Below are positions 1 through 9,731 of a stretch of DNA of 9,731 nucleotides, piece after piece (positions within the stretch are counted from its first letter, which is position 1; every line of letters starts with the position of its first letter). Below the pieces are notes generated by a model that did not search any database, was not told the DNA's origin, and saw only the letters and a list, made by a program, of their open reading frames with translations. The position numbers and the translations under genes were made by a program. Source of the stretch: a virus. Lineage: Duplodnaviria > Heunggongvirae > Uroviricota > Caudoviricetes. The DNA is taken from the IMG/VR virus record IMGVR_UViG_2713896772_000022. One strand, written 5' to 3'.

Positions 1-171
1 TTCTGACGAGTCGCTTACTTAAAAGTGAGATGTCAGCGATCATTACTAAAACGGTATACACATTCCTGCGCGCAATGCCCCGCCCGCCTGCCCGCTTCGC
101 TTAACAGACTGGTTTTCATGCACCCCGTAAATCGTCTCAGAAGCCACCACACAAGGGCTTTCGCGTCAAAA

Positions 172-206
172 ATGGCGCATGAGACTCATGCGTTTTCATG
201 CGCCAT
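172..206. repeat. Perfect 11-bp inverted repeat ATGGCGCATGA / TCATGCGCCAT with 13-nt spacer
   Basis: Read directly: 172-182 is the reverse complement of 196-206. The spacer carries further CATGCG copies. A5 precedes on the plus strand (T5 follows on the minus strand), so it could be a second minus-strand terminator or an operator. Confidence 0.6.
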
Positions 207-250
207 AGATATGCACTCATACGCTCTCAGGCCAGCCAGGAAAAAGGCGT

Positions 251-274
251 AAAAAATCCCGGTACTGGACCGGG
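251..274 (-). terminator. Rho-independent terminator of the late (sid-psu-ogr) operon
   Basis: Stem CCCGGT (258-263) / ACCGGG (269-274) with 5-nt loop. On the minus strand it is followed by ATTTTTT (251-257), 24 nt after the ogr-like stop at 298-300. Confidence 0.6.
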
Positions 275-297
275 ACTTCGTGGTCGTATTTTGCTAA

Positions 298-570
298 TCA
301 GACAGGAATTTGCTGACGGTTTGACAGCTTTGACGCGGAGCCATAGCGATTGAGAGTTTGCTGTTGTTTTTCCGGTATTTTTGCTTTGTCTGATTCCTGT
401 TCATTGCACCGAGGCTTCATAATTATCGTATCCACGCTTTCCAGTGCGGTAAATGTGCAGGAACATTCCAGATTCTGGCACTGATACCATGAGCGTTTAA
501 CCGACGGAGCTTCATAGGCGCTGGTTCTGGCGTGAGCGACCGCGCCACATTCAGGACACTTCAGGGCCAT
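298..570 (-). CDS. delta: Ogr/Delta-family zinc-finger late-gene transcriptional activator (90 aa)
   Basis: MALKCPECGAVAHARTSAYEAPSVKRSWYQCQNLECSCTFTALESV closely resembles P2 Ogr as I recall it (MFHCPLCQHAAHARTS...YHQCQNVNCSATF..ESV), with the C-x2-C...C-x4-C zinc motif. ATG at 570 chosen over the track start at 672 because the protein then starts at the conserved motif; GGAG lies ~10 nt upstream; ATG follows the psu stop (TGA 574-572) by one base. Confidence 0.85.
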   Translation of the reverse strand: MALKCPECGAVAHARTSAYEAPSVKRSWYQCQNLECSCTFTALESVDTIIMKPRCNEQESDKAKIPEKQQQTLNRYGSASKLSNRQQIPV

Positions 571-571
571 A

Positions 572-1126
572 TCAGCACACTCCTTTTTCATTAAGTCGGT
601 TAAGGCGGGCCAGGAAAACTTTATGTTGTGCCGGGGTGAAACTGGCTGAAGCATCAGCGCGCATTGATGCATCCACCGTTAATCCGGTTTCGTCGATAAT
701 GCTCTTATATGCTGCTGAAATTACCGGAGTACGCATTTCCGTTTGTCGGGCTACAGCGGTTCGTAATATTTTCATTGCCGCCTCAAGCCCGTATGGAGCG
801 CAAAGAAAAGGAGCCAGAGCGTCAGTGAGTGCATCACCATGCTCGCTCATGAAGTTTTCCGTTGCGCTTGTAACACAACTCTCCAGCACAATCTGATGAG
901 CATAAAGACCATCCCGTGCAGCACAGTTAATCTGCCATTCGAGGACTGCAAGACGCTCACGAAGATCCTCAAGCTGGCTGGCATATGCTGCCGGTTTTTC
1001 TTCAGTATCCAGCAGAGCCGCCAGACGAAGCTGGTAGGTACTTTGCGTATTACGTAGTGTCAGCCAGCTTTTTATCGCCGAGCGGTAATCGTTGAGTGCT
1101 TCCTGAGTAATGGTTCCGGCATTCAT
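572..1126 (-). CDS. psu: Polarity suppression protein Psu (184 aa)
   Basis: Segments FMSEHGDALTDALAPFL and ASFTPAQHKVFLAR match my recollection of P4 Psu (FMQQHGTALAAALAPEL; EKFTPAQNMIFSRK); length close to 190 aa. ATG at 1126-1124 overlaps the upstream stop TGA 1125-1123 (ATGA coupling). Confidence 0.85.
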   Translation of the reverse strand: MNAGTITQEALNDYRSAIKSWLTLRNTQSTYQLRLAALLDTEEKPAAYASQLEDLRERLAVLEWQINCAARDGLYAHQIVLESCVTSATENFMSEHGDALTDALAPFLCAPYGLEAAMKILRTAVARQTEMRTPVISAAYKSIIDETGLTVDASMRADASASFTPAQHKVFLARLNRLNEKGVC

Positions 1127-1875
1127 TTCTTCTCGCCCCCTTTAACCATGTCACGCTGTTTAAGCATCCGTGAACGCGCTGCAGGGCTGGGGGATTGTCT
1201 GGCATCCTGGATGGCTTTATCGTCCGCATAAATGCTGATCCCCGGCAGGGTAATATCATCGGTTGAAGATACGTTACAGGACAGTGCCGGAGTGGTGAGT
1301 TGCTCGCTGATAAATTGCTTCAGCACACTTTCGGGGTCGTTTACGGTATGAACTACACCGATAACAGCAGAAGCGCTTCGGCCCAGAGTCATTTTCAGCA
1401 GTCCAAGGATCTGAATAAGTTTCTGACCGTGTTCCTTCATAAACTCATTCCAGAGCCACACTGCATGAGTTTCAATCAGGCGATTATGTTCGCTGATGTA
1501 GTGGTTTGCAGCATCCGCAGTTTTCCAGGGCAGGAATTCATTTTCTGCCGCCTGAGCTGCCAGCAAATCTTCGAACTCATCCAGTGTTTCGCGTCCGAGG
1601 GCGATTTCTGCCCGCAGTTTTTTCATGCGTGGCGTCATATTTCCCTGATTCTCACGAAACAGGTTTCGCCATTCATCATTAAGCGCCTGCGTTTCCGTTT
1701 TTGTATCTTCCTGACGTTTACGGATAGTTTCAATCATTGCAGCAGCTTCAGTTTGTTTTCGTCGTTCTTCCTGCCAGACAGCTTTTGCTGCCTTAACTTT
1801 ATCCACCGCTTCGCGAATTTTCGGTGGGAGGGAGGGTGTAATGTTTGCATCAGGGATCTGGTTAACAGTAGTCAT
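1123..1875 (-). CDS. sid: Sid-like capsid size determination protein (putative, 250 aa)
   Basis: First gene of the late operon, immediately upstream of and coupled to psu; charged, helix-prone N-terminal half; size close to P4 Sid (244 aa). Track start at 1908 is TTG; the ATG at 1875 has GGAG 7 nt upstream. Assignment is by synteny and composition, not recognised motifs. Confidence 0.55.
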   Translation of the reverse strand: MTTVNQIPDANITPSLPPKIREAVDKVKAAKAVWQEERRKQTEAAAMIETIRKRQEDTKTETQALNDEWRNLFRENQGNMTPRMKKLRAEIALGRETLDEFEDLLAAQAAENEFLPWKTADAANHYISEHNRLIETHAVWLWNEFMKEHGQKLIQILGLLKMTLGRSASAVIGVVHTVNDPESVLKQFISEQLTTPALSCNVSSTDDITLPGISIYADDKAIQDARQSPSPAARSRMLKQRDMVKGGEKK

Positions 1876-1995
1876 GACTGCTCCGGTAGTGTTTTGTTGT
1901 TGTGTCAATTGTGCCGGGGTCCATACAAGCGCACTACCGAGGAGGATTGTGTCAGTGACTGAACAATGACCTTGTTCTGGCTAGCCAGAGAAAGG

Positions 1996-2013
1996 TGTCA
2001 TGTCTGATCTACA
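1996..2013 (-). promoter_or_regulatory. TGT-N12-ACA Ogr/Delta-type activator box; candidate Psid-like late promoter element
   Basis: TGT(1996-1998)-N12-ACA(2011-2013), ~125 bp upstream of the sid-like ATG. P2 late promoters and P4 Psid/PLL carry this dyad near -55. The -10 element was not confidently placed. Confidence 0.4.
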
Positions 2014-2030
2014 CGCTTCCTTTAATACAT

Positions 2031-2050
2031 ACTATTCACTACTGTTCACT
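2031..2050 (+). repeat. Tandem 10-bp direct repeat ACTATTCACT / ACTGTTCACT (TTCAC iteron-like)
   Basis: Read directly; contains TGTTCACT, one mismatch from the TGTTCACC octamer I recall as the P4 alpha-binding type I iteron. Confidence 0.45.
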
Positions 2051-2114
2051 TCAATAAAAATATAGTAAATACATGTGGTTAAGTGGTGTAGTGTTTTAAT
2101 TAAAGTGATCATCT

Positions 2115-2134
2115 ACTGTTCATGACTGTTCACA
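2115..2134 (+). promoter_or_regulatory. Tandem ACTGTTCATG / ACTGTTCACA repeat that also forms a TGT-N12-ACA box (2117-2134); iteron and/or PLL-like activator site
   Basis: Read directly. A CATATAAG -10-like hexamer lies at 2164-2171, ~45 bp downstream. The site is ~660 bp upstream of the alpA-like ATG, so the promoter assignment is weak. Confidence 0.35.
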
Positions 2135-2210
2135 GAGATAAAATTAAACATATATTTCTTTTTCATATAAGTCGCGATATTTATTTCAGTTTATTACTGG
2201 ATCTTTTCTC

Positions 2211-2250
2211 CTCACCAATATTCACCAGTATTCACCAGTATTCAATACAT
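2211..2250 (+). repeat. Four tandem 10-bp units CTCACCAATA / TTCACCAGTA / TTCACCAGTA / TTCAATACAT (ori-like iteron array)
   Basis: Read directly; helical-phase 10-bp periodicity and a TTCACC core. Confidence 0.5.
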
Positions 2251-2789
2251 ATTCTATGTAAAGAATAAAAGATGTCTTATGTCTGTTTAATAATTAAACA
2301 TTCAACCTCCCTGCACTCAGTTGCATTTCAGGAAAATATTCATAAAAATGAATTTGTCTGATGTTCATTAAACACATCCGGATACATGCGGAAGTAAGAT
2401 GGTAATTTAATTTCTTTAATCATCGGATTTATTGATACATATGGTGAGCTGTTTATTTTTGGCCGTTTTGGCTCTTTTATTAATCAGGTGTTGTCTTAGT
2501 GCTTATGATGTAACGCCCTGAATGATATGGGCTGGTTCAGATTTGAGCTGTGATCCTGCCTAGTGTAATAGACTTTTTTATTATTGATGCTCCTTATTAT
2601 ATTCCATAAAGGAATTGTTTGTTTTTGTTCGTTTCATACGGTTTTTAGCTGTTTTATTTTTTGAGAAATCAACATTTCACACAAAATAAATAAAGCATGC
2701 GCGAGCCGCTTATATAAACATAATAAGGAGCTACCTGAATCCGCATGGAATTGCCCGGACTGTTGTAAACATATTAGAGAGGTAGCCAG

Positions 2790-3050
2790 ATGAATAGTAT
2801 TTCCGTTTCCACCCCGGCACCAGCTGCTCCGGTGCTCCCGGTTCCGGCTCAGCAGGAGCGCTTCATACGATTACCTGAAGTGATGCACCTTTGCGGGCTA
2901 TCCCGTTCAACCATCTACGACCTTATCAGCCGCGATGCCTTCCCGCAGCAGATATCCCTGGGTGGAAAAAATGTGGCCTGGGTACAGTCGGAGGTCAGTG
3001 CATGGATGGCGGCGCGAATTGCTGCCCGCGAGCAAGGAGGCCATGCGTGA
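2790..3050 (+). CDS. AlpA/Vis-family phage transcriptional regulator (86 aa)
   Basis: [47 protein letters not shown] has the AlpA-family helix-turn-helix signature (LSRSTIY...FP..LGGR.V.W...E). ATG at 2790 with GAGAGG ~8 nt upstream; stop TGA 3048-3050. Confidence 0.85.
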
Positions 3051-3085
3051 AACTTGCTTTGCAGTCTCATCTTCTTTTTTCTGGC

Positions 3086-3115
3086 TTGCGTCCTGATATC
3101 TTTTCCAGGTATAGT
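3086..3115 (+). promoter_or_regulatory. Candidate sigma70 promoter (TTGCGT-N18-TATAGT), possible PLE-like promoter
   Basis: -35-like TTGCGT at 3086-3091 and -10-like TATAGT at 3110-3115; lies upstream of the seqA-like element. Predicted by eye only. Confidence 0.3.
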
Positions 3116-3144
3116 TTTCCCGCTGCCGCAAAATCGGCTGCCGG

Positions 3145-3177
3145 GCGTAGGAACCCGAGTTACTTATTGGCGACACC
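3145..3177 (+). promoter_or_regulatory. seqA-like target sequence (GCGTAGGAAC ... TACTTATTGG)
   Basis: Blocks GTAGGAA and CTTATTGG are exactly complementary to TTCCTAC (3321-3327) and CCAATAAG (3306-3313) downstream; the same two blocks recur at 3352-3392. Confidence 0.4.
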
Positions 3178-3178
3178 A

Positions 3179-3200
3179 GACGCGCCGTGCGTCTTTTTTT
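3179..3200 (+). terminator. Hairpin GACGC-GCCGT-GCGTC followed by T7 (terminator-like; possible immunity terminator or RNA structure)
   Basis: 5-bp GC stem at 3179-3183 / 3189-3193 and a run of seven T at 3194-3200, immediately after the seqA-like element. Confidence 0.4.
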
Positions 3201-3239
3201 ACGTCGTTGCTCAGGCACACCCATTTTTCGGGCTGCGGT

Positions 3240-3340
3240 GCTTATACCTTAGCCCCTTTCAGATAATGGTGGTCCGGGCGGGGCAGCCTTCGGGCTGGCC
3301 GGTTTCCAATAAGGCCGGTATTCCTACCCCCGTTCGGGTC
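3240..3340 (+). ncRNA. Candidate CI-like immunity RNA containing a seqB-like segment (3303-3330); boundaries approximate
   Basis: GC-rich untranslated stretch with several short hairpins (e.g. GCC-TTCG-GGC; CCGG...CCGG) and a segment antisense to both seqA-like and seqC-like. No convincing ORF with a ribosome-binding site. Confidence 0.25.
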
Positions 3341-3351
3341 ACCACCCATGA

Positions 3352-3392
3352 GCGTAGGAACTCCGGTGGTGGCATTTACCGCTACTTATTGG
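3352..3392 (+). promoter_or_regulatory. seqC-like target sequence overlapping the RBS of the first small gene
   Basis: GCGTAGGAAC at 3352-3361 and TACTTATTGG at 3383-3392; the second block is fused to the GGAGG Shine-Dalgarno of the ATG at 3404. Confidence 0.4.
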
Positions 3393-3403
3393 AGGTTGCC
3401 CTT

Positions 3404-3595
3404 ATGGCTACGATCCTCGCCCCGTCACATCCTCAATTTATATTTGTTTTTGCCGCCGTTCGTCGTGCAGAACGTAAACCACGTATCAGTATGCTGCGTA
3501 TCATCGCCAGCAATGAGCATCATGCACGTCTTTCACTGGTCCATGAGTATGTGCTTTGTCTTGCTGCTCGCCTGCCTGTCCGGGAGGTGATCTAA
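3404..3595 (+). CDS. Small protein (63 aa), first gene of the replication operon; possibly Kil-like with a nested in-frame internal start
   Basis: ATG at 3404 with GGAGG 8 nt upstream; stop TAA 3593-3595 overlaps the next ATG (TAATG). Internal in-frame Met at codon 30. Functional assignment is by position only. Confidence 0.4.
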
Positions 3596-3819
3596 TGAAT
3601 CACGCCGCAATCTCTTATGACGATATTCTCCGCCTGAAGCATCTTCGTAACGTGGGAGAGTTTGTCACTGGAATGGCTGTTCTTCAGGATTGCTACGAAA
3701 AACCTGCCAGTGCTCAATGTGAACAACTGGTTTCCCTGATTTATCTGATGACAGAGCAGCTTGATGGCGTGGTACAGCGTTGCCAGGATGACCTCATGAA
3801 CATGGAGGTGGTGCAATGA
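3595..3819 (+). CDS. Hypothetical small protein (74 aa)
   Basis: ATG at 3595 preceded by GGGAGGTGA about 6 nt upstream; the track's upstream extension starts at a non-ATG codon. Stop TGA 3817-3819 overlaps the next ATG (ATGA). Confidence 0.55.
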
Positions 3820-4139
3820 AATCACGCACTCTTTCCCTTTCACTTCGGGTAGCGTTGTATCGCCGCGCGGTAGCCTGCGCCTGGTTGAGTGCCTGCTATC
3901 AGCAAAACCGCCATCTGCAGCTCACTCTGGATGAAATTGAAACCGCTATTGCCCGTGAGCTTGAAGGATTTTATCTGCGACAGCACGGGCAAACAAAAGG
4001 CATGGAAATCGCCTGCGCCCTGCTTTCAGACCTGATGGAATACGGCCCTCTAATGTCCTGTCCCGCACTCTCCCAGCTCGGAATAGCCGTAATGGATGAG
4101 TTATGCGTCCGTCACATCAAAAAGCCGGTTTTACACTGA
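3816..4139 (+). CDS. Hypothetical protein (107 aa), immediately upstream of the primase
   Basis: ATG at 3816 with GGAGGTGG upstream; translationally coupled to the previous gene; stop TGA 4137-4139 is 14 nt before the primase ATG. Confidence 0.6.
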
Positions 4140-4153
4140 GGGAGAACTGCGTC

Positions 4154-6487
4154 ATGTCAGGAATGAAAGTCAGTCAGGCCGTGAAGGCTGCCCGCGGTCA
4201 CTGGGCTCAGATTCTGCCAGCGCTGGGCGTGAATATATTGAAAAATCGCCATCAGCCTTGCCCGGTCTGTGGCGGTAAAGATCGTTTTCGCTTCGACGAT
4301 CAGGAAGGACGCGGAACATGGTTCTGCAATCAGTGCGGAGCCGGGGATGGTTTAGCGCTTGTCACCAGGGCACTGAATGTGGATATCAGTGAAGCAGCTG
4401 ACAGGATACATGGACTGACACATGATCTGTCTGTAGTTAATTCCGAGGTCAGGACGTTAACCGCCGATACCGATAGCGGGAAAGATGCAGCGGCAGCACT
4501 TGCCGCGCGACTGCTGCAAGCCTCGCGTGAATCTGCCGGAAACACTTATCTTACACATAAAGGTTTCCCGGAGCATATTTGCCATGAGCTGACTTCAGCT
4601 CATAAGGCCGGTGGTATGATGTTCCGCCCCGGTGATTTGATCGTCCCACTCTATAACGCTGACGGGGAGCTGGTGAATATTCAGCTCATCAGTGGCAATG
4701 GTAGCAAGTGTTTTCTTAAAGGAGGTCAGGTTAAGGAGGCCTATCATCTGATAGAAGGGGGCGGGAGTTCTGTAAGAAGGATTTGGATTGCGGAAGGTTA
4801 CGCCACGGCGCTTACCATTCATTATTTGACAGGAGAAGCCGTCATGGTGGCATTTTCGTCGGTCAACTTTCTTTCTCTGAGCAGCGTTGCCCATAATAAG
4901 TATCCGGGATATCAGTTAATTATTGCAGCGGACCGCGATCTGAATGGTTCAGGCCAGAACAGGGCTGAAACTGCTGCAAAAGCGAGTCAGTGTGACATTG
5001 TGCTGCCACCGGTTTTTGGTGACTGGAATGATGCGCTTACCCAATACGGAGAGGAATCCACCCGGAAGGCAATTCTTGAGGCTTTGAAGCCACATAACGC
5101 CAGTCCTTTCGACACAATGAGTGAAGCAGAATTCACAGCGATGAGTGTCAGCGAAAAAGCTCAGAGGGTTCGGGAGCATTACAGGGATGCACTGGCGGTT
5201 GATCCGAACGGGCAGCTTTTATCCCGCTACGAGTCTGGAGCGTGGAAAGTTATTTCTCAGTCAGATTTTGCCCGAGATGTCGCAGCCCTTTTCCAGCGCC
5301 TCGGGGCACCGTTTTCCTCAGGAAAAATTGCCTCACTGGTGGAAACATTAAAGTTAATTGTTCCGCAGCAGCAAAATCCGTCACGTCATCTGATTGGTTT
5401 TCGTAATGGCGTTCTCGATACGCGAACAGGGCTTTTTAGTCCGCACTGTAAAGAGAACTGGCTGCGTACCCTGTGTGAAGTCGATTTCACGCCACCGGTA
5501 AAGGGGGAAACGCTTGAAACTCATGCCCCGGCATTCTGGCGTTGGCTGGACCGGGCCGCCGGACACAAGCCAGCAAAACGCGACATTATTCTTGCAGCGT
5601 TATTTATGGTGCTGGCGAACCGCTATGACTGGCAGCTCTTTCTGGAAGTGACTGGCCCTGGTGGAAGTGGCAAAAGTATTCTGGCTGAAATTGCGACCAT
5701 GCTTGCTGGAGAGGATAACGCCACCTCTGCGACCATTGAAACGCTGGAGTCCTCGCGAGAACGTGCGGCTCTGATAGGTTTTTCTCTTATTCGCCTGCCT
5801 GATCAGGAGAAGTGGAGCGGCGACGGCGCCGGGCTTAAGGCTATAACTGGTGGCGATGCAGTATCTGTGGACCCCAAATATCAGAATGCTTATTCAACAC
5901 ATATTCCGGCGGTTATCTTGGCCGTAAATAATAATCCTATGCGCTTCACTGATCGCAGTGGTGGTGTGTCCCGCAGGAGAGTTATTCTGCATTTTCCTGA
6001 GCAGATAGCACCGGAAGAACGCGATCCGCAGTTGAAAGATAAAATTGCACGAGAACTGGCTGTGATTGTTCGTCAGCTCATGCAGCGTTTCAGCGATCCG
6101 ATGAGCGCCAGAACATTGCTTCAGTCGCAGCAGAATTCTGATGAGGCTCTCACCATCAAGCGTGATGCTGATCCAGCATTTGATTTTTGTGGCTACCTTG
6201 AGGCATTACCTGACACCAACGGTATGTTTATGGGGAACGCCAATATTGTCCCACGCCAGCCACGTACATACCTTTACCATGCCTACCTCGTATACATGGA
6301 GGCTAATGGCTATAAAAACACCCTGAGTCTTACGATGTTTGGCAAAGGGTTGCCAGTCATGCTGAAGGAGTACGGGCTACATTATGAGAAACGGCGAACT
6401 AATCAGGGAATGCAAACTAACCTCACTTTGAAAGAGGAGAGTAATGCAGACTGGCTGCCCAAGTGTGATGAGCCAATATTAAAATAA
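4154..6487 (+). CDS. alpha: P4 alpha-type bifunctional DNA primase/helicase (777 aa)
   Basis: N-terminal zinc ribbon CPVCGGKDRFRFDD...CNQCG; Toprim-like IAEGYATALT and AADRD; Walker A VTGPGGSGKS of a D5/SF3-type helicase. ATG at 4154 has GAGGGAG 9 nt upstream and gives 777 aa, the length I recall for P4 alpha; the track start at 4103 is an alternative. Confidence 0.92.
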   Translation: MSGMKVSQAVKAARGHWAQILPALGVNILKNRHQPCPVCGGKDRFRFDDQEGRGTWFCNQCGAGDGLALVTRALNVDISEAADRIHGLTHDLSVVNSEVRTLTADTDSGKDAAAALAARLLQASRESAGNTYLTHKGFPEHICHELTSAHKAGGMMFRPGDLIVPLYNADGELVNIQLISGNGSKCFLKGGQVKEAYHLIEGGGSSVRRIWIAEGYATALTIHYLTGEAVMVAFSSVNFLSLSSVAHNKYPGYQLIIAADRDLNGSGQNRAETAAKASQCDIVLPPVFGDWNDALTQYGEESTRKAILEALKPHNASPFDTMSEAEFTAMSVSEKAQRVREHYRDALAVDPNGQLLSRYESGAWKVISQSDFARDVAALFQRLGAPFSSGKIASLVETLKLIVPQQQNPSRHLIGFRNGVLDTRTGLFSPHCKENWLRTLCEVDFTPPVKGETLETHAPAFWRWLDRAAGHKPAKRDIILAALFMVLANRYDWQLFLEVTGPGGSGKSILAEIATMLAGEDNATSATIETLESSRERAALIGFSLIRLPDQEKWSGDGAGLKAITGGDAVSVDPKYQNAYSTHIPAVILAVNNNPMRFTDRSGGVSRRRVILHFPEQIAPEERDPQLKDKIARELAVIVRQLMQRFSDPMSARTLLQSQQNSDEALTIKRDADPAFDFCGYLEALPDTNGMFMGNANIVPRQPRTYLYHAYLVYMEANGYKNTLSLTMFGKGLPVMLKEYGLHYEKRRTNQGMQTNLTLKEESNADWLPKCDEPILK

Positions 6488-6498
6488 CGATTAACTAA

Positions 6499-6523
6499 CC
6501 CGGCTGATGCCGGGCTTCTTATT
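6499..6523 (+). terminator. Rho-independent terminator downstream of the primase
   Basis: Stem CCCGGC (6499-6504) / GCCGGG (6509-6514), loop TGAT, then CTTCTTATT; 12 nt after the primase stop. Confidence 0.5.
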
Positions 6524-6548
6524 GGAAACGCACAAATGTAGAGATAGC

Positions 6549-6575
6549 TGTTCACTCTTCACCTCGCTGTTAACA
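6549..6575 (+). repeat. crr-like iteron cluster: TGTTCAC, TTCACC and the palindrome TGTTAACA
   Basis: Read directly. Further inverted copies at 6610-6617 (GGTGAATA) and 6750-6756 (GTGAACA). The same motif family recurs ~4.4 kb away at 2031-2250. Confidence 0.45.
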
Positions 6576-6837
6576 CGTAAGCAATTGATATATAAGTTAA
6601 AAATGGCAGGGTGAATAGTGTGCATGGTTTTGCGAAAAAAAAGTATTTTTTGTAGAGTCAAGTCCCGGTTTGGATCCGTTTAACGGAACCTAACTAGATT
6701 GACTATTTCTCTGATGATTTTTGGATAAATAATCAACAAAAATCAAAATGTGAACAGAGAATGGTGGGGGCACAAAAAGGGGCATAATTGAATTAATTAT
6801 AATTAAATTTCAATTTTTACAATAGGTTAAATGTGTG

Positions 6838-6859
6838 TGCGAGTCCGGCCTTCGCACCA
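6838..6859 (+). other. att core-like sequence (partial tRNA 3' end ...GAGTCCGGCCTTCGCACCA); putative attR and satellite boundary
   Basis: TGCGAGTCCGGCCTTCGCACCA resembles the T-loop/acceptor 3' end of tRNA-Leu leuX and the P4 attP core as I recall them, with one missing G. No complete tRNA lies upstream (AT-rich), so it is a partial copy. The coding character changes downstream. Confidence 0.5.
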
Positions 6860-7392
6860 AGTTACTAAATTCCTTACAATACAGTTAGTTAGACGATTAA
6901 ATCTGTCTCTTTTGCCTGTAAGAAATGCTCTGTTATGTCCCTTGAAAAAGCCGCTGTGGTTGATAGTGGTAATTGGGATGTTAACTCATAGCGGCGTGTC
7001 GTTCCAAGCGTCAAACACGTACTGACTCAACTTGAAAGCTATGACGTAGCCACCGTCTCTAAACAATCCCAAAACTTTTAGTGCAGCGCATTTTAGCCCG
7101 ATGCCCCCATTCTGTCGCCGTCGCGAGACGCCGCAGGGGATAAACAGGTTTATGGTGGTCACGGTACTTGCAGACCATATGCAAGCTCTGCCAGCGGTTC
7201 GGCCTCGCTCCCCTTGGGTACATGGTCATCCTGATAAGCCTCACTAACTGACATAACCCTGATGAAGTCGCAAGAGGCTCCGCTTGTTGTCTTACCACCA
7301 ACGGGGCTTTATGGATTCTATTGCTTAATATATGATTGTATCAAACTTAGACTGCATAATTTAAACGAACATAACAATCAGGCAGGGGAAGA

Positions 7393-8217
7393 ATGATAAA
7401 GCCATTTTCTGTGAGGTATGGTCATGTTGACGTTAGAGAGCATGTCCAGCTGAATGATCTTAATTCTGATACACGCATGGCATTGTGGAATTGCTTATAT
7501 CTTTTCCTTTGGACTAACAATCGTCAAACTGCTACAGCAACAAAATGTGCGCAGTCTGTGTGGATATATTATCTAAATCAACCTGCGGATAATATTCCTC
7601 GTTATGAAAGTGGATACAAAAGTGATAAGACGTTGCTGACTGCTATCCGAGATTATATATATGGGGAAGCATGGTATTTGGTATATGATTTAATTGAGTT
7701 CATCATTGAGAGAACTAATTCATATATTAATCTATCGAAGCATCTCAATTCCATCTTTAAAAAGCATGGCGTTGGTTATACCATAATAAATGGTTGTATT
7801 ACTCCTATTTCAAATGATAACGAAATTGAAAGTGTTCAGAACGCAGTTGATAATGGCACTGATTCATCGCGTAGCCATTTCGAAAGGGCGTTACAACTAA
7901 TGACGGATAGAGAGCAGCCAGACTACAGAAACTCGATTAAAGAGTCTATCTCTGCAATTGAATCTTTATGCAGGAAAATCACGGGCAATGATAAAGGAAC
8001 CTTGGGGGCTTGTCTTAAAGCTATAGAGGAAAAAGGATATATACACTCTGCAATGAAAGGCGCTTTTAGTCAGCTCTATGGTTATACAAGTGATCAGGGT
8101 GGAATACGTCATGCGCTAACAGAAGAAGATGTAAATCCTACCTTAGCTGAAGCTAAATTTATGTTAGTCACTTGCAGTGCGTTCAGTAATTATCTGTTGT
8201 CAAAAATAAGTGATTAA
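7393..8217 (+). CDS. Hypothetical protein (274 aa), low-GC cargo; function unknown
   Basis: ATG at 7393 with GGGGAAG upstream; long uninterrupted ORF with AT-rich codon usage unlike the satellite core; stop TAA 8215-8217 followed by a strong hairpin. No motif I can assign with confidence. Confidence 0.75.
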   Translation: MIKPFSVRYGHVDVREHVQLNDLNSDTRMALWNCLYLFLWTNNRQTATATKCAQSVWIYYLNQPADNIPRYESGYKSDKTLLTAIRDYIYGEAWYLVYDLIEFIIERTNSYINLSKHLNSIFKKHGVGYTIINGCITPISNDNEIESVQNAVDNGTDSSRSHFERALQLMTDREQPDYRNSIKESISAIESLCRKITGNDKGTLGACLKAIEEKGYIHSAMKGAFSQLYGYTSDQGGIRHALTEEDVNPTLAEAKFMLVTCSAFSNYLLSKISD

Positions 8218-8235
8218 TTACAGGTTTATAGTTAC

Positions 8236-8256
8236 GAGTGGGTTAGTTACCCACTC
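8236..8256. terminator. Hairpin between convergent genes (GAGTGGGT-TAGTT-ACCCACTC), likely bidirectional terminator
   Basis: Perfect 8-bp stem at 8236-8243 / 8249-8256, between the stop codons at 8215-8217 (plus) and 8266-8268 (minus). Confidence 0.5.
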
Positions 8257-8265
8257 CCTTTAAAA

Positions 8266-8838
8266 TTATTCACCAGACTCTAATCTTTTTTCTCTTTTCT
8301 CATCTCTCCTTTTTATTGCCAAATCGTGTTGCTCTTGCAGATACGTGCGTTCTTCGTTTCTATCGCTTGAAGTATATACGTCTGCTTTTACTTTTTTAGC
8401 TCCTTGTGCAATAGGTTTCCAATCCTCTCTTATACCTTTAATTTGTTCTGCAATTTGCGTCAATGGGCTTCTCGCTCCTAGATAACTTATTCCTTCAAAT
8501 GTCGCCATGTCATACACATATTCATTTGTTTCTCTATCGTTTGATTTAGGTTTGCTTGCCCAGCTTATATTAATATTATAAATTTGATCTTTGATTTGTT
8601 CATACTTACAGAGATTGCTGGTAAGTGATTGCCCATTTTTTAACACGCTTACCTTACTAAACGGAATCTCACTTTTTTCTCTATGCTCCGCATTTACTAG
8701 TGGAGGATCAAACACAACCTCAACATTATAGGCAGGTGCGTTCCCTGTATTAGCAATGTTAATATCAAAGTAAAAAGCGGCCCAAGGGTTTGGCTCAAGT
8801 GTTACAACTATATGGGGTTGAGCTGATGCGTCAACCAT
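8266..8838 (-). CDS. Hypothetical protein (~190 aa), low-GC cargo; 5' end abuts the IS911 terminus
   Basis: The track ORF (208 aa) starts at GTG 8892, inside the IS-end sequence. The first ATG is at 8838 (MVDASAQPHIVV...) with only a weak Shine-Dalgarno. N-terminal half looks beta-rich, C-terminal tail highly charged (KRRDEKREKRLE). Confidence 0.6.
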   Translation of the reverse strand: MVDASAQPHIVVTLEPNPWAAFYFDINIANTGNAPAYNVEVVFDPPLVNAEHREKSEIPFSKVSVLKNGQSLTSNLCKYEQIKDQIYNINISWASKPKSNDRETNEYVYDMATFEGISYLGARSPLTQIAEQIKGIREDWKPIAQGAKKVKADVYTSSDRNEERTYLQEQHDLAIKRRDEKREKRLESGE

Positions 8839-8938
8839 TCTTTTTGTCTCGTCTGCTCTGAAGTGGTGAAGTGGTTTACTGAATTTGGCCACCTGAACAG
8901 AGGTGATATGCTCACCTCAGAACAACACAGGTGCTCCA

Positions 8939-9731
<793 letters not shown>

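Follow-up and report, generated by a model that had tools for sequence, protein, structure and literature searches.

The stretch of DNA analysed here (the window, 9,731 nucleotides) carries between its sid-like and alpA/vis-like genes what is, quite probably, an ordinary control region of the P4 type. In this region a Delta/Ogr-dependent sid promoter (Psid) would be followed by an alpha-dependent replication origin (ori). Two TGT-N12-ACA dyads had been singled out in an initial annotation as candidate Delta/Ogr-activated late-promoter sites, at 1996-2013 and 2117-2134; in our reading they represent a chance match and a pair of origin iterons, respectively. The initial annotation was correct about the system and the motif, but it settled on the dyads least likely to be activator sites. 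Our reading draws on the geometry of the sites, their conservation, homology to annotated P4 repeats and fit to the consensus; the promoter start and the binding of Delta and alpha are predicted for this element from these features.

Identity and gene content of the element

We classify the element in the window as a P4-like satellite prophage, following the published definition of that family (PMC8628076), because of the annotation of the same locus in E. coli O26, Pfam matches, homology of Sid, alpha and Delta to their P4 counterparts, and Rfam matches to isrK and C4. E. coli O26 chromosomes match positions 1850-2800 with 100% identity, and sequence related to this region is present in 558 of 5426 complete E. 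coli genomes. The element is a widespread satellite of the E. coli O26/O157 type. The O26 record annotates the identical locus with an integrase, an ogr/Delta-like zinc finger, a polarity suppression protein, a hypothetical protein at the position of sid, an HTH regulator, an Icd-like protein, a DUF5375 protein, a primase-helicase and an AbiJ-type gene. Combining the RefSeq annotation of the O26 locus with Pfam, we find the gene set of a P4-like satellite (integrase, psu, delta, sid, alpA and alpha) located together.

The delta, psu and sid genes are on the minus strand. The delta gene (298-570) encodes a single-domain Ogr/Delta activator of 90 amino acids that matches both halves of P4 Delta and the zinc finger family PF04606 (E = 7e-17). 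The 90-aa Ogr/Delta-like protein of the initial annotation is thereby confirmed, and the element encodes its own cognate zinc-finger activator. The psu-like gene (572-1126) matches PF07455 (E = 1e-35). The sid-like gene (1123-1875), first in the late operon, was assigned from 23% identity to P4 Sid (E = 2e-6), a weak Psu-fold Pfam match and synteny with the other late genes. On the plus strand are the alpA/vis-like gene (2790-3050; PF05930, E = 4e-20), which comes first, then the C4/isrK RNA region and the alpha primase-helicase gene. Rfam places isrK at 3122-3199 and C4 at 3262-3349, a stretch that corresponds to the P4 cI region by position and by a blastn match; an Rfam search of 1876-2790 gave no match. 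The alpha protein (4154-6487), the origin-binding replication protein, has the expected Pfam domains and shares 73% identity with P4 alpha along all of its 772 amino acids, including the C-terminal third, which contains the origin-binding C-terminus.

Putative activator boxes upstream of sid

TGT-N12-ACA is the consensus of the P2-type late-promoter element (PMC3931495). The P2 RefSeq annotation likewise supports its initial description as a recognised element of such promoters, and it places the centres of the activator sites at -55.5 from the start sites for PO and PP and at about -57 for PV and PF. The whole window contains six perfect matches versus 2.6 expected. Four of them are located within 225 bp (1910-2134), at 1910-1927, 1948-1965, 1996-2013 and 2117-2134. 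The two boxes reported initially are indeed present, but that count was incomplete and missed the pair closest to sid. The orientation toward the plus-strand operon that had been assigned to the second box is meaningless, since the specified bases of TGT-N12-ACA are palindromic. In the intergenic region (1876-2789), the four matches compare with 0.46 expected from dinucleotide shuffles (P ~0.0004). Past both sid-proximal boxes (1966-2789), shuffling gives 0.34 expected versus two found (P = 0.046); when the dyad generated by iterons is removed, the single match left is not above chance (0.34 expected, probability of at least one ~0.29).

The boxes at 1910-1927 and 1948-1965 are both perfect dyads, and we assign them to the sid strand (minus) as the putative proximal (-18 type) and distal (-55 type) Delta/Ogr boxes of Psid. 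Measured from the ATG of sid (1875), their centres are at 43.5 and 81.5 bp. The distances are the same in P4 (NC_001609, reverse strand, our locus L002, to which all P4 coordinates refer), which has its sid ATG at 2042 and perfect dyads at 2077-2094 and 2115-2132.

Conservation was counted over 36 distinct loci. Both boxes are present in all 19 loci that were retrieved independently of the boxes, comprising E. coli relatives, P4 and nine loci from other species. Eight E. coli relatives with 70-98% identity carry both, as do the nine loci obtained by a search of genome contigs with a Sid alignment; these nine come from nine other species in seven genera, six of which are Scandinavium, Pantoea, Citrobacter, Pseudocitrobacter, Enterobacter and Shigella. 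In 18 of the 19 independent loci the distance of the box centres from the sid ATG is 41.5-44.5 bp for the proximal and 79.5-82.5 bp for the distal box. An IS3 insertion removes the sid start in L008, where the 38-bp spacing of the boxes can be checked and their offset from the ATG cannot. A search of viral contigs with a 14-base Psid pattern returned 120 loci, of which we discarded 100 as chance matches and retained the 20 that have another box at a distance of 38 bp. These 20 loci share the two-box arrangement on which they were selected, and they were counted only toward the tests of the flagged dyads. In all 36 distinct loci the two boxes are exactly 38 bp apart, with the core triplets at fixed positions and spacer sequences that vary between clades.

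Scoring with weight matrices also separates the two boxes from the rest of the window. The 18 sites used to build a 26-position matrix all come from outside the window clade and comprise P4 PLL, P2 PO and P2 PF in addition to Psid boxes of further clades. With this matrix the box at 1910 ranks first (22.4 bits) and the box at 1948 second (19.2 bits), and the next position reaches 4.2; the matrix is dominated by homologous Psid sites, so that these scores partly measure homology, and the non-homologous P2 and P4 sites serve to cross-validate it. We also computed a non-core score, from a matrix of Psid boxes only and with the six core bases excluded (null mean -12.6, sd 6.9). Genuine sites that are not homologous to Psid score -1.9 (P4 PLL), 3.3 (P2 PO/PP), 7.2 (P2 PF) and 0.3 (the PLL-like site of Pantoea). 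The extended consensus over 24 sites has a T before TGT (21/24), a C before ACA (21/24) and an A after ACA (19/24).

The predicted -10 hexamer of Psid, CACAAT (1908-1913, minus strand), is located at the end of the proximal box on the sid strand. The plus-strand sequence that covers it, CAATTGTG, is invariant in the alignments. Because CACAAT begins 44 bp from the centre of the distal box, transcription is predicted to start near 1901, which would give a leader of ~26 nt before the sid ATG and place the distal centre near -55.5. The box at 1948-1965 has in this respect the geometry of a centre at -55 to -58 with a -10 that begins ~44 bp away. Every late promoter of P2 and P4 is reportedly footprinted by Delta at -55, and Psid in addition at a site at -18; the window Psid appears to have the same arrangement. 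In the P4 GenBank records, neither Psid nor PLL is annotated with a promoter or a start site. We propose that Delta, either the element's own 90-aa protein or in its place the Ogr of a helper phage, binds to 1948-1965 (near -55) and 1910-1927 (near -18) and recruits RNA polymerase. The sid gene would then be transcribed from the predicted start near 1901, with the -10 at 1913-1908 overlapping the proximal box. The initial idea that sid has a TGT-N12-ACA late promoter holds, by way of these two boxes. The dyads originally put forward as its activator sites are probably the wrong pair, the boxes that are conserved and homologous to P4 being those at 1910-1927 and 1948-1965.

The flagged dyads and the iterons of the probable origin

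The first flagged dyad, TGTCATGTCTGATCTACA at 1996-2013, has a perfect core. Its centre is 129.5 bp from the ATG at 1875, in fair agreement with the ~125 bp given for it initially. We think it is most likely a recent chance match of the O26-type sublineage and probably unused, because it is unconserved, scores poorly outside the core, does not have the geometry of an activator site, and is the one spare match that chance supplies with P ~0.29. It is present in 6 of the 36 distinct loci, namely the window, L004 (98% identity), L005 (93%) and three near-identical viral-contig loci (L039, L071 and L083), so that every carrier is at least 93% identical to the window. Its ACA arm is TCA in the 87% relatives (GATCTTCACC), L008 and L010 differ in both arms, and in the 70% relatives, all other genera and P4 the sequence at this position is unrelated. 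It ranks 395 of 9705 window positions with the weight matrix. Its non-core score of -26.6 is ~2 sd below random, and the three extended-consensus positions are G, T and C instead of the expected T, C and A.

According to mutational work on P2 and P4 promoters, the TGT and ACA triplets contribute most of the energy of binding, and a perfect core might for this reason bind Delta in vitro even with poor flanks. One could imagine 1996-2013 as a real third upstream Delta/Ogr site, gained by the O26-type sublineage near -103 from the predicted Psid start and boosting sid through cooperative binding. The perfect core and the presence of four dyads in 225 bp, far above chance, are consistent with such a site. 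So is the survival of the core in L005, where three neighbouring bases were substituted and two of these belong to the spacer; the argument is a weak one, given a probability of ~0.44 that two changes in the spacer spare all six core bases by chance. However, the dyad does not survive in the 87% relatives, neither P4 nor any other clade has it, its non-core score is low, and one extra match in the 824 bp past the sid boxes is unremarkable. It is also located 48 bp (~4.6 helical turns) upstream of the -55 box, which would put the two sites on opposite sides of the helix. If transcription started 55 bp to its left, the start would land inside the distal Psid box. We consider a third site here unlikely, and a chance match remains our preferred explanation.

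No suitably placed -10 was found on either side of 1996-2013; rightward there is only TTCAAT (2050-2055), located within iteron cluster 1 and replaced in relatives by TTTTAT or TTTGGT. This bears on another reading, in which the dyad serves a rightward Delta-dependent promoter with a start near 2060, as a displaced equivalent of P4 PLL. Such a promoter would fill a gap, the window clade being without a recognisable Delta box before vis and its plus-strand late promoter unaccounted for. But TTCAAT is the sole -10-like hexamer at the right distance and is not conserved, nor is the dyad itself, and the core of P4 PLL aligns elsewhere, with 2321-2349 and 2712-2790. We give this reading hardly any credence.

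A conserved 28-bp palindrome with the halves ACCTTGTTCTGGCT and AGCCAGAGAAAGGT (1969-1996, inverted repeat I6) is located between Psid and ori. Relatives retain its GGCTAGCCAG core, and the corresponding sequence of P4 reads GGCAAGCCAG. A possible covarying hairpin at 1994-2014, with GTGT/ACAC here and GCCTC/GAGGC in L012, was dismissed as too weak (stems of 4-5 bp, loops of 8-14 nt).

The second flagged dyad is part of the putative origin. The P4 record annotates ori between sid and vis, with six type-1 and three type-2 repeats, and we compared it to the window in a MAFFT alignment that also took in two E. coli relatives and Pantoea. Iteron cluster 1 (2031-2049, plus strand; repeat families D1 and D2) consists of ACTATTCAC and ACTGTTCAC in 10-bp phase. 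As ACTATTCAC-T-ACTGTTCAC it falls on the type-1 repeats 1 and 2 of P4 (2212-2229). A degenerate inverted iteron, GGTGTAGT (2085-2092, minus strand), aligns with the inverted type-1 repeat GGTGAACA of P4 (2265-2272), and relatives read GGTGAA at this place. Cluster 2 (2105-2133, plus strand) comprises GTGATCAT, CTGTTCAT and CTGTTCAC and aligns column for column with P4 repeats 4 to 6 (2287-2315). Cluster 3 (2219-2245, plus strand; families D1 and D3) has three copies of TATTCACCAG, the last one degenerate, and a 10-bp copy-number polymorphism in L004-L006. A repeat finder identified 2030-2062 and 2114-2146 as a 33-nt direct repeat with an offset of 84 bp, corresponding to clusters 1 and 2, and put 2219-2245 in the same family. 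The octamer ACTRTTCA occurs 7 times in the window versus 0.63 expected, with four of the occurrences within 2031-2132, and TRTTCAY occurs 20 times versus 5.9 expected. Downstream of alpha, a crr-like second iteron site (6548-6625) carries CTGTTCAC, TCTTCACC and GGTGAATA; the parallel to the P4 crr unit was seen by eye, and there is one copy here versus two 120-bp copies in P4.

Iteron sequences differ between clades: TGTTCACC in P4, TRTTCAC in origins of the window type, CTGTTCCACC in the Citrobacter/Enterobacter type and YTTCACC in Pantoea. The layout of the clusters is constant. Clade-specific iterons in a constant layout would be expected of an initiator and its binding site. The sequence contains the features of a P4-type origin, namely TGTTCAC-type octamers phased at 10-11 bp between sid and vis, positional homology to the P4 repeats, a crr-like second site after alpha, and an alpha protein with an origin-binding C-terminus.

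The dyad at 2117-2134, TGTTCATGACTGTTCACA, has a perfect core and coincides with the last two units of cluster 2, which are phased at 10 bp and homologous to P4 type-1 repeats. The initial observation that it is built from a tandem repeat was accurate, with copies of ACTGTTCA at 2115-2122 and 2125-2132. Any TGTTCAC pair 10 bp apart reads TGT-N12-AC and leaves only the final base free; the dyad pattern is therefore a product of the iteron phasing. The homologous iteron pair in P4 reads TGT-N12-ACC. We conclude that 2117-2134 is probably an iteron pair for the alpha protein and probably not an activator site.

The final A (2134) is present in 15 of 18 window-type origins, and the dyad in 0 of 18 other origins; conservation here is confounded, as it extends over the entire iteron pair and not just the triplets. 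The A is equally explained by its completing a conserved -35-like TTCACA (2129-2134). Together with TATATT (2151-2156) this hexamer makes up a predicted sigma-70-like promoter, TTCACA-N16-TATATT (2129-2156, plus strand), which matches the consensus at 10 of 12 positions and has the end of the second iteron as its -35. The -10 reads TATGAT, TATGGT or TATAGT in relatives. Promoter-like matches in the region are not above chance (3 found, 4.3 expected).

The initial annotation had suggested that the same DNA might be read by both proteins, and 2117-2134 would then be an alpha iteron pair and at the same time a Delta/Ogr box for a late promoter that fires rightward from within the origin. Its core, a perfect one, is kept in window-type origins down to ~70% identity, and a TATAAG at 2166-2171 would place the centre near -53. 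Against this, the pattern is forced by the phasing and is incomplete in P4, and the ACA arm is gone in L008, L010 and L012 though the iterons stay. The best-conserved -10 (2151-2156) implies a centre near -37.5. The hexamer at 2164-2169, CATATA, CATAAT or CATAGT in the relatives, implies one near -50.5, half a turn off; it starts 38.5 bp from the dyad centre versus 44 bp in Psid and PLL. Measured to TATATT, CATATA, TATAAG and GATATT, the spacing misses or only borders the range annotated in P2. The dyad ranks 113 with the weight matrix and its non-core score is -18.4; its extended-consensus positions (T-TGT...C-ACA-A) are C, C and G in place of T, C and A. No gene follows for ~660 bp downstream. 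Outside the core, we found no feature in favour of Delta binding to this dyad. A dual function of this kind is in our view very unlikely, and we rate slightly lower still the reading in which additional binding by Delta/Ogr is what keeps the dyad perfect in the majority of window-type origins. If it were true, the replication initiator and the late transcription activator would share an operator that links late-gene activation to the origin, and the coupling could come about, for example, by competition of Delta/Ogr with alpha or by transcription driven through the iterons. A site selected for two functions would likewise be expected to keep a perfect dyad at a rate such as the 15 of 18 seen among window-type origins.

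The plus-strand operon and comparison with P4 and P2

In P4, the PLL box (2475-2492; 11.3 bits) is located 111.5 bp upstream of the vis ATG, and in the Pantoea locus L013 an equivalent Delta box (11.6 bits) is ~110 bp before vis. The window at 2712-2790 aligns with the vis leader and -10 region of P4, with CATAAT at 2719-2724. A second piece, 2321-2349 (TTGCAT-N17-AAAAAT), resembles the -35 side of P4 PLL; in relatives GTTGCATTT is invariant here, and more distant ones read TTGCAT-N17-AAAACT. About 360 bp of extra sequence separate the two PLL-like pieces in the window. Searches with one mismatch, with N11 and N13 spacer variants and with the weight matrix gave no convincing Delta box for the plus-strand operon, and pattern search and matrix found none at -55 from either PLL-like piece. 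No candidate for such a box before vis scored above ~4 bits in the intergenic region of the window, L006, L007, L009, L012, L014 or L016. Because the PLL-like pieces are without such a box, only Psid looks Delta-dependent in the window clade. Three other candidates in the intergenic region were rejected: a TGT-N11-ACA at 2284-2300, ~-64 from the PLL-like core, is unconserved, a hydrophobic 29-aa ORF (2432-2521) is frameshifted in the 98% relative L004, and an ORF at 2122-2268 spans the polymorphic 10-bp repeat.

The practical value of our analysis is a correct annotation, with the Delta/Ogr boxes at 1910-1927 and 1948-1965 and the flagged repeat pair assigned to the origin. The 38-bp geometry of the two-box Psid, invariant across several genera while the spacers drift, serves well as a signature when searching for P4-like elements. 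Most clades besides P4 seem to have no Delta box before vis, and late control of their replication operon may differ from the P4 paradigm. These last two are modest points that leave the understanding of these systems unchanged.

The arrangement implied by the initial annotation, a dyad between divergent late promoters, is that of P2 PO/PP, where one site is centred at -55.5 from both starts. In P2, however, the two starts served by that site are 111 bp apart, whereas the plus-strand gene of the window is more than 650 bp from either flagged dyad, with the origin in between. The P2 sites are also imperfect, reading TGT-N12-CCA in PO/PP and PF and TGT-N11-ACA in PV.

The Psid of the window shares with P4 two TGT-N12-ACA boxes at 43.5 and 81.5 bp from the sid ATG and 38 bp apart, a CACAAT overlapping the proximal box, and an Ogr/Delta-family activator gene in the same operon, whereas the spacer sequences differ. 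P4 Delta is a tandem protein of 166 amino acids and the window Delta a single domain of 90, and the gene order is sid-psu-delta in the window versus sid-delta-psu in P4. The PLL of P4 has its counterparts in the vis leader and -10 region (2712-2790) and the TTGCAT-N17-AAAAAT core (2321-2349) of the window, but a Delta box before vis is found in P4 and Pantoea L013 and not in the window or the other scanned clades, and the window has extra DNA before vis relative to P4.

The origins of the two elements share their order of two direct iterons, an AT-rich stretch, one inverted iteron and three direct iterons between sid and vis, with column-for-column alignment to the annotated repeats and a second iteron site after alpha. 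They differ in the iteron consensus, which is TRTTCAC(N) in the window and TGTTCACC in P4, and in the sigma-70-like promoter overlapping the last iteron, which the window has and P4 does not. The type-2 repeats of P4, CTTTAAGTGG, are replaced in the window by the third iteron-like cluster with its three copies of TATTCACCAG. When reverse-complemented, the P2 Cox-box consensus given in PMC3936717 looks similar to these type-2 repeats. The differences from P4 are expected variation within the family. Overall, the two-box Psid, the alpha-iteron ori with its crr, vis and the CI/C4 RNA immunity region of P4 all map onto the window.

Exact and imperfect Delta/Ogr boxes

The RefSeq record of phage P2 annotates activator sites at 3063-3080, 10243-10259 and 17561-17578. 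None of them is a perfect match to TGT-N12-ACA, the core of the Delta/Ogr box. The PO/PP and PF sites read TGT-N12-CCA, and the PV site reads TGT-N11-ACA. P2 does contain five perfect matches, all located outside the annotated activator sites. Since the annotated sites are all imperfect, a search with the exact pattern would miss every one of them. In the window, a fifth perfect match, at 9216-9233, partly coincides with a minus-strand ACTGTTCA. It lies within an IS600 transposase gene (coordinates mapped to the O26 record) and is the top-scoring dyad outside the sid promoter Psid (rank 13, 2 bits). This dyad is most likely a chance match.

Palindrome, predicted promoter and iterons between sid and vis

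A near-perfect 28-bp palindrome at 1969-1996, composed of ACCTTGTTCTGGCT and AGCCAGAGAAAGGT, is positioned between the Psid boxes and the ori. Its core, GGCTAGCCAG, is kept in all window-type relatives, and P4 has GGCAAGCCAG at the equivalent position. The palindrome is possibly a protein-binding site. A predicted sigma-70-like promoter, TTCACA-N16-TATATT, lies at 2129-2156 (10/12 match); the last ori iteron ends in the sequence that would serve as its -35 element. The -10 element is retained as TATGAT, TATGGT or TATAGT in relatives and is absent from P4. The predicted promoter would drive rightward transcription through a third iteron-like cluster at 2219-2245, which consists of three copies of TATTCACCAG. 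The copy number is polymorphic by 10 bp, with three copies in the window and two in the relatives L004-L006. In P4, this place is taken by the type-2 repeats, whose sequence is similar to the reverse complement of the Cox-box consensus of P2.

The region upstream of vis

The homologue of the P4 late-leftward promoter PLL appears to be split into two pieces in the window. A TTGCAT-N17-AAAAAT core is located at 2321-2349, ~440 bp upstream of vis, and a P4-like -10 element and leader are located at 2712-2790; ~360 bp of additional AT-rich DNA separates the two. No Delta box was found upstream of vis in the PLL-like core or in 2350-2790, whereas P4 and the Pantoea relative both carry one upstream of vis. 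The region also contains a second palindrome at 2653-2690, TTTATTTTTTGAGAAAT/ATTTCACACAAAATAAA, with 17-nt arms that are 88% complementary. It is centered ~60 bp 5' of the start predicted close to vis, and it could be a regulator site.

isrK and C4 RNAs, putative cargo and comparison with P4

Downstream of vis, Rfam models identify isrK at 3122-3199 (72 bits) and a C4 antisense RNA at 3262-3349 (83 bits), which occupy the position of the cI (CI RNA) region in P4. This stretch is also 76-80% identical to phiKO2-type Klebsiella phages. The region downstream of alpha and crr is the typical place of anti-phage defence cargo in P4-like satellites; in the window it contains a gene (7393-8217) whose product has an AbiJ-NTD4 domain. 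In the O26 genome the element is flanked by copies of IS66, IS600 and IS3. A crr-like site at 6548-6625 lies just 3' of the alpha terminator hairpin (~6500-6516). Its direct and inverted iterons parallel one 120-bp crr unit of P4, which has two such units to the window's one. The late operon (298-1875) has the order sid-psu-delta in the window and sid-delta-psu in P4, and the 90-residue Delta of the window has a single domain, while P4 Delta has two in tandem.

What the first reader, a model, noticed from the sequence alone, without database searches (positions are those of the whole stretch)
2031..2250. Ori-like cluster of TTCAC iterons in 10-bp tandem units upstream of the alpA-primase operon
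Three separate tandem arrays (2031-2050, 2115-2134, 2211-2250) repeat a T(G/A)TTCAC(C/T) core with helical-turn spacing. The core matches, or is one mismatch from, the TGTTCACC octamer I recall as the binding site of the P4 alpha C-terminal domain at ori and crr. The AT-rich surroundings suit an unwinding region.
Basis: partly seen in the sequence, partly recalled or inferred. Interest (0 to 1): 0.5.

Follow-up and report, generated by a model that had tools for sequence, protein, structure and literature searches.

The report
P4-type origin plus helper-sensor repeats
The repeats are real: the first two arrays are this E. coli P4-like satellite prophage's copy of the known phage P4 replication origin, and the third is more likely a docking site for a helper phage's regulator than part of the origin.

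Summary
Observation confirmed. T[AG]TTCA[CT] occurs 8 times on the + strand of the 914-bp sid-alpA spacer against 0.7 expected. Three pairs sit exactly 10 bp apart, seen in 0 of 5000 shuffles.

The window is a P4-like satellite prophage: delta-psu-sid, alpA, CI RNA, a cnr-like gene, and a primase 73% identical to P4 alpha.

Arrays 1 and 2 (2030-2049, 2104-2133) align position for position with the type 1 repeats (TGTTCACC) of the annotated P4 ori. The same pair / AT-rich spacer / inverted copy / triple layout is conserved in 53 P4-like loci across Enterobacterales. A single crr-like unit follows the primase gene. This is an ordinary, diverged member of the known P4 ori1/crr origin. Two of its six iterons are degenerate, and none matches the octamer exactly.

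Array 3 (2212-2250) lies where P4 has its "type 2 repeats", which are P2 Cox boxes upstream of P_LL. It closely matches phased arrays found at both the attP arm and the lysis-lysogeny switch of a 186-like Yersinia phage. It is probably a helper Cox/Apl-type box array, though alpha binding is not excluded.

No binding or replication was tested.

The parts
2030..2049 (+). Type 1 iteron pair (TACTATTCAC TACTGTTCAC). Homolog of the P4 ori type 1 repeats at 9413-9396.
   Evidence: Near-invariant across 53 P4-like loci and across 7 E. coli relatives.
2050..2083 (.). AT-rich spacer of the origin (TTCAATAAAAATATAGTAAATACATGTGGTTAAG). Homolog of the P4 segment TTAATAAAAAAGATAAGTAATACAGTAAGTTAAAG. Presumed unwinding region.
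   Evidence: Alignment; conservation profile; GC content.
2084..2091 (-). Degenerate inverted type 1 iteron. It reads GGTGTAGT where the family consensus and P4 9353-9360 read GGTGAACA.
   Evidence: These positions are highly conserved in the family and diverged here.
2104..2133 (+). Type 1 iteron triple: a degenerate first copy (TGATCAT, 2106-2112), then TGTTCAT (2117-2123) and TGTTCAC (2127-2133). Homolog of P4 9338-9310.
2212..2250 (+). Array 3: four to five units of (T)ATTCA at a 10-bp phase (CCTCACCAAT ATTCACCAGT ATTCACCAGT ATTCAATACA TATTC). Positional equivalent of P4's type 2 repeats, which are P2 Cox boxes. Probably a helper Cox/Apl-type box array.
   Evidence: (one unit fewer in relatives 98-99% identical).
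2319..2349 (+). P_LL-like promoter core (AGTTGCATTTCAGGAAAATATTCATAAAAAT) 69 bp downstream of array 3. Aligns with the P4 P_LL core CTGTTGCGTCTGCTGAAAATATTCACAAAAT.
   Evidence: GTTGCATTTCA is invariant in 7 relatives. Promoter activity is inferred.
2709..2789 (+). Proximal P_LL-like -10/leader segment, homologous to the P4 leader upstream of vis (GCTACC.GAA.CCG ... GAGGTAGCC.GATG).
1948..1965 (.). TGT-N12-ACA dyad (TGTGTCAGTGACTGAACA). Candidate Ogr/Delta activator site of the leftward sid promoter, at the same place as TGTGCCAGCCCTGACACA in P4.
   Evidence: That TGT-N12-ACA is the activator site is from my own knowledge of P2/P4 late promoters.
2790..3050 (+). alpA/vis homolog, first gene of the rightward replication operon.
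   Evidence: Pfam Phage_AlpA, E = 4e-20. 64% identical to P4 ORF88.
3816..4139 (+). DUF5375 protein, homolog of P4 ORF106. I recall this as cnr, the copy-number regulator that acts on alpha.
   Evidence: The cnr identity is from memory.
4154..6487 (+). Alpha-type primase-helicase, 777 aa, with a C-terminal winged-helix origin-binding domain (residues 671-770).
   Evidence: 73% identical to P4 alpha. Pfam zinc-ribbon / Toprim / D5_N / Pox_D5 domains. C-terminus matches PDB 1KA8, E = 2e-48.
6540..6652 (.). Single crr-like unit: CTGTTCACTCTTCACC (6548-6563), GGTGAATAGTGTGCATGG (6610-6627), then an A8/T6 tract. Aligns with each 120-bp repeat of P4 crr.
6839..6859 (+). attR-like copy of the tRNA-Leu 3' end (GCGAGTCCGGCCTTCGCACCA). 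Marks the right end of the satellite.
   Evidence: tRNA-Leu end in L002 4825-4849.

Best explanation
The region holds two different cis elements of a P4-like satellite prophage. The prophage is integrated at tRNA-Leu in E. coli O26, O103 and related strains.

(1) Replication origin, 2030-2133. This stretch is the homolog of P4 ori1. It consists of a direct pair of type 1 iterons, an AT-rich spacer, one inverted iteron and a direct triple.
- By homology, the C-terminal winged-helix domain of the element's own alpha primase-helicase (4154-6487) binds these iterons and the crr-like unit downstream of its gene (6540-6652).
- Alpha would then open the AT-rich spacer, unwind and prime, with the cnr-like protein (3816-4139) modulating binding.
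- The sequence homology and layout are shown. Binding and firing are inferred.
- This copy is diverged: the inverted iteron and the first iteron of the triple are degenerate, and no site matches TGTTCACC exactly.

(2) Probable helper-sensor array, 2212-2250. This is most likely not part of the minimal origin.
- It is the counterpart of P4's 'type 2 repeats', which are the P2 Cox boxes upstream of the late promoter P_LL.
- It is a head-to-tail array at one helical turn that probably binds the Cox/Apl-type recombination-directionality factor of a cognate 186/P2-like helper phage.
- The factor would activate the P_LL-like promoter just downstream (2319-2349), and so switch on the alpA-...-alpha replication operon when the helper enters lytic growth.

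My probabilities: about 0.9 for part (1) and about 0.6 for part (2).
For: Context:
- The window is 100% identical to E. coli O26:H11, O103 and other chromosomes. The prophage order there is tRNA-Leu, int, cargo, delta-psu-sid, spacer, alpA..., primase.
- The Pfam hits are Ogr_Delta, Psu, Phage_AlpA, DUF5375 and primase-helicase. C4/CI RNA and isrK are present.
- Alpha is 73% identical to P4 alpha. Its C-terminus matches the solved P4 origin-binding domain 1KA8.

Origin (arrays 1 and 2):
- P4's GenBank record places rep_origin 9086-9809 between ORF88/vis and sid, with six type 1 repeats and three 10-bp type 2 repeats.
- In the MAFFT alignment, window 2030-2049 falls on P4 9413-9396 and window 2114-2133 on P4 9327-9310. 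The AT-rich spacer between them is conserved.
- In 60-odd P4-like loci with alpha 57-82% identical, the pattern of pair, inverted copy and triple recurs at fixed spacing. The iteron columns are the most conserved columns.
- They are also invariant among E. coli relatives whose flanks are only about 70-78% identical.
- A crr-like unit follows the primase gene.
- PMC4234260 states that P4 alpha binds the origin repeats by its winged-helix domain, then unwinds and primes.

Array 3:
- It aligns with P4's type 2 repeats, and a P_LL-like core follows at a similar distance: 69 bp here against 53 bp in P4.
- P4's type 2 repeats read CACTTAAAGT CATTTAAAGC CACTTAAAGC, that is, three Cox boxes TTAAA(G/C)NC(A/C) (PMC3936717, PMC5009727).
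- In 20 of 64 P4-like loci the equivalent array is TTGCCA-type, against 0.03 expected in shuffles. That is the phage 186 Apl operator.
- The block (C)CTCAC[C/T]AATATTCACCA[G/A][T/C]ATTCA is shared with Yersinia phage vB_YenM_06.16-2. There it occurs next to int at the attP arm and again between the repressor and Cox-like genes, which are the two places where Apl and Cox bind (PMC7498355).
- In IMG/VR contigs that carry P2 or P4 genes, the 16-mer occurs only at array 3 of this satellite lineage and at those two sites of YenM-like prophages.
- A second, independent pair behaves the same way. A Klebsiella satellite array shares 29 of 30 bases with the attP arm of E. coli phage ESSI2_ev015, which encodes a Cox-like protein of the same family.
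- Close relatives of the window have one 10-bp unit fewer.
Against: - Nothing was tested biochemically.
- Origin: two of the six iterons are degenerate at positions that are highly conserved in the family, and crr is a single, partly degenerate unit. From memory of Tocchetti et al. 1999, deleting one iteron inactivates P4 ori1. This copy may therefore fire poorly or not at all.
- Array 3: its unit TATTCACC is exactly one of the variants that P4's record annotates as a type 1 repeat in crr. It is on the same strand as arrays 1 and 2, and crr also contains phased TTCACC repeats. Alpha binding is therefore not excluded.
- The short blastn hit that led to the Yersinia phage had E = 4 on a database-wide scale.
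- No E. coli helper with ATTCAC arrays was found. 80 prophages with a P2-type gene A had none, and the YenM cox DNA has no match in E. coli.
- That the YenM arrays bind its Cox-like protein is itself inferred from their location.
- The promoter at 2319-2349 is only a sequence homolog, a second P_LL-like segment lies at 2709-2735, and about 360 bp of unexplained DNA separates the two.
Confidence: 0.7

Rival explanations
1. All three arrays are alpha-binding iterons of one extended origin. Array 3 would be an accessory, crr-like iteron block placed next to ori1, perhaps compensating for the weak crr downstream of alpha.
For: TATTCACC is annotated as a type 1 repeat variant in P4 crr. Array 3 is on the same strand as arrays 1 and 2. 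P4 crr has phased TTCACC copies (TTCACC-GTATA-TTCACC-CGTTA-TCAC). In relatives, the first full unit reads CTATTCACC, a good 9-mer iteron. The window's crr is single and degenerate.
Against: - Array 3 is the positional counterpart of P4's Cox boxes, not of its type 1 repeats.
- In other lineages this position holds arrays unrelated to the iteron, either Apl-type TTGCCA or Cox boxes.
- The distal units (TATTCAAT, TATTCTAT; TATTCAGG in O157) lose the CAC core that is invariant in true iterons.
- It is out of helical phase with array 2: 92 bp, or 8.8 turns.
- The extended block, including CCTCAC and the flanking TATGTAA(A)G, matches a helper phage's attP and switch arrays.
- From memory, the minimal P4 ori1 of 123 bp excludes the type 2 position.
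Confidence: 0.25
2. Array 3 is an operator for the satellite's own AlpA/Vis protein. Like other excisionase-type regulators, Vis binds phased direct repeats and regulates P_LL.
For: AlpA/Vis is a winged-helix protein of the recombination-directionality type. P4 Vis is reported to regulate late promoters and to bind attP (cited in PMC2603039 and PMC7498355). Factors of this type bind direct repeats one helical turn apart (PMC7498355).
Against: No ATTCA-type array lies between attL and int of this element. That stretch carries (G/A)TCC repeats at a 10-bp phase, shared with P4 attP. P4 Vis is 64% identical to this AlpA, yet P4 has Cox boxes at the equivalent site. The motif recurs in helper-type phages that encode a different, Cox-like protein.
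Confidence: 0.07
3. The cluster is a decayed relic: homologous to P4 ori but no longer functional, in a prophage that is being eroded by insertion sequences.
For: Two of six iterons are degenerate at conserved positions. There is no exact TGTTCACC. crr is single and degenerate. IS66 and IS3 elements and cargo lie inside or next to the element. The attR copy has a 1-bp deletion.
Against: The alpha reading frame is intact at 777 aa. The same degenerate layout is kept in this lineage across 184 E. coli genomes and many IMG/VR contigs. The iterons are invariant while the flanks diverge to about 70-78% identity. That is the pattern expected under selection.
Confidence: 0.2
4. The repeats are ordinary transcription-factor operators for the divergent sid and alpA promoters and have nothing to do with replication.
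For: The spacer holds the divergent late promoters, and a TGT-N12-ACA activator site lies at 1948-1965.
Against: Arrays 1 and 2 are the positional and sequence homologs of repeats annotated as the P4 origin, which the literature reports as alpha-bound (PMC4234260). The same motif recurs downstream of the primase gene, as in crr.
Confidence: 0.03

Closest known systems
Phage P4 bipartite origin ori1 + crr, used by the alpha primase-helicase (GenBank NC_001609 rep_origin 9086-9809; crr 4291-4590)
   Same: - Same location, between sid and vis/alpA.
- Same order of elements: iteron pair, AT-rich spacer, inverted iteron, triple.
- Same core, T(G/A)TTCAC, at 10-11 bp spacing.
- The cognate alpha is 73% identical, with a conserved 1KA8-type origin-binding domain.
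- A cnr-like gene is present, and a crr-like unit follows alpha.
   Different: - No exact TGTTCACC; the final C is lost in arrays 1 and 2.
- The inverted iteron and the first of the triple are degenerate.
- crr is one unit instead of two 120-bp repeats.
- The spacer between origin and alpA is about 390 bp longer than in P4.
[quoted passage not shown]
   Same: Three to five head-to-tail units at a 10-bp phase. Same position relative to the type 1 iterons and to a P_LL-like core. Sequence matches operator-like arrays of a helper-type phage (PMC3936717).
   Different: The unit is (T)ATTCAC(C), not TTAAA(G/C)NC(A/C). The matching helper protein would belong to a different Cox-like family, 'MRPNITI...'. 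No cognate helper was found in E. coli. Activation is untested.
Phage 186 Apl operators (TGGCAA/TTGCCA at pR-pL and attP)
   Same: Same logic: short direct repeats 10-11 bp apart, present both at the switch and at attP of the helper. 20 of 64 P4-like satellites carry TTGCCA-type arrays at the type 2 position.
   Different: The window has no TTGCCA array. Its array is of the ATTCAC type.
Iteron origins of SaPI/PICI satellites and of theta plasmids (Rep or primase-helicase binding to phased iterons flanking an AT-rich region)
   Same: General architecture and presumed mechanism. This comparison rests on my own knowledge and was not tested here.
   Different: The initiator families are unrelated. 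The bipartite ori/crr arrangement is specific to P4.

Membership tests
P4-type ori1/crr origin | Lies in the intergenic region between sid and vis/alpA of a P4-like element | tested here: met
   P4 annotation; window and host context; synteny in more than 60 loci.
P4-type ori1/crr origin | Type 1 iterons (TGTTCACC-like) arranged as direct pair, AT-rich spacer, inverted copy, direct triple, at about helical spacing | tested here: met
   Position-for-position alignment with P4; family-wide layout.
P4-type ori1/crr origin | All six iterons intact (from memory of Tocchetti et al. 1999, loss of one inactivates P4 ori1) | tested here: not met
   2084-2091 reads GGTGTAGT against the consensus GGTGAACA, and 2106-2112 reads TGATCAT. 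No exact octamer. This bears on activity, not on homology.
P4-type ori1/crr origin | Cognate alpha primase-helicase with a C-terminal winged-helix origin-binding domain | tested here: met
   73% identity to P4 alpha; match to 1KA8, E = 2e-48; Pfam domains.
P4-type ori1/crr origin | Second cis site (crr) with type 1 iterons downstream of alpha | tested here: met
   One unit at 6540-6652 aligns with both P4 crr repeats. P4 has two units.
P4-type ori1/crr origin | Alpha binds the iterons and the fragment supports alpha-dependent replication | not testable with these tools
   Needs EMSA or footprinting and a plasmid replication assay.
Helper Cox/Apl box array upstream of P_LL (as in P4) | Head-to-tail direct repeats one helical turn apart | tested here: met
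   Period 10, 3.3 copies, 95% matches; four-unit chain at 2219-2250.
Helper Cox/Apl box array upstream of P_LL (as in P4) | Sits upstream of the P_LL promoter at the position of P4's Cox boxes | tested here: inconclusive
   It aligns with P4 9176-9205, and a P_LL-like core follows at 2319-2349. However, a second P_LL-like segment lies at 2709-2735 and no promoter was mapped.
Helper Cox/Apl box array upstream of P_LL (as in P4) | Same motif present in a helper-type phage at both the attP arm and the immunity switch | tested here: met
   vB_YenM_06.16-2; IMG/VR prophages with the motif at exactly those two sites; parallel pair L028 and ESSI2_ev015. The cognate E. coli helper was not found.
Helper Cox/Apl box array upstream of P_LL (as in P4) | Matches the P2 Cox box TTAAA(G/C)NC(A/C) or the 186 Apl box TTGCCA | tested here: not met
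   No chain of either motif in the window spacer. If it is a box array, it serves a different helper protein family.
Helper Cox/Apl box array upstream of P_LL (as in P4) | Bound by the helper protein, with activation of the satellite operon | not testable with these tools
   Needs EMSA and reporter or induction assays.

The most novel reading that the evidence does not exclude
The 'type 2 repeats' next to the origin of P4-like satellites may be a modular, lineage-specific helper sensor. Each satellite would carry a phased copy of the operator array of its cognate helper's Cox/Apl-type excisionase-regulator.

The types seen so far are:
- P2 Cox boxes in P4;
- 186 Apl-type TTGCCA boxes in about a third of the satellites sampled;
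- ATTCA-type boxes in this E. coli lineage and in a Klebsiella satellite.

If so, satellite-helper pairing and the induction trigger could be read from sequence. Array 3 of this window would be such a sensor for a helper that has not yet been identified in E. coli.
Probability: 0.55. Interest if true: 0.55.

Novelty: new member of a known kind. Interest (0 to 1): 0.3.

Why it matters
The origin itself is routine. It fills in an unannotated spacer (RefSeq lists no feature there) in a satellite prophage common in pathogenic E. coli O26, O103 and O157. It also shows that the P4 ori1 layout is conserved across Enterobacterales.

The more useful result concerns the third array. If phased arrays next to the origin copy the operator of the helper's Cox/Apl protein, then sequence alone could show which helper phage wakes a given P4-like satellite. 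That is relevant to predicting mobilisation of the defence and virulence cargo these satellites carry, and to engineering P4-based delivery particles. The idea extends one known case (P2 Cox at P4 P_LL) and can be tested directly by gel shift and reporter assays.

Tried and rejected
- blastn of 1900-2800 against the phage collection found nothing. The homology to P4 is visible only by alignment.
- The classic P4 papers (Ziegelin 1993; Tocchetti 1999) are not in the held library. Their content is cited from memory or through PMC4234260 and PMC2777425. A full-text search for TGTTCACC returned only unrelated primer sequences.
- I looked for P4's type 2 motif near P4 attP, as a test of the idea that it binds Vis. 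It is absent there. A search for TATTCACCAG around this prophage's att and int region likewise found no array.
- Exact-pattern scans of IMG/VR for three TATTCA units returned satellites of this lineage and unrelated repeats, but no P2-like phage.
- 80 E. coli prophages with a P2-type gene A have no ATTCAC or TATTCA arrays in their switch regions.
- The YenM cox DNA has no match in complete E. coli genomes. E. coli prophages with Cox-like proteins of the same family carry other arrays. The cognate E. coli helper therefore remains unidentified.
- The first L028 / ESSI2_ev015 alignment used wrong coordinates and was repeated.
- The 48-aa ORF at 2122-2268 that overlaps the arrays, and the short ORFs in 2270-2790, have no support and are treated as chance.

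Full report
**What is in the sequence.** The three arrays exist within one base of the stated coordinates:
- 2030-2049: TACTATTCAC TACTGTTCAC.
- 2114-2133: ACTGTTCATG ACTGTTCACA.
- 2212-2250: CCTCACCAAT ATTCACCAGT ATTCACCAGT ATTCAATACA TATTC.

Both repeat tools recover them.

They are far more than chance. TRTTCAC occurs 12 times in the window against 2.5 expected, with five copies on the + strand of 2033-2235. Dinucleotide shuffles of the AT-rich spacer alone give 0.70 T[AG]TTCA[CT] sites against 8 observed, and 0.001 pairs at exactly 10 bp against 3 observed. None of 5000 shuffles reaches either value. GC content falls to 27-29% here. No site is an exact TGTTCACC; the best have one mismatch.

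**Context.** The window is 100% identical to chromosomes of E. coli O26:H11, O103 and others. It is a P4-like satellite prophage at tRNA-Leu. The gene order is int, cargo and IS66, then delta, psu and sid on the minus strand, then the 914-bp spacer. Rightward from the spacer come alpA, an Icd-like gene, a DUF5375 gene and a 777-aa primase-helicase. Rfam finds isrK and the C4/CI immunity RNA at 3122-3349. The primase is 73% identical to P4 alpha over its full length. Its residues 671-770 match the solved P4 origin-binding domain 1KA8. A copy of the tRNA-Leu 3' end at 6839-6859 marks the right end of the element.

**Arrays 1 and 2 are the P4 ori1 homolog.**
- The P4 record annotates its origin (9086-9809) exactly between ORF88/vis and sid. 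It lists six 8-bp 'type 1 repeats' that read TGTTCACC, three 10-bp 'type 2 repeats', and further type 1 repeats in crr downstream of alpha.
- In the alignment with P4, window 2030-2049 falls on P4 9413-9396. The AT-rich stretch TTCAATAAAAATATAGTAAATACA falls on TTAATAAAAAAGATAAGTAATACA. Window 2084-2091 falls on the inverted repeat 9353-9360, and window 2104-2133 on the triple 9338-9310.
- I fetched 80 loci that encode alpha relatives (57-82% identity) from genomes across Enterobacterales. The sid / spacer / alpA synteny holds in them. Iterons sit at nearly fixed offsets, typically -376 and -366, an inverted copy at -322, then -301, -290 and -280 from the alpA start.
- In a 53-sequence alignment the iteron columns and part of the AT-rich spacer are the most conserved columns.
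- Among E. coli relatives whose spacers are only about 70-87% identical, both arrays are invariant.
- Downstream of the primase gene, 6540-6652 aligns with each 120-bp repeat of P4 crr.
- PMC4234260 summarises the mechanism for P4: alpha binds the origin repeats with its winged-helix domain, then unwinds and primes.

By homology, this is the element's origin.

**How this copy differs from P4.** The inverted iteron reads GGTGTAGT against the consensus GGTGAACA, and the first of the triple reads TGATCAT. Both changes are at strongly conserved positions. crr is a single, partly degenerate unit. From memory of Tocchetti et al. 1999, which is not in the held library, the minimal P4 ori1 is 123 bp with six iterons and a 35-bp AT-rich region, and it does not tolerate loss of an iteron. 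Activity here is therefore an open question. Against simple decay, alpha is intact and the layout is kept in 184 E. coli genomes.

**Array 3 is probably something else.**
- It aligns with P4's type 2 repeats and is followed 69 bp later by AGTTGCATTTCAGGAAAATATTCATAAAAAT. This matches the P4 P_LL core, which lies 53 bp beyond the type 2 repeats.
- P4's type 2 repeats read CACTTAAAGT CATTTAAAGC CACTTAAAGC. These are three Cox boxes of consensus TTAAA(G/C)NC(A/C). P2 Cox binds upstream of P_LL and activates it, which derepresses P4 (PMC3936717, PMC5009727).
- Across the related loci, this position, usually 170-210 bp upstream of alpA, holds 3-5 phased units whose sequence differs by lineage. In 20 of 64 loci the units are TTGCCA-type, against 0.03 expected.
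- TTGCCA/TGGCAA is what the annotated Apl sites of phage 186 read, both at pR-pL and at attP. Factors of this class bind head-to-tail repeats one helical turn apart (PMC7498355).
- A short blastn of array 3 hit a 186-like Yersinia phage, vB_YenM_06.16-2, next to its integrase gene. The hit had E = 4, so it is not significant on its own.
- Reading that genome showed the same array twice. CCCTCACTAATATTCACCAACATTCACTATGTAAG lies at the attP arm. GCTCACTAATATTCACCAATATTCACTAATGG lies between the repressor and Cox-like genes.
- The four-way alignment has 22 invariant columns in the roughly 26-nt block.
- In IMG/VR, among contigs with recognisable P2 or P4 genes, the 16-mer CTCACNANTATTCACC occurs only at array 3 of this satellite lineage and at exactly those two places in YenM-like prophages.
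- A second pair behaves alike. A Klebsiella satellite (L028) carries, next to its origin, an array that shares a 17-mer and 29 of 30 bases with the attP arm of E. coli phage ESSI2_ev015. That phage has the same ATTC-phased array in its switch and encodes a Cox-like protein of the same family.
- L028 additionally has a different phased array (ACCAAT/GGCCAA-type units) at the usual type 2 position, about 180 bp upstream of alpA.
- Relatives of the window that are 98-99% identical have one 10-bp unit fewer, so copy number varies.

**What keeps the rival alive.** TATTCACC is itself annotated as a type 1 variant in P4 crr. Array 3 is co-oriented with arrays 1 and 2. crr contains phased TTCACC copies. 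I also found no E. coli helper with ATTCAC arrays:
- 80 prophages with a P2-type gene A had none.
- The YenM cox DNA is absent from complete E. coli genomes.
- E. coli prophages with related Cox-like proteins carry other arrays that track differences in their recognition region.

The element's own AlpA is a weaker candidate. The attL-int stretch carries (G/A)TCC repeats at a 10-bp phase, not ATTCA repeats.

**Verdict.**
- The origin interpretation is right for arrays 1 and 2. That makes them an ordinary, diverged member of the known P4 ori1/crr system (probability about 0.9).
- Array 3 is more likely a helper Cox/Apl-type box array upstream of a P_LL-like promoter (about 0.6) than a set of alpha iterons (about 0.25).
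- All binding and activity steps are inferred.
- The origin part deserves low interest. The sensor reading, and its apparent generality across P4-like satellites, is a modest and testable extension of the P2 Cox / P4 P_LL case. I found no description of it in the held literature.

Noticed in passing
window 6540-6652: A single crr-like unit lies downstream of the primase terminator: CTGTTCACTCTTCACC ... GGTGAATAGTGTGCATGG ... A8/T6. It aligns with each 120-bp repeat of P4 crr. P4 has two units, and many relatives have one or none within 450 bp.
   Followed up: partly
window 6839-6859 (and L002 4825-4849): GCGAGTCCGGCCTTCGCACCA copies the tRNA-Leu 3' end with a 1-bp deletion and is presumably attR. 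The AbiJ-NTD4 gene (7393-8217), the ORF at 8266-8892 and the IS3 element therefore lie outside the satellite.
   Followed up: partly
window 2350-2708: About 360 bp of AT-rich DNA with no credible ORF separates a distal P_LL-like core (2319-2349) from a proximal P_LL-like -10/leader segment (2709-2789). It looks like an insertion with partial duplication of the promoter. It is shared with L050, L028 and E. coli O157/O55 relatives but absent from P4 and most loci. Its function is unknown.
   Followed up: partly
window 2219-2238 versus L083 and L084: Array 3 shows a copy-number polymorphism. Relatives 98-99% identical (strains UTAK-15, ST70) have one TATTCACCAG unit fewer.
   Followed up: yes
loci L003-L082, about 170-210 bp upstream of alpA: 20 of 64 P4-like satellites carry 3-5 phased TTGCCA/TGGCAA units, which is the phage 186 Apl operator motif. 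Another 8 carry GGCCAA-type units. Only P4 itself carries P2 Cox boxes. This suggests lineage-specific helper sensors.
   Followed up: partly
L028 4125-4195 and L328 775-850: The origin-adjacent array of a Klebsiella P4-like satellite is 29/30 identical to the attP-arm array of E. coli phage ESSI2_ev015. That phage repeats the ATTC-phased motif in its repressor/cox switch.
   Followed up: yes
window 4670-4679 (-) and 8267-8276 (+): There are two further exact copies of the 10-mer TATTCACCAG, one inside the alpha gene and one at the end of the ORF 8266-8892. About 0.06 such copies are expected per 34 kb. No explanation.
   Followed up: no
L002 4920-4959 (between tRNA-Leu/attL and int); P4 L001 about 3955-3990: Four (G/A)TCC units at an exact 10-bp phase (GTCCTGAGCT GTCCGAGCTA GTCCGTTGAA ATCCGGATGC), partly shared with P4 attP. 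These are candidate Vis/AlpA excisionase sites.
   Followed up: no
window 3122-3199 and 3262-3349: isrK (72 bits) and C4/CI antisense RNA (83 bits) lie downstream of alpA, so the P4-type RNA immunity region is intact.
   Followed up: no
window 298-1875: The late operon order is sid-psu-delta with a short Ogr-like delta (annotated 90 aa), against sid-delta-psu in P4. The Sid homolog gives a weak Psu-family Pfam hit.
   Followed up: no
window 1948-1965: TGTGTCAGTGACTGAACA is a TGT-N12-ACA dyad at the same place as P4's TGTGCCAGCCCTGACACA upstream of sid. It is probably the Ogr/Delta site of the sid promoter.
   Followed up: partly

Follow-up and report, generated by a model that had tools for sequence, protein, structure and literature searches.

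Heteroimmune relatives of P4 are known from older work, and P4 itself reportedly has an atypical terminator, t4, attributed to work of Briani and colleagues in 2000, which is also said to deal with the roles of t1 and timm. The mechanism of the P4 CI RNA has been described (PMC3632133), processing of this RNA by RNase P has been cited (PMC5499578), and its documented outcome is premature transcription termination, to which a block of kil translation is one route (PMC4825925; PMC10111431). In the P4 nomenclature, the IsrK-like element corresponds to seqA and the C4-like element to the CI RNA (PMC3632133; PMC4825925). The constitutive promoter of P4 lies inside eta, Kil being a truncated Eta; translation of eta, coupled to that of the alpA homologue, takes place on late-promoter transcripts only and prevents termination (PMC10111431). 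At the Gifsy-1 IsrK locus, alternative structures that are translationally inactive and active have been described (PMC4825925). The mechanism is already established and its RNA families are represented in Rfam, and what is particular to the locus studied here is its recognition type.

We analysed a window of 9.7 kb, meaning the whole stretch of DNA under study, which is found with 100% identity in E. coli O26:H11 chromosomes, such as those of EH031 and strain 11368, and which, judged by its gene set, is a P4-like satellite prophage. The minus strand carries an ogr/delta-like zinc-finger gene, psu and a sid-like gene, and these are followed by the vis/alpA homologue, the ORF at 3047-3595, a 74-aa ORF, a DUF5375 gene and a primase-helicase:

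2790 to 3050, plus strand: vis/alpA homologue of 86 aa, matching Pfam Phage_AlpA (4.2e-20) and aligning with P4 ORF88/vis
3047 to 3595, plus strand: eta-like long ORF of 182 aa, whose GTG start overlaps the vis stop (GTGA) and which holds kil nested in frame
3404 to 3595, plus strand: kil homologue of 63 aa, Icd-like, first translated gene after the internal promoter
between the 74-aa ORF and the primase: DUF5375 gene, P4 orf106 family
4154 to 6487: primase-helicase of 777 aa

Vis, eta/kil, the DUF5375 gene and the primase are syntenic with P4, which was the top match in a search of a phage collection, with around 70% nucleotide identity from vis to orf106. IS insertions are present near the prophage, the mobility of which may have been lost; no tRNA gene was found in the surrounding 21.7-kb locus, and attR was thus not located. 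The immunity region occupies the leader of the replication (left) operon, after the constitutive promoter and before kil and the primase. We consider it very likely that this locus is the P4-type RNA immunity module of a P4-like satellite prophage and works as it does in P4. The homology, the RNA structures, the complementarity and covariation at three sites, the overlap with the Shine-Dalgarno (SD) sequence and the conservation of the ORF are direct observations.

The preliminary description had pointed to two sequence blocks, each present twice in the same order, with their exact reverse complements lying between the direct copies in inverted order. Using exact string searches we recovered all of these blocks, which define three sites upstream of kil:

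3147 to 3170, plus strand: seqA target, with a-block GTAGGAA at 3147-3153 and b-block CTTATTGG at 3163-3170, covarying with seqB
3306 to 3327, plus strand: seqB, with b' CCAATAAG at 3306-3313 in an apical loop and a' TTCCTAC at 3321-3327 in a single-stranded junction
3354 to 3392, plus strand: seqC target, with the a-block at 3354-3360, anti-SD CUCC at 3361-3364, a hairpin at 3368-3373/3381-3386 and the b-block at 3385-3392
3391 to 3395, plus strand: Shine-Dalgarno sequence GGAGG of kil, its first two G within the seqC b-block

The copies of GTAGGAA extend to CGTAGGAAC at 3146-3154 and 3353-3361, and those of CTTATTGG extend to ACTTATTGG from 3162 and 3384, the complements being exact over 7 nt and 8 nt both for seqB with seqA and for seqB with seqC. 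Across the entire window, CCAATAAG and TTCCTAC occur once each; a third copy of CTTATTGG, at 6518, is unrelated. The spacers of 9, 7 and 24 nt between the blocks were likewise as described, and so was the junction of the second CTTATTGG with GGAGG, which overlaps its last two G and precedes the ATG at 3404. An arrangement of the form x, reverse complement of x, x, with two separate 7-mer blocks, arose in 25 of 20,000 dinucleotide-preserving shuffles of 3086-3420 (around 0.1%), a frequency that does not yet require the inverted block order. A stronger argument than this chance test is comparative, in that complementarity at the three sites persists although the block sequences themselves take many forms.

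For this comparison, viral contigs were scanned with the conserved CI scaffold, which yielded more than 100 loci, and 100 distinct leaders were aligned together with that of the window (101 in total; MAFFT). Between seqA and seqB, 99.3% of the cells were paired and 13 of the 15 pairs had changed on both sides, giving a covariation score of 0.739 against a shuffled mean of 0.210 and 0.155 for the best slid control. The values for seqC and seqB were 97.6% of cells, 12 of 15 pairs, and a score of 0.700 against 0.209 and 0.155, some of the residual mismatches in this second pairing being one-column MAFFT shifts. The observed covariation was equalled by none of the 500 shuffles in either pairing test, slid controls were at most 52% paired, and all four target blocks were perfectly complementary in 96 of the 101 leaders. 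Support for the pairing across the aligned leaders is thus far above that of the controls. Duplex prediction with the whole CI gave z -1.5 for seqA, not above shuffled targets, by a method that unzips the stem of CI, and z -3.0 for seqC, modestly above shuffled targets, by the same calculation that ignores intramolecular structure; whole-molecule duplex prediction is thus uninformative and the support comes from covariation, not from energies. The bulged duplexes that had been anticipated from the unequal spacers gave way to two independent short helices of -7.7 and -7.6 kcal/mol, given that the 7-, 9- and 24-nt spacers are hairpin halves.

The same alignment bears on whether the blocks could be sites at the DNA level, such as operators or recombination sites, that are being read as inverted repeats. 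Repeats close to a promoter, whether inverted or direct, can be bound by proteins, but G.U pairs are present at several positions (17-18 at the outermost b pair and 4-6 at the inner b pairs), which fits pairing of plus-strand RNA and would be a mismatch in DNA. The blocks also occupy loop and junction positions within conserved RNA hairpins and are hypervariable among relatives, and we give this reading practically no chance.

The assignment to known RNA families is in agreement with pairing at the RNA level. The Rfam C4 antisense RNA model (RF01695) matches the plus strand at 3262-3349 over its full length (model positions 1-87; 83.4 bits, E 1e-15, above the threshold of 45), and the isrK model (RF01394) matches 3122-3199 with 72.1 bits, above its threshold of 50, terminator hairpin and U-tail included. 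The c4-a1b1 model (RF03163) scored 43.8 bits at 3109-3161, just under its gathering score of 46.7. The P4 genome gives the same three matches with the same layout and spacing (C4 74.9, isrK 60.8 and c4-a1b1 44.1 bits), and since genuine P4 is also under the c4-a1b1 threshold, the shortfall is a property of the model and not of the locus. Elsewhere in the window, an Rfam tsr24 match at 2269-2378 (19 bits, E 0.77) was weak and was dismissed as chance. The alignment with P4 is colinear from vis to kil, with conservation of the seqA hairpins, the intrinsic terminator, the CI scaffold and the SD-ATG, and it places the P4 cI homologue exactly on the middle segment, where the preliminary description had expected it. 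The P4-style RNA immunity architecture proposed there is thereby upheld by the C4 and isrK matches, the colinear P4 alignment and the three-site covariation.

Transcription of the leader is assigned to the following element:

3086 to 3115, plus strand: PLE-like constitutive promoter, with -35 TTGCGT at 3086-3091, an 18-nt spacer and -10 TATAGT at 3110-3115

This promoter was placed by homology, its -10 aligning with the -10 annotated in the P4 record X02534. A generic sigma-70 promoter scan of 2700-4200 called nothing, and the PLE-like promoter was missed there because its -35 matches at 3 of 6 positions only. The transcription start is expected at around 3122, the position at which the Rfam isrK model begins.

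The leader downstream of this promoter can be divided into the following structures:

3122 to 3158, plus strand: the two hairpins of seqA, I at 3122-3141 and II at 3142-3158, the loop of II holding the a-block, matched by isrK and c4-a1b1
3178 to 3201, plus strand: intrinsic terminator (t1-like), AGACGCG-CCG-TGCGTCT followed by T7, called by a terminator scan and forming the 3' part of the isrK model
3267 to 3345, plus strand: CI RNA (C4 family) of about 79 nt, with a 17-bp basal stem, two apical hairpins and a CCA-containing 3' tail
3340 to 3371, plus strand: alternative helix between CACCACC (3340-3346) and GGTGGTG (3365-3371), 98.2% paired
3380 to 3497, plus strand: C-rich, G-poor stretch, C/G up to 1.7

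The predicted CI fold is that of the Rfam consensus (MFE -47.1 kcal/mol), with a z of -4.76 on the plus strand against -1.72 on the minus strand. Its basal stem is 99.9% paired among the 101 sequences, with four pairs changed on both sides, and the CCA-containing tail, at 3345-3348, gives it a form that resembles an RNase P substrate. Both modules of seqB are accessible, with opening costs of 2.4 kcal/mol for b' and 0.01 kcal/mol for a'. The helices of the seqA hairpins are 99-100% paired across the 101 sequences, and opening costs 0.3 kcal/mol for the a-block, located in the hairpin loop, and 1.8 kcal/mol for the b-block, located between hairpin II and the terminator. The intrinsic terminator is conserved, with a swap from G-C to C-G in 31 sequences.

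The seqC site is more intricate. Its hairpin (3368-3373/3381-3386) is conserved, and the terminator scan called a terminator-like hairpin at 3364-3381, which may be the equivalent of t4 of P4, reportedly placed at the corresponding position. Pairing of the anti-SD CUCC (3361-3364) with GGAG (3391-3394) is 97.5% conserved as paired, with little variation. The remainder of the Shine-Dalgarno sequence, AGG, can pair (A-U, G.U, G.U) with UUU at 3303-3305 of the CI loop, which extends the predicted duplex to -11.1 kcal/mol. In isolation, the seqC b-block and the SD are sequestered in cis, with an opening cost of 8-10 kcal/mol, and for this reason CI may act more through structure switching or termination than through occlusion of the ribosome-binding site (RBS). 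The preliminary description had proposed that pairing occludes translation initiation; the overlap with the SD stands, but the main outcome in P4 is premature transcription termination. The C-rich stretch at 3380-3497 might serve as a Rho loading region when kil is untranslated.

Five of the seven pairs of the alternative helix have changed on both sides (covariation 0.342 against 0.204 shuffled). This helix would place the seqC a-block in a loop and cannot coexist with the seqC hairpin or with the base of the CI stem, and the leader thus has attenuator-like alternative folds. Considering that all three sites lie on one transcript and that this helix indicates cis structure switching, seqB might pair with seqA or seqC only within the same nascent transcript, as an attenuator that needs no diffusible RNA repressor. 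Such an arrangement is very unlikely: in the whole-leader MFE fold CI is an independent domain and seqB remains unpaired with seqA and seqC, the CI stem and CCA tail have the form of an RNase P substrate, and the P4 CI RNA is a processed, stable immunity factor (PMC4825925, PMC10111431, PMC5499578).

All of these RNA elements are spanned by the eta-like ORF, which has a Shine-Dalgarno sequence, AAGGAGG, at 3034-3040, 6 nt upstream of its GTG at 3047, is a PGAP CDS in the identical RefSeq record and has its counterpart in P4, where the arrangement with nested kil is the same. Among 102 distinct homologues, the eta-like frame is uninterrupted by stops between a point upstream of the promoter and the kil ATG in 97, the distance from the anchor to the ATG is divisible by three in 96, and the other two frames contain 1-8 stops in nearly all. 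The preliminary description had called the RNA from the middle segment untranslated, which is too simple, the segment being also inside a conserved eta-like ORF whose P4 counterpart is translated only from the upstream late promoter (PMC10111431). The translation of 3110-3403, that is, of the RNA region itself, is matched by Pfam Phage_ASH; that this family is a spurious translation of RNA was ruled out by the conserved frame and the correspondence to P4 eta. The downstream part of the product is matched by NCBIfam phage_ICD_like (NF033153) over residues 131-178 (67.7 bits, cut-off 25, 6.8e-19), a region that falls within the 3404-3595 ORF, and this kil homologue shares 71% identity with P4 Kil and 41-50% with its counterparts in phiKO2, PY54 (icd) and N15 (cA region).

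This coding layer raises the question of whether the repeats are a by-product of peptide motifs in Eta/'Ash', with an incidental complementarity. The open frame in 97 of the 102 homologues, the Phage_ASH match and the annotation of the region solely as CDS are all points in its favour. A constraint on protein sequence does not predict, however, that Watson-Crick or G.U complementarity at three sites is always kept through 7 unrelated types of a' and 18 of b', and the RNA covariance models scored above threshold on a region whose fold is strand-specific (z -4.76), so that we hold a by-product of this kind to be highly improbable.

For the favoured reading, an RNA immunity module of the P4 type, the order of events would be as follows, with processing of the RNA, its action in trans, termination as the outcome and superinfection immunity being what we infer from P4. 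The constitutive promoter inside the eta-like ORF (-10 at 3110-3115) would transcribe a leader in the order seqA (3122-3170), terminator (3178-3201), CI (3267-3345), seqC (3354-3392) and kil (3404-3595). Going by its P4 homologue, CI would be released through RNase P cleavage and 3' trimming as a stable RNA of about 79 nt, in which a hairpin loop exposes b' CCAAUAAG and a single-stranded junction exposes a' UUCCUAC, and these modules would pair in trans with the a- and b-blocks of seqA and seqC on new transcripts. Pairing of CI with seqA would promote a stop at the adjacent intrinsic terminator and lead to autoregulation of CI synthesis, and pairing with seqC would cover the kil SD and fix the local hairpins, leaving kil untranslated. 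Transcription would then end before the replication genes (the DUF5375 gene and the primase, 4154-6487). Transcripts from the upstream late promoter would escape immunity, given that ribosomes coupled from vis would translate the eta-like ORF through the RNA elements.

A further activity may reside in the terminated seqA RNA (3122-3201), which, in addition to CI or as an alternative to it, could act in trans by sequestering CI or by opening the long transcript and activating translation, as IsrK does in Gifsy-1. The region matches the Rfam isrK model with 72.1 bits and brings its own terminator, and since the seqA RNA carries the a- and b-blocks of seqC it could compete for CI. The SeqA RNA has also been called a structural homologue of IsrK (PMC4825925), and IsrK-like elements of P4-like prophages are required in S. 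Typhi (PMC3632133). On the other side, the role given to seqA in P4 is that of a termination-promoting target of CI (PMC4825925, PMC10111431), and an activity of this type would complement CI immunity and not replace it. We regard it as a tentative proposal, with chances that are limited but worth keeping in mind.

Relative to P4, all three block sites have changed together, and for this reason the element of the window is predicted to be heteroimmune to P4. A survey of the blocks in the 101 leaders revealed 7 types of a' and 18 types of b' in 38 combinations, the window representing one common class, CCAATAAG with TTCCTAC. It seems somewhat more probable than its opposite that P4-like satellites use a two-module combinatorial immunity code, in which a' and b' blocks reassort independently and generate many heteroimmune classes. 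Because the eta frame stays open, each switch in specificity must satisfy three RNA sites and one reading frame. No systematic description of such a combinatorial a'/b' code was found in the literature searched. Copies of the 335-nt region with at least 99% identity are present in 161 complete E. coli genomes, and relatives of it in 1181 of 5426; the records inspected label it solely as a protein-coding gene ('Icd-like' or 'ash family'). A textbook RNA immunity switch thus sits unannotated in many genomes. In EHEC O26 the satellite is predicted to be immune to its own kind and not to P4, and this predicted specificity bears on the dynamics between satellites and helper phages and on which satellites can coexist. 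Recognition blocks that reassort under a reading-frame constraint are also a possible basis for orthogonal RNA repressors.

Among the known systems, the secondary immunity locus (cA/icd) of N15, phiKO2 and PY54 resembles the window in sequence, with 80% nucleotide identity to phiKO2 over 3108-3371. These are linear-plasmid prophages, and their locus controls an antirepressor and not satellite replication genes. P1 is a plasmid prophage and not a satellite, and its downstream effector is the antirepressor Ant instead of a primase operon. The c4 system of P1/P7 (immI: c4-icd-ant), compared here through the Rfam models and the P1 literature, belongs to the same RNA family by covariance model (RF01695, RF03163) and has the modules a' and b', upstream targets a1 and b1, and downstream targets a2 and b2, the downstream pair overlapping the RBS of an Icd-like gene. 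Processing by RNase P would be a further shared trait (PMC5499578). The Gifsy-1 IsrK/STnc1160 locus of Salmonella shows the same succession of an IsrK-like element with terminator, a C4-like processed RNA and a small ORF, but there the short IsrK RNA activates orf45-anrP translation in trans, which leads to AntQ production. The closest likeness is to P4 immunity, which shares with the window the gene order (vis, eta with nested kil, DUF5375/orf106, primase), the promoter -10, the seqA hairpins and terminator, the CI scaffold and the junction of seqC, SD and kil. Unlike P4, the window has around 45 nt fewer between the terminator and CI, carries an unrelated 74-aa ORF at the position of epsilon and is without orf151. 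The recognition blocks differ as well: the a-block is GTAGGAA in the window and GTGAGAA in P4, the b-block is CTTATTGG in the window and TTCACAGG in P4, and seqB accordingly reads CCAATAAG/TTCCTAC in the window where P4 has CCTGTGAA/TTCTCAC.

All of the RNA immunity elements (seqA, the terminator, the CI RNA and seqC) lie inside the conserved eta-like "Ash family" ORF at 3047-3595 of the window, whose frame runs uninterrupted in 97 of 102 distinct homologues (the window and the homologous leader loci L004-L122 from viral contigs). Nearly all indel lengths among these homologues are multiples of three (+6, +24, +36, +45, -12) and, in the common types of the b' recognition block, all the stop-like triplets inspected by eye fall out of the eta-like frame. 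The immunity region at 3047-3595 is therefore dual-coded, with RNA structure and protein sharing the same nucleotides. The PGAP annotation of RefSeq records (NZ_AP027162, for example) gives the entire ORF the name "host cell division inhibitor Icd-like protein" and has no ncRNA feature for C4/CI or isrK/seqA, despite each element scoring above its own Rfam threshold.

Using columns 234-241 and 252-258 of alignment A2 (101 leaders, drawn from the window and loci L004-L122), we found that the CI recognition blocks fall into discrete types, seven for a' and 18 for b', which occur in 38 combinations, and that changes of type are matched by changes in seqA and seqC. This pattern suggests that the two specificity modules reassort independently. 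At L091:1663-1957, one of these leaders, the b' block of CI reads CCAATAAG vs CTTCAAGG at both targets, allowing only 5/8 pairs, unlike the a module, which is complementary. This leader looks chimeric, perhaps through recombination that left its immunity half-broken, perhaps through an assembly artefact.

An alternative helix (3340-3346 : 3365-3371) covaries and recruits the 3' side of CI's basal stem; neither CI folding nor the seqC hairpin can coexist with it. In its mutually exclusive folds it resembles an attenuator, and it may act in precursor folding, in processing or as a t4-type terminator. Hairpin I of seqA (GCUGCC...GGCUGC) carries a U.U mismatch at 3124 and 3139 in the window, and the equivalent pair is U-A in 96 of 101 relatives.

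Relatives of the leader and of Kil outside satellites were drawn from phage records H5-H15 and H39-H52. The segment from seqA to CI (3108-3371) has nucleotide-level relatives in phiKO2-like Klebsiella phages, that from CI to the start of kil (3251-3433) shows 69% identity in 46 Stx2a-converting phages, and Kil-like ORFs are also present in N15 and PY54. Such similarities indicate that the immunity module is common to phages well beyond satellites.

The surrounding gene content includes the following features:
within 298-1875, minus strand: short (89 aa) ogr/delta-like zinc-finger gene, distal to psu
3595-3819: 74-aa ORF coupled to kil by TAATG, in the P4 epsilon position
7393-8217: gene with an AbiJ-NTD4 domain, downstream of the primase
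within 7393-8892: divergent 208-aa ORF and IS3 pseudogene, downstream of the primase

On the upstream side (L003 1-6000), the integrase is separated from the delta-like gene by two cargo genes and an IS66 element; both these and the genes at 7393-8892 may represent defence cargo in a degraded satellite.

P4 orf151 is without equivalent in the window, and the position of epsilon, which serves helper derepression in P4, is occupied by the 74-aa ORF, for which Pfam and NCBIfam give no match. The late genes (298-1875, minus strand) are ordered unlike the sid-delta-psu of P4, and the protein at the sid position weakly matches the Psu family of Pfam. Between the sid-like gene and vis there is an imperfect 33-nt direct repeat (2030-2062 and 2114-2146) with TGTTCAC-type iterons, likely the replication origin, since the ori of P4 occupies the same position.

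Follow-up and report, generated by a model that had tools for sequence, protein, structure and literature searches.

Overexpression of the Kil protein of P4 or of the Icd protein of P1 is toxic or blocks cell division, and the Cnr protein of P4 binds the alpha protein and limits replication. The genes for Kil, Cnr and alpha belong to the left operon of P4, for which an arrangement of eta, kil, CI and seqA like that in the locus described here is set out in PMC10111431. In the part of that article that summarizes Forti et al. (1999), P4 kil is described as lying within the long eta open reading frame (ORF), as a short gene at its 3' end. The control of transcription termination by CI, seqA and seqC is summarized in PMC4825925, and the IsrK RNA is identified as a structural homologue of the P4 SeqA RNA (PMC4825925). 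Among P4-like elements, the cnr family is found directly upstream of alpha in 90% of cases (PMC8628076), and 61% of P4-like satellites carry a gene of ~75 aa that is absent from P4 and has no known function (Moura de Sousa and Rocha, 2021, PMC8628076). This gene is located beside the cnr family, between alpha and the 'Ash' gene, the latter being called epsilon in the same study (PMC8628076).

The window analyzed here, a stretch of 9,731 nt, is 100% identical to sequence of E. coli E2865, in which the same coding sequences are called by RefSeq. It very probably carries the left, or early, operon of a P4-like phage satellite that resides in an E. coli chromosome, consisting of alpA/vis, eta with a nested kil, orf74, cnr and alpha, with kil under the control of RNA and with Met30 of Kil being a residue and not a start (Table 1). 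The genes psu, sid, delta, alpA, 'ash' (PF10554) and alpha, which make up the P4-like satellite core set of Moura de Sousa and Rocha, are all co-localized. In E2865, the annotation shows no integrase in the 9 kb to either side of the element, which is flanked by copies of IS66 and IS3; the operon may no longer be working in a satellite life cycle. The operon is of the ordinary kind, and its genes are already annotated in the E2865 RefSeq record. The chief value of the analysis is a correct annotation of the region as the early operon of a P4-like satellite under RNA-based immunity, together with the correction of the idea that kil contains an internal start.

Table 1. Genes, RNA elements and control sites of the left operon, with positions numbered from the first nucleotide of the window
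Feature	Position	Strand	Basis or remarks
alpA/vis-like HTH regulator, 86 aa	2790..3050	+	Pfam Phage_AlpA, E = 4.2e-20; RefSeq CDS in E2865
Eta-like long ORF, 182 aa; GTG start, SD AAGGAGG 3034-3040	3047..3595	+	Exact RefSeq CDS, WP_000761643.1
Putative PLE-like constitutive promoter; -35 TTGCGT 3086-3091, 18-nt spacer, -10 TATAGT 3110-3115	3086..3115	+	Inference only
seqA/IsrK-like RNA with intrinsic terminator (stem 3178-3194 and T-run)	3122..3199	+	Rfam isrK, 72.1 bits (gathering score 50); terminator scan
CI/C4-type immunity antisense RNA; specificity loop (seqB) 3300-3313	3262..3349	+	Rfam C4 RF01695
seqC target, 14 nt complementary to the CI loop; covers the kil SD (GGAGG 3392-3396)	3385..3398	+	Computed duplex
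kil (ORF1), 63 aa	3404..3595	+	Icd-like host-killing/cell-division-inhibitor homologue; first gene translated from the PLE-type transcript
orf74 (ORF2), 74 aa; predicted two-helix hairpin	3595..3819	+	phrog_10110, E = 8.5e-41 (unknown function)
cnr homologue (ORF3), 107 aa; DUF5375 (PF17345)	3816..4139	+	Pfam, 162.9 bits (gathering score 30)
alpha primase-helicase, 777 aa; last gene of the operon, SD GGGAG	4154..6487	+	Pfam Zn_Ribbon_Prim, Toprim_3, D5_N and Pox_D5

The first-pass annotation had described three small, translationally coupled genes ahead of the primase, each with a strong Shine-Dalgarno (SD) sequence and with overlapping or abutting stop and start codons, and its ORFs, junctions and strong SDs are all borne out. 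The stop of ORF1 and the start of ORF2 have one base in common (TAATG), the start of ORF3 overlaps the stop of ORF2 by 4 nt (ATGA), and the ATG of the alpha primase is located 14 nt past the stop of ORF3. Predicted pairing with the anti-SD sequence amounts to -10.5, -14.1 and -13.8 kcal/mol for ORF1, ORF2 and ORF3, which ranks their starts in the top 2.1, 0.3 and 0.5%, respectively, of all 373 ATGs of the window. Eight related loci (seven intact and one decayed by a frameshift, counted as five genera) retain the gene order AlpA-Eta/Kil-ORF2-Cnr-alpha as well as the overlaps and the strong SDs; they come from E. coli, Enterobacter, Kluyvera, Scandinavium, Rosenbergiella and 'Pseudomonas' flectens. 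All three ORFs are under purifying selection, with pN well below pS and with dN/dS values of 0.07-0.36 across kil, orf74 and cnr. The compact operon that had been proposed to include the primase is a P4-type left (early) operon running into alpha. The alignment with P4 that had been suggested as a check gives 71% identity for Kil and 70% for ORF106/Cnr, a collinear eta and no alignment for epsilon.

The identity of the first gene is supported by both sequence and position. ORF1 aligns over its full length with the 65-aa P4 Kil, which has been defined experimentally (44 of 62 residues identical, E = 6e-30), and the NCBIfam model NF033153 (Icd-like) matches residues 12-59 with 70.4 bits against a cutoff of 25; dN/dS for kil is 0.2-0.3. 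As expected of a member of the Icd-like/Kil family, kil follows a C4/CI RNA as its first downstream ORF, the RNA loop being complementary to the ribosome-binding site of kil, and makes up the 3' end of a longer eta ORF in the same frame that is coupled to alpA/vis. By analogy with P4 Kil and P1 Icd, the protein encoded here is probably an Icd-like small protein that would be toxic or division-blocking when overexpressed.

Two other ways of reading the kil region have to be weighed against this assignment. The 80-aa frame at 3348-3590, which had been put forward as possibly the real gene, is open and ATG-initiated in the window; it matches no family, has a weak SD (-3.7 kcal/mol), lacks its ATG at that place in several loci and is broken by stops in L003, L009 and L010, while the ORF1 frame shows purifying selection and homology to P4 Kil. 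ORF1 is the gene, and the chance that the 80-aa frame is real and ORF1 spurious is negligible. A genuine nested gene that begins at Met30 (ATG 3491-3493) and encodes a 34-aa product is also very improbable. The in-frame Met at codon 30 does exist, as the first-pass annotation had pointed out, and is invariant in all 11 loci compared, P4 among them, but the role of a nested start that had been assigned to it does not hold: the predicted SD pairing ahead of Met30 is 0 kcal/mol in all but one of the 11 loci, the exception having -1.9 kcal/mol, whereas Met1 scores from -6.4 to -11.4 kcal/mol. Met30 is rejected as a start on account of this wanting SD, and its location within residues 12-59, the conserved Icd-like domain, means that protein function accounts for its conservation. 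Judged from the sequences compared, it behaves as a conserved residue of that domain. Moreover, the nested pair documented for P4 is kil within eta, not a shorter product within kil.

The P4-like nesting that had been proposed is real but had been misplaced: in P4 it is the short kil that lies within the long eta, and the counterpart in the window is the GTG-initiated ORF at 3047-3595, which begins upstream of the three-gene block. In this true nested pair, kil forms the 3' end of the Eta-like ORF and the RNA genes lie inside it. The TGA stop of alpA (3048-3050) and the GTG with which the Eta-like ORF begins overlap (GTGA). The ORF is collinear with the 197-199-aa eta ORF of P4, and in the P4 sequence the 65-aa Kil lies inside an ORF of 199, 198 or 197 aa with three consecutive ATGs. 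Nine of 10 related loci keep the Eta frame open, residues 22-131 give a match to Pfam Phage_ASH (E = 4.7e-33), and pN is approximately equal to pS over the N-terminal 119 codons. The 'Ash' Pfam family (PF10554), which is used in the literature as a marker of epsilon, corresponds here to the RNA-gene-bearing part of eta, a part without selection at the amino-acid level. This correspondence affects the counting of P4-like core genes and of their 'pseudogenes'.

The RNA elements inside the Eta-like ORF match those of P4-type immunity. The putative PLE-like promoter is proposed on the basis of conservation with P4, with which its blocks are conserved in the alignment; its predicted transcript start is at ~3122, where the IsrK/seqA RNA model begins, and a strict sigma-70 consensus scan found no promoter, the PLE-like site not passing. 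The seqA/IsrK-like RNA contains a seqA target, CTTATTGG at 3163-3170, that is complementary to the CI loop, and a match to Rfam c4-a1b1 at 3109-3161 reaches 43.8 bits, slightly under the gathering score. The match to C4 (RF01695) is full-length, with 83.4 bits against a gathering score of 45 (E = 1e-15), and the CI/C4 RNA is also present in P4 and in all nine related loci. The CI loop and seqC are predicted to form a duplex of 14 bp, including 10 Watson-Crick pairs, with an energy of -14.9 kcal/mol. The CI loop, seqA and seqC covary, giving five specificity types among nine loci in which each loop fits its own seqA and seqC.

The computed complementarity and covariation suggest that, in an immune prophage, CI RNA would bind transcripts from the constitutive internal promoter. 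By extension from P4 and P1, kil on the bound transcripts would remain untranslated and the RNA would be terminated within or near kil, a step that is Rho-dependent in P4, and it is proposed that orf74, cnr and alpha consequently stay off in the immune state. The 5' half of kil has only a modest excess of C over G, and a Rho-dependent terminator is not identifiable from its sequence. Escape from immunity would involve transcription from the upstream regulated promoter, with ribosomes moving from alpA to eta via the GTGA overlap, and translation through the eta/kil region would block termination. Ribosomes would then proceed from kil to orf74 and cnr over the stop-start overlaps, aided by very strong SDs, and this coupled translation would coordinate the expression of kil, orf74 and cnr with that of alpha.

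The third gene of the block and the primase have clear counterparts in P4. ORF3 and P4 ORF106, the latter being presumably Cnr, are 70% identical (E = 9e-52), and in the window, in P4 and in eight other loci the ORF3 stop (4139 in the window) is followed in the same arrangement by the ATG of alpha. The protein identical to ORF3 carries the submitter's name 'Cnr-like protein' in UniRef, P4 ORF106 is still 'uncharacterised' in UniProt, and a literature search for DUF5375 found nothing. The equation of ORF106 with cnr rests on its position, the statement in PMC8628076 and the submitter's 'Cnr-like' name. By analogy with P4, ORF3 is probably a copy-number or replication regulator that acts with alpha, and both the binding and the limitation of copy number would carry over from P4. 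The alpha protein matches phrog_2249 (E = 2.7e-221), and its start at 4154 is identical in RefSeq. A start at ATG 4103, overlapping cnr, was considered and rejected: its SD is weak, and RefSeq and the relatives use 4154. Of the helper-derepression and host-killing functions that had been expected of the block from the P4 map, host killing is represented by ORF1, a homologue of Kil; no epsilon is present, and Cnr would act on the satellite's own replication, not on the helper or the host.

The remaining gene, orf74, is labeled as a hypothetical protein in all sources. It has no match in Pfam or NCBIfam, a sequence-profile search of the PDB returned nothing, and PADLOC gives no match that would make it a defence gene. 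It belongs to a small enterobacterial family, with only 22 representative clusters among 1.84 billion proteins, and one subtype alone is present in 549 of 5,426 complete E. coli genomes. Outside satellites, no copy is found in 50,697 phage records, and of four 'plasmid' matches three are in megabase-sized records that are probably mislabeled chromosomes. In size, position and distribution orf74 agrees with the 75-aa gene of PMC8628076 and with phrog_10110, and it appears to be of the same family; a literature search for a characterized role of the 75-aa gene found nothing. Comparison with the related locus L003 gives pN of 0.09 and pS of 0.78, and amino-acid identity is 85% where the adjoining genes show 63-72%. 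Two AF2 models predict a two-helix hairpin, with pLDDT of 72 and then 81 and with helices at 8-33 and 39-73 in the latter, and Foldseek searches of the models against viral structures and the PDB found generic hairpins only (E > 0.6). The product of orf74 is a conserved protein, predicted to be a helical hairpin, that most likely acts by binding a partner protein.

The identity of this partner is where the readings of orf74 diverge. The gene occupies the slot between kil and cnr in which P4 has epsilon and orf151; none of the eight orf74 loci contains epsilon or orf151, and the sole P4-type locus examined has both and lacks orf74. A homologue of epsilon it is not: there is no BLASTP alignment, the model PF25738 recovers P4 epsilon (E = 9e-51) but neither ORF2 nor its relatives, and an hhalign comparison of a 17-sequence ORF2 profile with a 17-sequence epsilon profile gives a probability of 0.3%. 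Given the lack of an epsilon homologue, the 'helper derepression' of the earlier suggestion is, for ORF2, a positional guess. A helper-directed role is still the leading guess, held with low confidence, because orf74 replaces epsilon and orf151. In its specific form, orf74 would be a non-homologous substitute for epsilon, a small anti-repressor that derepresses the helper prophage by binding the immunity repressor made by the P2-like helper of this satellite. This is a tentative and rather unlikely reading, which draws on the shared slot, the absence of epsilon and orf151 from the orf74 loci and of orf74 from the P4-type locus examined, the strong constraint, a predicted small helical hairpin that suits protein binding, and the reported presence of the family in 61% of P4-like elements (PMC8628076). 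It must be set against the absence of sequence or profile similarity to epsilon, structural matches that are uninformative, and an identity of 85% that, next to the 63-72% of its neighbors, suits a conserved target better than fast-evolving helper repressors. Strong conservation, which suggests a conserved partner, is also in keeping with a place of orf74 in a replication-control module, where, as a small adaptor, it would target Cnr, alpha or both, or else a host factor of replication or division, and not the helper. Direct coupling to cnr with an overlap of 1-4 nt and a very strong SD in all loci, and constant co-occurrence with cnr and alpha in the loci examined, also favor this placement, but P4 replicates and controls its copy number without orf74, which has no homology to known replication regulators, and the proposal is unlikely as well. 

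The broadest version of the anti-repressor reading is that orf74 represents the majority helper-takeover solution of P4-like satellites, a hairpin anti-repressor unrelated to epsilon that inactivates the repressor of helpers beyond the reach of epsilon. Doubtful as this is, it would, if true, explain the mobilization of elements that have no true epsilon gene (PF25738), and it would correct the identification of epsilon in the literature with 'ash' (PF10554), which in this window is largely a translated RNA region. Once found, the target of orf74 would show how satellites without a true epsilon handle their helpers.

In comparison with known systems, the locus is most readily described by reference to the P4 left operon (PLE/PLL - eta/kil - CI RNA - epsilon - orf151 - cnr - alpha), with which it shares gene order and strand logic. 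In both, alpA/vis is coupled to a long eta that holds seqA, CI RNA and seqC and whose 3' end is Kil (71%), Cnr/ORF106 (70%) is directly upstream of alpha, and the CI loop is complementary to the kil SD. The two differ in that P4 epsilon (PF25738) and orf151 are missing from the window, where an unrelated 74-aa gene is found instead, and in the specificity of immunity, the loop being UCCAAUAAG in the window and UCCUGUGAA in P4, with both targets changed to match. Furthermore, eta has a GTG start and 182 codons in the window but three ATGs and 197-199 codons in P4, and the element in the window is flanked by IS copies and has no integrase nearby. The immI region of P1/P7 (c4 antisense RNA - icd - ant) and the secondary immunity regions of N15, PY54 and phiKO2 resemble the window in that a C4-family antisense RNA, processed from the same transcript, base-pairs at the ribosome-binding site of a small Icd-like ORF farther downstream, to which the genes that follow are translationally coupled. 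The downstream cargo is an antirepressor (ant) in the P1/P7-type regions, whereas in the window it consists of orf74, cnr and alpha, called replication genes, and Kil of the window is only 41-50% identical to the Icd-like proteins of N15, phiKO2 and PY54. The isrK - orf45 - anrP region of Salmonella Gifsy-1 likewise places an IsrK-type leader with its own terminator ahead of a small RNA, produced by processing, and of a small ORF that, when translated, drives the gene coupled to it downstream. In Gifsy-1, however, the short IsrK acts in trans as an activator of translation and the coupled gene encodes an antirepressor, whereas the architecture of the window follows the repressive CI/seqA/seqC logic of P4.

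The three small genes upstream of the primase form a cluster of the P4 left-operon type. The ORFs of 63 (kil), 74 (orf74) and 107 (cnr homologue) amino acids reported by the first-pass annotation all lie at its stated coordinates, and its description of strong Shine-Dalgarno (SD) sequences and overlapping junctions is borne out. The kil and orf74 genes overlap by 1 nt (TAATG), orf74 and cnr overlap by 4 nt (ATGA), and 14 nt separate the cnr stop from the primase ATG. At the three starts, anti-SD pairing is predicted at -10.5, -14.1 and -13.8 kcal/mol, respectively, which places them among the best 2.1%, 0.3% and 0.5% of the window's 373 ATGs. Eight related loci were compared, from Escherichia coli (two lineages, ~75-79% DNA identity), Enterobacter, Kluyvera, Scandinavium, Rosenbergiella (two) and 'Pseudomonas' flectens. 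The order AlpA-Eta/Kil-ORF2-Cnr-alpha is kept in all eight, and the 1-4-nt overlaps and strong SDs are retained in the seven intact loci; the Kluyvera locus has decayed by frameshift. All three genes are under purifying selection, with pN and pS values against related locus L003 of 0.19 and 0.50 (kil), 0.09 and 0.78 (orf74) and 0.20 and 0.71 (cnr). When L003 is compared with a further locus, L008, only synonymous changes are seen in orf74 (pS 0.13).

Features of the window, with RefSeq CDS names from the E. coli E2865 chromosome
Feature	Position	Strand	Annotation
ogr/delta-like zinc-finger ORF, 124 aa	298-672	-	From mechanical ORF list; 100-nt overlap with psu
psu		-	
sid-like ORF, 261 aa	1123-1908	-	Weak Pfam Psu match, E 2.9e-07
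alpA	2790-3050	+	
Eta-like ORF, 182 aa	3047-3595	+	RefSeq: 'host cell division inhibitor Icd-like protein'
c4-a1b1 target element	3109-3161		Rfam, 43.8 bits, just under gathering score; within Eta-like ORF
IsrK-type RNA	3122-3199		Rfam, 72.1 bits; intrinsic terminator at its end; within Eta-like ORF
C4 antisense RNA	3262-3349		Rfam, 83.4 bits; within Eta-like ORF
kil (ORF1)	3404-3595	+	
orf74 (ORF2)	3595-3819	+	RefSeq: hypothetical protein
cnr homologue (ORF3)	3816-4139	+	RefSeq: DUF5375 family protein
P4-type primase-helicase (alpha), 777 aa	4154-6487	+	RefSeq: primase
274-aa gene	7393-8217	+	Downstream of primase; PADLOC candidate defence family PDC-S32, E 5.6e-104
208-aa gene	8266-8892	-	No annotated function; adjoins 274-aa gene
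IS3-family transposase	8903-9731		Frameshifted in RefSeq; 3' of cargo genes

ORF1 scores 70.4 bits (cutoff 25) with the NCBIfam family 'host cell division inhibitor Icd-like protein' and aligns over its whole length, at 71% identity, with the last 65 codons of a P4 ORF once annotated 'cI/ash'. Those C-terminal codons are P4 Kil (MATTLTPSHPEF...VEVSRA), so that the suspected kinship with kil holds; weaker relatives are the Icd-like/secondary-immunity ORFs of N15, phiKO2 and PY54. ORF3 matches Pfam DUF5375 (162.9 bits), and a protein identical to it is named 'Cnr-like protein' in UniRef. The cnr named for comparison is likewise found, as ORF3 shares 70% identity with P4 ORF106, whose gene immediately precedes alpha. 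P4 cnr is a member of a family that 90% of P4-like elements encode between 'epsilon' and alpha (PMC8628076). Work on P4 (Terzano 1994, Ziegelin 1997) also agrees with ORF106 being cnr.

The nested kil/eta-like arrangement proposed for the first gene exists one level up, with kil at the 3' end of an Eta-like ORF; the in-frame Met at codon 30 is not supported as a start. Met30 is invariant in 11 of 11 loci, yet the 20 nt before it give no anti-SD pairing (0 kcal/mol) in ten loci and only -1.9 kcal/mol in the other, compared with -6.4 to -11.4 kcal/mol at Met1. Because it also lies within the Icd-like domain, Met30 is best read as a conserved residue. An 80-aa frame (3348-3590), considered earlier as possibly the real gene, has no family match and a weak SD, and is broken by stop codons in three relatives. 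In P4, the kil frame extends without a stop as far as three successive ATGs that overlap the orf88/vis stop, giving 199, 198 or 197 codons, and Kil is a truncated form of Eta (PMC10111431, citing Forti et al. 1999). In the window, the corresponding frame runs from a GTG sharing bases with the alpA TGA (GTGA), and AAGGAGG stands before this GTG (predicted pairing -11.4 kcal/mol). The resulting ORF matches Pfam Phage_ASH at residues 22-131 and stays uninterrupted in nine of ten related loci, with in-frame indels. Its N-terminal part (3047-3403) has pN close to pS, at ratios of roughly 0.7-1.3 overall and 0.8-1.7 for codons outside both RNA genes, versus 0.07-0.36 for kil, orf74 and cnr. Given this near-neutral ratio in an open frame, the 'Ash' family looks to be largely translated seqA/IsrK-like and CI/C4 RNA genes, in keeping with a role for translation itself rather than for the peptide. 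In several papers 'ash'/PF10554 serves as a marker for epsilon; the true epsilon family is PF25738, which is absent here.

The IsrK-type and C4 RNAs also occur in P4 and all related loci. Structurally, IsrK is homologous to P4 SeqA RNA, and in P4 the CI RNA is processed from the leader and pairs with its upstream (seqA) and downstream (seqC) targets, leading to premature termination (PMC4825925). The window's C4 loop (3300-3313) is predicted to form a 14-bp duplex with 3385-3398 that covers the kil SD, and has a perfect 8-bp match to 3163-3170 of the IsrK-like RNA. Five loop sequence types occur over nine loci (the window, L001, L003-L005 and L008-L011) and covary with both targets. Compensation in both targets is exact in the clearest cases: the window (UCCAAUAAG with target CUUAUUGG), P4 (UCCUGUGAA with UUCACAGG) and the P4-type prophage L004 (UCCUUGAAG with CUUCAAGG). 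On comparative grounds, this covariation strongly supports a functional pairing that sets immunity specificity, and the five types imply several specificities among P4-like satellites. The window's loop type is common to L003 and L005, unlike that of P4. By analogy with P4 and P1, blocked kil translation would lead to Rho-dependent termination, and eta translation on transcripts from an upstream promoter would override it. C exceeds G (0.28 versus 0.17-0.18) in the 5' half of kil (3376-3505), and kil has lower synonymous divergence than adjacent orf74 for the same locus pair; these two weak observations fit a rut element or Rho-dependent (timm-like) terminator inside kil that may constrain its sequence.

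The sole family match of orf74 is phrog_10110 (function unknown), with none in Pfam, NCBIfam or PADLOC, and every source checked names it a hypothetical protein. When 1.84 billion representatives were searched exhaustively with a profile, only 22 clusters emerged, mostly of proteins of 72-86 aa. The proposal that the genes include a helper-derepression homologue fails for orf74, which gives no BLASTP alignment with P4 epsilon; PF25738 ('Derepression protein') matches epsilon at 9e-51 and neither ORF2 nor its relatives, and hhalign of the ORF2 profile against the epsilon profile yields 0.3% probability. The AF2 model (17-sequence alignment, pLDDT 81) pairs two helices, 8-33 and 39-73, in an antiparallel hairpin, for which fold searches return generic hairpins only. 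By size, position and distribution, ORF2 fits a 75-aa family of unknown function, absent from P4 and present in 61% of P4-like elements (PMC8628076). In L004, epsilon and orf151 fill the ORF2 slot; this module occurs in 988 of 5,426 complete E. coli genomes and the window's ORF2 subtype in 549. Of two candidate roles, action as a helper-directed anti-repressor is doubtful, and a part in the replication module is just as improbable.

The delta-like, psu and sid-like genes, alpA, the small ORFs and the P4-type primase together make the predicted gene set that of a P4-like satellite. Positions 2780-4170 are 100% identical to the chromosome of E2865 and of other strains, and the E2865 RefSeq CDSs for orf74, cnr and the primase coincide to the base with the coordinates given here. 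The satellite appears degraded, truncated or immobilised, because the E2865 RefSeq annotation has no integrase for 9 kb to its left or right and it is bordered by IS66 and IS3 copies; the IS66-family elements lie just past delta. The 274-aa and 208-aa genes are probably cargo in a defence hotspot; RefSeq calls the former an AbiJ-NTD4 domain protein. The ogr/delta-like gene in RefSeq is a shorter, 90-aa CDS abutting psu, which makes translation of the extra N-terminal stretch of the 124-aa ORF unlikely. The sid-like ORF is labelled 'Psu-like' in PHROGs, and RefSeq names one relative 'septation initiation protein'; the mixed labels are due to sid/psu paralogy and inconsistent naming.

The first-pass observation is thus largely correct as to ORFs, junctions and SDs, and its interpretation stands for Kil, cnr and the P4-like operon but not for the internal start or the helper-derepression homologue. 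The C4-icd logic of the cluster is also known from P1, N15 and Gifsy-1. Earlier work has reported the orf74-type variant at the family level, and RefSeq already annotates it; compared with P4, the window differs in immunity specificity and carries orf74, whereas P4 has epsilon and orf151 instead.

What the first reader, a model, noticed from the sequence alone, without database searches (positions are those of the whole stretch)
6549..6756. Second iteron cluster (crr-like) just downstream of the primase terminator, ~4.4 kb from the first
TGTTCAC (6549-6555), TTCACC (6558-6563), the palindrome TGTTAACA (6568-6575), and inverted copies GGTGAATA (6610-6617) and GTGAACA (6750-6756) repeat the motif family seen at 2031-2250. 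Two iteron clusters separated by about 4.5 kb with the replication gene between them is the arrangement I recall for P4 ori and crr.
Basis: partly seen in the sequence, partly recalled or inferred. Interest (0 to 1): 0.5.

Follow-up and report, generated by a model that had tools for sequence, protein, structure and literature searches.

The report
Satellite-phage P4 crr replication site homolog

Summary
All five motifs are at the stated coordinates. P4-type iterons (T[GAC]TTCAC[CA]) occur 3 times in 6549-6756 against 0.04 expected (0 of 1000 shuffles).

The window is a P4-like satellite prophage at tRNA-leuX of E. coli O26:H11. Downstream of the alpha primase-helicase gene (73% identical to P4 alpha), the order matches P4: terminator, one 120-bp crr unit (6532-6651), inverted repeat, integrase arm repeats, att core (6840-6859). 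A profile of 76 crr units from other species hits 6532-6651 at E=5e-16.

It differs from P4 in three ways:
- There is one unit, not two.
- Only 3 of the 6 iteron positions are P4-grade. The other three carry variants (TGTAGAG, TGTTAACA, GTGCATG).
- GTGAACA at 6750 lies outside the unit, among the att arm sequences, and is probably not an iteron.

In E. coli relatives, iteron blocks stay 87-93% identical while spacers drop to 49-61%. This argues that the blocks are under selection.

About 75 of 80 P4-like elements surveyed carry such a unit after alpha. A single unit is the commonest form.

Function, meaning alpha binding and an ori-crr interaction needed for replication, is inferred and not tested. 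The prophage has lost its cos site.

Verdict: a real crr homolog and a new member of a known kind. Interest is low.

The parts
4154..6487 (+). alpha gene: primase-helicase and origin-binding initiator, 777 aa (the longest ORF starts at 4103)
   Evidence: Pfam finds Zn_Ribbon_Prim, Toprim_3, D5_N, DUF5906 and Pox_D5. It is 73% identical to P4 alpha over 772 aa. Residues 671-770 match the solved P4 origin-binding domain 1KA8 at E=1.7e-48.
6499..6524 (+). intrinsic terminator of alpha (CCCGGC-TGAT-GCCGGG followed by a T-rich tail)
   Evidence: Terminator scan. It occupies the same position as P4 't-alpha', annotated at 4604-4628.
6532..6651 (+). single homolog of the 120-bp crr repeat unit; this is the core of the finding
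   Evidence: nhmmer with a profile of 76 family units gives E=5e-16, 58 bits. A profile of the two P4 units alone gives E=2e-6. BLAST of P4 4242-4391 against this site gives 70% identity, E=4e-6. The MAFFT alignment is colinear with P4's att-proximal unit.
6537..6543 (+). iteron position 1, non-canonical variant TGTAGAG (family consensus GTGAACAG)
   Evidence: It is invariant (7 of 7 columns) in five E. coli relatives whose spacers have diverged to 49-61% identity.
6549..6556 (+). iteron position 2, TGTTCACT (7 of 8 matches to P4 TGTTCACC)
6556..6563 (+). iteron position 3, TCTTCACC (identical to the annotated P4 type-1 repeat at 4398-4405)
6568..6575 (.). iteron position 4, palindromic variant TGTTAACA (family consensus ATTCACC)
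   Evidence: The GTTAA core is conserved across the E. coli lineage.
6610..6617 (-). iteron position 5, TATTCACC on the minus strand (a variant annotated as a type-1 repeat in P4 at 4366-4373)
6620..6626 (-). iteron position 6, degenerate: GTGCATG where the family has GTGAACA
   Evidence: The relative L087 still has GTGAACA here.
6635..6651 (.). A8-GTA-T6 tract that closes the unit (family consensus AAAAAAACTTTTT, at least 90% conserved)
6667..6694 (.). imperfect inverted repeat GGTTTGGATCCG-TTTAA-CGGAACCTAAC between the crr unit and the att arms
   Evidence: It aligns with the perfect P4 inverted repeat GTTTGGATCCG-AGCTA-CGGATCCAAAC. Its function is unknown.
6750..6756 (-). isolated TGTTCAC(A) outside the crr unit; probably not a functional iteron
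   Evidence: P4, L007, L086 and L087 have no counterpart, and the motif is mutated in L085.
6767..6786 (+). two integrase arm-type repeats (GGGGCACA and GGGGCATA, 12-bp spacing)
   Evidence: They align with the P4 'attP arm sequence repeat' pair at 4151-4174.
6840..6859 (+). attR core, the end of the prophage: CGAGTCCGGCCTTCG-CACCA
   Evidence: It equals the 3' end of tRNA-Leu (leuX) and the P4 attP core GAGTCCGGCCTTCGGCACCA, minus one G. The intact tRNA-Leu and the integrase lie at the other end of the element.
2031..2250 (+). partner iteron cluster, homolog of the P4 ori
   Evidence: The iteron pairs CTATTCACTACTGTTCAC and CTGTTCATGACTGTTCAC align with the P4 ori type-1 pairs. In 47 of 65 family loci an iteron cluster lies about 1.7-2.2 kb upstream of alpha; in the window it is 2027 bp upstream.
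3816..4139 (+). DUF5375 gene, homolog of P4 ORF106, directly upstream of alpha
   Evidence: Pfam DUF5375, E=2.4e-48. P4 ORF106 carries the same domain annotation. That ORF106 is cnr, and that Cnr modulates alpha binding to ori and crr, is from my own recall. PMC8628076 says only that the cnr family lies between epsilon and alpha.

Best explanation
Window 6532-6651 is the cis replication region (crr) of a P4-like satellite prophage integrated at leuX.

Anatomy: it is one copy of the roughly 120-bp iteron-bearing unit that P4 carries twice. It sits between the terminator of the alpha primase-helicase gene and the att site.

Inferred mechanism, by homology with P4:
- The C-terminal winged-helix origin-binding domain of alpha binds the TTCAC-core iterons both here and in the ori cluster at 2031-2250, about 4.4 kb away on the other side of the replication operon.
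- The two alpha-DNA complexes interact by looping.
- That interaction is needed in cis for initiation at ori. The product of the DUF5375 gene (cnr, by my recall) would modulate binding.

Shown here: homology, synteny, iteron enrichment, family-wide conservation and lineage-level sequence constraint.
Inferred only: alpha binding, looping and the cis requirement in this element.
For: Identity of the element:
- The order alpha, terminator, unit, inverted repeat, arm repeats and att core is colinear with P4.
- crr-unit profiles hit the site at E=2e-6 (P4 units only) and E=5e-16 (family profile).
- P4-defined iterons are enriched: 3 observed against 0.04 expected, 0 of 1000 shuffles.

Family context:
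- About 75 of 80 P4-like loci from different species carry at least one unit downstream of alpha. A single proximal unit is the commonest form: 25 loci including the window, against 21 with P4's adjacent pair.
- Across 76 units, iteron columns are 0.93 conserved and spacer columns 0.68 (Mann-Whitney p=1.3e-7).

Constraint in the window's own lineage:
- In five E. coli relatives, 44 of 55 block columns are invariant against 23 of 57 spacer columns (Fisher p=1.7e-5).
- Blocks are 87-93% identical to the window and spacers 49-61%.

The rest of the replication module looks intact:
- Alpha is full length, 73% identical to P4 alpha, and its origin-binding domain matches 1KA8.
- The same origin-binding-domain variant occurs in L009 and L013, which have canonical TGTTCACC iterons. 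Binding specificity is therefore probably unchanged.
- A partner ori cluster and a DUF5375 gene are present.
Against: - Only 3 of 6 iteron positions are P4-grade.
- The window unit matches 82% of the family's most conserved columns. That ties the lowest of the 76 reference units, and its profile score is 58 bits where most alpha-adjacent units score 95-114.
- There is one unit, where the characterised P4 crr has two.
- The prophage is defective for transfer. No cos site was found in 32.8 kb, and ISCro1 abuts delta. Selection for replication may therefore be relaxed in this particular copy.
- No binding or replication data exist for this element.
- The primary P4 papers could not be read. The looping and cis-requirement steps rest on the RefSeq label 'cis required region for replication' and on my recall of Flensburg & Calendar 1987 and Ziegelin et al. 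1993 and 1997.
Confidence: 0.85

Rival explanations
1. Decaying relic. The stretch descends from a crr but no longer works. Iteron positions 1, 4 and 6 have mutated away, one of two units has been lost, and the cos-less prophage is fixed in the O26 chromosome, where alpha-dependent replication is no longer selected.
For: - The window unit ties the lowest match to conserved columns among 76 reference units.
- cos is absent and an IS66-family element abuts delta.
- attR carries a 1-bp deletion.
- At least 105 E. coli genomes carry a 99% or more identical copy, which fits vertical inheritance in a clone.
Against: - The non-canonical blocks are not private to this copy. TGTAGAG and GTTAA are invariant in relatives whose spacers are only 49-61% identical. 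That indicates constraint over a longer period than the O26 clone.
- Alpha, the DUF5375 gene, ash, alpA and the C4 RNA are all intact.
- Single-unit crr is the commonest family architecture, so having one unit is not itself a sign of decay.
Confidence: 0.3
2. Site-specific recombination apparatus. The motifs belong to the attP arm region, as binding sites for Int, the AlpA/Vis-type excisionase or IHF, rather than to replication.
For: - The finding's interval overlaps the P arm. The inverted repeat (6667-6694), the GTGAACA at 6750 and the arm-type repeats (6767-6786) lie within 200 bp of the att core.
- GTGAACA at 6750 directly abuts the arm repeats.
Against: - The iteron-bearing unit travels with alpha, not with att. 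In loci that carry 0.7-2.3 kb of cargo, or a different integrase and att type, the unit is still present.
- The same 8-mers recur at the ori, far from att.
- P4's annotated arm repeats are a different sequence (GGGGCAYA).
- This rival may hold for 6660-6790 only.
Confidence: 0.05
3. Negative copy-number control locus. As with the auxiliary iteron clusters of plasmids P1 (incA) and F (incC), the cluster titrates or handcuffs the initiator to limit replication rather than being required for it.
For: - The general architecture fits: an iteron cluster outside the origin, with the initiator gene between the two clusters.
- A DUF5375 gene lies next to alpha. By my recall its P4 homolog ORF106 is cnr, a negative copy-number regulator that acts through alpha's DNA binding.
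Against: - The homologous P4 region is annotated as 'cis required region for replication', and engineering papers treat it as essential for replication. Its role there is positive.
- Nothing in the sequence discriminates between the two roles.
Confidence: 0.07
4. Chance clustering of short AT-rich motifs in an intergenic region.
For: - TTCACC alone is not enriched: 8 observed against 4.6 expected, and 20 of 200 shuffles reached 8.
- The region is AT-rich and non-coding.
Against: - No shuffle among 1000 reached the observed count, whether the whole window or the local intergenic region was shuffled.
- The profile match is E=5e-16.
- Synteny with P4 is colinear.
Confidence: 0.01

Closest known systems
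Bacteriophage P4 crr (cis replication region; NC_001609 4291-4590)
   Same: - Position: directly after the alpha terminator and before the attP arm repeats and core.
- Homologous 120-bp unit with six iteron positions in both orientations, ending in an A-tract/T-tract.
- The same TTCAC-core octamers as the partner ori, about 4.4-5 kb away across the replication operon.
- Cognate alpha 73% identical.
   Different: - One unit instead of two 120-bp direct repeats 60 bp apart.
- Three of six iteron positions carry lineage-specific variants (TGTAGAG, TGTTAACA, GTGCATG).
- DNA identity to the P4 unit is only about 70%, so BLAST against the phage collection finds nothing.
crr units of other P4-like satellite prophages of Enterobacterales (surveyed here; e.g. 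L009, L011, L013 single-unit; L050 nearest unit, 74%)
   Same: - Single-unit architecture right after alpha, as in 25 of the surveyed loci.
- The same origin-binding-domain variant of alpha (LSLTMFGKG / EKRRTNQGMQ) as L009, L013, L048 and L050.
   Different: Those units keep canonical iterons (GTGAACAGT..TGTTCACTGTTCACC..GTGAACAGTGTGAACAGT) and score about 100 bits. The window unit scores 58 bits.
Auxiliary iteron clusters of iteron plasmids (P1 incA, F incC, R6K gamma/alpha/beta origins)
   Same: Initiator-binding repeats lie at a second site distant from the origin. DNA looping between iteron sets bound by the same initiator is the presumed mode of action. This comparison is general knowledge and was not tested here.
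   Different: - No sequence or protein homology: alpha is a primase-helicase, not a Rep/pi-type initiator.
- The plasmid clusters are mainly inhibitory, whereas P4 crr is annotated as required.

Membership tests
crr of P4-like satellites | Lies immediately downstream of the alpha (primase-helicase) gene and its terminator, on the att side of the element | tested here: met
   Alpha stop at 6487, terminator at 6499-6514, unit at 6532-6651, attR at 6840-6859. The order is the same as in P4.
crr of P4-like satellites | Sequence homology to the roughly 120-bp crr repeat unit | tested here: met
   nhmmer gives E=2e-6 with the P4 units alone and E=5e-16 with the 76-unit family profile.
crr of P4-like satellites | Several type-1 iterons (TGTTCACC and its annotated variants) in both orientations | tested here: met
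   TGTTCACT (+), TCTTCACC (+) and TATTCACC (-) are present, 3 against 0.04 expected. Positions 1, 4 and 6 are non-canonical, so this is met with a reduced iteron count.
crr of P4-like satellites | Partner ori cluster with the same iterons on the other side of the replication operon | tested here: met
   Cluster at 2031-2250, 2027 bp upstream of alpha, aligned with the P4 ori iteron pairs.
crr of P4-like satellites | Cognate alpha protein with the P4-type origin-binding domain | tested here: met
   Residues 671-770 match 1KA8 at E=1.7e-48. Overall identity to P4 alpha is 73%.
crr of P4-like satellites | Bound by alpha and required in cis for alpha-dependent replication | not testable with these tools
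   This needs EMSA or footprinting and replication assays. The only support is the P4 annotation 'cis required region for replication'.
P4 prototype crr architecture | Two 120-bp direct repeats separated by about 60 bp, with ten iterons | tested here: not met
   The window has a single profile hit. The distance from alpha stop to att core is about 350 bp, against about 540 bp in P4. This feature describes the prototype, not the family: 25 surveyed loci have a single proximal unit and 21 have an adjacent pair.

The most novel reading that the evidence does not exclude
The most novel reading not excluded has two parts.

1. The non-canonical blocks TGTAGAG and TGTTAACA are not decay. They are selected variant sites that change how alpha or a second factor engages the crr in this E. 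coli lineage.

2. The directly repeated crr units of P4-like satellites act as homologous flanks for the minor cargo hotspot between primase and att.
- In about a third of the surveyed elements, 0.7-2.3 kb of defence-like or toxin-antitoxin-like genes sit before or between units.
- Unit-unit recombination would gain or lose that cargo and would leave single-unit crr regions like this one.
Probability: 0.15. Interest if true: 0.45.

Novelty: new member of a known kind. Interest (0 to 1): 0.2.

Why it matters
For this window it matters little. It confirms that the unannotated 350 bp between alpha and attR of a widespread E. coli O26 prophage holds the satellite's second replication site and its attachment arm. 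It also fixes the prophage boundary at 6859.

At family level there are two modest points.
- The crr was defined on P4 alone. The large surveys of P4-like satellites that I could read do not mention ori, crr or iterons. The small survey here shows that the unit is nearly universal after alpha, that one unit is commoner than P4's two, and that iteron positions are the conserved part.
- This gives a simple sequence marker for the alpha-side end of P4-like elements. It also gives a frame for the cargo genes found between alpha and att.

Tried and rejected
- **Megablast of the whole window against phages.** Only the IS911 end matched. P4 itself is too diverged for 'near' mode.
- **blastn 'distant' of 6488-6870 against phages.** No match at E<=1e-3. 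The homology needs synteny or a profile to be seen.
- **Primary P4 replication papers.** Tocchetti 1999 and Ziegelin 1993 could not be retrieved by PubMed or PMC id. Full-text searches returned only engineering papers and surveys. The mechanistic steps therefore rest on the RefSeq annotation and on recall.
- **Altered alpha specificity to explain the variant iterons.** Rejected as the main explanation. The same origin-binding-domain substitutions (K>T, L>K, H>R, K>N) occur in L009 and L013, whose units have canonical iterons.
- **GTGAACA at 6750 as a fourth iteron.** Rejected, because it is not conserved outside close relatives.
- **Cargo between alpha and crr as a new hotspot.** Rejected as new. 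A hotspot between the primase and one att site, holding 7% of P4 defence systems, is already reported in PMC13586616.
- **tRNA scan.** Found no tRNA gene. The att core is only a 19-nt tRNA fragment.
- **Rfam scan.** Found nothing in 6400-6900.
- **Search for a second att core downstream of AbiJ.** Found none.

Full report
**1. The observation**

To avoid circularity I took the iteron definition from an independent source. The P4 RefSeq record annotates sixteen 'ori type 1 repeats', which read T[GAC]TTCAC[CA] and are mostly TGTTCACC.
- This pattern occurs 9 times in the window against 1.9 expected.
- Three copies fall in 6549-6756 and three in 2031-2250.
- None of 1000 dinucleotide-preserving shuffles placed 3 in the finding's interval (mean 0.04) or in any 208-bp span.
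- Shuffling only the local intergenic DNA gave the same answer.
- The individual short motifs are weak on their own.

The cluster is therefore real and non-random.

**2. What the window is**

The first 8866 bases are 100% identical to the chromosome of E. coli O26:H11 and related strains. The annotated context reads:
- tRNA-Leu (leuX), integrase, two cargo genes, ISCro1;
- delta, psu, sid-like;
- a non-coding gap;
- alpA, an ash-family gene, a 74-aa ORF, a DUF5375 gene, alpha;
- a non-coding gap;
- an AbiJ-NTD4 gene, a hypothetical gene, IS911.

Pfam confirms the P4 core set: Ogr_Delta, Psu, Phage_AlpA, Phage_ASH, DUF5375, and the Zn-ribbon, Toprim, D5_N and Pox_D5 domains of alpha. Rfam finds the P4-type immunity RNA (C4 antisense RNA, 3262-3349) and isrK (3122-3199). 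This is a P4-like satellite prophage. Alpha is 73% identical to P4 alpha over 772 residues. Its residues 671-770 match the solved P4 origin-binding domain 1KA8.

**3. What the finding is**

In P4, read in the sense of alpha, the annotated order is:
- alpha stop;
- terminator;
- crr, made of two 120-bp direct repeats 60 bp apart, each with five annotated type-1 repeats;
- an inverted repeat;
- two attP arm repeats;
- the attP core.

The window aligns colinearly with this from 6487 to 6860, except that about 180 bp is missing. That is the size of one repeat plus the spacer. The window parts are:
- terminator 6499-6514;
- one unit at 6532-6651;
- inverted repeat 6667-6694;
- arm repeats 6767-6786;
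- a core, CGAGTCCGGCCTTCG-CACCA, at 6840-6859. It equals the 3' end of leuX and the P4 attP core minus one G.

The prophage therefore ends at 6859. The AbiJ gene and IS911 lie outside it.

Homology of the unit is statistically supported:
- nhmmer with the two P4 units gives E=2e-6;
- nhmmer with a profile of 76 non-redundant units from other species gives E=5e-16, 58 bits;
- pairwise BLAST against P4 gives E=4e-6.

**4. Anatomy of the unit**

The family consensus is GGTGAACAGT..ACTGTTCACTCTTCACC..ATTCACC..TATCAC..TGAAA..AAAA..GGTGAACAGTGTGAACAGT..AAAAAAACTTTTT. It has six iteron positions: two pointing one way at the ends and a block of three pointing the other way.

| Position | Window sequence | Coordinates | Status |
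|---|---|---|---|
| 1 | TGTAGAG | 6537-6543 | variant |
| 2 | TGTTCACT | 6549-6556 | P4-grade |
| 3 | TCTTCACC | 6556-6563 | P4-grade |
| 4 | TGTTAACA | 6568-6575 | variant |
| 5 | TATTCACC, minus strand | 6610-6617 | P4-grade |
| 6 | GTGCATG | 6620-6626 | variant |

Coordinates are read; the status column rests.

P4, L007, L086 and L087 have no counterpart, and it is mutated in L085. I do not count it as part of the crr.

**5. Family survey**

A search with alpha over one genome per species returned 80 P4-like loci. The unit profile finds at least one unit downstream of alpha in about 75 of them. Architectures at 45 bits or more:

| Architecture | Loci |
|---|---|
| Single unit right after alpha (includes the window) | 25 |
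| P4-like adjacent pair | 21 |
| Units separated from alpha or from each other by 0.7-2.3 kb | about 26 |

An iteron cluster also lies about 1.7-2.2 kb upstream of alpha in 47 of 65 loci. In the window it is 2027 bp upstream. The window's cluster 1 aligns with the P4 ori iteron pairs. The two-cluster design is therefore a family trait, and one unit is not unusual.

**6. Is it under selection?**

- Across the 76 units, iteron columns are 0.93 conserved and spacer columns 0.68 (p=1.3e-7).
- The window unit is at the diverged end. It matches 82% of the most conserved columns, which ties the minimum of the reference set.
- The divergence is nevertheless old and shared. In five E. coli relatives fetched from hits of 72-95% identity, the six blocks and the A/T tract are invariant in 44 of 55 columns, against 23 of 57 spacer columns (Fisher p=1.7e-5).
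- Against the two most distant relatives, blocks are 87-93% identical and spacers 49-61%. The variant block TGTAGAG is invariant in 7 of 7 columns.
- The blocks were defined from the family profile, which excludes these sequences.

This favours a constrained, and hence probably functional, element over free decay. The sample of six sequences is small.

**7. Does alpha still fit?**

The window's origin-binding domain differs from P4's at several positions (LSLKMFGLG>LSLTMFGKG; EKRHTKQGIQ>EKRRTNQGMQ). Exactly this variant occurs in L009 and L013, whose units carry canonical TGTTCACC and GTGAACA iterons. A change of specificity is therefore not needed to explain the variant positions.

**8. Mechanism**

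Shown here: homology, position, iteron content and sequence constraint.

Inferred from P4: alpha binds the iterons at ori and crr, the two complexes interact, and the crr is needed in cis for initiation at ori. Cnr, which I recall to be P4 ORF106 and hence the homolog of the DUF5375 gene here, would modulate alpha's DNA binding.

The basis for the inferred steps is limited:
- the P4 record's label 'cis required region for replication';
- engineering papers that keep the crr as the element 'essential for ... replication';
- my recollection of Flensburg & Calendar 1987 and Ziegelin et al. 1993 and 1997, which I could not open.

I also recall that one of the two P4 repeats suffices for crr function. 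That would fit the prevalence of single units, but I could not verify it.

**9. Caveats on this copy**

No cos sequence was found. The 19-nt P2/P4 cos is absent at up to 3 mismatches, and there is no BLAST match to the P4 cos region in the 32.8-kb locus. ISCro1 abuts delta. The prophage can probably no longer be packaged, and selection on replication may be relaxed in the O26 clone. I give the relic rival 0.3.

**10. Comparison and novelty**

The closest known element is the P4 crr itself. The window's element is a homolog with one unit and a reduced, partly variant iteron set. RefSeq annotates nothing in this interval ('none').

The surveys of P4-like satellites that I could read do not mention crr, iterons or an origin of replication. 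Two further papers on P4 hotspots do not mention crr. The family-level picture above therefore adds a little. The finding itself is a new member of a known kind and of low interest.

**11. Side observation**

In about a third of related loci, compact ORFs fill the DNA between alpha and a crr unit, or between two units. They include:
- an AriA/OLD/GajA-like ATPase;
- a SIR2-like protein;
- an Mrr-type endonuclease;
- an FRG-domain protein;
- Fic/YhfG and GNAT pairs;
- many proteins with no family match.

[quoted passage not shown] I did not find its relation to the repeated crr units described in the papers I could read. In L057, L038 and L064 the arm repeats follow only the distal unit. This argues for cargo inside the element rather than tandem remnants.

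Noticed in passing
Related loci, e.g. L004 5992-7905, L015 5875-6982, L016, L031, L048, L054, L057 (between units); L005, L006, L022, L034, L038, L050, L058, L060, L063-L066 (between alpha and the first unit): In about a third of 80 P4-like loci, 0.7-2.3 kb of cargo sits between alpha and a crr unit or between two directly repeated crr units. The cargo includes an AriA/OLD/GajA-like ATPase, a SIR2-like protein, an Mrr endonuclease, an FRG-domain protein, Fic/YhfG and GNAT pairs, and many unknowns. A primase-att hotspot is already published (PMC13586616), but I did not find its framing by crr repeats described in the papers I could read. Unit-unit recombination could gain or lose this cargo.
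   Followed up: partly
window 1-300 and L002 9373-12300: No P2/P4 cos site was found anywhere in the 32.8-kb locus. The 19-nt cos is absent at up to 3 mismatches, and there is no BLAST match to the P4 cos region. An IS66-family ISCro1 ends just before window position 1, about 300 bp from the delta stop codon. The satellite has probably lost its packaging site.
   Followed up: partly
window 6840-6859: The attR core equals the leuX 3' end and the P4 attP core but lacks one G (CCTTCG-CACCA against CCTTCGGCACCA). The same deletion occurs in the E. coli relatives L083-L086. It might impair excision.
   Followed up: partly
window 3122-3349: Rfam finds isrK (3122-3199) and the C4 antisense RNA, the P4 CI immunity RNA (3262-3349). 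Both lie inside the ORF that RefSeq calls 'Icd-like' (3047-3595), which Pfam identifies as Ash/epsilon family.
   Followed up: no
window 2208-2245: About three and a half tandem 10-bp repeats (CCAATATTCA CCAGTATTCA CCAGTATTCA ATAC), each holding a TATTCAC(C) iteron-like core, lie where P4 has its three 10-bp 'type 2' ori repeats (CCACTTAAAG). The type-2 sequence itself is absent.
   Followed up: no
window 6667-6694: The inverted repeat GGTTTGGATCCG-TTTAA-CGGAACCTAAC is conserved in position with a perfect 11-bp inverted repeat in P4 (GTTTGGATCCG/CGGATCCAAAC) and with L007 (GGTTCGAATCCG..., which resembles a tRNA T-arm). It has two mismatches here. The P4 record does not annotate it, and its function is unknown.
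   Followed up: no
window 7393-8892: Just outside attR lie an AbiJ-NTD4 domain gene (7393-8217, Pfam E=5.8e-27) and a convergent 190-208-aa ORF with no family match. An IS911 copy follows (8867-9731, 95% identical to the copy in phage Sf6). This may be a defence cargo remnant of another leuX island.
   Followed up: no
alpha C-terminus, window about 6160-6480, compared with L009, L013, L019, L026, L047, L048, L050: Two origin-binding-domain types are seen. The P4 type (LSLKMFGLG / EKRHTKQGIQ) occurs in L026 and L047, which have adjacent two-unit crr regions. The window type (LSLTMFGKG / EKRRT[NS]QGMQ) occurs in L048, L050 and the E. coli relatives L083-L087, which have single, split or distal units. 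L009 and L013 share the LSLTMFGKG motif and the H>R change, but their wing reads EKRRKNQGIQ. This is anecdotal, from about a dozen sequences.
   Followed up: partly
window 3718-3725 (-), 4672-4679 (-), 8267-8274 (+): Three further P4-grade octamers lie outside both clusters: TGTTCACA inside the 74-aa ORF upstream of the DUF5375 gene, TATTCACC in the first quarter of alpha, and TATTCACC beyond attR. They are isolated and were not examined. By my recall, P4 has a second origin (oriII) inside alpha.
   Followed up: no

Follow-up and report, generated by a model that had tools for sequence, protein, structure and literature searches.

A satellite boundary at leuX with P4-type arm repeats and a core one G short of the tRNA end

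Genes and features of the satellite end

The window analysed here is a stretch of 9,731 nucleotides of viral DNA (IMG/VR record IMGVR_UViG_2713896772_000022), which between positions 6400 and 7400 was 99.9% identical to the chromosomes of Escherichia coli O26, O103 and O111. Within this interval the sole difference from E. coli O26:H11 strain 11368 was found at position 6581, outside the attachment core, and window positions correspond to those of the 11368 locus (L001) minus 13601. The P4 core genes that adjoin the attachment site (alpha, crr, orf106, vis, the CI RNA and sid/psu/delta-like genes) were all present (Table 1). The deduced alpha protein had 73% amino acid identity to P4 alpha over 772 residues, and the vis and orf106 products were 64% and 68% identical to their P4 counterparts (tblastn). 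The single crr-like unit contained TGTTCAC/GGTGAA iterons, an A8/T6 tract and a GGTTTGGATCC...GGA.CC palindrome. The matches to the C4 RNA and to isrK were both located inside the region annotated as an Icd-like coding sequence.

Between the sid-position gene and vis, direct repeats rich in TGTTCAC/TATTCAC iterons were observed at 2030-2062 and 2114-2146, spaced 84 bp apart; they probably represent the origin of replication of the satellite, and their iteron is common to the crr-like unit at 6540-6700. The late operon (298-1875, minus strand) comprised the sid-position gene, psu and a short ogr/delta-like gene of 273 nt, the order in P4 being sid-delta-psu, and its Psu was only 28% identical to that of P4. 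In strain 11368 the stretch directly preceding the start of the window is an IS66-family element (ISCro1, L001 10974-13589), which separates the cargo genes from the delta-like gene. A search of the window for the P2/P4 cos 19-mer, with up to 3 mismatches allowed, gave no match. Because of the IS66-family insertion and the lack of a detectable cos 19-mer in the window, the packaging competence of this satellite is doubtful. At the same time, the core, both arm repeats and their spacing are intact in the window copy, and nothing in the attachment site itself argues for immobility.

Table 1. Features of the satellite end and its flank in the window
Feature	Position	Strand	Basis or remark
Vis homologue	2790-3050		
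isrK	3122-3199	+	Rfam, 72 bits, above gathering score
C4 antisense RNA (P4 CI immunity RNA family)	3262-3349	+	Rfam, 83 bits, above gathering score
alpha primase-helicase gene, last before the attachment site	4154-6487	+	as annotated by RefSeq in the O26 locus (99.9% identity)
Terminator-like hairpin downstream of alpha, CCCGGCTGATGCCGGG with a T-rich tail behind it	6499-6514	+	position equals that of the annotated t-alpha terminator of P4
Single crr-like unit	~6540-6700 (approximate boundaries)	+	aligned with both 120-bp crr repeats of P4
Arm-type repeat 1, GTGGGGGCACAA	6764-6775	+	identical to the annotated P4 'attP arm sequence repeat' 4174-4163; kept in 71 unique P4-like arms
Arm-type repeat 2, AAAGGGGCATAA	6776-6787	+	10/12 positions match the P4 arm repeat AAGGGGGCATAT at 4162-4151; kept in the 71 arms
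A+T-rich spacer between arm repeats and core	6788-6840	+	53 nt, equal to the P4 spacer length
Putative IHF-like element, TTACAATAGGTTA	6817-6829	+	conserved CA-N5-TTA; ends 11 nt before the core
att core, GAGTCCGGCCTTCGCACCA	6841-6859	+	19-bp copy of the leuX 3' end, T-loop to CCA, minus one G of G70/G71
Proposed strand-exchange segment, GCACCA	6854-6859	+	marker segregation; sole block common to all four att forms right of the indel
Native leuX-downstream chromosomal DNA, outside the element	6860-7392	+	directly adjoins intact leuX in CFSAN061761 (96.8% identity)

The core is a copy of the leuX 3' end lacking one G

The first-pass annotation of this DNA had recognised the 3' end of a tRNA-Leu at 6841-6859 and had proposed that it is the partial repeat at the integrase-distal end of a tRNA-integrated element. 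The resemblance proved to be real: GAGTCCGGCCTTCGCACCA occurred only once in the window, even when 3 mismatches were allowed, and none of 200 dinucleotide shuffles gave a match. In comparison to the leuX 3' end of the O26:H11 locus L001 (...GAGTCCGGCCTTCGGCACCA), 19 of 20 positions matched, plus one further upstream base (C6840), and the sole difference was one G of the G70/G71 acceptor-stem pair, the discriminator being A73. Thus, the one missing G that had been noted was exactly the difference found. As had also been stated, no complete tRNA precedes the core; ARAGORN detected no tRNA or tmRNA anywhere in the window. A second direct-repeat copy of the core was likewise absent from the window, and the partner lies outside it.

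The same annotation had regarded a palindrome in the A+T-rich tract upstream of the core as a possible IHF or integrase arm-type site. The tract is real, with 81% A+T in the spacer, and its longest perfect palindrome is 14 nt long (TTAATTATAATTAA, 6793-6806), a length that was reached in 1.9% of shuffles of the tract. This makes the palindrome mildly unusual for the composition of the tract, not compelling. Moreover, it was broken in the relatives SCU-105 and 23CRST022 and missing from P4, and we rejected it as a functional site since it is not conserved in relatives that are 2-9% diverged, nor in P4. The true arm-type repeats are located mostly just upstream of the interval that had been marked. 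In the GenBank record of P4 the core is given as 20 bp and the 'attP arm sequence repeats' as 12 bp, and alignment with the P4 attP revealed the same two-repeat arrangement and spacer length in the window (Table 1).

To what extent this layout is maintained was seen from 71 distinct P4-like arms drawn from IMG/VR, GTDB genomes, metagenomes and E. coli. The double arm repeat TGGGGGCAcAAAAgGGGGCA was nearly invariant among them, and in 68 of the 71 the core followed the last GGGCA at a distance of 56 nt. The spacer columns were A+T-rich and varied in sequence; only a CA-N5-TTA element at -21 to -12 was strongly conserved. The P4 counterpart of this element, TATCATTAACTTA, lies at an equal offset and matches the IHF consensus WATCAANNNNTTR at 12 of 13 positions. 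The window copy, TTACAATAGGTTA, is a weak match to the same consensus (7 of 9 specified positions), and it was not picked up when the consensus was scanned at up to 1 mismatch. The only match found in that scan, at 6741-6753, was rejected as a conserved site; it lies upstream of the arm repeats, in columns that are not conserved among the 71 arms. Judging from its conservation, CA-N5-TTA is a putative IHF bend site. Kirby, Trempy and Gottesman are said to have found in 1994 that excision of the related CP4-57 element depends on IHF.

The boundary separates the satellite from native leuX-downstream DNA

leuX and the integrase gene lie outside the window, and their presence was deduced from genomes nearly identical to it. 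In O26:H11 11368 the gene order from the integrase end was ahr, leuX, a tyrosine integrase gene, two cargo genes and the IS66-family element, followed by the ogr/delta-like gene, psu, the sid-position gene, an HTH gene, the Icd-like gene, DUF5375, the alpha primase gene and the core. The tRNA-Leu gene leuX occupies L001 6366-6450, int 6614-7876 and the core 20442-20460, which places the intact leuX and a P4-type int 14.0 kb upstream of the core. The int gene is full length and its product has 95% amino acid identity to P4 Int (tblastn), and the arm repeats on the int side are identical to those of P4 itself. The whole element measures 14.0 kb, of which about 11.3 kb remain when the IS is left out. 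The presence of leuX/attL at the integrase end and of the core at the alpha end means that the prophage order is the one expected from the P4 map. In this genome the full tRNA and the matching repeat at the other end are an intact leuX, with GG.

An unoccupied site fixed the boundary to the base. The last base of leuX in strain CFSAN061761 is L004 4000, and at 4001 begins a homologous sequence with 96.8% identity to the window from 6860 onward; this puts the right boundary of the satellite between 6859 and 6860. The right flank (6860-7392) was found in 630 of 5426 E. coli genomes and the left arm (6488-6859) in 172 of the 5426, and about 108 carried both sides. Moreover, relatives of the left arm (91-98% identity) were joined at the identical point to three different right flanks. 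Each flank thus occurs independently of the other, and the break between them falls at the core. Strain YD786 carries another island at this right flank, not of the P4 type, which is joined to it via a perfect 25-bp leuX repeat with GG (L003 3976-4000); this implies that islands with other integrases at leuX leave an undamaged repeat.

On this evidence, positions 6764-6859 are almost certainly the attR of a P4-like satellite integrated in the tRNA-Leu(CAA) gene leuX, and this attR very probably consists of the alpha-side (P) arm of attP, joined at the core to native DNA from downstream of leuX. The proposal of the first-pass annotation that this is the right end of a satellite is borne out by leuX and the P4-type int at the other end in O26:H11, by the empty leuX site starting at 6860, by the independently assorting flanks and by the P4 arm repeats with identical spacing. 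As such, an attR at leuX is an ordinary and already known kind of feature.

The boundary separates the satellite from an AbiJ-type gene and IS debris, both of which belong to the leuX flank. The AbiJ-NTD4 domain gene (7393-8217, plus strand) is also present in YD786, which lacks the satellite of the window, and therefore it is not satellite cargo. The segment 8867-9731 was an IS3-family sequence (IS911/IS600-like), 95% identical to the IS911 copies in the Shigella phages Sf6 and SfII.

The missing G had been attributed either to decay or to a different target tRNA. For a different target, one whose true 3' end would be ...CTTCGCACCA, nothing speaks beyond the one-base difference itself. However, the attL in the near-identical genome is leuX and the empty site is leuX, there is no tRNA in the window, and with only one G the acceptor stem (5' GCCGAAG) would lack a pair. 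We regard this explanation as next to impossible.

The single G is the normal state of the alpha-side core

The single G was common to O26:H11 11368 and to all four E. coli arm relatives that were fetched, which are up to 9% diverged and are joined to three different right flanks. In IMG/VR the exact 19-mer was present at 37 loci, at 36 of which it follows a P4-type arm that adjoins an alpha gene, and these single-G loci included prophages whose alpha is 98-99% identical to that of P4 and whose arm is identical to the P4 arm. The GG version behind a P4-type arm gave 2 matches in the same database. A loose pattern, GGGGCA...GAGTCCGGCC, returned mostly chance matches and was filtered for the double arm repeat; with the neutral pattern and this filter 35 single-G and 2 GG cores were obtained, plus a few variants. 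When one GTDB genome per species was searched with a pattern open to either state, 26 single-G cores and 1 GG core were found over 27 Enterobacterales species, among them species of Erwinia, Pantoea, Pectobacterium, Photorhabdus, Xenorhabdus and Serratia. In complete E. coli genomes all P4-type arms among the matches listed stopped at the core with one difference, and none of these was 100% identical.

The tRNA side of the element gave the opposite state. Cores linked to a tRNA body had GG in 8 of 8 cases among the fetched loci, six of these being the attL of contigs (L018, L019, L023, L027, L038 and L039) with a single G at attR, and the E. coli leuX genes had GG in 5422 of 5425 cases. In addition, five junctions in which the core lies between the satellite arm and the int arm were recovered from metagenomes with a pattern open to either state, with alpha on the left and a P4-type int on the right (88-100% amino acid identity where matched), and all five had the single G. 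Since one of them lies on a 349-kb contig and several of their int genes are frameshifted, these are probably junctions of chromosomal tandem arrays and not free attP.

When the cores were sorted by their partners, GG was the state with the tRNA body on the left, both with the int arm on the right (attL) and with the host flank on the right (attB), whereas a satellite arm on the left went with a single G, in about 95% of cases when followed by host flank (attR) and in 5/5 when followed by the int arm. Thus, the G/GG state follows the left partner of the core, the arm or the tRNA, and not the right one. A one-base difference between the two direct repeats is therefore systematic in P4-like satellites, and the single G is a conserved hallmark of the family. 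Consequently, automated att-site finders that rely on perfect repeats will mis-delimit P4-like satellites.

These data also bear on decay, that is, a 1-bp deletion that arose in this particular attR after integration and locked the element in place. The IS66-family insertion in the O26 element and the lack of a cos 19-mer in the window, by which the satellite is perhaps otherwise defective, would suit such a history. However, the same deletion is present in 9%-diverged arms with different flanks, in P4-identical prophages and in 26 of 27 species, and apart from the missing G the core is intact, as are both arm repeats. Lineage-specific decay is effectively refuted by the single G across the relatives, the IMG/VR arms and the 27 species, and we consider it very improbable.

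The reference attP of P4 (X05947/X51522), the only sequenced free attP, has GG. The phage collection searched for further free attP yielded only the original P4 records, and there were none among the PLSDB plasmids. An attP-type pattern had no match in IMG/VR and none in the GTDB genomes, and no P4 attP-type junction was found in complete E. coli genomes. vB_KppS-Ant was considered as a source of a free attP and rejected, as it is a capsid-encoding island that is not P4-like.

Several unusual junctions were observed during these searches. Three E. coli genomes (702/18, BS-04 and O111:H21 15A; 3/5425) contained a full-length single-G leuX followed directly by the host flank, with no satellite (L178, L179 and L180, each at 16001-16084; accessions CP074701, CP172819 and CP077477); these are either excision scars or assembly errors. 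In L051 (from 10744), L108 (from 13093) and L112, all from IMG/VR, a P4-like arm keeps GAGTCCGGCCTTCGCAC (...TTCGCAC) and is then followed by unrelated DNA; L051 and L108 represent one junction type and L112 a second. In another IMG/VR locus, L134, unrelated DNA follows the core of a P4-like arm after ...TTCGGCA. The integrase of L108 was only 37% identical to P4 Int. These four junctions may reflect secondary sites or swaps of the integrase module at the core. Finally, at three loci (L008 at 2849-2900, and L131 and L139 from IMG/VR) the attR core ran into a tandem array of 3-4 copies of the 8-mer TTCGCACC, in the layout GAGTCCGGCC(TTCGCACC)n A TCGGAAC... The host flank of these arrays was always the same, and the satellites were of two kinds, P4-type and of the lineage of the window. 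The 8-mer array may have arisen by slippage, or by aberrant recombination within the segment proposed for the crossover.

Origin of the single G and position of the crossover

The missing G is an already published phenomenon, and only the reinterpretation of its source has some novelty. In statements reported through PMC4383910, PMC4048246 and PMC10111431, Williams and colleagues (2002 and 2003) describe the displaced tRNA fragment of islands with P4-family integrases as 'damage'. As worded in passages of PMC4383910 and PMC4048246, damage means that the tRNA fragment of attR has a small deletion, the start of which lies 3 bp upstream of the discriminator, and a P4-like tRNA-Leu island, Kpn11L of Klebsiella pneumoniae BAA-2146, carries the flag 'Damage' in PMC4048246. 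A passage of PMC10111431 proposes that the damage debilitates the tRNA gene on excision, in the manner of an addiction module. The attR of the window agrees with this definition, as one of G70/G71 is missing and the discriminator is A73.

According to this explanation, the crossover takes place upstream, in the T-loop or at the T-acceptor junction, attP carries a perfect leuX 3' end, and the displaced host fragment is damaged on integration, so that excision cripples leuX and penalises loss of the satellite. Besides the published statements (PMC4048246 and PMC10111431), the GG of the P4 reference attP and the single-G leuX without a satellite in 3/5425 E. coli genomes fit this account. However, in 99.9% of E. 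coli genomes the attB of the host has GG, and an exchange of GG with GG cannot yield a single G by known tyrosine-recombinase chemistry. Moreover, precisely this one-G deletion is found in about 95% of independent attR copies over 27 species, and the single-G state tracks the satellite arm over different host flanks. Scars are also extremely rare despite the frequent turnover of these satellites. The junctions of L051, L108 and L112, where GAGTCCGGCCTTCGCAC is kept and unrelated DNA follows, would suit a block that the satellite itself brings along. We therefore consider damage on integration rather unlikely, even with the published statements in its favour.

Our preferred reading is that the satellite itself contributes the single-G core, as part of the P side of attP, and that strand exchange takes place to the right of the indel, inside GCACCA; on the basis of marker segregation we hold this to be moderately probable. 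By classical marker logic, a state that segregates with the left partner places the exchange between the indel and the end of identity, which is within GCACCA, and beyond the CCA the host flanks and int arms share nothing. In addition, had the single G arisen in a host-derived fragment, the satellite could not have taken it along to new hosts, since their attB is GG. The retention of GAGTCCGGCCTTCGCAC ahead of unrelated DNA in L051, L108 and L112 likewise fits a satellite-borne single-G block. A further possibility, an indel inside the overlap that segregates at replication, was rejected, since it would dilute the single G to about 50% and about 95% was observed.

If the single G is satellite-borne, GCACCA would correspond to G71-A76, that is, to the last acceptor pairs, the discriminator and the CCA. 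Integration would then never break leuX: attL would keep the GG of the host and attR the single G of the satellite. The P4-type Int, together with IHF and the Vis homologue, would be expected to synapse attR with attL and bring about excision, and normal excision would restore an intact leuX. Rare exchanges within the left block of 14-15 bp could produce a GG attP along with a single-G leuX scar, and such a GG attP could subsequently give rise to a GG attR. We lean, with some reserve, towards the wider conclusion that the 'damage' is no damage, that these satellites hold a conserved imperfect 19-bp mimic of the tRNA end with exchange confined to GCACCA, and that the GG core of P4 is a minority variant.

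Several observations speak against the satellite-borne reading. The GG of the P4 attP contradicts it, being what a crossover upstream of the indel predicts. The five arm-core-int-arm junctions, being probably tandem, do not strictly exclude damage on integration, and the three single-G leuX genomes look like the excision scars of an upstream crossover, unless they are assembly errors. Finally, the 6 bp of identity to the right of the indel are short for a 7-bp overlap. If the single G is nevertheless borne by the satellite, the crossover of the P4 integrase is mapped to the discriminator-CCA end of the tRNA, and the basis for 'addiction by tRNA damage' is gone, at least for leuX satellites.

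Comparison with known attachment sites

The closest relative of this site is that of bacteriophage P4, whose attP and attR at leuX were reportedly described by Pierson and Kahn in 1987. In P4 (X05947/X51522/NC_001609), as in the satellite of the window, the site lies between alpha/crr and int and consists of two tandem alpha-side arm repeats, a 53-nt spacer and a core that copies the leuX 3' end. The O26 integrase shares 95% identity with P4 Int, and the arm repeats on the int side do not differ between the two elements. The two sites differ in the core, which is 19 bp with one G in the window and 20 bp with GG in P4, and in the sequence of the spacer. In addition, the window has one crr unit, in contrast to the two 120-bp repeats of P4, its alpha is only 73% identical, its late genes are in the order sid-psu-delta and its delta-like gene is short.

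The damaged tDNA fragments of the Kpn11L type are found in the same place, with one acceptor-stem nucleotide lost 3 bp upstream of the discriminator in an integrase-distal tRNA-Leu fragment. Nothing structural distinguishes them from the attR of the window; what differs is the explanation, which here would be a satellite-borne core and a 3'-terminal crossover.

The cryptic P4-like prophage CP4-57 at ssrA (Trempy et al. 1994, as cited in a passage of PMC10111431) shares with the satellite a P4-family integrase, an excision factor of the AlpA/Vis type and integration at the 3' end of a small-RNA gene, and its IHF-dependent excision parallels the excision proposed for the site in the window. It differs in its target gene, ssrA, and in that its excision has been reported to inactivate the target, unlike what the satellite-borne model predicts for leuX.

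Finally, the attP and attR of lambda, the paradigm of heterobivalent tyrosine integrases, are built like the site described here, with arm-type sites, a spacer that is A+T-rich and bent by IHF (putatively so in the window), and core-type sites flanking a short overlap. Lambda is not tRNA-targeted; the attR of the window differs from it further in that its overlap position is deduced rather than mapped, and in having a conserved 1-bp indel between the attP and attB copies of the core.

Follow-up and report, generated by a model that had tools for sequence, protein, structure and literature searches.

What are two convergent, low-GC genes doing between the end of a P4-like satellite and an insertion sequence, and do they belong to phage defence? 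The window analysed here, by which we mean the whole 9,731-nt stretch of DNA, contains such a pair. ORF A (7393..8217, plus strand) encodes 274 aa. ORF B is an open frame on the minus strand at 8266-8892 (208 aa from a GTG), within which RefSeq calls a coding sequence of 190 aa at 8266-8838. GC content is 0.35-0.40 over the two ORFs, compared with 0.49-0.56 in the satellite body. To their left lies the att core (6837..6860, plus strand), the last 24 nt of the tRNA-Leu(CAA) gene leuX and the right boundary of the satellite. To their right lies an IS911-type element of the IS3 family (from ~8859 to 9731, plus strand), whose label IS911 is presumptive, based on its OrfA sequence. The left end of this element truncates ORF B; the IS terminal TGAAGTGG is duplicated at 8859-8874 (8 nt × 2, TRF), and RefSeq annotates transposase fragments at this position. 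The original prediction, of two convergent low-GC genes between the att core and an IS911-type element, thus agrees with both the ORF calls and the base composition. By homologue numbers (4437 for ORF A, 91 for ORF B) and dN/dS (0.09-0.12 and 0.05-0.11, respectively), both ORFs are genuine genes rather than chance open frames.

The pair lies outside the satellite. Positions 6837-9201 of the window align at 99.9% identity with Escherichia coli ATCC 11775 (locus L001, 15637-18002), and because this alignment begins within the tRNA-Leu gene of that strain (15576-15660 in L001), 6837-6860 can be assigned to the 3′ 24 nt of leuX and both ORFs to the far side of attR. An orthologous block in Enterobacter roggenkampii (L018) likewise begins within tRNA-Leu(caa). 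ARAGORN finds no complete tRNA in the window. ORF A starts 533 nt past the att core, beyond the satellite end that carries the primase. Much of this interval is a conserved non-coding segment of 464 nt (6861..7324, no strand assigned), which forms the left flank of a cargo slot in the leuX island. It is 96.5–99% identical in four other loci (L017, L018, L047 and L048), its homology stops at one base, 7324, and it is found in 630 of 5426 E. coli genomes; indels break the ORFs within it. Two other contents for this interval were considered and set aside. One was a structured RNA (the fold z-score is +0.33 on each strand, and Rfam returns nothing for 6780-7420 at E up to 1). The other was a remnant, in the 533 nt before ORF A, of an integrase like the one that precedes the homologues in Klebsiella and Enterobacter, for which tblastn found nothing.

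The position of the pair outside the satellite attR and next to an IS fits its earlier description as accessory genes carried at an integration hotspot of the tRNA type. Conservation as core genes at this position in satellite-free genomes had been named as an outcome that would speak against that description, and ATCC 11775 does have the pair and no satellite. However, only ~8.6% of genomes carry the pair, which makes it accessory rather than core. The region is probably the tRNA-proximal cargo slot of a leuX genomic island older than the satellite; the P4-like satellite would have integrated later, entering at leuX so that it separates the tRNA gene from the slot, whose far side was then cut into by the IS911-type element.

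ORF A was originally thought to match no family, but it is a member of one already catalogued. Its product, RefSeq WP_000594911.1, matches Pfam AbiJ_NTD4 (PF18863) over residues 4-153 (7402..7851, plus strand; profile positions 2-151 of 152) with 95.5 bits, well over the cut-off of 34 (E 5.8e-27), as do all 33 aligned homologues. A check against PADLOC, suggested at the outset, identifies it as PDC-S32, with E 5.6e-104 to PDLC04997 (residues 3-272, profile positions 8-281 of 285) and E 1e-86 to PDLC04996; PDC entries are phage defence candidates only. None of PADLOC's AbiJ models is reached. The AbiJ-NTD4/PDC-S32 family is very large: clustering it at 50% identity gives over 4000 groups. The combination of NTD4 with a HEPN domain was described in 2013, with the prediction that such proteins act as sensor-toxins of the Abi type (Anantharaman et al. 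2013, PMC3710099), and the presumed sensor or regulatory role of NTD4 derives from that work. Our literature search found AbiJ-NTD4 solely in this defining paper, and PDC-S32 in none. Searching the PDB by sequence, with profiles that covered either the whole of ORF A or its C-terminal part, yielded chance matches only (E >= 0.14). The AlphaFold2 model has an overall pLDDT of 81; NTD4 is modelled as an alpha+beta domain with pLDDT of 80–94 from about residue 21, residues 1-17 falling below 50. ORF A is intact and, with a dN/dS of ~0.1, selectively maintained.

The C-terminal part of ORF A (about residues 157-273; 7861..8211, plus strand) is modelled as a HEPN fold, namely an up-and-down bundle of four helices in which an insert separates helix 2 from helix 3. 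Within the loop joining helices 3 and 4 lies the motif LYGYTSDxGGIRH, which contains the R239-H240 dyad (8107..8112, plus strand). The dyad is invariant across the 33 aligned homologues and is kept as GVRH in distant phage and tandem-HEPN relatives. Also invariant in this alignment are D234, E184 and E190; the two glutamates sit in helix 2 (residues 178-197), in agreement with the conserved acidic residue that HEPN domains have in this helix, often as Ex3[KR]. E190 is the first residue of an E-x3-R arrangement with R194, and position 194 is R or K in most enterobacterial homologues. The canonical Rx4-6H motif is absent from ORF A: the residues four to six positions before H240 are D234, Q235 and G236, and the arginine is adjacent (R239). 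In the model, H240 nonetheless occupies the site of Rx4-6H in HEPN domains. The R-H dyad in a HEPN-like context with non-canonical spacing, noticed in the original prediction, thus holds up well. A link from this domain to a HEPN family with the canonical motif was sought with phmmer among 1.84 billion representatives and not found; the search returned almost only NTD4-HEPN proteins.

Because the canonical motif is missing, nuclease activity of ORF A is not assured. Variant active sites are documented in certain HEPN families, and families without the motif are non-nucleases or act by other mechanisms (PMC3710099). ORF A might then not be anti-phage at all; it could be a non-catalytic HEPN protein with a binding or regulatory role, like MtlR and the HEPNs associated with nucleotidyltransferases, or a toxin for addiction or stabilisation of the island. 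In keeping with this possibility, DUF4145 and Abi_C, both of them HEPN sequence families, are matched only below threshold. We nevertheless consider it unlikely, since the invariant R-H at the helix 3–helix 4 loop and the glutamates of helix 2 coincide with HEPN catalytic positions, the motif is retained in very distant members, PADLOC lists the family among phage defence candidates, and the homologues travel as cargo of mobile elements, in defence-candidate surroundings and not in metabolic operons. In Klebsiella and Enterobacter islands the homologue is the first cargo gene past the integrase; in a metagenome contig (L017) it adjoins AbiEii, and in a temperate Curtobacterium phage the integrase. 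In other E. coli a resolvase gene comes after the same slot, as does a gene for a PDC-S60-like DUF4062 protein. As for an addiction partner, neither the adjacent antitoxin gene of type II systems nor the repeat RNA of type III is found at ORF A: no small co-directional ORF is conserved next to it, and a TRF search revealed no ToxI-like tandem repeats upstream or downstream.

By analogy with known Abi proteins, the most likely role for the candidate ORF A is that of a single-protein RNase acting in abortive infection. NTD4 would keep the C-terminal HEPN domain inactive until a phage component is sensed; once released, the HEPN domain would cleave RNA and growth of the infected cell would stop. 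His240 and Arg239 may substitute for Rx4-6H, aided by the invariant acidic residues of helix 2. With other AbiJ-NTD4 and AbiJ-type HEPN proteins (PF18863, NCBIfam STM4504/CBY_0614, PDC-S32) it shares the two-domain architecture, a length of ~275 aa, and the mobile-island and phage-moron contexts. Its HEPN motif, however, is YGYTSDxGGIRH in place of Rx4-6H, and its relation to the CBY_0614 exemplar family is only distant (NCBIfam E 0.0063, at 15.8 bits where the cut-off is 150); all NCBIfam matches of both ORF products are sub-threshold. AbiJ of Lactococcus lactis is likewise a single protein of similar length (~280 aa), for which a HEPN fold is predicted at the C-terminus, but its N-terminal domain is of a different type. 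Moreover, L. lactis AbiJ belongs to Abi_C (PF14355), to which ORF A has no match at E up to 1. Some homologues of ORF A do match, weakly: P0013 and P0028 in precomputed annotation, and P0236 below threshold (E 0.018, 15.6 bits against 24). Escape mutants of L. lactis AbiJ map to ssDNA-annealing proteins, and its mechanism is not established (PMC13064643). ORF A also differs from AbiV, the AbiA C-terminal domain, RnlA/LsoA and the MNT-HEPN toxins, all of which have canonical or documented alternative active sites. The AbiA C-terminal domain, RnlA/LsoA and the MNT-HEPN toxins have separate antitoxins, and AbiV has an RNA antitoxin, whereas ORF A adjoins neither an antitoxin gene nor a repeat array.

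If ORF A is active, about 1 in 12 sequenced E. coli would carry a candidate single-gene HEPN defence at leuX, with possible consequences for phage typing and therapy. Among the carriers are ATCC 11775, the type strain of the species, and EHEC of the O26:H11 lineage. Activity would also provide the first functional data for the AbiJ-NTD4/PDC-S32 family, and a non-canonical R-H motif would widen the definition of the HEPN active site.

ORF B presents a different case. It too had been described as matching no family, yet it belongs to phrog_11802, to which a full-length homologue matches with E 1.3e-115, and to the family of the "putative lysogenic conversion protein" of P2-EC53 (AJ512682). What the window holds is an incomplete gene. 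In tblastn, residues 39-234 of the homologue P0160 align at 8856-8269 with 79.6% identity, and the remnant as a whole (8266..8856, minus strand) corresponds to codons 39-234 plus the stop codon of a ~230-aa phrog_11802 protein. Hence the ~190-aa protein originally predicted does exist as an open frame but not as a complete gene. Neither the window nor the flanking DNA of two E. coli genomes, 16 kb (L001) and 9 kb (L012), contains residues 1-38, and every E. coli copy seen is truncated. The missing 5′ part includes the start codon, the promoter and a transmembrane (TM) helix; an N-terminal TM segment is present in every one of the 25 full-length homologues with which ORF B was aligned. It was the IS that removed this helix. 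The complete family protein has one TM helix at its N-terminus, a beta-sandwich of Ig-like type and helices at its C-terminus. We found no PADLOC model for the family, and a literature search for P2-EC53 turned up nothing.

Relatives of ORF B are carried by phages. Residues 13-193 are 71% identical to P2-EC53 ORF1 and to a gene of phage R18C, which in R18C has the tail-fibre genes on one side and the sheath gene on the other. In P2-like phages the family occupies the Z/fun site as lone-gene cargo; in the viral collection, P2 tail genes (gpG-like and/or sheath) adjoin it, without ORF A, at 17 of 21 loci, and the one locus with ORF A is a copy of the same E. coli locus. P2 fun(Z), which blocks phage T5, is a different protein encoded at the same site. 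At the P2 Z/fun locus the gene is phage-borne; the copy in the window, lacking its first 38 residues, lies in the chromosomal leuX island instead. ORF B represents a separate module from a membrane-anchored family, here stripped of 38 codons, the TM helix and the promoter.

It is also conceivable that the truncated ORF B is still made, as a soluble protein of ~190–208 aa starting from the Met at 8838 or from a start within the IS, and that it has retained a function or gained a new one. The frame is open over 208 codons into the IS end, RefSeq annotates a CDS of 190 aa, and the fragment is at least 99% identical in 477 of 478 carriers and at least 80% complete in 441. This near-identity within E. 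coli reflects recent common descent, however, and not selection. Further, the TM anchor of all full-length homologues and the native upstream region are gone, the sole promoter-like site near the 5′ end on the same strand lies downstream of the annotated ATG, and in O26:H11 the gene is additionally split by IS600. We regard continued expression with a function as highly improbable; ORF B in the window is most likely a dead remnant. What is called a "190-aa hypothetical protein" in hundreds of genomes is a truncated accessory gene of P2 type, for which a pseudogene flag would be the proper annotation. With ORF A in a catalogued candidate family and ORF B a broken phage-borne membrane-protein gene, the region amounts to a common sort of accessory islet rather than a novel system. 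Taken as a whole, a leuX-island slot holding a single-gene Abi system in ORF A and a dead remnant in ORF B is an explanation we hold to be reasonably probable.

The two genes converge, as first described, on a common hairpin (8236..8256, no strand assigned), GAGTGGGT-TAGTT-ACCCACTC, with an 8-bp stem and a 5-nt loop (-19.3 kcal/mol, z -4.4). It does not satisfy the terminator consensus because a T-run is missing after the stem; it is a probable bidirectional terminator. The stem is identical in L017 and in E. roggenkampii (L018), and the loop differs in L017. In both loci the arrangement of ORF A, hairpin and ORF B recurs with a full-length ORF B, and together with E. coli they are the loci in which the pair occurs as one block. 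This joint presence in three loci, in which one replaceable slot between conserved flanks holds both genes, may point to a functional tie, with the membrane protein as effector or sensor partner of ORF A in one convergent system that has decayed in E. coli. A similar arrangement is seen in Rhizobium phage RHEph01, where a HEPN-only homologue of ORF A (gp056; hhalign 99.7%) is convergent to a TM protein (gp054), separated from it by only one small ORF, gp055. This TM protein is very probably the rank-5 BFVD structural match of the ORF B model (same phage, 291 aa, E 3.6e-4). By sequence, though, gp054 is unrelated to the ORF B family (hhalign probability 2.6%), and the three loci count only once, since they are a single orthologous DNA block with 81–90% identity that includes the non-coding DNA. 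Because the genes are convergent they are not co-transcribed. ORF A occurs alone in Klebsiella, Enterobacter (E. chengduensis-type), Xanthomonas and the Curtobacterium phage, and ORF B alone in at least 17 P2-like prophages, K. michiganensis, Pectobacterium and Mesorhizobium. Finally, ORF A is intact and at least 99% identical in 468 of 469 E. coli carriers despite the truncated ORF B. A two-part system is thus very unlikely, and the many genomes in which the genes are found apart bear out the idea that they are separate modules.

The slot itself invites comparison with known hotspots. P4 has one between psu and int, and P2 one between gpA and gpQ (Rousset et al. 2022, PMC9122126); as in the leuX slot, variable defence-type cargo lies between conserved flanks. 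The ORF A/B pair is not in the P4 psu-int hotspot but outside the satellite, beyond attR, in the separate leuX-island slot. This slot spans ~1.7 kb, with a fixed left junction (...GGATTCTATTGC), a right flank of 44 nt and an adjoining serine recombinase gene. Conceivably, the pair marks an undescribed leuX cassette-exchange hotspot, made up of the 464-nt flank, the ~1.7-kb slot and the serine recombinase, in which single-gene defence candidates are swapped at the fixed junction; we think this quite improbable. If so, ORF B-type cassettes may be shared with the P2 Z/fun site, and in a stronger version the HEPN and membrane proteins may be functional partners, as hinted by the adjacency of gp056 and gp054 in RHEph01. 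A search of L017, L018 and L047 for repeats flanking the cassette gave short, chance-level matches only. For the P2-EC53 Z region, GenBank does annotate inverted repeats to either side of the gene.

The window is an Escherichia coli P4-like satellite, with ogr/delta-like, psu and sid-like genes (298–1908, minus strand), an AlpA-type regulator (2790–3050) and a primase (4103–6487). Two RNAs score above the Rfam gathering threshold in its regulatory region, isrK RNA (3122–3199; 72.1 bits) and the C4 antisense RNA (3262–3349; 83.4 bits). Past the primase lie ORF A (7393–8217, plus strand; 274 aa) and ORF B (8266–8892, minus strand; 208 aa counted from a GTG, or 190 aa at 8266–8838 in RefSeq), the stops of which are separated by 48 nt. 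GC content across this pair is 0.35–0.40, versus 0.49–0.56 in the satellite, and an IS3-family element begins at about 8859, presumably of IS911 type judging from its OrfA sequence. The ORFs, the base composition and the IS element all bear out the original prediction of two convergent low-GC genes between the att core and IS911. The two genes share a hairpin, GAGTGGGT-TAGTT-ACCCACTC (8236–8256; −19.3 kcal/mol, z-score −4.4), which falls short of the terminator consensus because no T-run follows it.

Here, we find that 6837–9201 matches E. coli ATCC 11775 (L001, 15637–18002), a genome that lacks the satellite, at 99.9%, and that the aligned block begins there within tRNA-Leu (15576–15660). This implies that 6837–6860 is the duplicated 3′ end of leuX, forming the attR core of the satellite. 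The ORF A–ORF B pair is part of an older leuX island; the satellite integrated at leuX later, so that it now separates the tRNA gene from the pair. IS fragments and the fec operon come after the pair in both ATCC 11775 and E. coli O26:H11 11368. Among 5426 complete E. coli genomes, 469 carry ORF A and 478 carry the ORF B fragment, chromosomally without exception and, for each gene, with at least 99% identity in all copies but one. The pair is accessory in E. coli, not core.

Much about ORF A is already known: its architecture was described in 2013, its family is catalogued as PDC-S32, and the exact protein is annotated in RefSeq as 'AbiJ-NTD4 domain-containing protein' (WP_000594911.1). Residues 4–153 match Pfam AbiJ_NTD4 (PF18863) with 95.5 bits (cut-off 34), and the full length matches PDC-S32, a PADLOC candidate family (E 5.6e-104). 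In the definition of Anantharaman et al. (2013; PMC3710099), AbiJ-NTD4 is the N-terminal partner in fusions with AbiJ-type HEPN domains; the authors suggested that N-terminal domains of this kind recognise components of the phage and hold a suicidal HEPN RNase in check. Our literature search found no experimental test of the AbiJ-NTD4/PDC-S32 family. The family is large, with 4437 homologous clusters in a word-indexed search and 4073 clusters at 50% identity (phmmer with the C-terminal domain alone, E ≤ 0.001). NTD4 is present in the same layout in 8 of 10 sampled phmmer matches, which were chosen mostly for unusual length or layout. Against two orthologues, dN/dS of ORF A is 0.09–0.12. Unusual relatives include P0256, a 539-aa NTD4-HEPN protein with a methyladenine-glycosylase-like region at its C-terminus; P0338, which has 529 aa and a 200-aa N-terminal extension; and P0240, in which 219 aa form two tandem HEPN domains and NTD4 is absent.

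At the sequence level the HEPN signal of ORF A is weak: DUF4145 gives sub-threshold matches in 9 of 33 homologues, Abi_C gives weak ones in a few, and PDB sequence searches with ORF A returned nothing. The AF2 model places helix 2 at residues 178–197, helix 3 at 219–233 and helix 4 at 251–273. His240 sits at the HEPN catalytic position in this model, since the invariant stretch L228-Y-G-Y-T-S-D234-x-G-G-I-R239-H240 covers exactly the junction of helices 3 and 4. The arginine, R239, is adjacent to His240 and not 4–6 residues upstream as in the canonical Rx4–6H motif. HEPN domains have a conserved acidic residue in helix 2 (PMC3710099); in ORF A, R179, N180, E184 and E190 of that helix are invariant. 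The GxRH motif and the helix-2 glutamates are kept in the tandem-HEPN protein P0240 and in gp056 of Rhizobium phage RHEph01, both very distant relatives in which R179 and N180 are not retained. We class ORF A as a protein of HEPN fold whose motif departs from the canonical one, a modest twist on the known AbiJ-NTD4/HEPN family, and we infer RNase activity. The favored reading is that it acts as a single-polypeptide, AbiJ-like abortive-infection protein, in which NTD4 would be the sensor or inhibitor and the HEPN domain the RNase effector, working through H240 and R239. The first 17 residues (7393–7443) are modelled with very low confidence (pLDDT < 50), and include invariant F5, S6 and G10 and a nearly invariant R8, with a further invariant residue, Q19, just beyond; they could form a peptide that is conserved yet flexible and serves in regulation or interaction.

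ORF B belongs to no family in Pfam, PADLOC or NCBIfam. Its homologues form 91 clusters; those of full length have 225–250 aa and share a hydrophobic stretch at the start (…ISAFAALLTAVATFFLWRVT…), which is missing from the window copy. The family corresponds to phrog_11802 (E 1.3e-115 for the full-length protein). A tblastn search with P0160, a full-length Enterobacter homologue, recovered residues 39–234 only, at 8856–8269, and did not find the N-terminus in the window or in the flanks examined in ATCC 11775 (16 kb) and O26:H11 (9 kb). All E. coli entries are 190–220 aa, and many are flagged partial. ORF B is a 5′-truncated remnant, most likely dead, of a membrane protein of the P2 Z/fun type. 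Two tandem copies of the IS911-type terminal octamer TGAAGTGG lie at the truncation junction (8859–8875). In O26:H11 11368 (L012, 10067–11924), of the O26 EHEC lineage, IS600 splits the remnant again, and ORF A is intact and identical.

ORF1 of the P2-EC53 Z region, a 'putative lysogenic conversion protein', is in the ORF B family, and phage R18C carries a family member between its tail-fibre genes and its sheath gene. P2 tail genes (gpG-like and/or sheath) adjoin the homologue in 17 of 21 viral-collection loci; ORF A is present in one of the 21, a copy of the same E. coli locus. An AF2 model of a full-length homologue (pLDDT 82.5) has an N-terminal helix over the TM segment, followed by a beta-sandwich of seven strands and a pair of helices at the C-terminus, and fold searches with it gave generic Ig-like matches only. 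Basic residues past the TM segment suggest, by the positive-inside rule, that the soluble part is cytoplasmic. In the P2-EC53 record, annotated left and right inverted repeats (L003, 3–115 and 1983–2073) bracket the gene, as if it were a mobile cassette; nothing in the window matches them. This P2 Z/fun cargo family, whose function is putative, deserves a look. We are highly confident of the identities and anatomy of ORF A and ORF B; the proposed function we favor by somewhat better than even chances.

Do A and B form one system? Their closest relatives share the convergent arrangement at two further loci. In Enterobacter roggenkampii (L018), tRNA-Leu(caa) is followed by A (93.8% aa identity), the hairpin, B at full length and a gene for a resolvase; in a metagenome contig (L017), AbiEii is followed by A (78%), B (231 aa) and likewise a gene for a resolvase. 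However, the DNA is colinear all the way from att core to IS breakpoint (6836–8857), with 81–90% identity, so that these loci are orthologous copies of a single islet and do not represent independent associations. In more distant genomes the genes are apart. A is found without B directly 3′ of an integrase in Klebsiella and Enterobacter, in Xanthomonas, and adjoining an integrase in a Curtobacterium phage; B is found without A in P2-like phages, K. michiganensis, Mesorhizobium and Pectobacterium, the last with an AAA_15/AAA_21 ATPase gene two genes away. A functional link is therefore improbable, and we conclude that A and B are separable single-gene modules in one slot. In RHEph01 (L044, 454–951 and 1246–2121), the HEPN-only protein gp056 is homologous to ORF A (hhalign 99.7%), and its gene converges with that of gp054, a 291-aa transmembrane protein, only the small gp055 lying between them. 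The rank-5 BFVD structural match of the ORF B model comes from the same phage, has the same 291-aa length and is very probably gp054; hhalign found no sequence relationship between gp054 and the ORF B family.

Finally, the slot has fixed junctions, a side observation that deserves a look. Non-coding 6861–7324 is 96.5–99% identical in L017, L018 and E. coli genomes with other cargo, in contrast to dS of 0.24–1.26 in the adjoining ORF A. This left flank occurs in 630 of the 5426 E. coli genomes, more than carry ORF A, and its homology stops at base 7324 in every comparison, ahead of the variable cargo. It has no Rfam match, RNA-fold signal or intact ORF, and a search for repeats flanking the slot found none. 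A right flank of 44 nt, followed by a serine-recombinase gene, is common to the A–B version (L018, 5908–5951) and the other-cargo version. At leuX in other E. coli, such as L047 (5462–7084) and L048, a 304-aa protein belonging to no family replaces A and B, followed by a serine recombinase (resolvase) gene and then a DUF4062 protein, the N-terminal 160 residues of which match the N-terminal part of the PADLOC PDC-S60 model.

Follow-up and report, generated by a model that had tools for sequence, protein, structure and literature searches.

The closest described counterparts of the locus examined here are IS911, the DUF8453 / phrog_11802 protein family and the hybrid promoters carried by insertion sequences. 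Loot and colleagues in 2002 and Turlan and colleagues in 2004 are said to have described the insertion of IS911 beside IS ends. The inverted repeats of IS911 are 36 bp long, and its OrfAB protein arises via −1 frameshifting between orfA and orfB (PMC2909936). The element carries an outward −35 in its right inverted repeat (IRR) and a −10 in its left one (IRL) (PMC9330008), and IS dimers and junctions promote adjacent deletions (PMC9330008; PMC9333248). Members of the DUF8453 / phrog_11802 family are called 'lysogenic conversion protein' of P2-like prophages in some sources. Full-length DUF8453 genes sit between the tail-sheath and tail-fibre-assembly genes of these prophages, a location that we take to be the Z/fun position. 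The Z/fun locus has been cited as a site of antiviral genes (PMC13586616).

In the whole stretch of DNA analysed, which is 9,731 nt long and is referred to as the window, an IS911 copy adjoins a DUF8453 gene. Like the fec-linked IS911 of K-12-type strains, this copy has a left inverted repeat of the form TGAAGTGG...ACTGAATTTGGCCACC, an orfA encoding HTH_Tnp_1, the heptamer AAAAAAG and the same right flank, but it differs in an extra octamer at the tip, in TTT for CAC at IRL positions 9–11, in an IRR reading CCACAACAG instead of CCACTTCA, in a frameshifted transposase, in the lack of a direct repeat and in its left flank. The soluble part of the DUF8453 protein is 67–82% identical to its relatives, whereas residues 1–37 with the anchor helix (...TAVATFFLWRVT...) are missing and the protein falls short of the ~230 aa of the family. 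As in the IS911 fusion promoter (pjunc), the end of an IS3-family element borders a coding sequence on its 5' side, an arrangement from which hybrid promoters can arise; unlike in the pjunc paradigm, the gene adjoins the IRL while the outward −35 belongs to the IRR, the start codon and ribosome binding site are lost, and a sigma-70 consensus scan showed no promoter-like site on the minus strand of the IS end. Finally, an IS911-type tip adjoining an IS911 end, here and in many other contexts, resembles insertion beside IS ends, but the products described in PMC9333248 are IRL-IRR junctions whereas the tips found here are direct tandem copies.

The AbiJ_NTD4/DUF8453 module and its truncated gene

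A P4-like satellite takes up the left 6.8 kb of the window, and two convergent genes lie to its right. The features of this part are listed below.

1 to 6862: P4-like satellite with Psu, a Sid-like protein, Ash, DUF5375 and a primase-helicase
6840 to 6862, plus strand: copy of the 3' end of tRNA-Leu (leuX), 23/24 nt matching, read as the satellite attR
7393 to 8217, plus strand: intact AbiJ_NTD4 gene, convergent to the next (Pfam 5.8e-27; PADLOC PDC-S32 5.6e-104)
8266 to 8857, minus strand: 3' fragment of a DUF8453 / phrog_11802 gene, from the phrog_11802 match and protein and DNA alignment
8836 to 8838, minus strand: first ATG of the fragment, a conserved internal Met45 of the full-length protein, from in-frame homology upstream
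8890 to 8892, minus strand: GTG opening the mechanical 208-aa ORF, from the ORF list and translation

The hotspot of P4-like elements lies between psu and int (PMC9122126). In the window, the leuX copy forms the left edge of the AbiJ/DUF8453 module, homology to the satellite-free strains Nissle 1917 and E2348/69 starts at 6837, and satellite-free strains carry the same module after leuX or another island. The position of the leuX copy and the satellite-free homology from 6837 together indicate that the module, judged by these alignments, lies outside the satellite in a leuX-adjacent island and not in the psu-int hotspot. The 190-aa gene had been described as cargo, a label that does not hold for a gene beyond the attR. 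We also considered AbiJ_NTD4 and this gene as a two-gene system and rejected the idea: PDC-S32 is a single-gene candidate defence system in PADLOC, the pair is convergent, and P2-like prophages carry DUF8453 on its own.

The ORF list contains a 208-aa ORF on the minus strand that opens with GTG 8892 and ends at 8266; the first ATG in its frame occupies 8836–8838 on that strand. Two octamers lie at the IS end, the outer one 20 nt and the inner one 28 nt from this ATG, in agreement with the preliminary description, which had placed it ~20–30 bp from the IS terminus in an ORF reading into IS-derived sequence. Codons 1–12 of the 208-aa ORF come from the outer octamer, C8858 and the IS, and the next six (ADETKR) come from the gene. 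RefSeq/PGAP lists the fragment as an intact 190-aa CDS (WP_000227281.1), and recent PGAP runs have named identical copies 'DUF8453 domain-containing protein'. The window protein matched phrog_11802 at 2.4e-81 over profile positions 45–228 of 230 only, whereas a full-length homolog from a P2-like prophage covers positions 1–230. Neither the 190-aa protein nor its full-length homologs had any match in Pfam-A or PADLOC, and both gave weak matches alone in NCBIfam, far under the curated cut-offs.

Comparison with uninterrupted homologs revealed that the gene is incomplete. Full-length relatives have 228–235 aa, and their ~38 extra N-terminal codons specify a conserved transmembrane helix; among them are an AbiJ_NTD4/DUF8453 locus of Enterobacter roggenkampii, ~90% identical, and the copies found in P2-like prophages of E. 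coli. The relatives read MIEFI...TAVATFFLWRVTRLLA(D/N)ETKRMVDAS..., against ...HHFR-ADETKRMVDAS in the window; the proteins of the ~75%-identity E. coli homologs open with MIEFI..HI..IST.ISAFAALLTAVATFFLWRVTRLLA(D/N)ETKRMVDAS, against ...KPLHHFR-ADETKRMVDAS 5' of the ATG. A remote BLAST search with 8230–8858 returned 476 records from E. coli that are at least 99% identical and about 101 further ones at 60–80% identity (~75% among the matches listed), in which the alignment reaches window position 8857 and the annotated CDS has 693 nt (230 aa). In a collection of 5.8 billion proteins, every match at 99% identity or more has 190–220 aa, many being cut at contig ends inside the IS, and the nearest complete proteins are 77–82% identical and mostly 234 aa long. 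Alignments of 16 and 33 sequences showed that the N-terminal hydrophobic segment is near-invariant and that the Met at 8838 is a conserved internal residue.

The best comparator is E. roggenkampii contig JAKMKF010000023, which carries a convergent pair of AbiJ_NTD4 (274 aa) and DUF8453 (234 aa) genes as the window does. Window positions 6837–8857 align with contig positions 7135–5114 at 89.8% identity over 2,024 nt, and the alignment ends 113 nt into the contig's CDS. DNA homology to three other uninterrupted loci (L003, L004 and L005) ends at 8857 as well, the base where the alignments of the E. coli paralogs end. On the coding strand at the breakpoint, the contig reads ...AGG CTA TTA GCA AAC GAA... 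and the window ...CAC TTC AGA GCA GAC GAG.... In E. roggenkampii numbering, the fragment thus comprises the last base of codon 38, codons 39–234 and the stop, and codons 1–37 and two bases of codon 38 are missing. The native start is preceded by GAGGGAGAAGAATG and has the Shine-Dalgarno sequence GAGGGAG upstream; ATG 8838 is preceded by GACAAAAAGAATG. An upstream intergenic region of ~460 bp, which separates the gene from a divergent resolvase in the E. roggenkampii contig and in E2348/69, is also lost. The exact allele was not recovered in an intact form, and the native sequence given here for the breakpoint comes from a gene of 80% nucleotide identity (~90% for the locus overall) and from the conserved protein motif.

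Because the homologs extend upstream and the DNA homology ends at 8857, the 5' end of the gene, its ribosome binding site and its promoter are gone, in line with one of the two alternatives in the preliminary description, loss of the native N-terminus and promoter; the full-length homologs start ~44 residues upstream. The 190-aa ORF is, on these alignments, a leftover 3' fragment, and ATG 8838 is not a native start. PGAP's call of an intact 190-aa CDS could instead be taken at face value, with 8838 as the true start of a whole native gene and a promoter of the gene's own in the gap from 8839 to the IS end. The phrog_11802 coverage and the protein and DNA alignments already refute this reading, and we regard it as extremely improbable: just 20 nt separate the ATG from IS-type sequence, ADETKR persists in frame 5' of the ATG and is homologous to ...LLA(D/N)ETKRM of full-length proteins, and all 28 complete homologs examined carry the extra N-terminal helix. 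No member of the family was seen to start at the Met at 8838.

The lost segment is the protein's sole transmembrane helix, and the Kyte-Doolittle maximum over 19 residues is 1.92 in the full-length protein (residues 12–30) versus 0.78 in the fragment. An AF2 model of a full-length homolog (P0040, mean pLDDT 80) has a helix at residues 2–49, a beta sandwich at 54–154 and C-terminal helices. A Foldseek search of this model against the PDB gave generic single-pass, Ig-like and pilin-like matches, none with E ≤0.001, so no function can be assigned. Members of the DUF8453 family can be described as predicted membrane-anchored, Ig-like proteins of prophage accessory loci and nothing more specific.

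The IS911 copy, its junction with the gene and expression of the fragment

The part of the window to the right of the gene holds the features listed below.

8858, no strand: orphan C between gene- and IS-derived sequence; uninterrupted loci have A
8859 to 8866, plus strand: outer copy of the IS911 terminal octamer TGAAGTGG; not gene sequence, and other IS911 copies do not align across it
8867 to 8902, plus strand: IS911 left inverted repeat, 36 bp, TTT variant; unrelated copies align from 8867
8867 to 9731, plus strand: decayed IS911, left 865 bp, running past the window end; 95.8% identical to the YJ4 IS911
8939 to 9244, plus strand: orfA, 101 codons and a stop (HTH_Tnp_1, 8.4e-14)
9190 to 9196, plus strand: heptamer AAAAAAG, an IS911-type −1 frameshift site by its sequence

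We take AAAAAAG at 9190–9196 to be the slippery heptamer of IS911. The ORF that contains orfA opens at 8903 or 8939 and ends at 9244, Pfam detects the HTH_Tnp_1 domain in it, and it has a 3-nt insertion at 9200–9202 relative to the YJ4 copy. A query of 8780–9100 matched 4,623 E. coli records, in which copies in unrelated contexts (K-12, plasmids and ISEc52-type relatives) align from query position 88, equivalent to window position 8867; inspection of canonical IS911 left ends showed the flank followed directly by TGAAGTGGCACACTGAATTTGGCC. Starting at 8867, the IRL of the window has the TGAAGTGG start and the conserved subterminal ACTGAATTTGGCCACC of an IS911 terminal repeat. Since unrelated copies align from 8867, the inner TGAAGTGG is the functional tip of the IS and the start of the 36-bp IRL. 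The TTT at 8875–8877 in place of CAC was considered as a scar of the duplication and rejected, since left ends of the TTT type exist in other flanks (L024, L026 and L030).

Together with its flanks, the element is 95.8% identical over 1,634 nt to an IS911 of strain YJ4 that carries this name from PGAP, which exceeds the ~95% expected of an IS911 copy. The transposase is annotated by PGAP as 'IS3 family transposase, frameshifted', several indels distinguish the copy from the intact YJ4 IS911, and a full copy (L008) ends in an IRR tip of CCACAACAG, not CCACTTCA, so that neither the IRR nor the orfAB is that of an autonomous element. Because of the frameshift, the indels and the altered IRR tip, the copy is a decayed fossil rather than an active element.

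The left flank of the IS is CTC (TGG if counted from 8867) and the right flank ACT, and there is no 3-bp target duplication. To the right of the IS lie a 258-nt ORF and then fecE...fecI, an arrangement common to K-12-type strains, whose left IS flank is a different truncated gene. The missing 5' part of the DUF8453 gene is absent from the other side of the IS; this part and the upstream region were found in 150 E. coli records, essentially carriers of full-length paralogs, compared with 476 for the fragment. In E2348/69, the intact gene is followed by the resolvase, a helicase and ~20 more island genes, with no IS911-fec segment. Because there is no target repeat, the 5' part is missing and the right flank is of the K-12 type, simple insertion is excluded on sequence grounds as the origin of the junction; of the earlier proposal that IS911 landed at the 5' end of the gene, the truncation stands and the simple insertion does not.

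The junction would instead be the product of an adjacent deletion mediated by IS911 or of recombination of the fec-linked IS911 with another copy that lay in the gene, and both routes fit. The starting locus would have held an intact DUF8453 gene, convergent to AbiJ_NTD4 just downstream of leuX, with its own Shine-Dalgarno sequence and an upstream intergenic region in which a promoter would lie. In this lineage, the left end of IS911 is joined to nucleotide 114 of the gene; missing are the first 113 nt with the transmembrane helix, the ribosome binding site and promoter, and the resolvase and helicase genes next door. The GTG at 8892 is an accident of read-through from the IS end. Among 5,426 complete E. 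coli genomes, 462 (8.5%) carry exactly this junction, in some cases interrupted further by IS30 within the IS or by IS600 in the fragment at ~8738, and the fragment would have spread unchanged with the IS911-fec segment.

Could the IS end drive the fragment? The −10 in the IRL of IS911 presumably faces inward. The gene adjoins the IRL, and its transcription would need outward reading from there. A sigma-70 consensus scan of the minus strand from 8859 to 9300 found no promoter-like site and thus no outward −35/−10 pair; two matches of the scan on this strand (8834..8807 and 8602..8575) fall within the coding sequence, and their number does not exceed chance. No Shine-Dalgarno sequence is present at a usable distance from ATG 8838 or GTG 8892. 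Most likely, the fragment would be silent or non-functional, giving at most traces of an anchor-less product.

It had been suggested that the insertion may supply an outward-reading promoter, and a DUF8453 protein without its anchor, soluble and translated from either 8838 or 8892, might keep or gain a function. The frame is indeed open from 8892 to 8266, it is conserved at 99–100% in ~476 genomes, and Met45 is near-invariant in the family. However, the IS end lacks a promoter-like site, the known outward element of IS911 is the −35 in the IRR and not in the IRL (PMC9330008), neither start has a usable Shine-Dalgarno sequence, the near-invariant transmembrane helix is gone, and the conservation of the frame is explained by the recent spread of identical copies. 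We thus consider a functional product expressed from the IS end improbable. As copies of the fragment are 99–100% identical across phylogroups, the open 190-codon frame is uninformative about selection, and the dN/dS of ~0.10 between the window and the E. roggenkampii gene mostly reflects divergence before the truncation and is silent on the later period. Overall, the ORF is very probably the 3' remnant of a membrane-protein gene of ~234 codons that was truncated via IS911, with an accidental GTG at 8892, and is likely silent.

The doubled tip octamer and tip repeats at other IS911 left ends

At the junction, TGAAGTGG occurs twice in tandem (8859–8866 and 8867–8874), as had been noted in the preliminary description. 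The junction reads ...cgtctgct c TGAAGTGG TGAAGTGG tttactgaatttggccacc... and, over a longer stretch, ...CGTCTGCT C TGAAGTGG TGAAGTGG TTTACTGAATTTGGCCACCTGAACAG.... This is the sole exact tandem 8-mer in the whole window. Composition-preserving shuffles gave 0.17 tandem 8-mers per window, with at least one anywhere in 12% of the shuffles; at one fixed position such as the IS tip, the probability of a chance tandem copy is ~4^-8.

Other IS911 copies place both the outer octamer and C8858 outside the element. C8858 makes an AGA codon (Arg) where the family has a near-invariant Leu. At the site of the outer octamer, uninterrupted loci carry TAATAGCC, in which 2 of the 8 bases match TGAAGTGG, and TGAAGTGG would encode H-F-R in place of the near-invariant T-R-L-L, breaking the VTRLLA motif. 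These comparisons mark the outer octamer as IS-type rather than gene sequence, although the reading rests on relatives of the gene. Two origins had been offered for the repeat: a terminal micro-duplication fits these data, and a coincidence at the target site does not. That the outer octamer was a native target, with the IS inserted by chance or preference beside a tip-like sequence of the gene, has precedents in an E. albertii plasmid (L013), in which GTC repeats on both sides of the IS show that an outer CTGAAGT was already in the target, and in the dual target specificity of IS911, including insertion beside IS ends, that PMC9333248 reports citing Loot 2002. Given the 2/8 match of TAATAGCC and the H-F-R replacement, we find this origin very improbable for the window. 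We would instead trace the outer octamer either to an IS911 event that left a scar at an IS911 end, or to a short duplication arising as the joint was repaired.

Similar tip repeats were collected at the left ends of IS911 copies from at least six contexts unrelated to one another; these are cases and not a frequency.

L006, plasmid pTW10722: TGAAGTGGC twice; left flank unlike that of L018
L018, metagenome contig: TGAAGTGGC twice; left flank unlike that of L006
L013, E. albertii plasmid: CTGAAGT twice; GTC 3-bp repeat on both sides of the IS
L015, E. albertii plasmid: TGAAGTGGT / TGTAGTGGC
L014, plasmid pHS30-1: 24-bp tip twice
L024, 5.4-Mb contig: TGAAGTGGTTT twice; no target repeat
L030, metagenome contig: TGAAG three times; no target repeat

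The L013 case shows, by the GTC repeat that flanks the IS on both sides, an insertion beside tip-like sequence whose outer partial copy predates the IS. Tip repeats at the IRL of IS911 almost always start at the first base of the IS, and their recurrence and this starting point suggest an origin linked to transposition. A synthetic IRR+IRL query recovered fossils of the classic IRR-3 bp-IRL junction (IRR-GAG-IRL) and no IS911 nested in an IS911 tip. Among GTDB species representatives, the doubled tip gave one chance match, in an Ignavibacteriaceae MAG.

One possible origin, which we hold tentatively, is that the outer octamer is the tip remnant of an earlier IS911-family left end. The present copy would have entered in or beside that end in the same orientation, and the copies would then have collapsed by homologous recombination. 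Repeats of 5, 8, 9, 9, 11 and 24 bp start exactly at the first base of the IS in unrelated flanks, the same TGAAGTGGC repeat occurs in two different left flanks, the transpososome model leaves the IR tip free for the catalytic domain (PMC2909936), and IS911 is reported in PMC9333248 to target IS ends. On the other hand, the synthetic query found no uncollapsed nested structure in 5,426 complete E. coli genomes, and the end-targeting described in that paper yields IRL-IRR junctions and not direct tip repeats.

The octamer may also be a small tandem duplication. It would have formed while the joint was repaired, through slippage or through strand displacement with flap ligation, or else later in replication; this too seems to us possible, short of probable. 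The repeats are perfect and head to tail, L030 has three TGAAG copies with TG microhomology, and some units take in one flanking base (CTGAAGT in L013 and TTGAAGTGG in L015). Yet microhomology is absent in most cases, generic slippage would not cluster exactly at the IS boundary, and no site was encountered both with the duplication and without it.

It is conceivable, if rather unlikely, that direct repeats of the IS911 left tip (5–24 bp, from the first base) are a recurrent and undescribed footprint of IS911 acting on IS911 ends, left when a copy inserts into the exposed tip of a left end already in place and the tandem copies then collapse, or by faulty repair of the joint. If this is true, the doubled TGAAGTGG of the window would be one such scar, and tip-repeat scars could reveal where IS-on-IS events and adjacent deletions took place in the past. 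For specialists in transposition, the recurrence of these tip repeats offers a small lead.

Implications for annotation and for the DUF8453 family

As an event, this is an ordinary truncation of a gene by a decayed IS911, already present in hundreds of public genomes, and it adds to the picture of a leuX/fec-adjacent variable region that appears to have been shaped by IS911-mediated rearrangement. Public annotation treats WP_000227281.1 and its variants of 191–220 aa as intact, under the names hypothetical or 'lysogenic conversion' protein, in E. coli genomes that number in the hundreds, with Nissle 1917, the type strain and O26 STEC among the carriers. Entries of this type should be corrected to 5'-truncated fragments that lack the predicted membrane anchor of the family. 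As a result, tests of phage exclusion by the DUF8453 family would need a full-length allele, either from a P2-like prophage or from E. roggenkampii.

Repeated tips at IS911 left ends

At the junction in the window, and just outside the left inverted repeat (IRL) of other IS911 copies, the left-end tip of the element is directly repeated, and this was found in at least seven unrelated flanks. The repeated units measure 5, 7, 8, 9, 9, 9, 11, and 24 bp, and most of the repeats begin precisely with base 1 of the IS.

Positions of IS911 tip repeats
Window 8859-8874, tip repeat
L006 (plasmid pTW10722) 3002-3019, tip repeat
L013 (E. albertii plasmid) ~1502-1517, tip repeat
L014 (plasmid pHS30-1) 1489-1536, tip repeat
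L015 (E. albertii plasmid) ~1501-1518, tip repeat
L018 and L030 (metagenome contigs) and L024 (5.4-Mb contig), minus strand, tip repeats

At L013 a 3-bp repeat, GTC, demonstrates that the outer tip copy pre-existed in the target; a target repeat is absent at the tip repeats of L024 and L030.

Decay of the IS911 copy and IS traffic at the junction

The right tip of the element lies past the right edge of the window and was examined at L008, a genome locus with the whole IS911 copy, where positions 5325-5339 read ...GTTGACCACAACAG in place of ...GTTGACCACTTCA, that is, TT changed to AA together with one extra base. Both ends of this copy are therefore altered, and it is probably immobile. Compared with the intact IS911 of strain YJ4, orfA has three nucleotides (ACA, window 9200-9202) inserted shortly after the AAAAAAG frameshift heptamer, and in the A-run region the two aligned copies differ in length by 1 nt.

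Other elements have entered the same region: IS600 lies within the truncated DUF8453 fragment in O26:H11 strains (window ~8738; locus L002), and IS30 lies within IS911 in Nissle 1917, the type strain, and K-12-type strains (window ~9200; locus L001). Neither is present in the window, showing that IS traffic at this junction has been repeated. Separately, plasmid NZ_CP062900.1 (L033 ~1610-1635) carries a fossil junction, right inverted repeat (IRR)-GAG-IRL, between two truncated IS911 fragments; circles and dimers have this arrangement at their active junctions.

DUF8453 and its upstream region

In P2-like prophages, full-length DUF8453 genes are found between the tail-sheath and tail-fibre-assembly genes, which is the Z/fun position; in one such prophage ISVsa5 adjoins the gene.

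Full-length DUF8453 genes in E. coli P2-like prophages
L004 3920-4612
L005 3930-4622

Roughly 90 nt from upstream of the full-length DUF8453 gene recur at 80% identity in ~45 E. coli genomes with no annotated gene beneath them (for example NZ_AP022222.1, 4357477-4357567), and this piece may be what is left of the same island promoter region, differently arranged. Just inside the truncated fragment, downstream of the ATG at 8838, window 8834..8807 (-) holds a promoter-like TTGACG, 16 nt, TATAGT (10/12 matches); such sites are no more frequent in this region than in shuffles, and homologs do not conserve the -10.

The satellite edge and the AbiJ_NTD4 gene

The 3' end of the tRNA-Leu gene leuX is copied at window 6840-6862 (24 nt; 23/24 bases match), and this copy marks attR of the P4-like satellite, which spans 1-6862; the AbiJ_NTD4/DUF8453 module is outside the satellite. 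The AbiJ_NTD4 gene (window 7393-8217, +) is intact and matches PDC-S32, a single-gene candidate defence system of PADLOC, at 5.6e-104. AbiJ_NTD4 and DUF8453 are also paired in Enterobacter roggenkampii, convergently as in the window.
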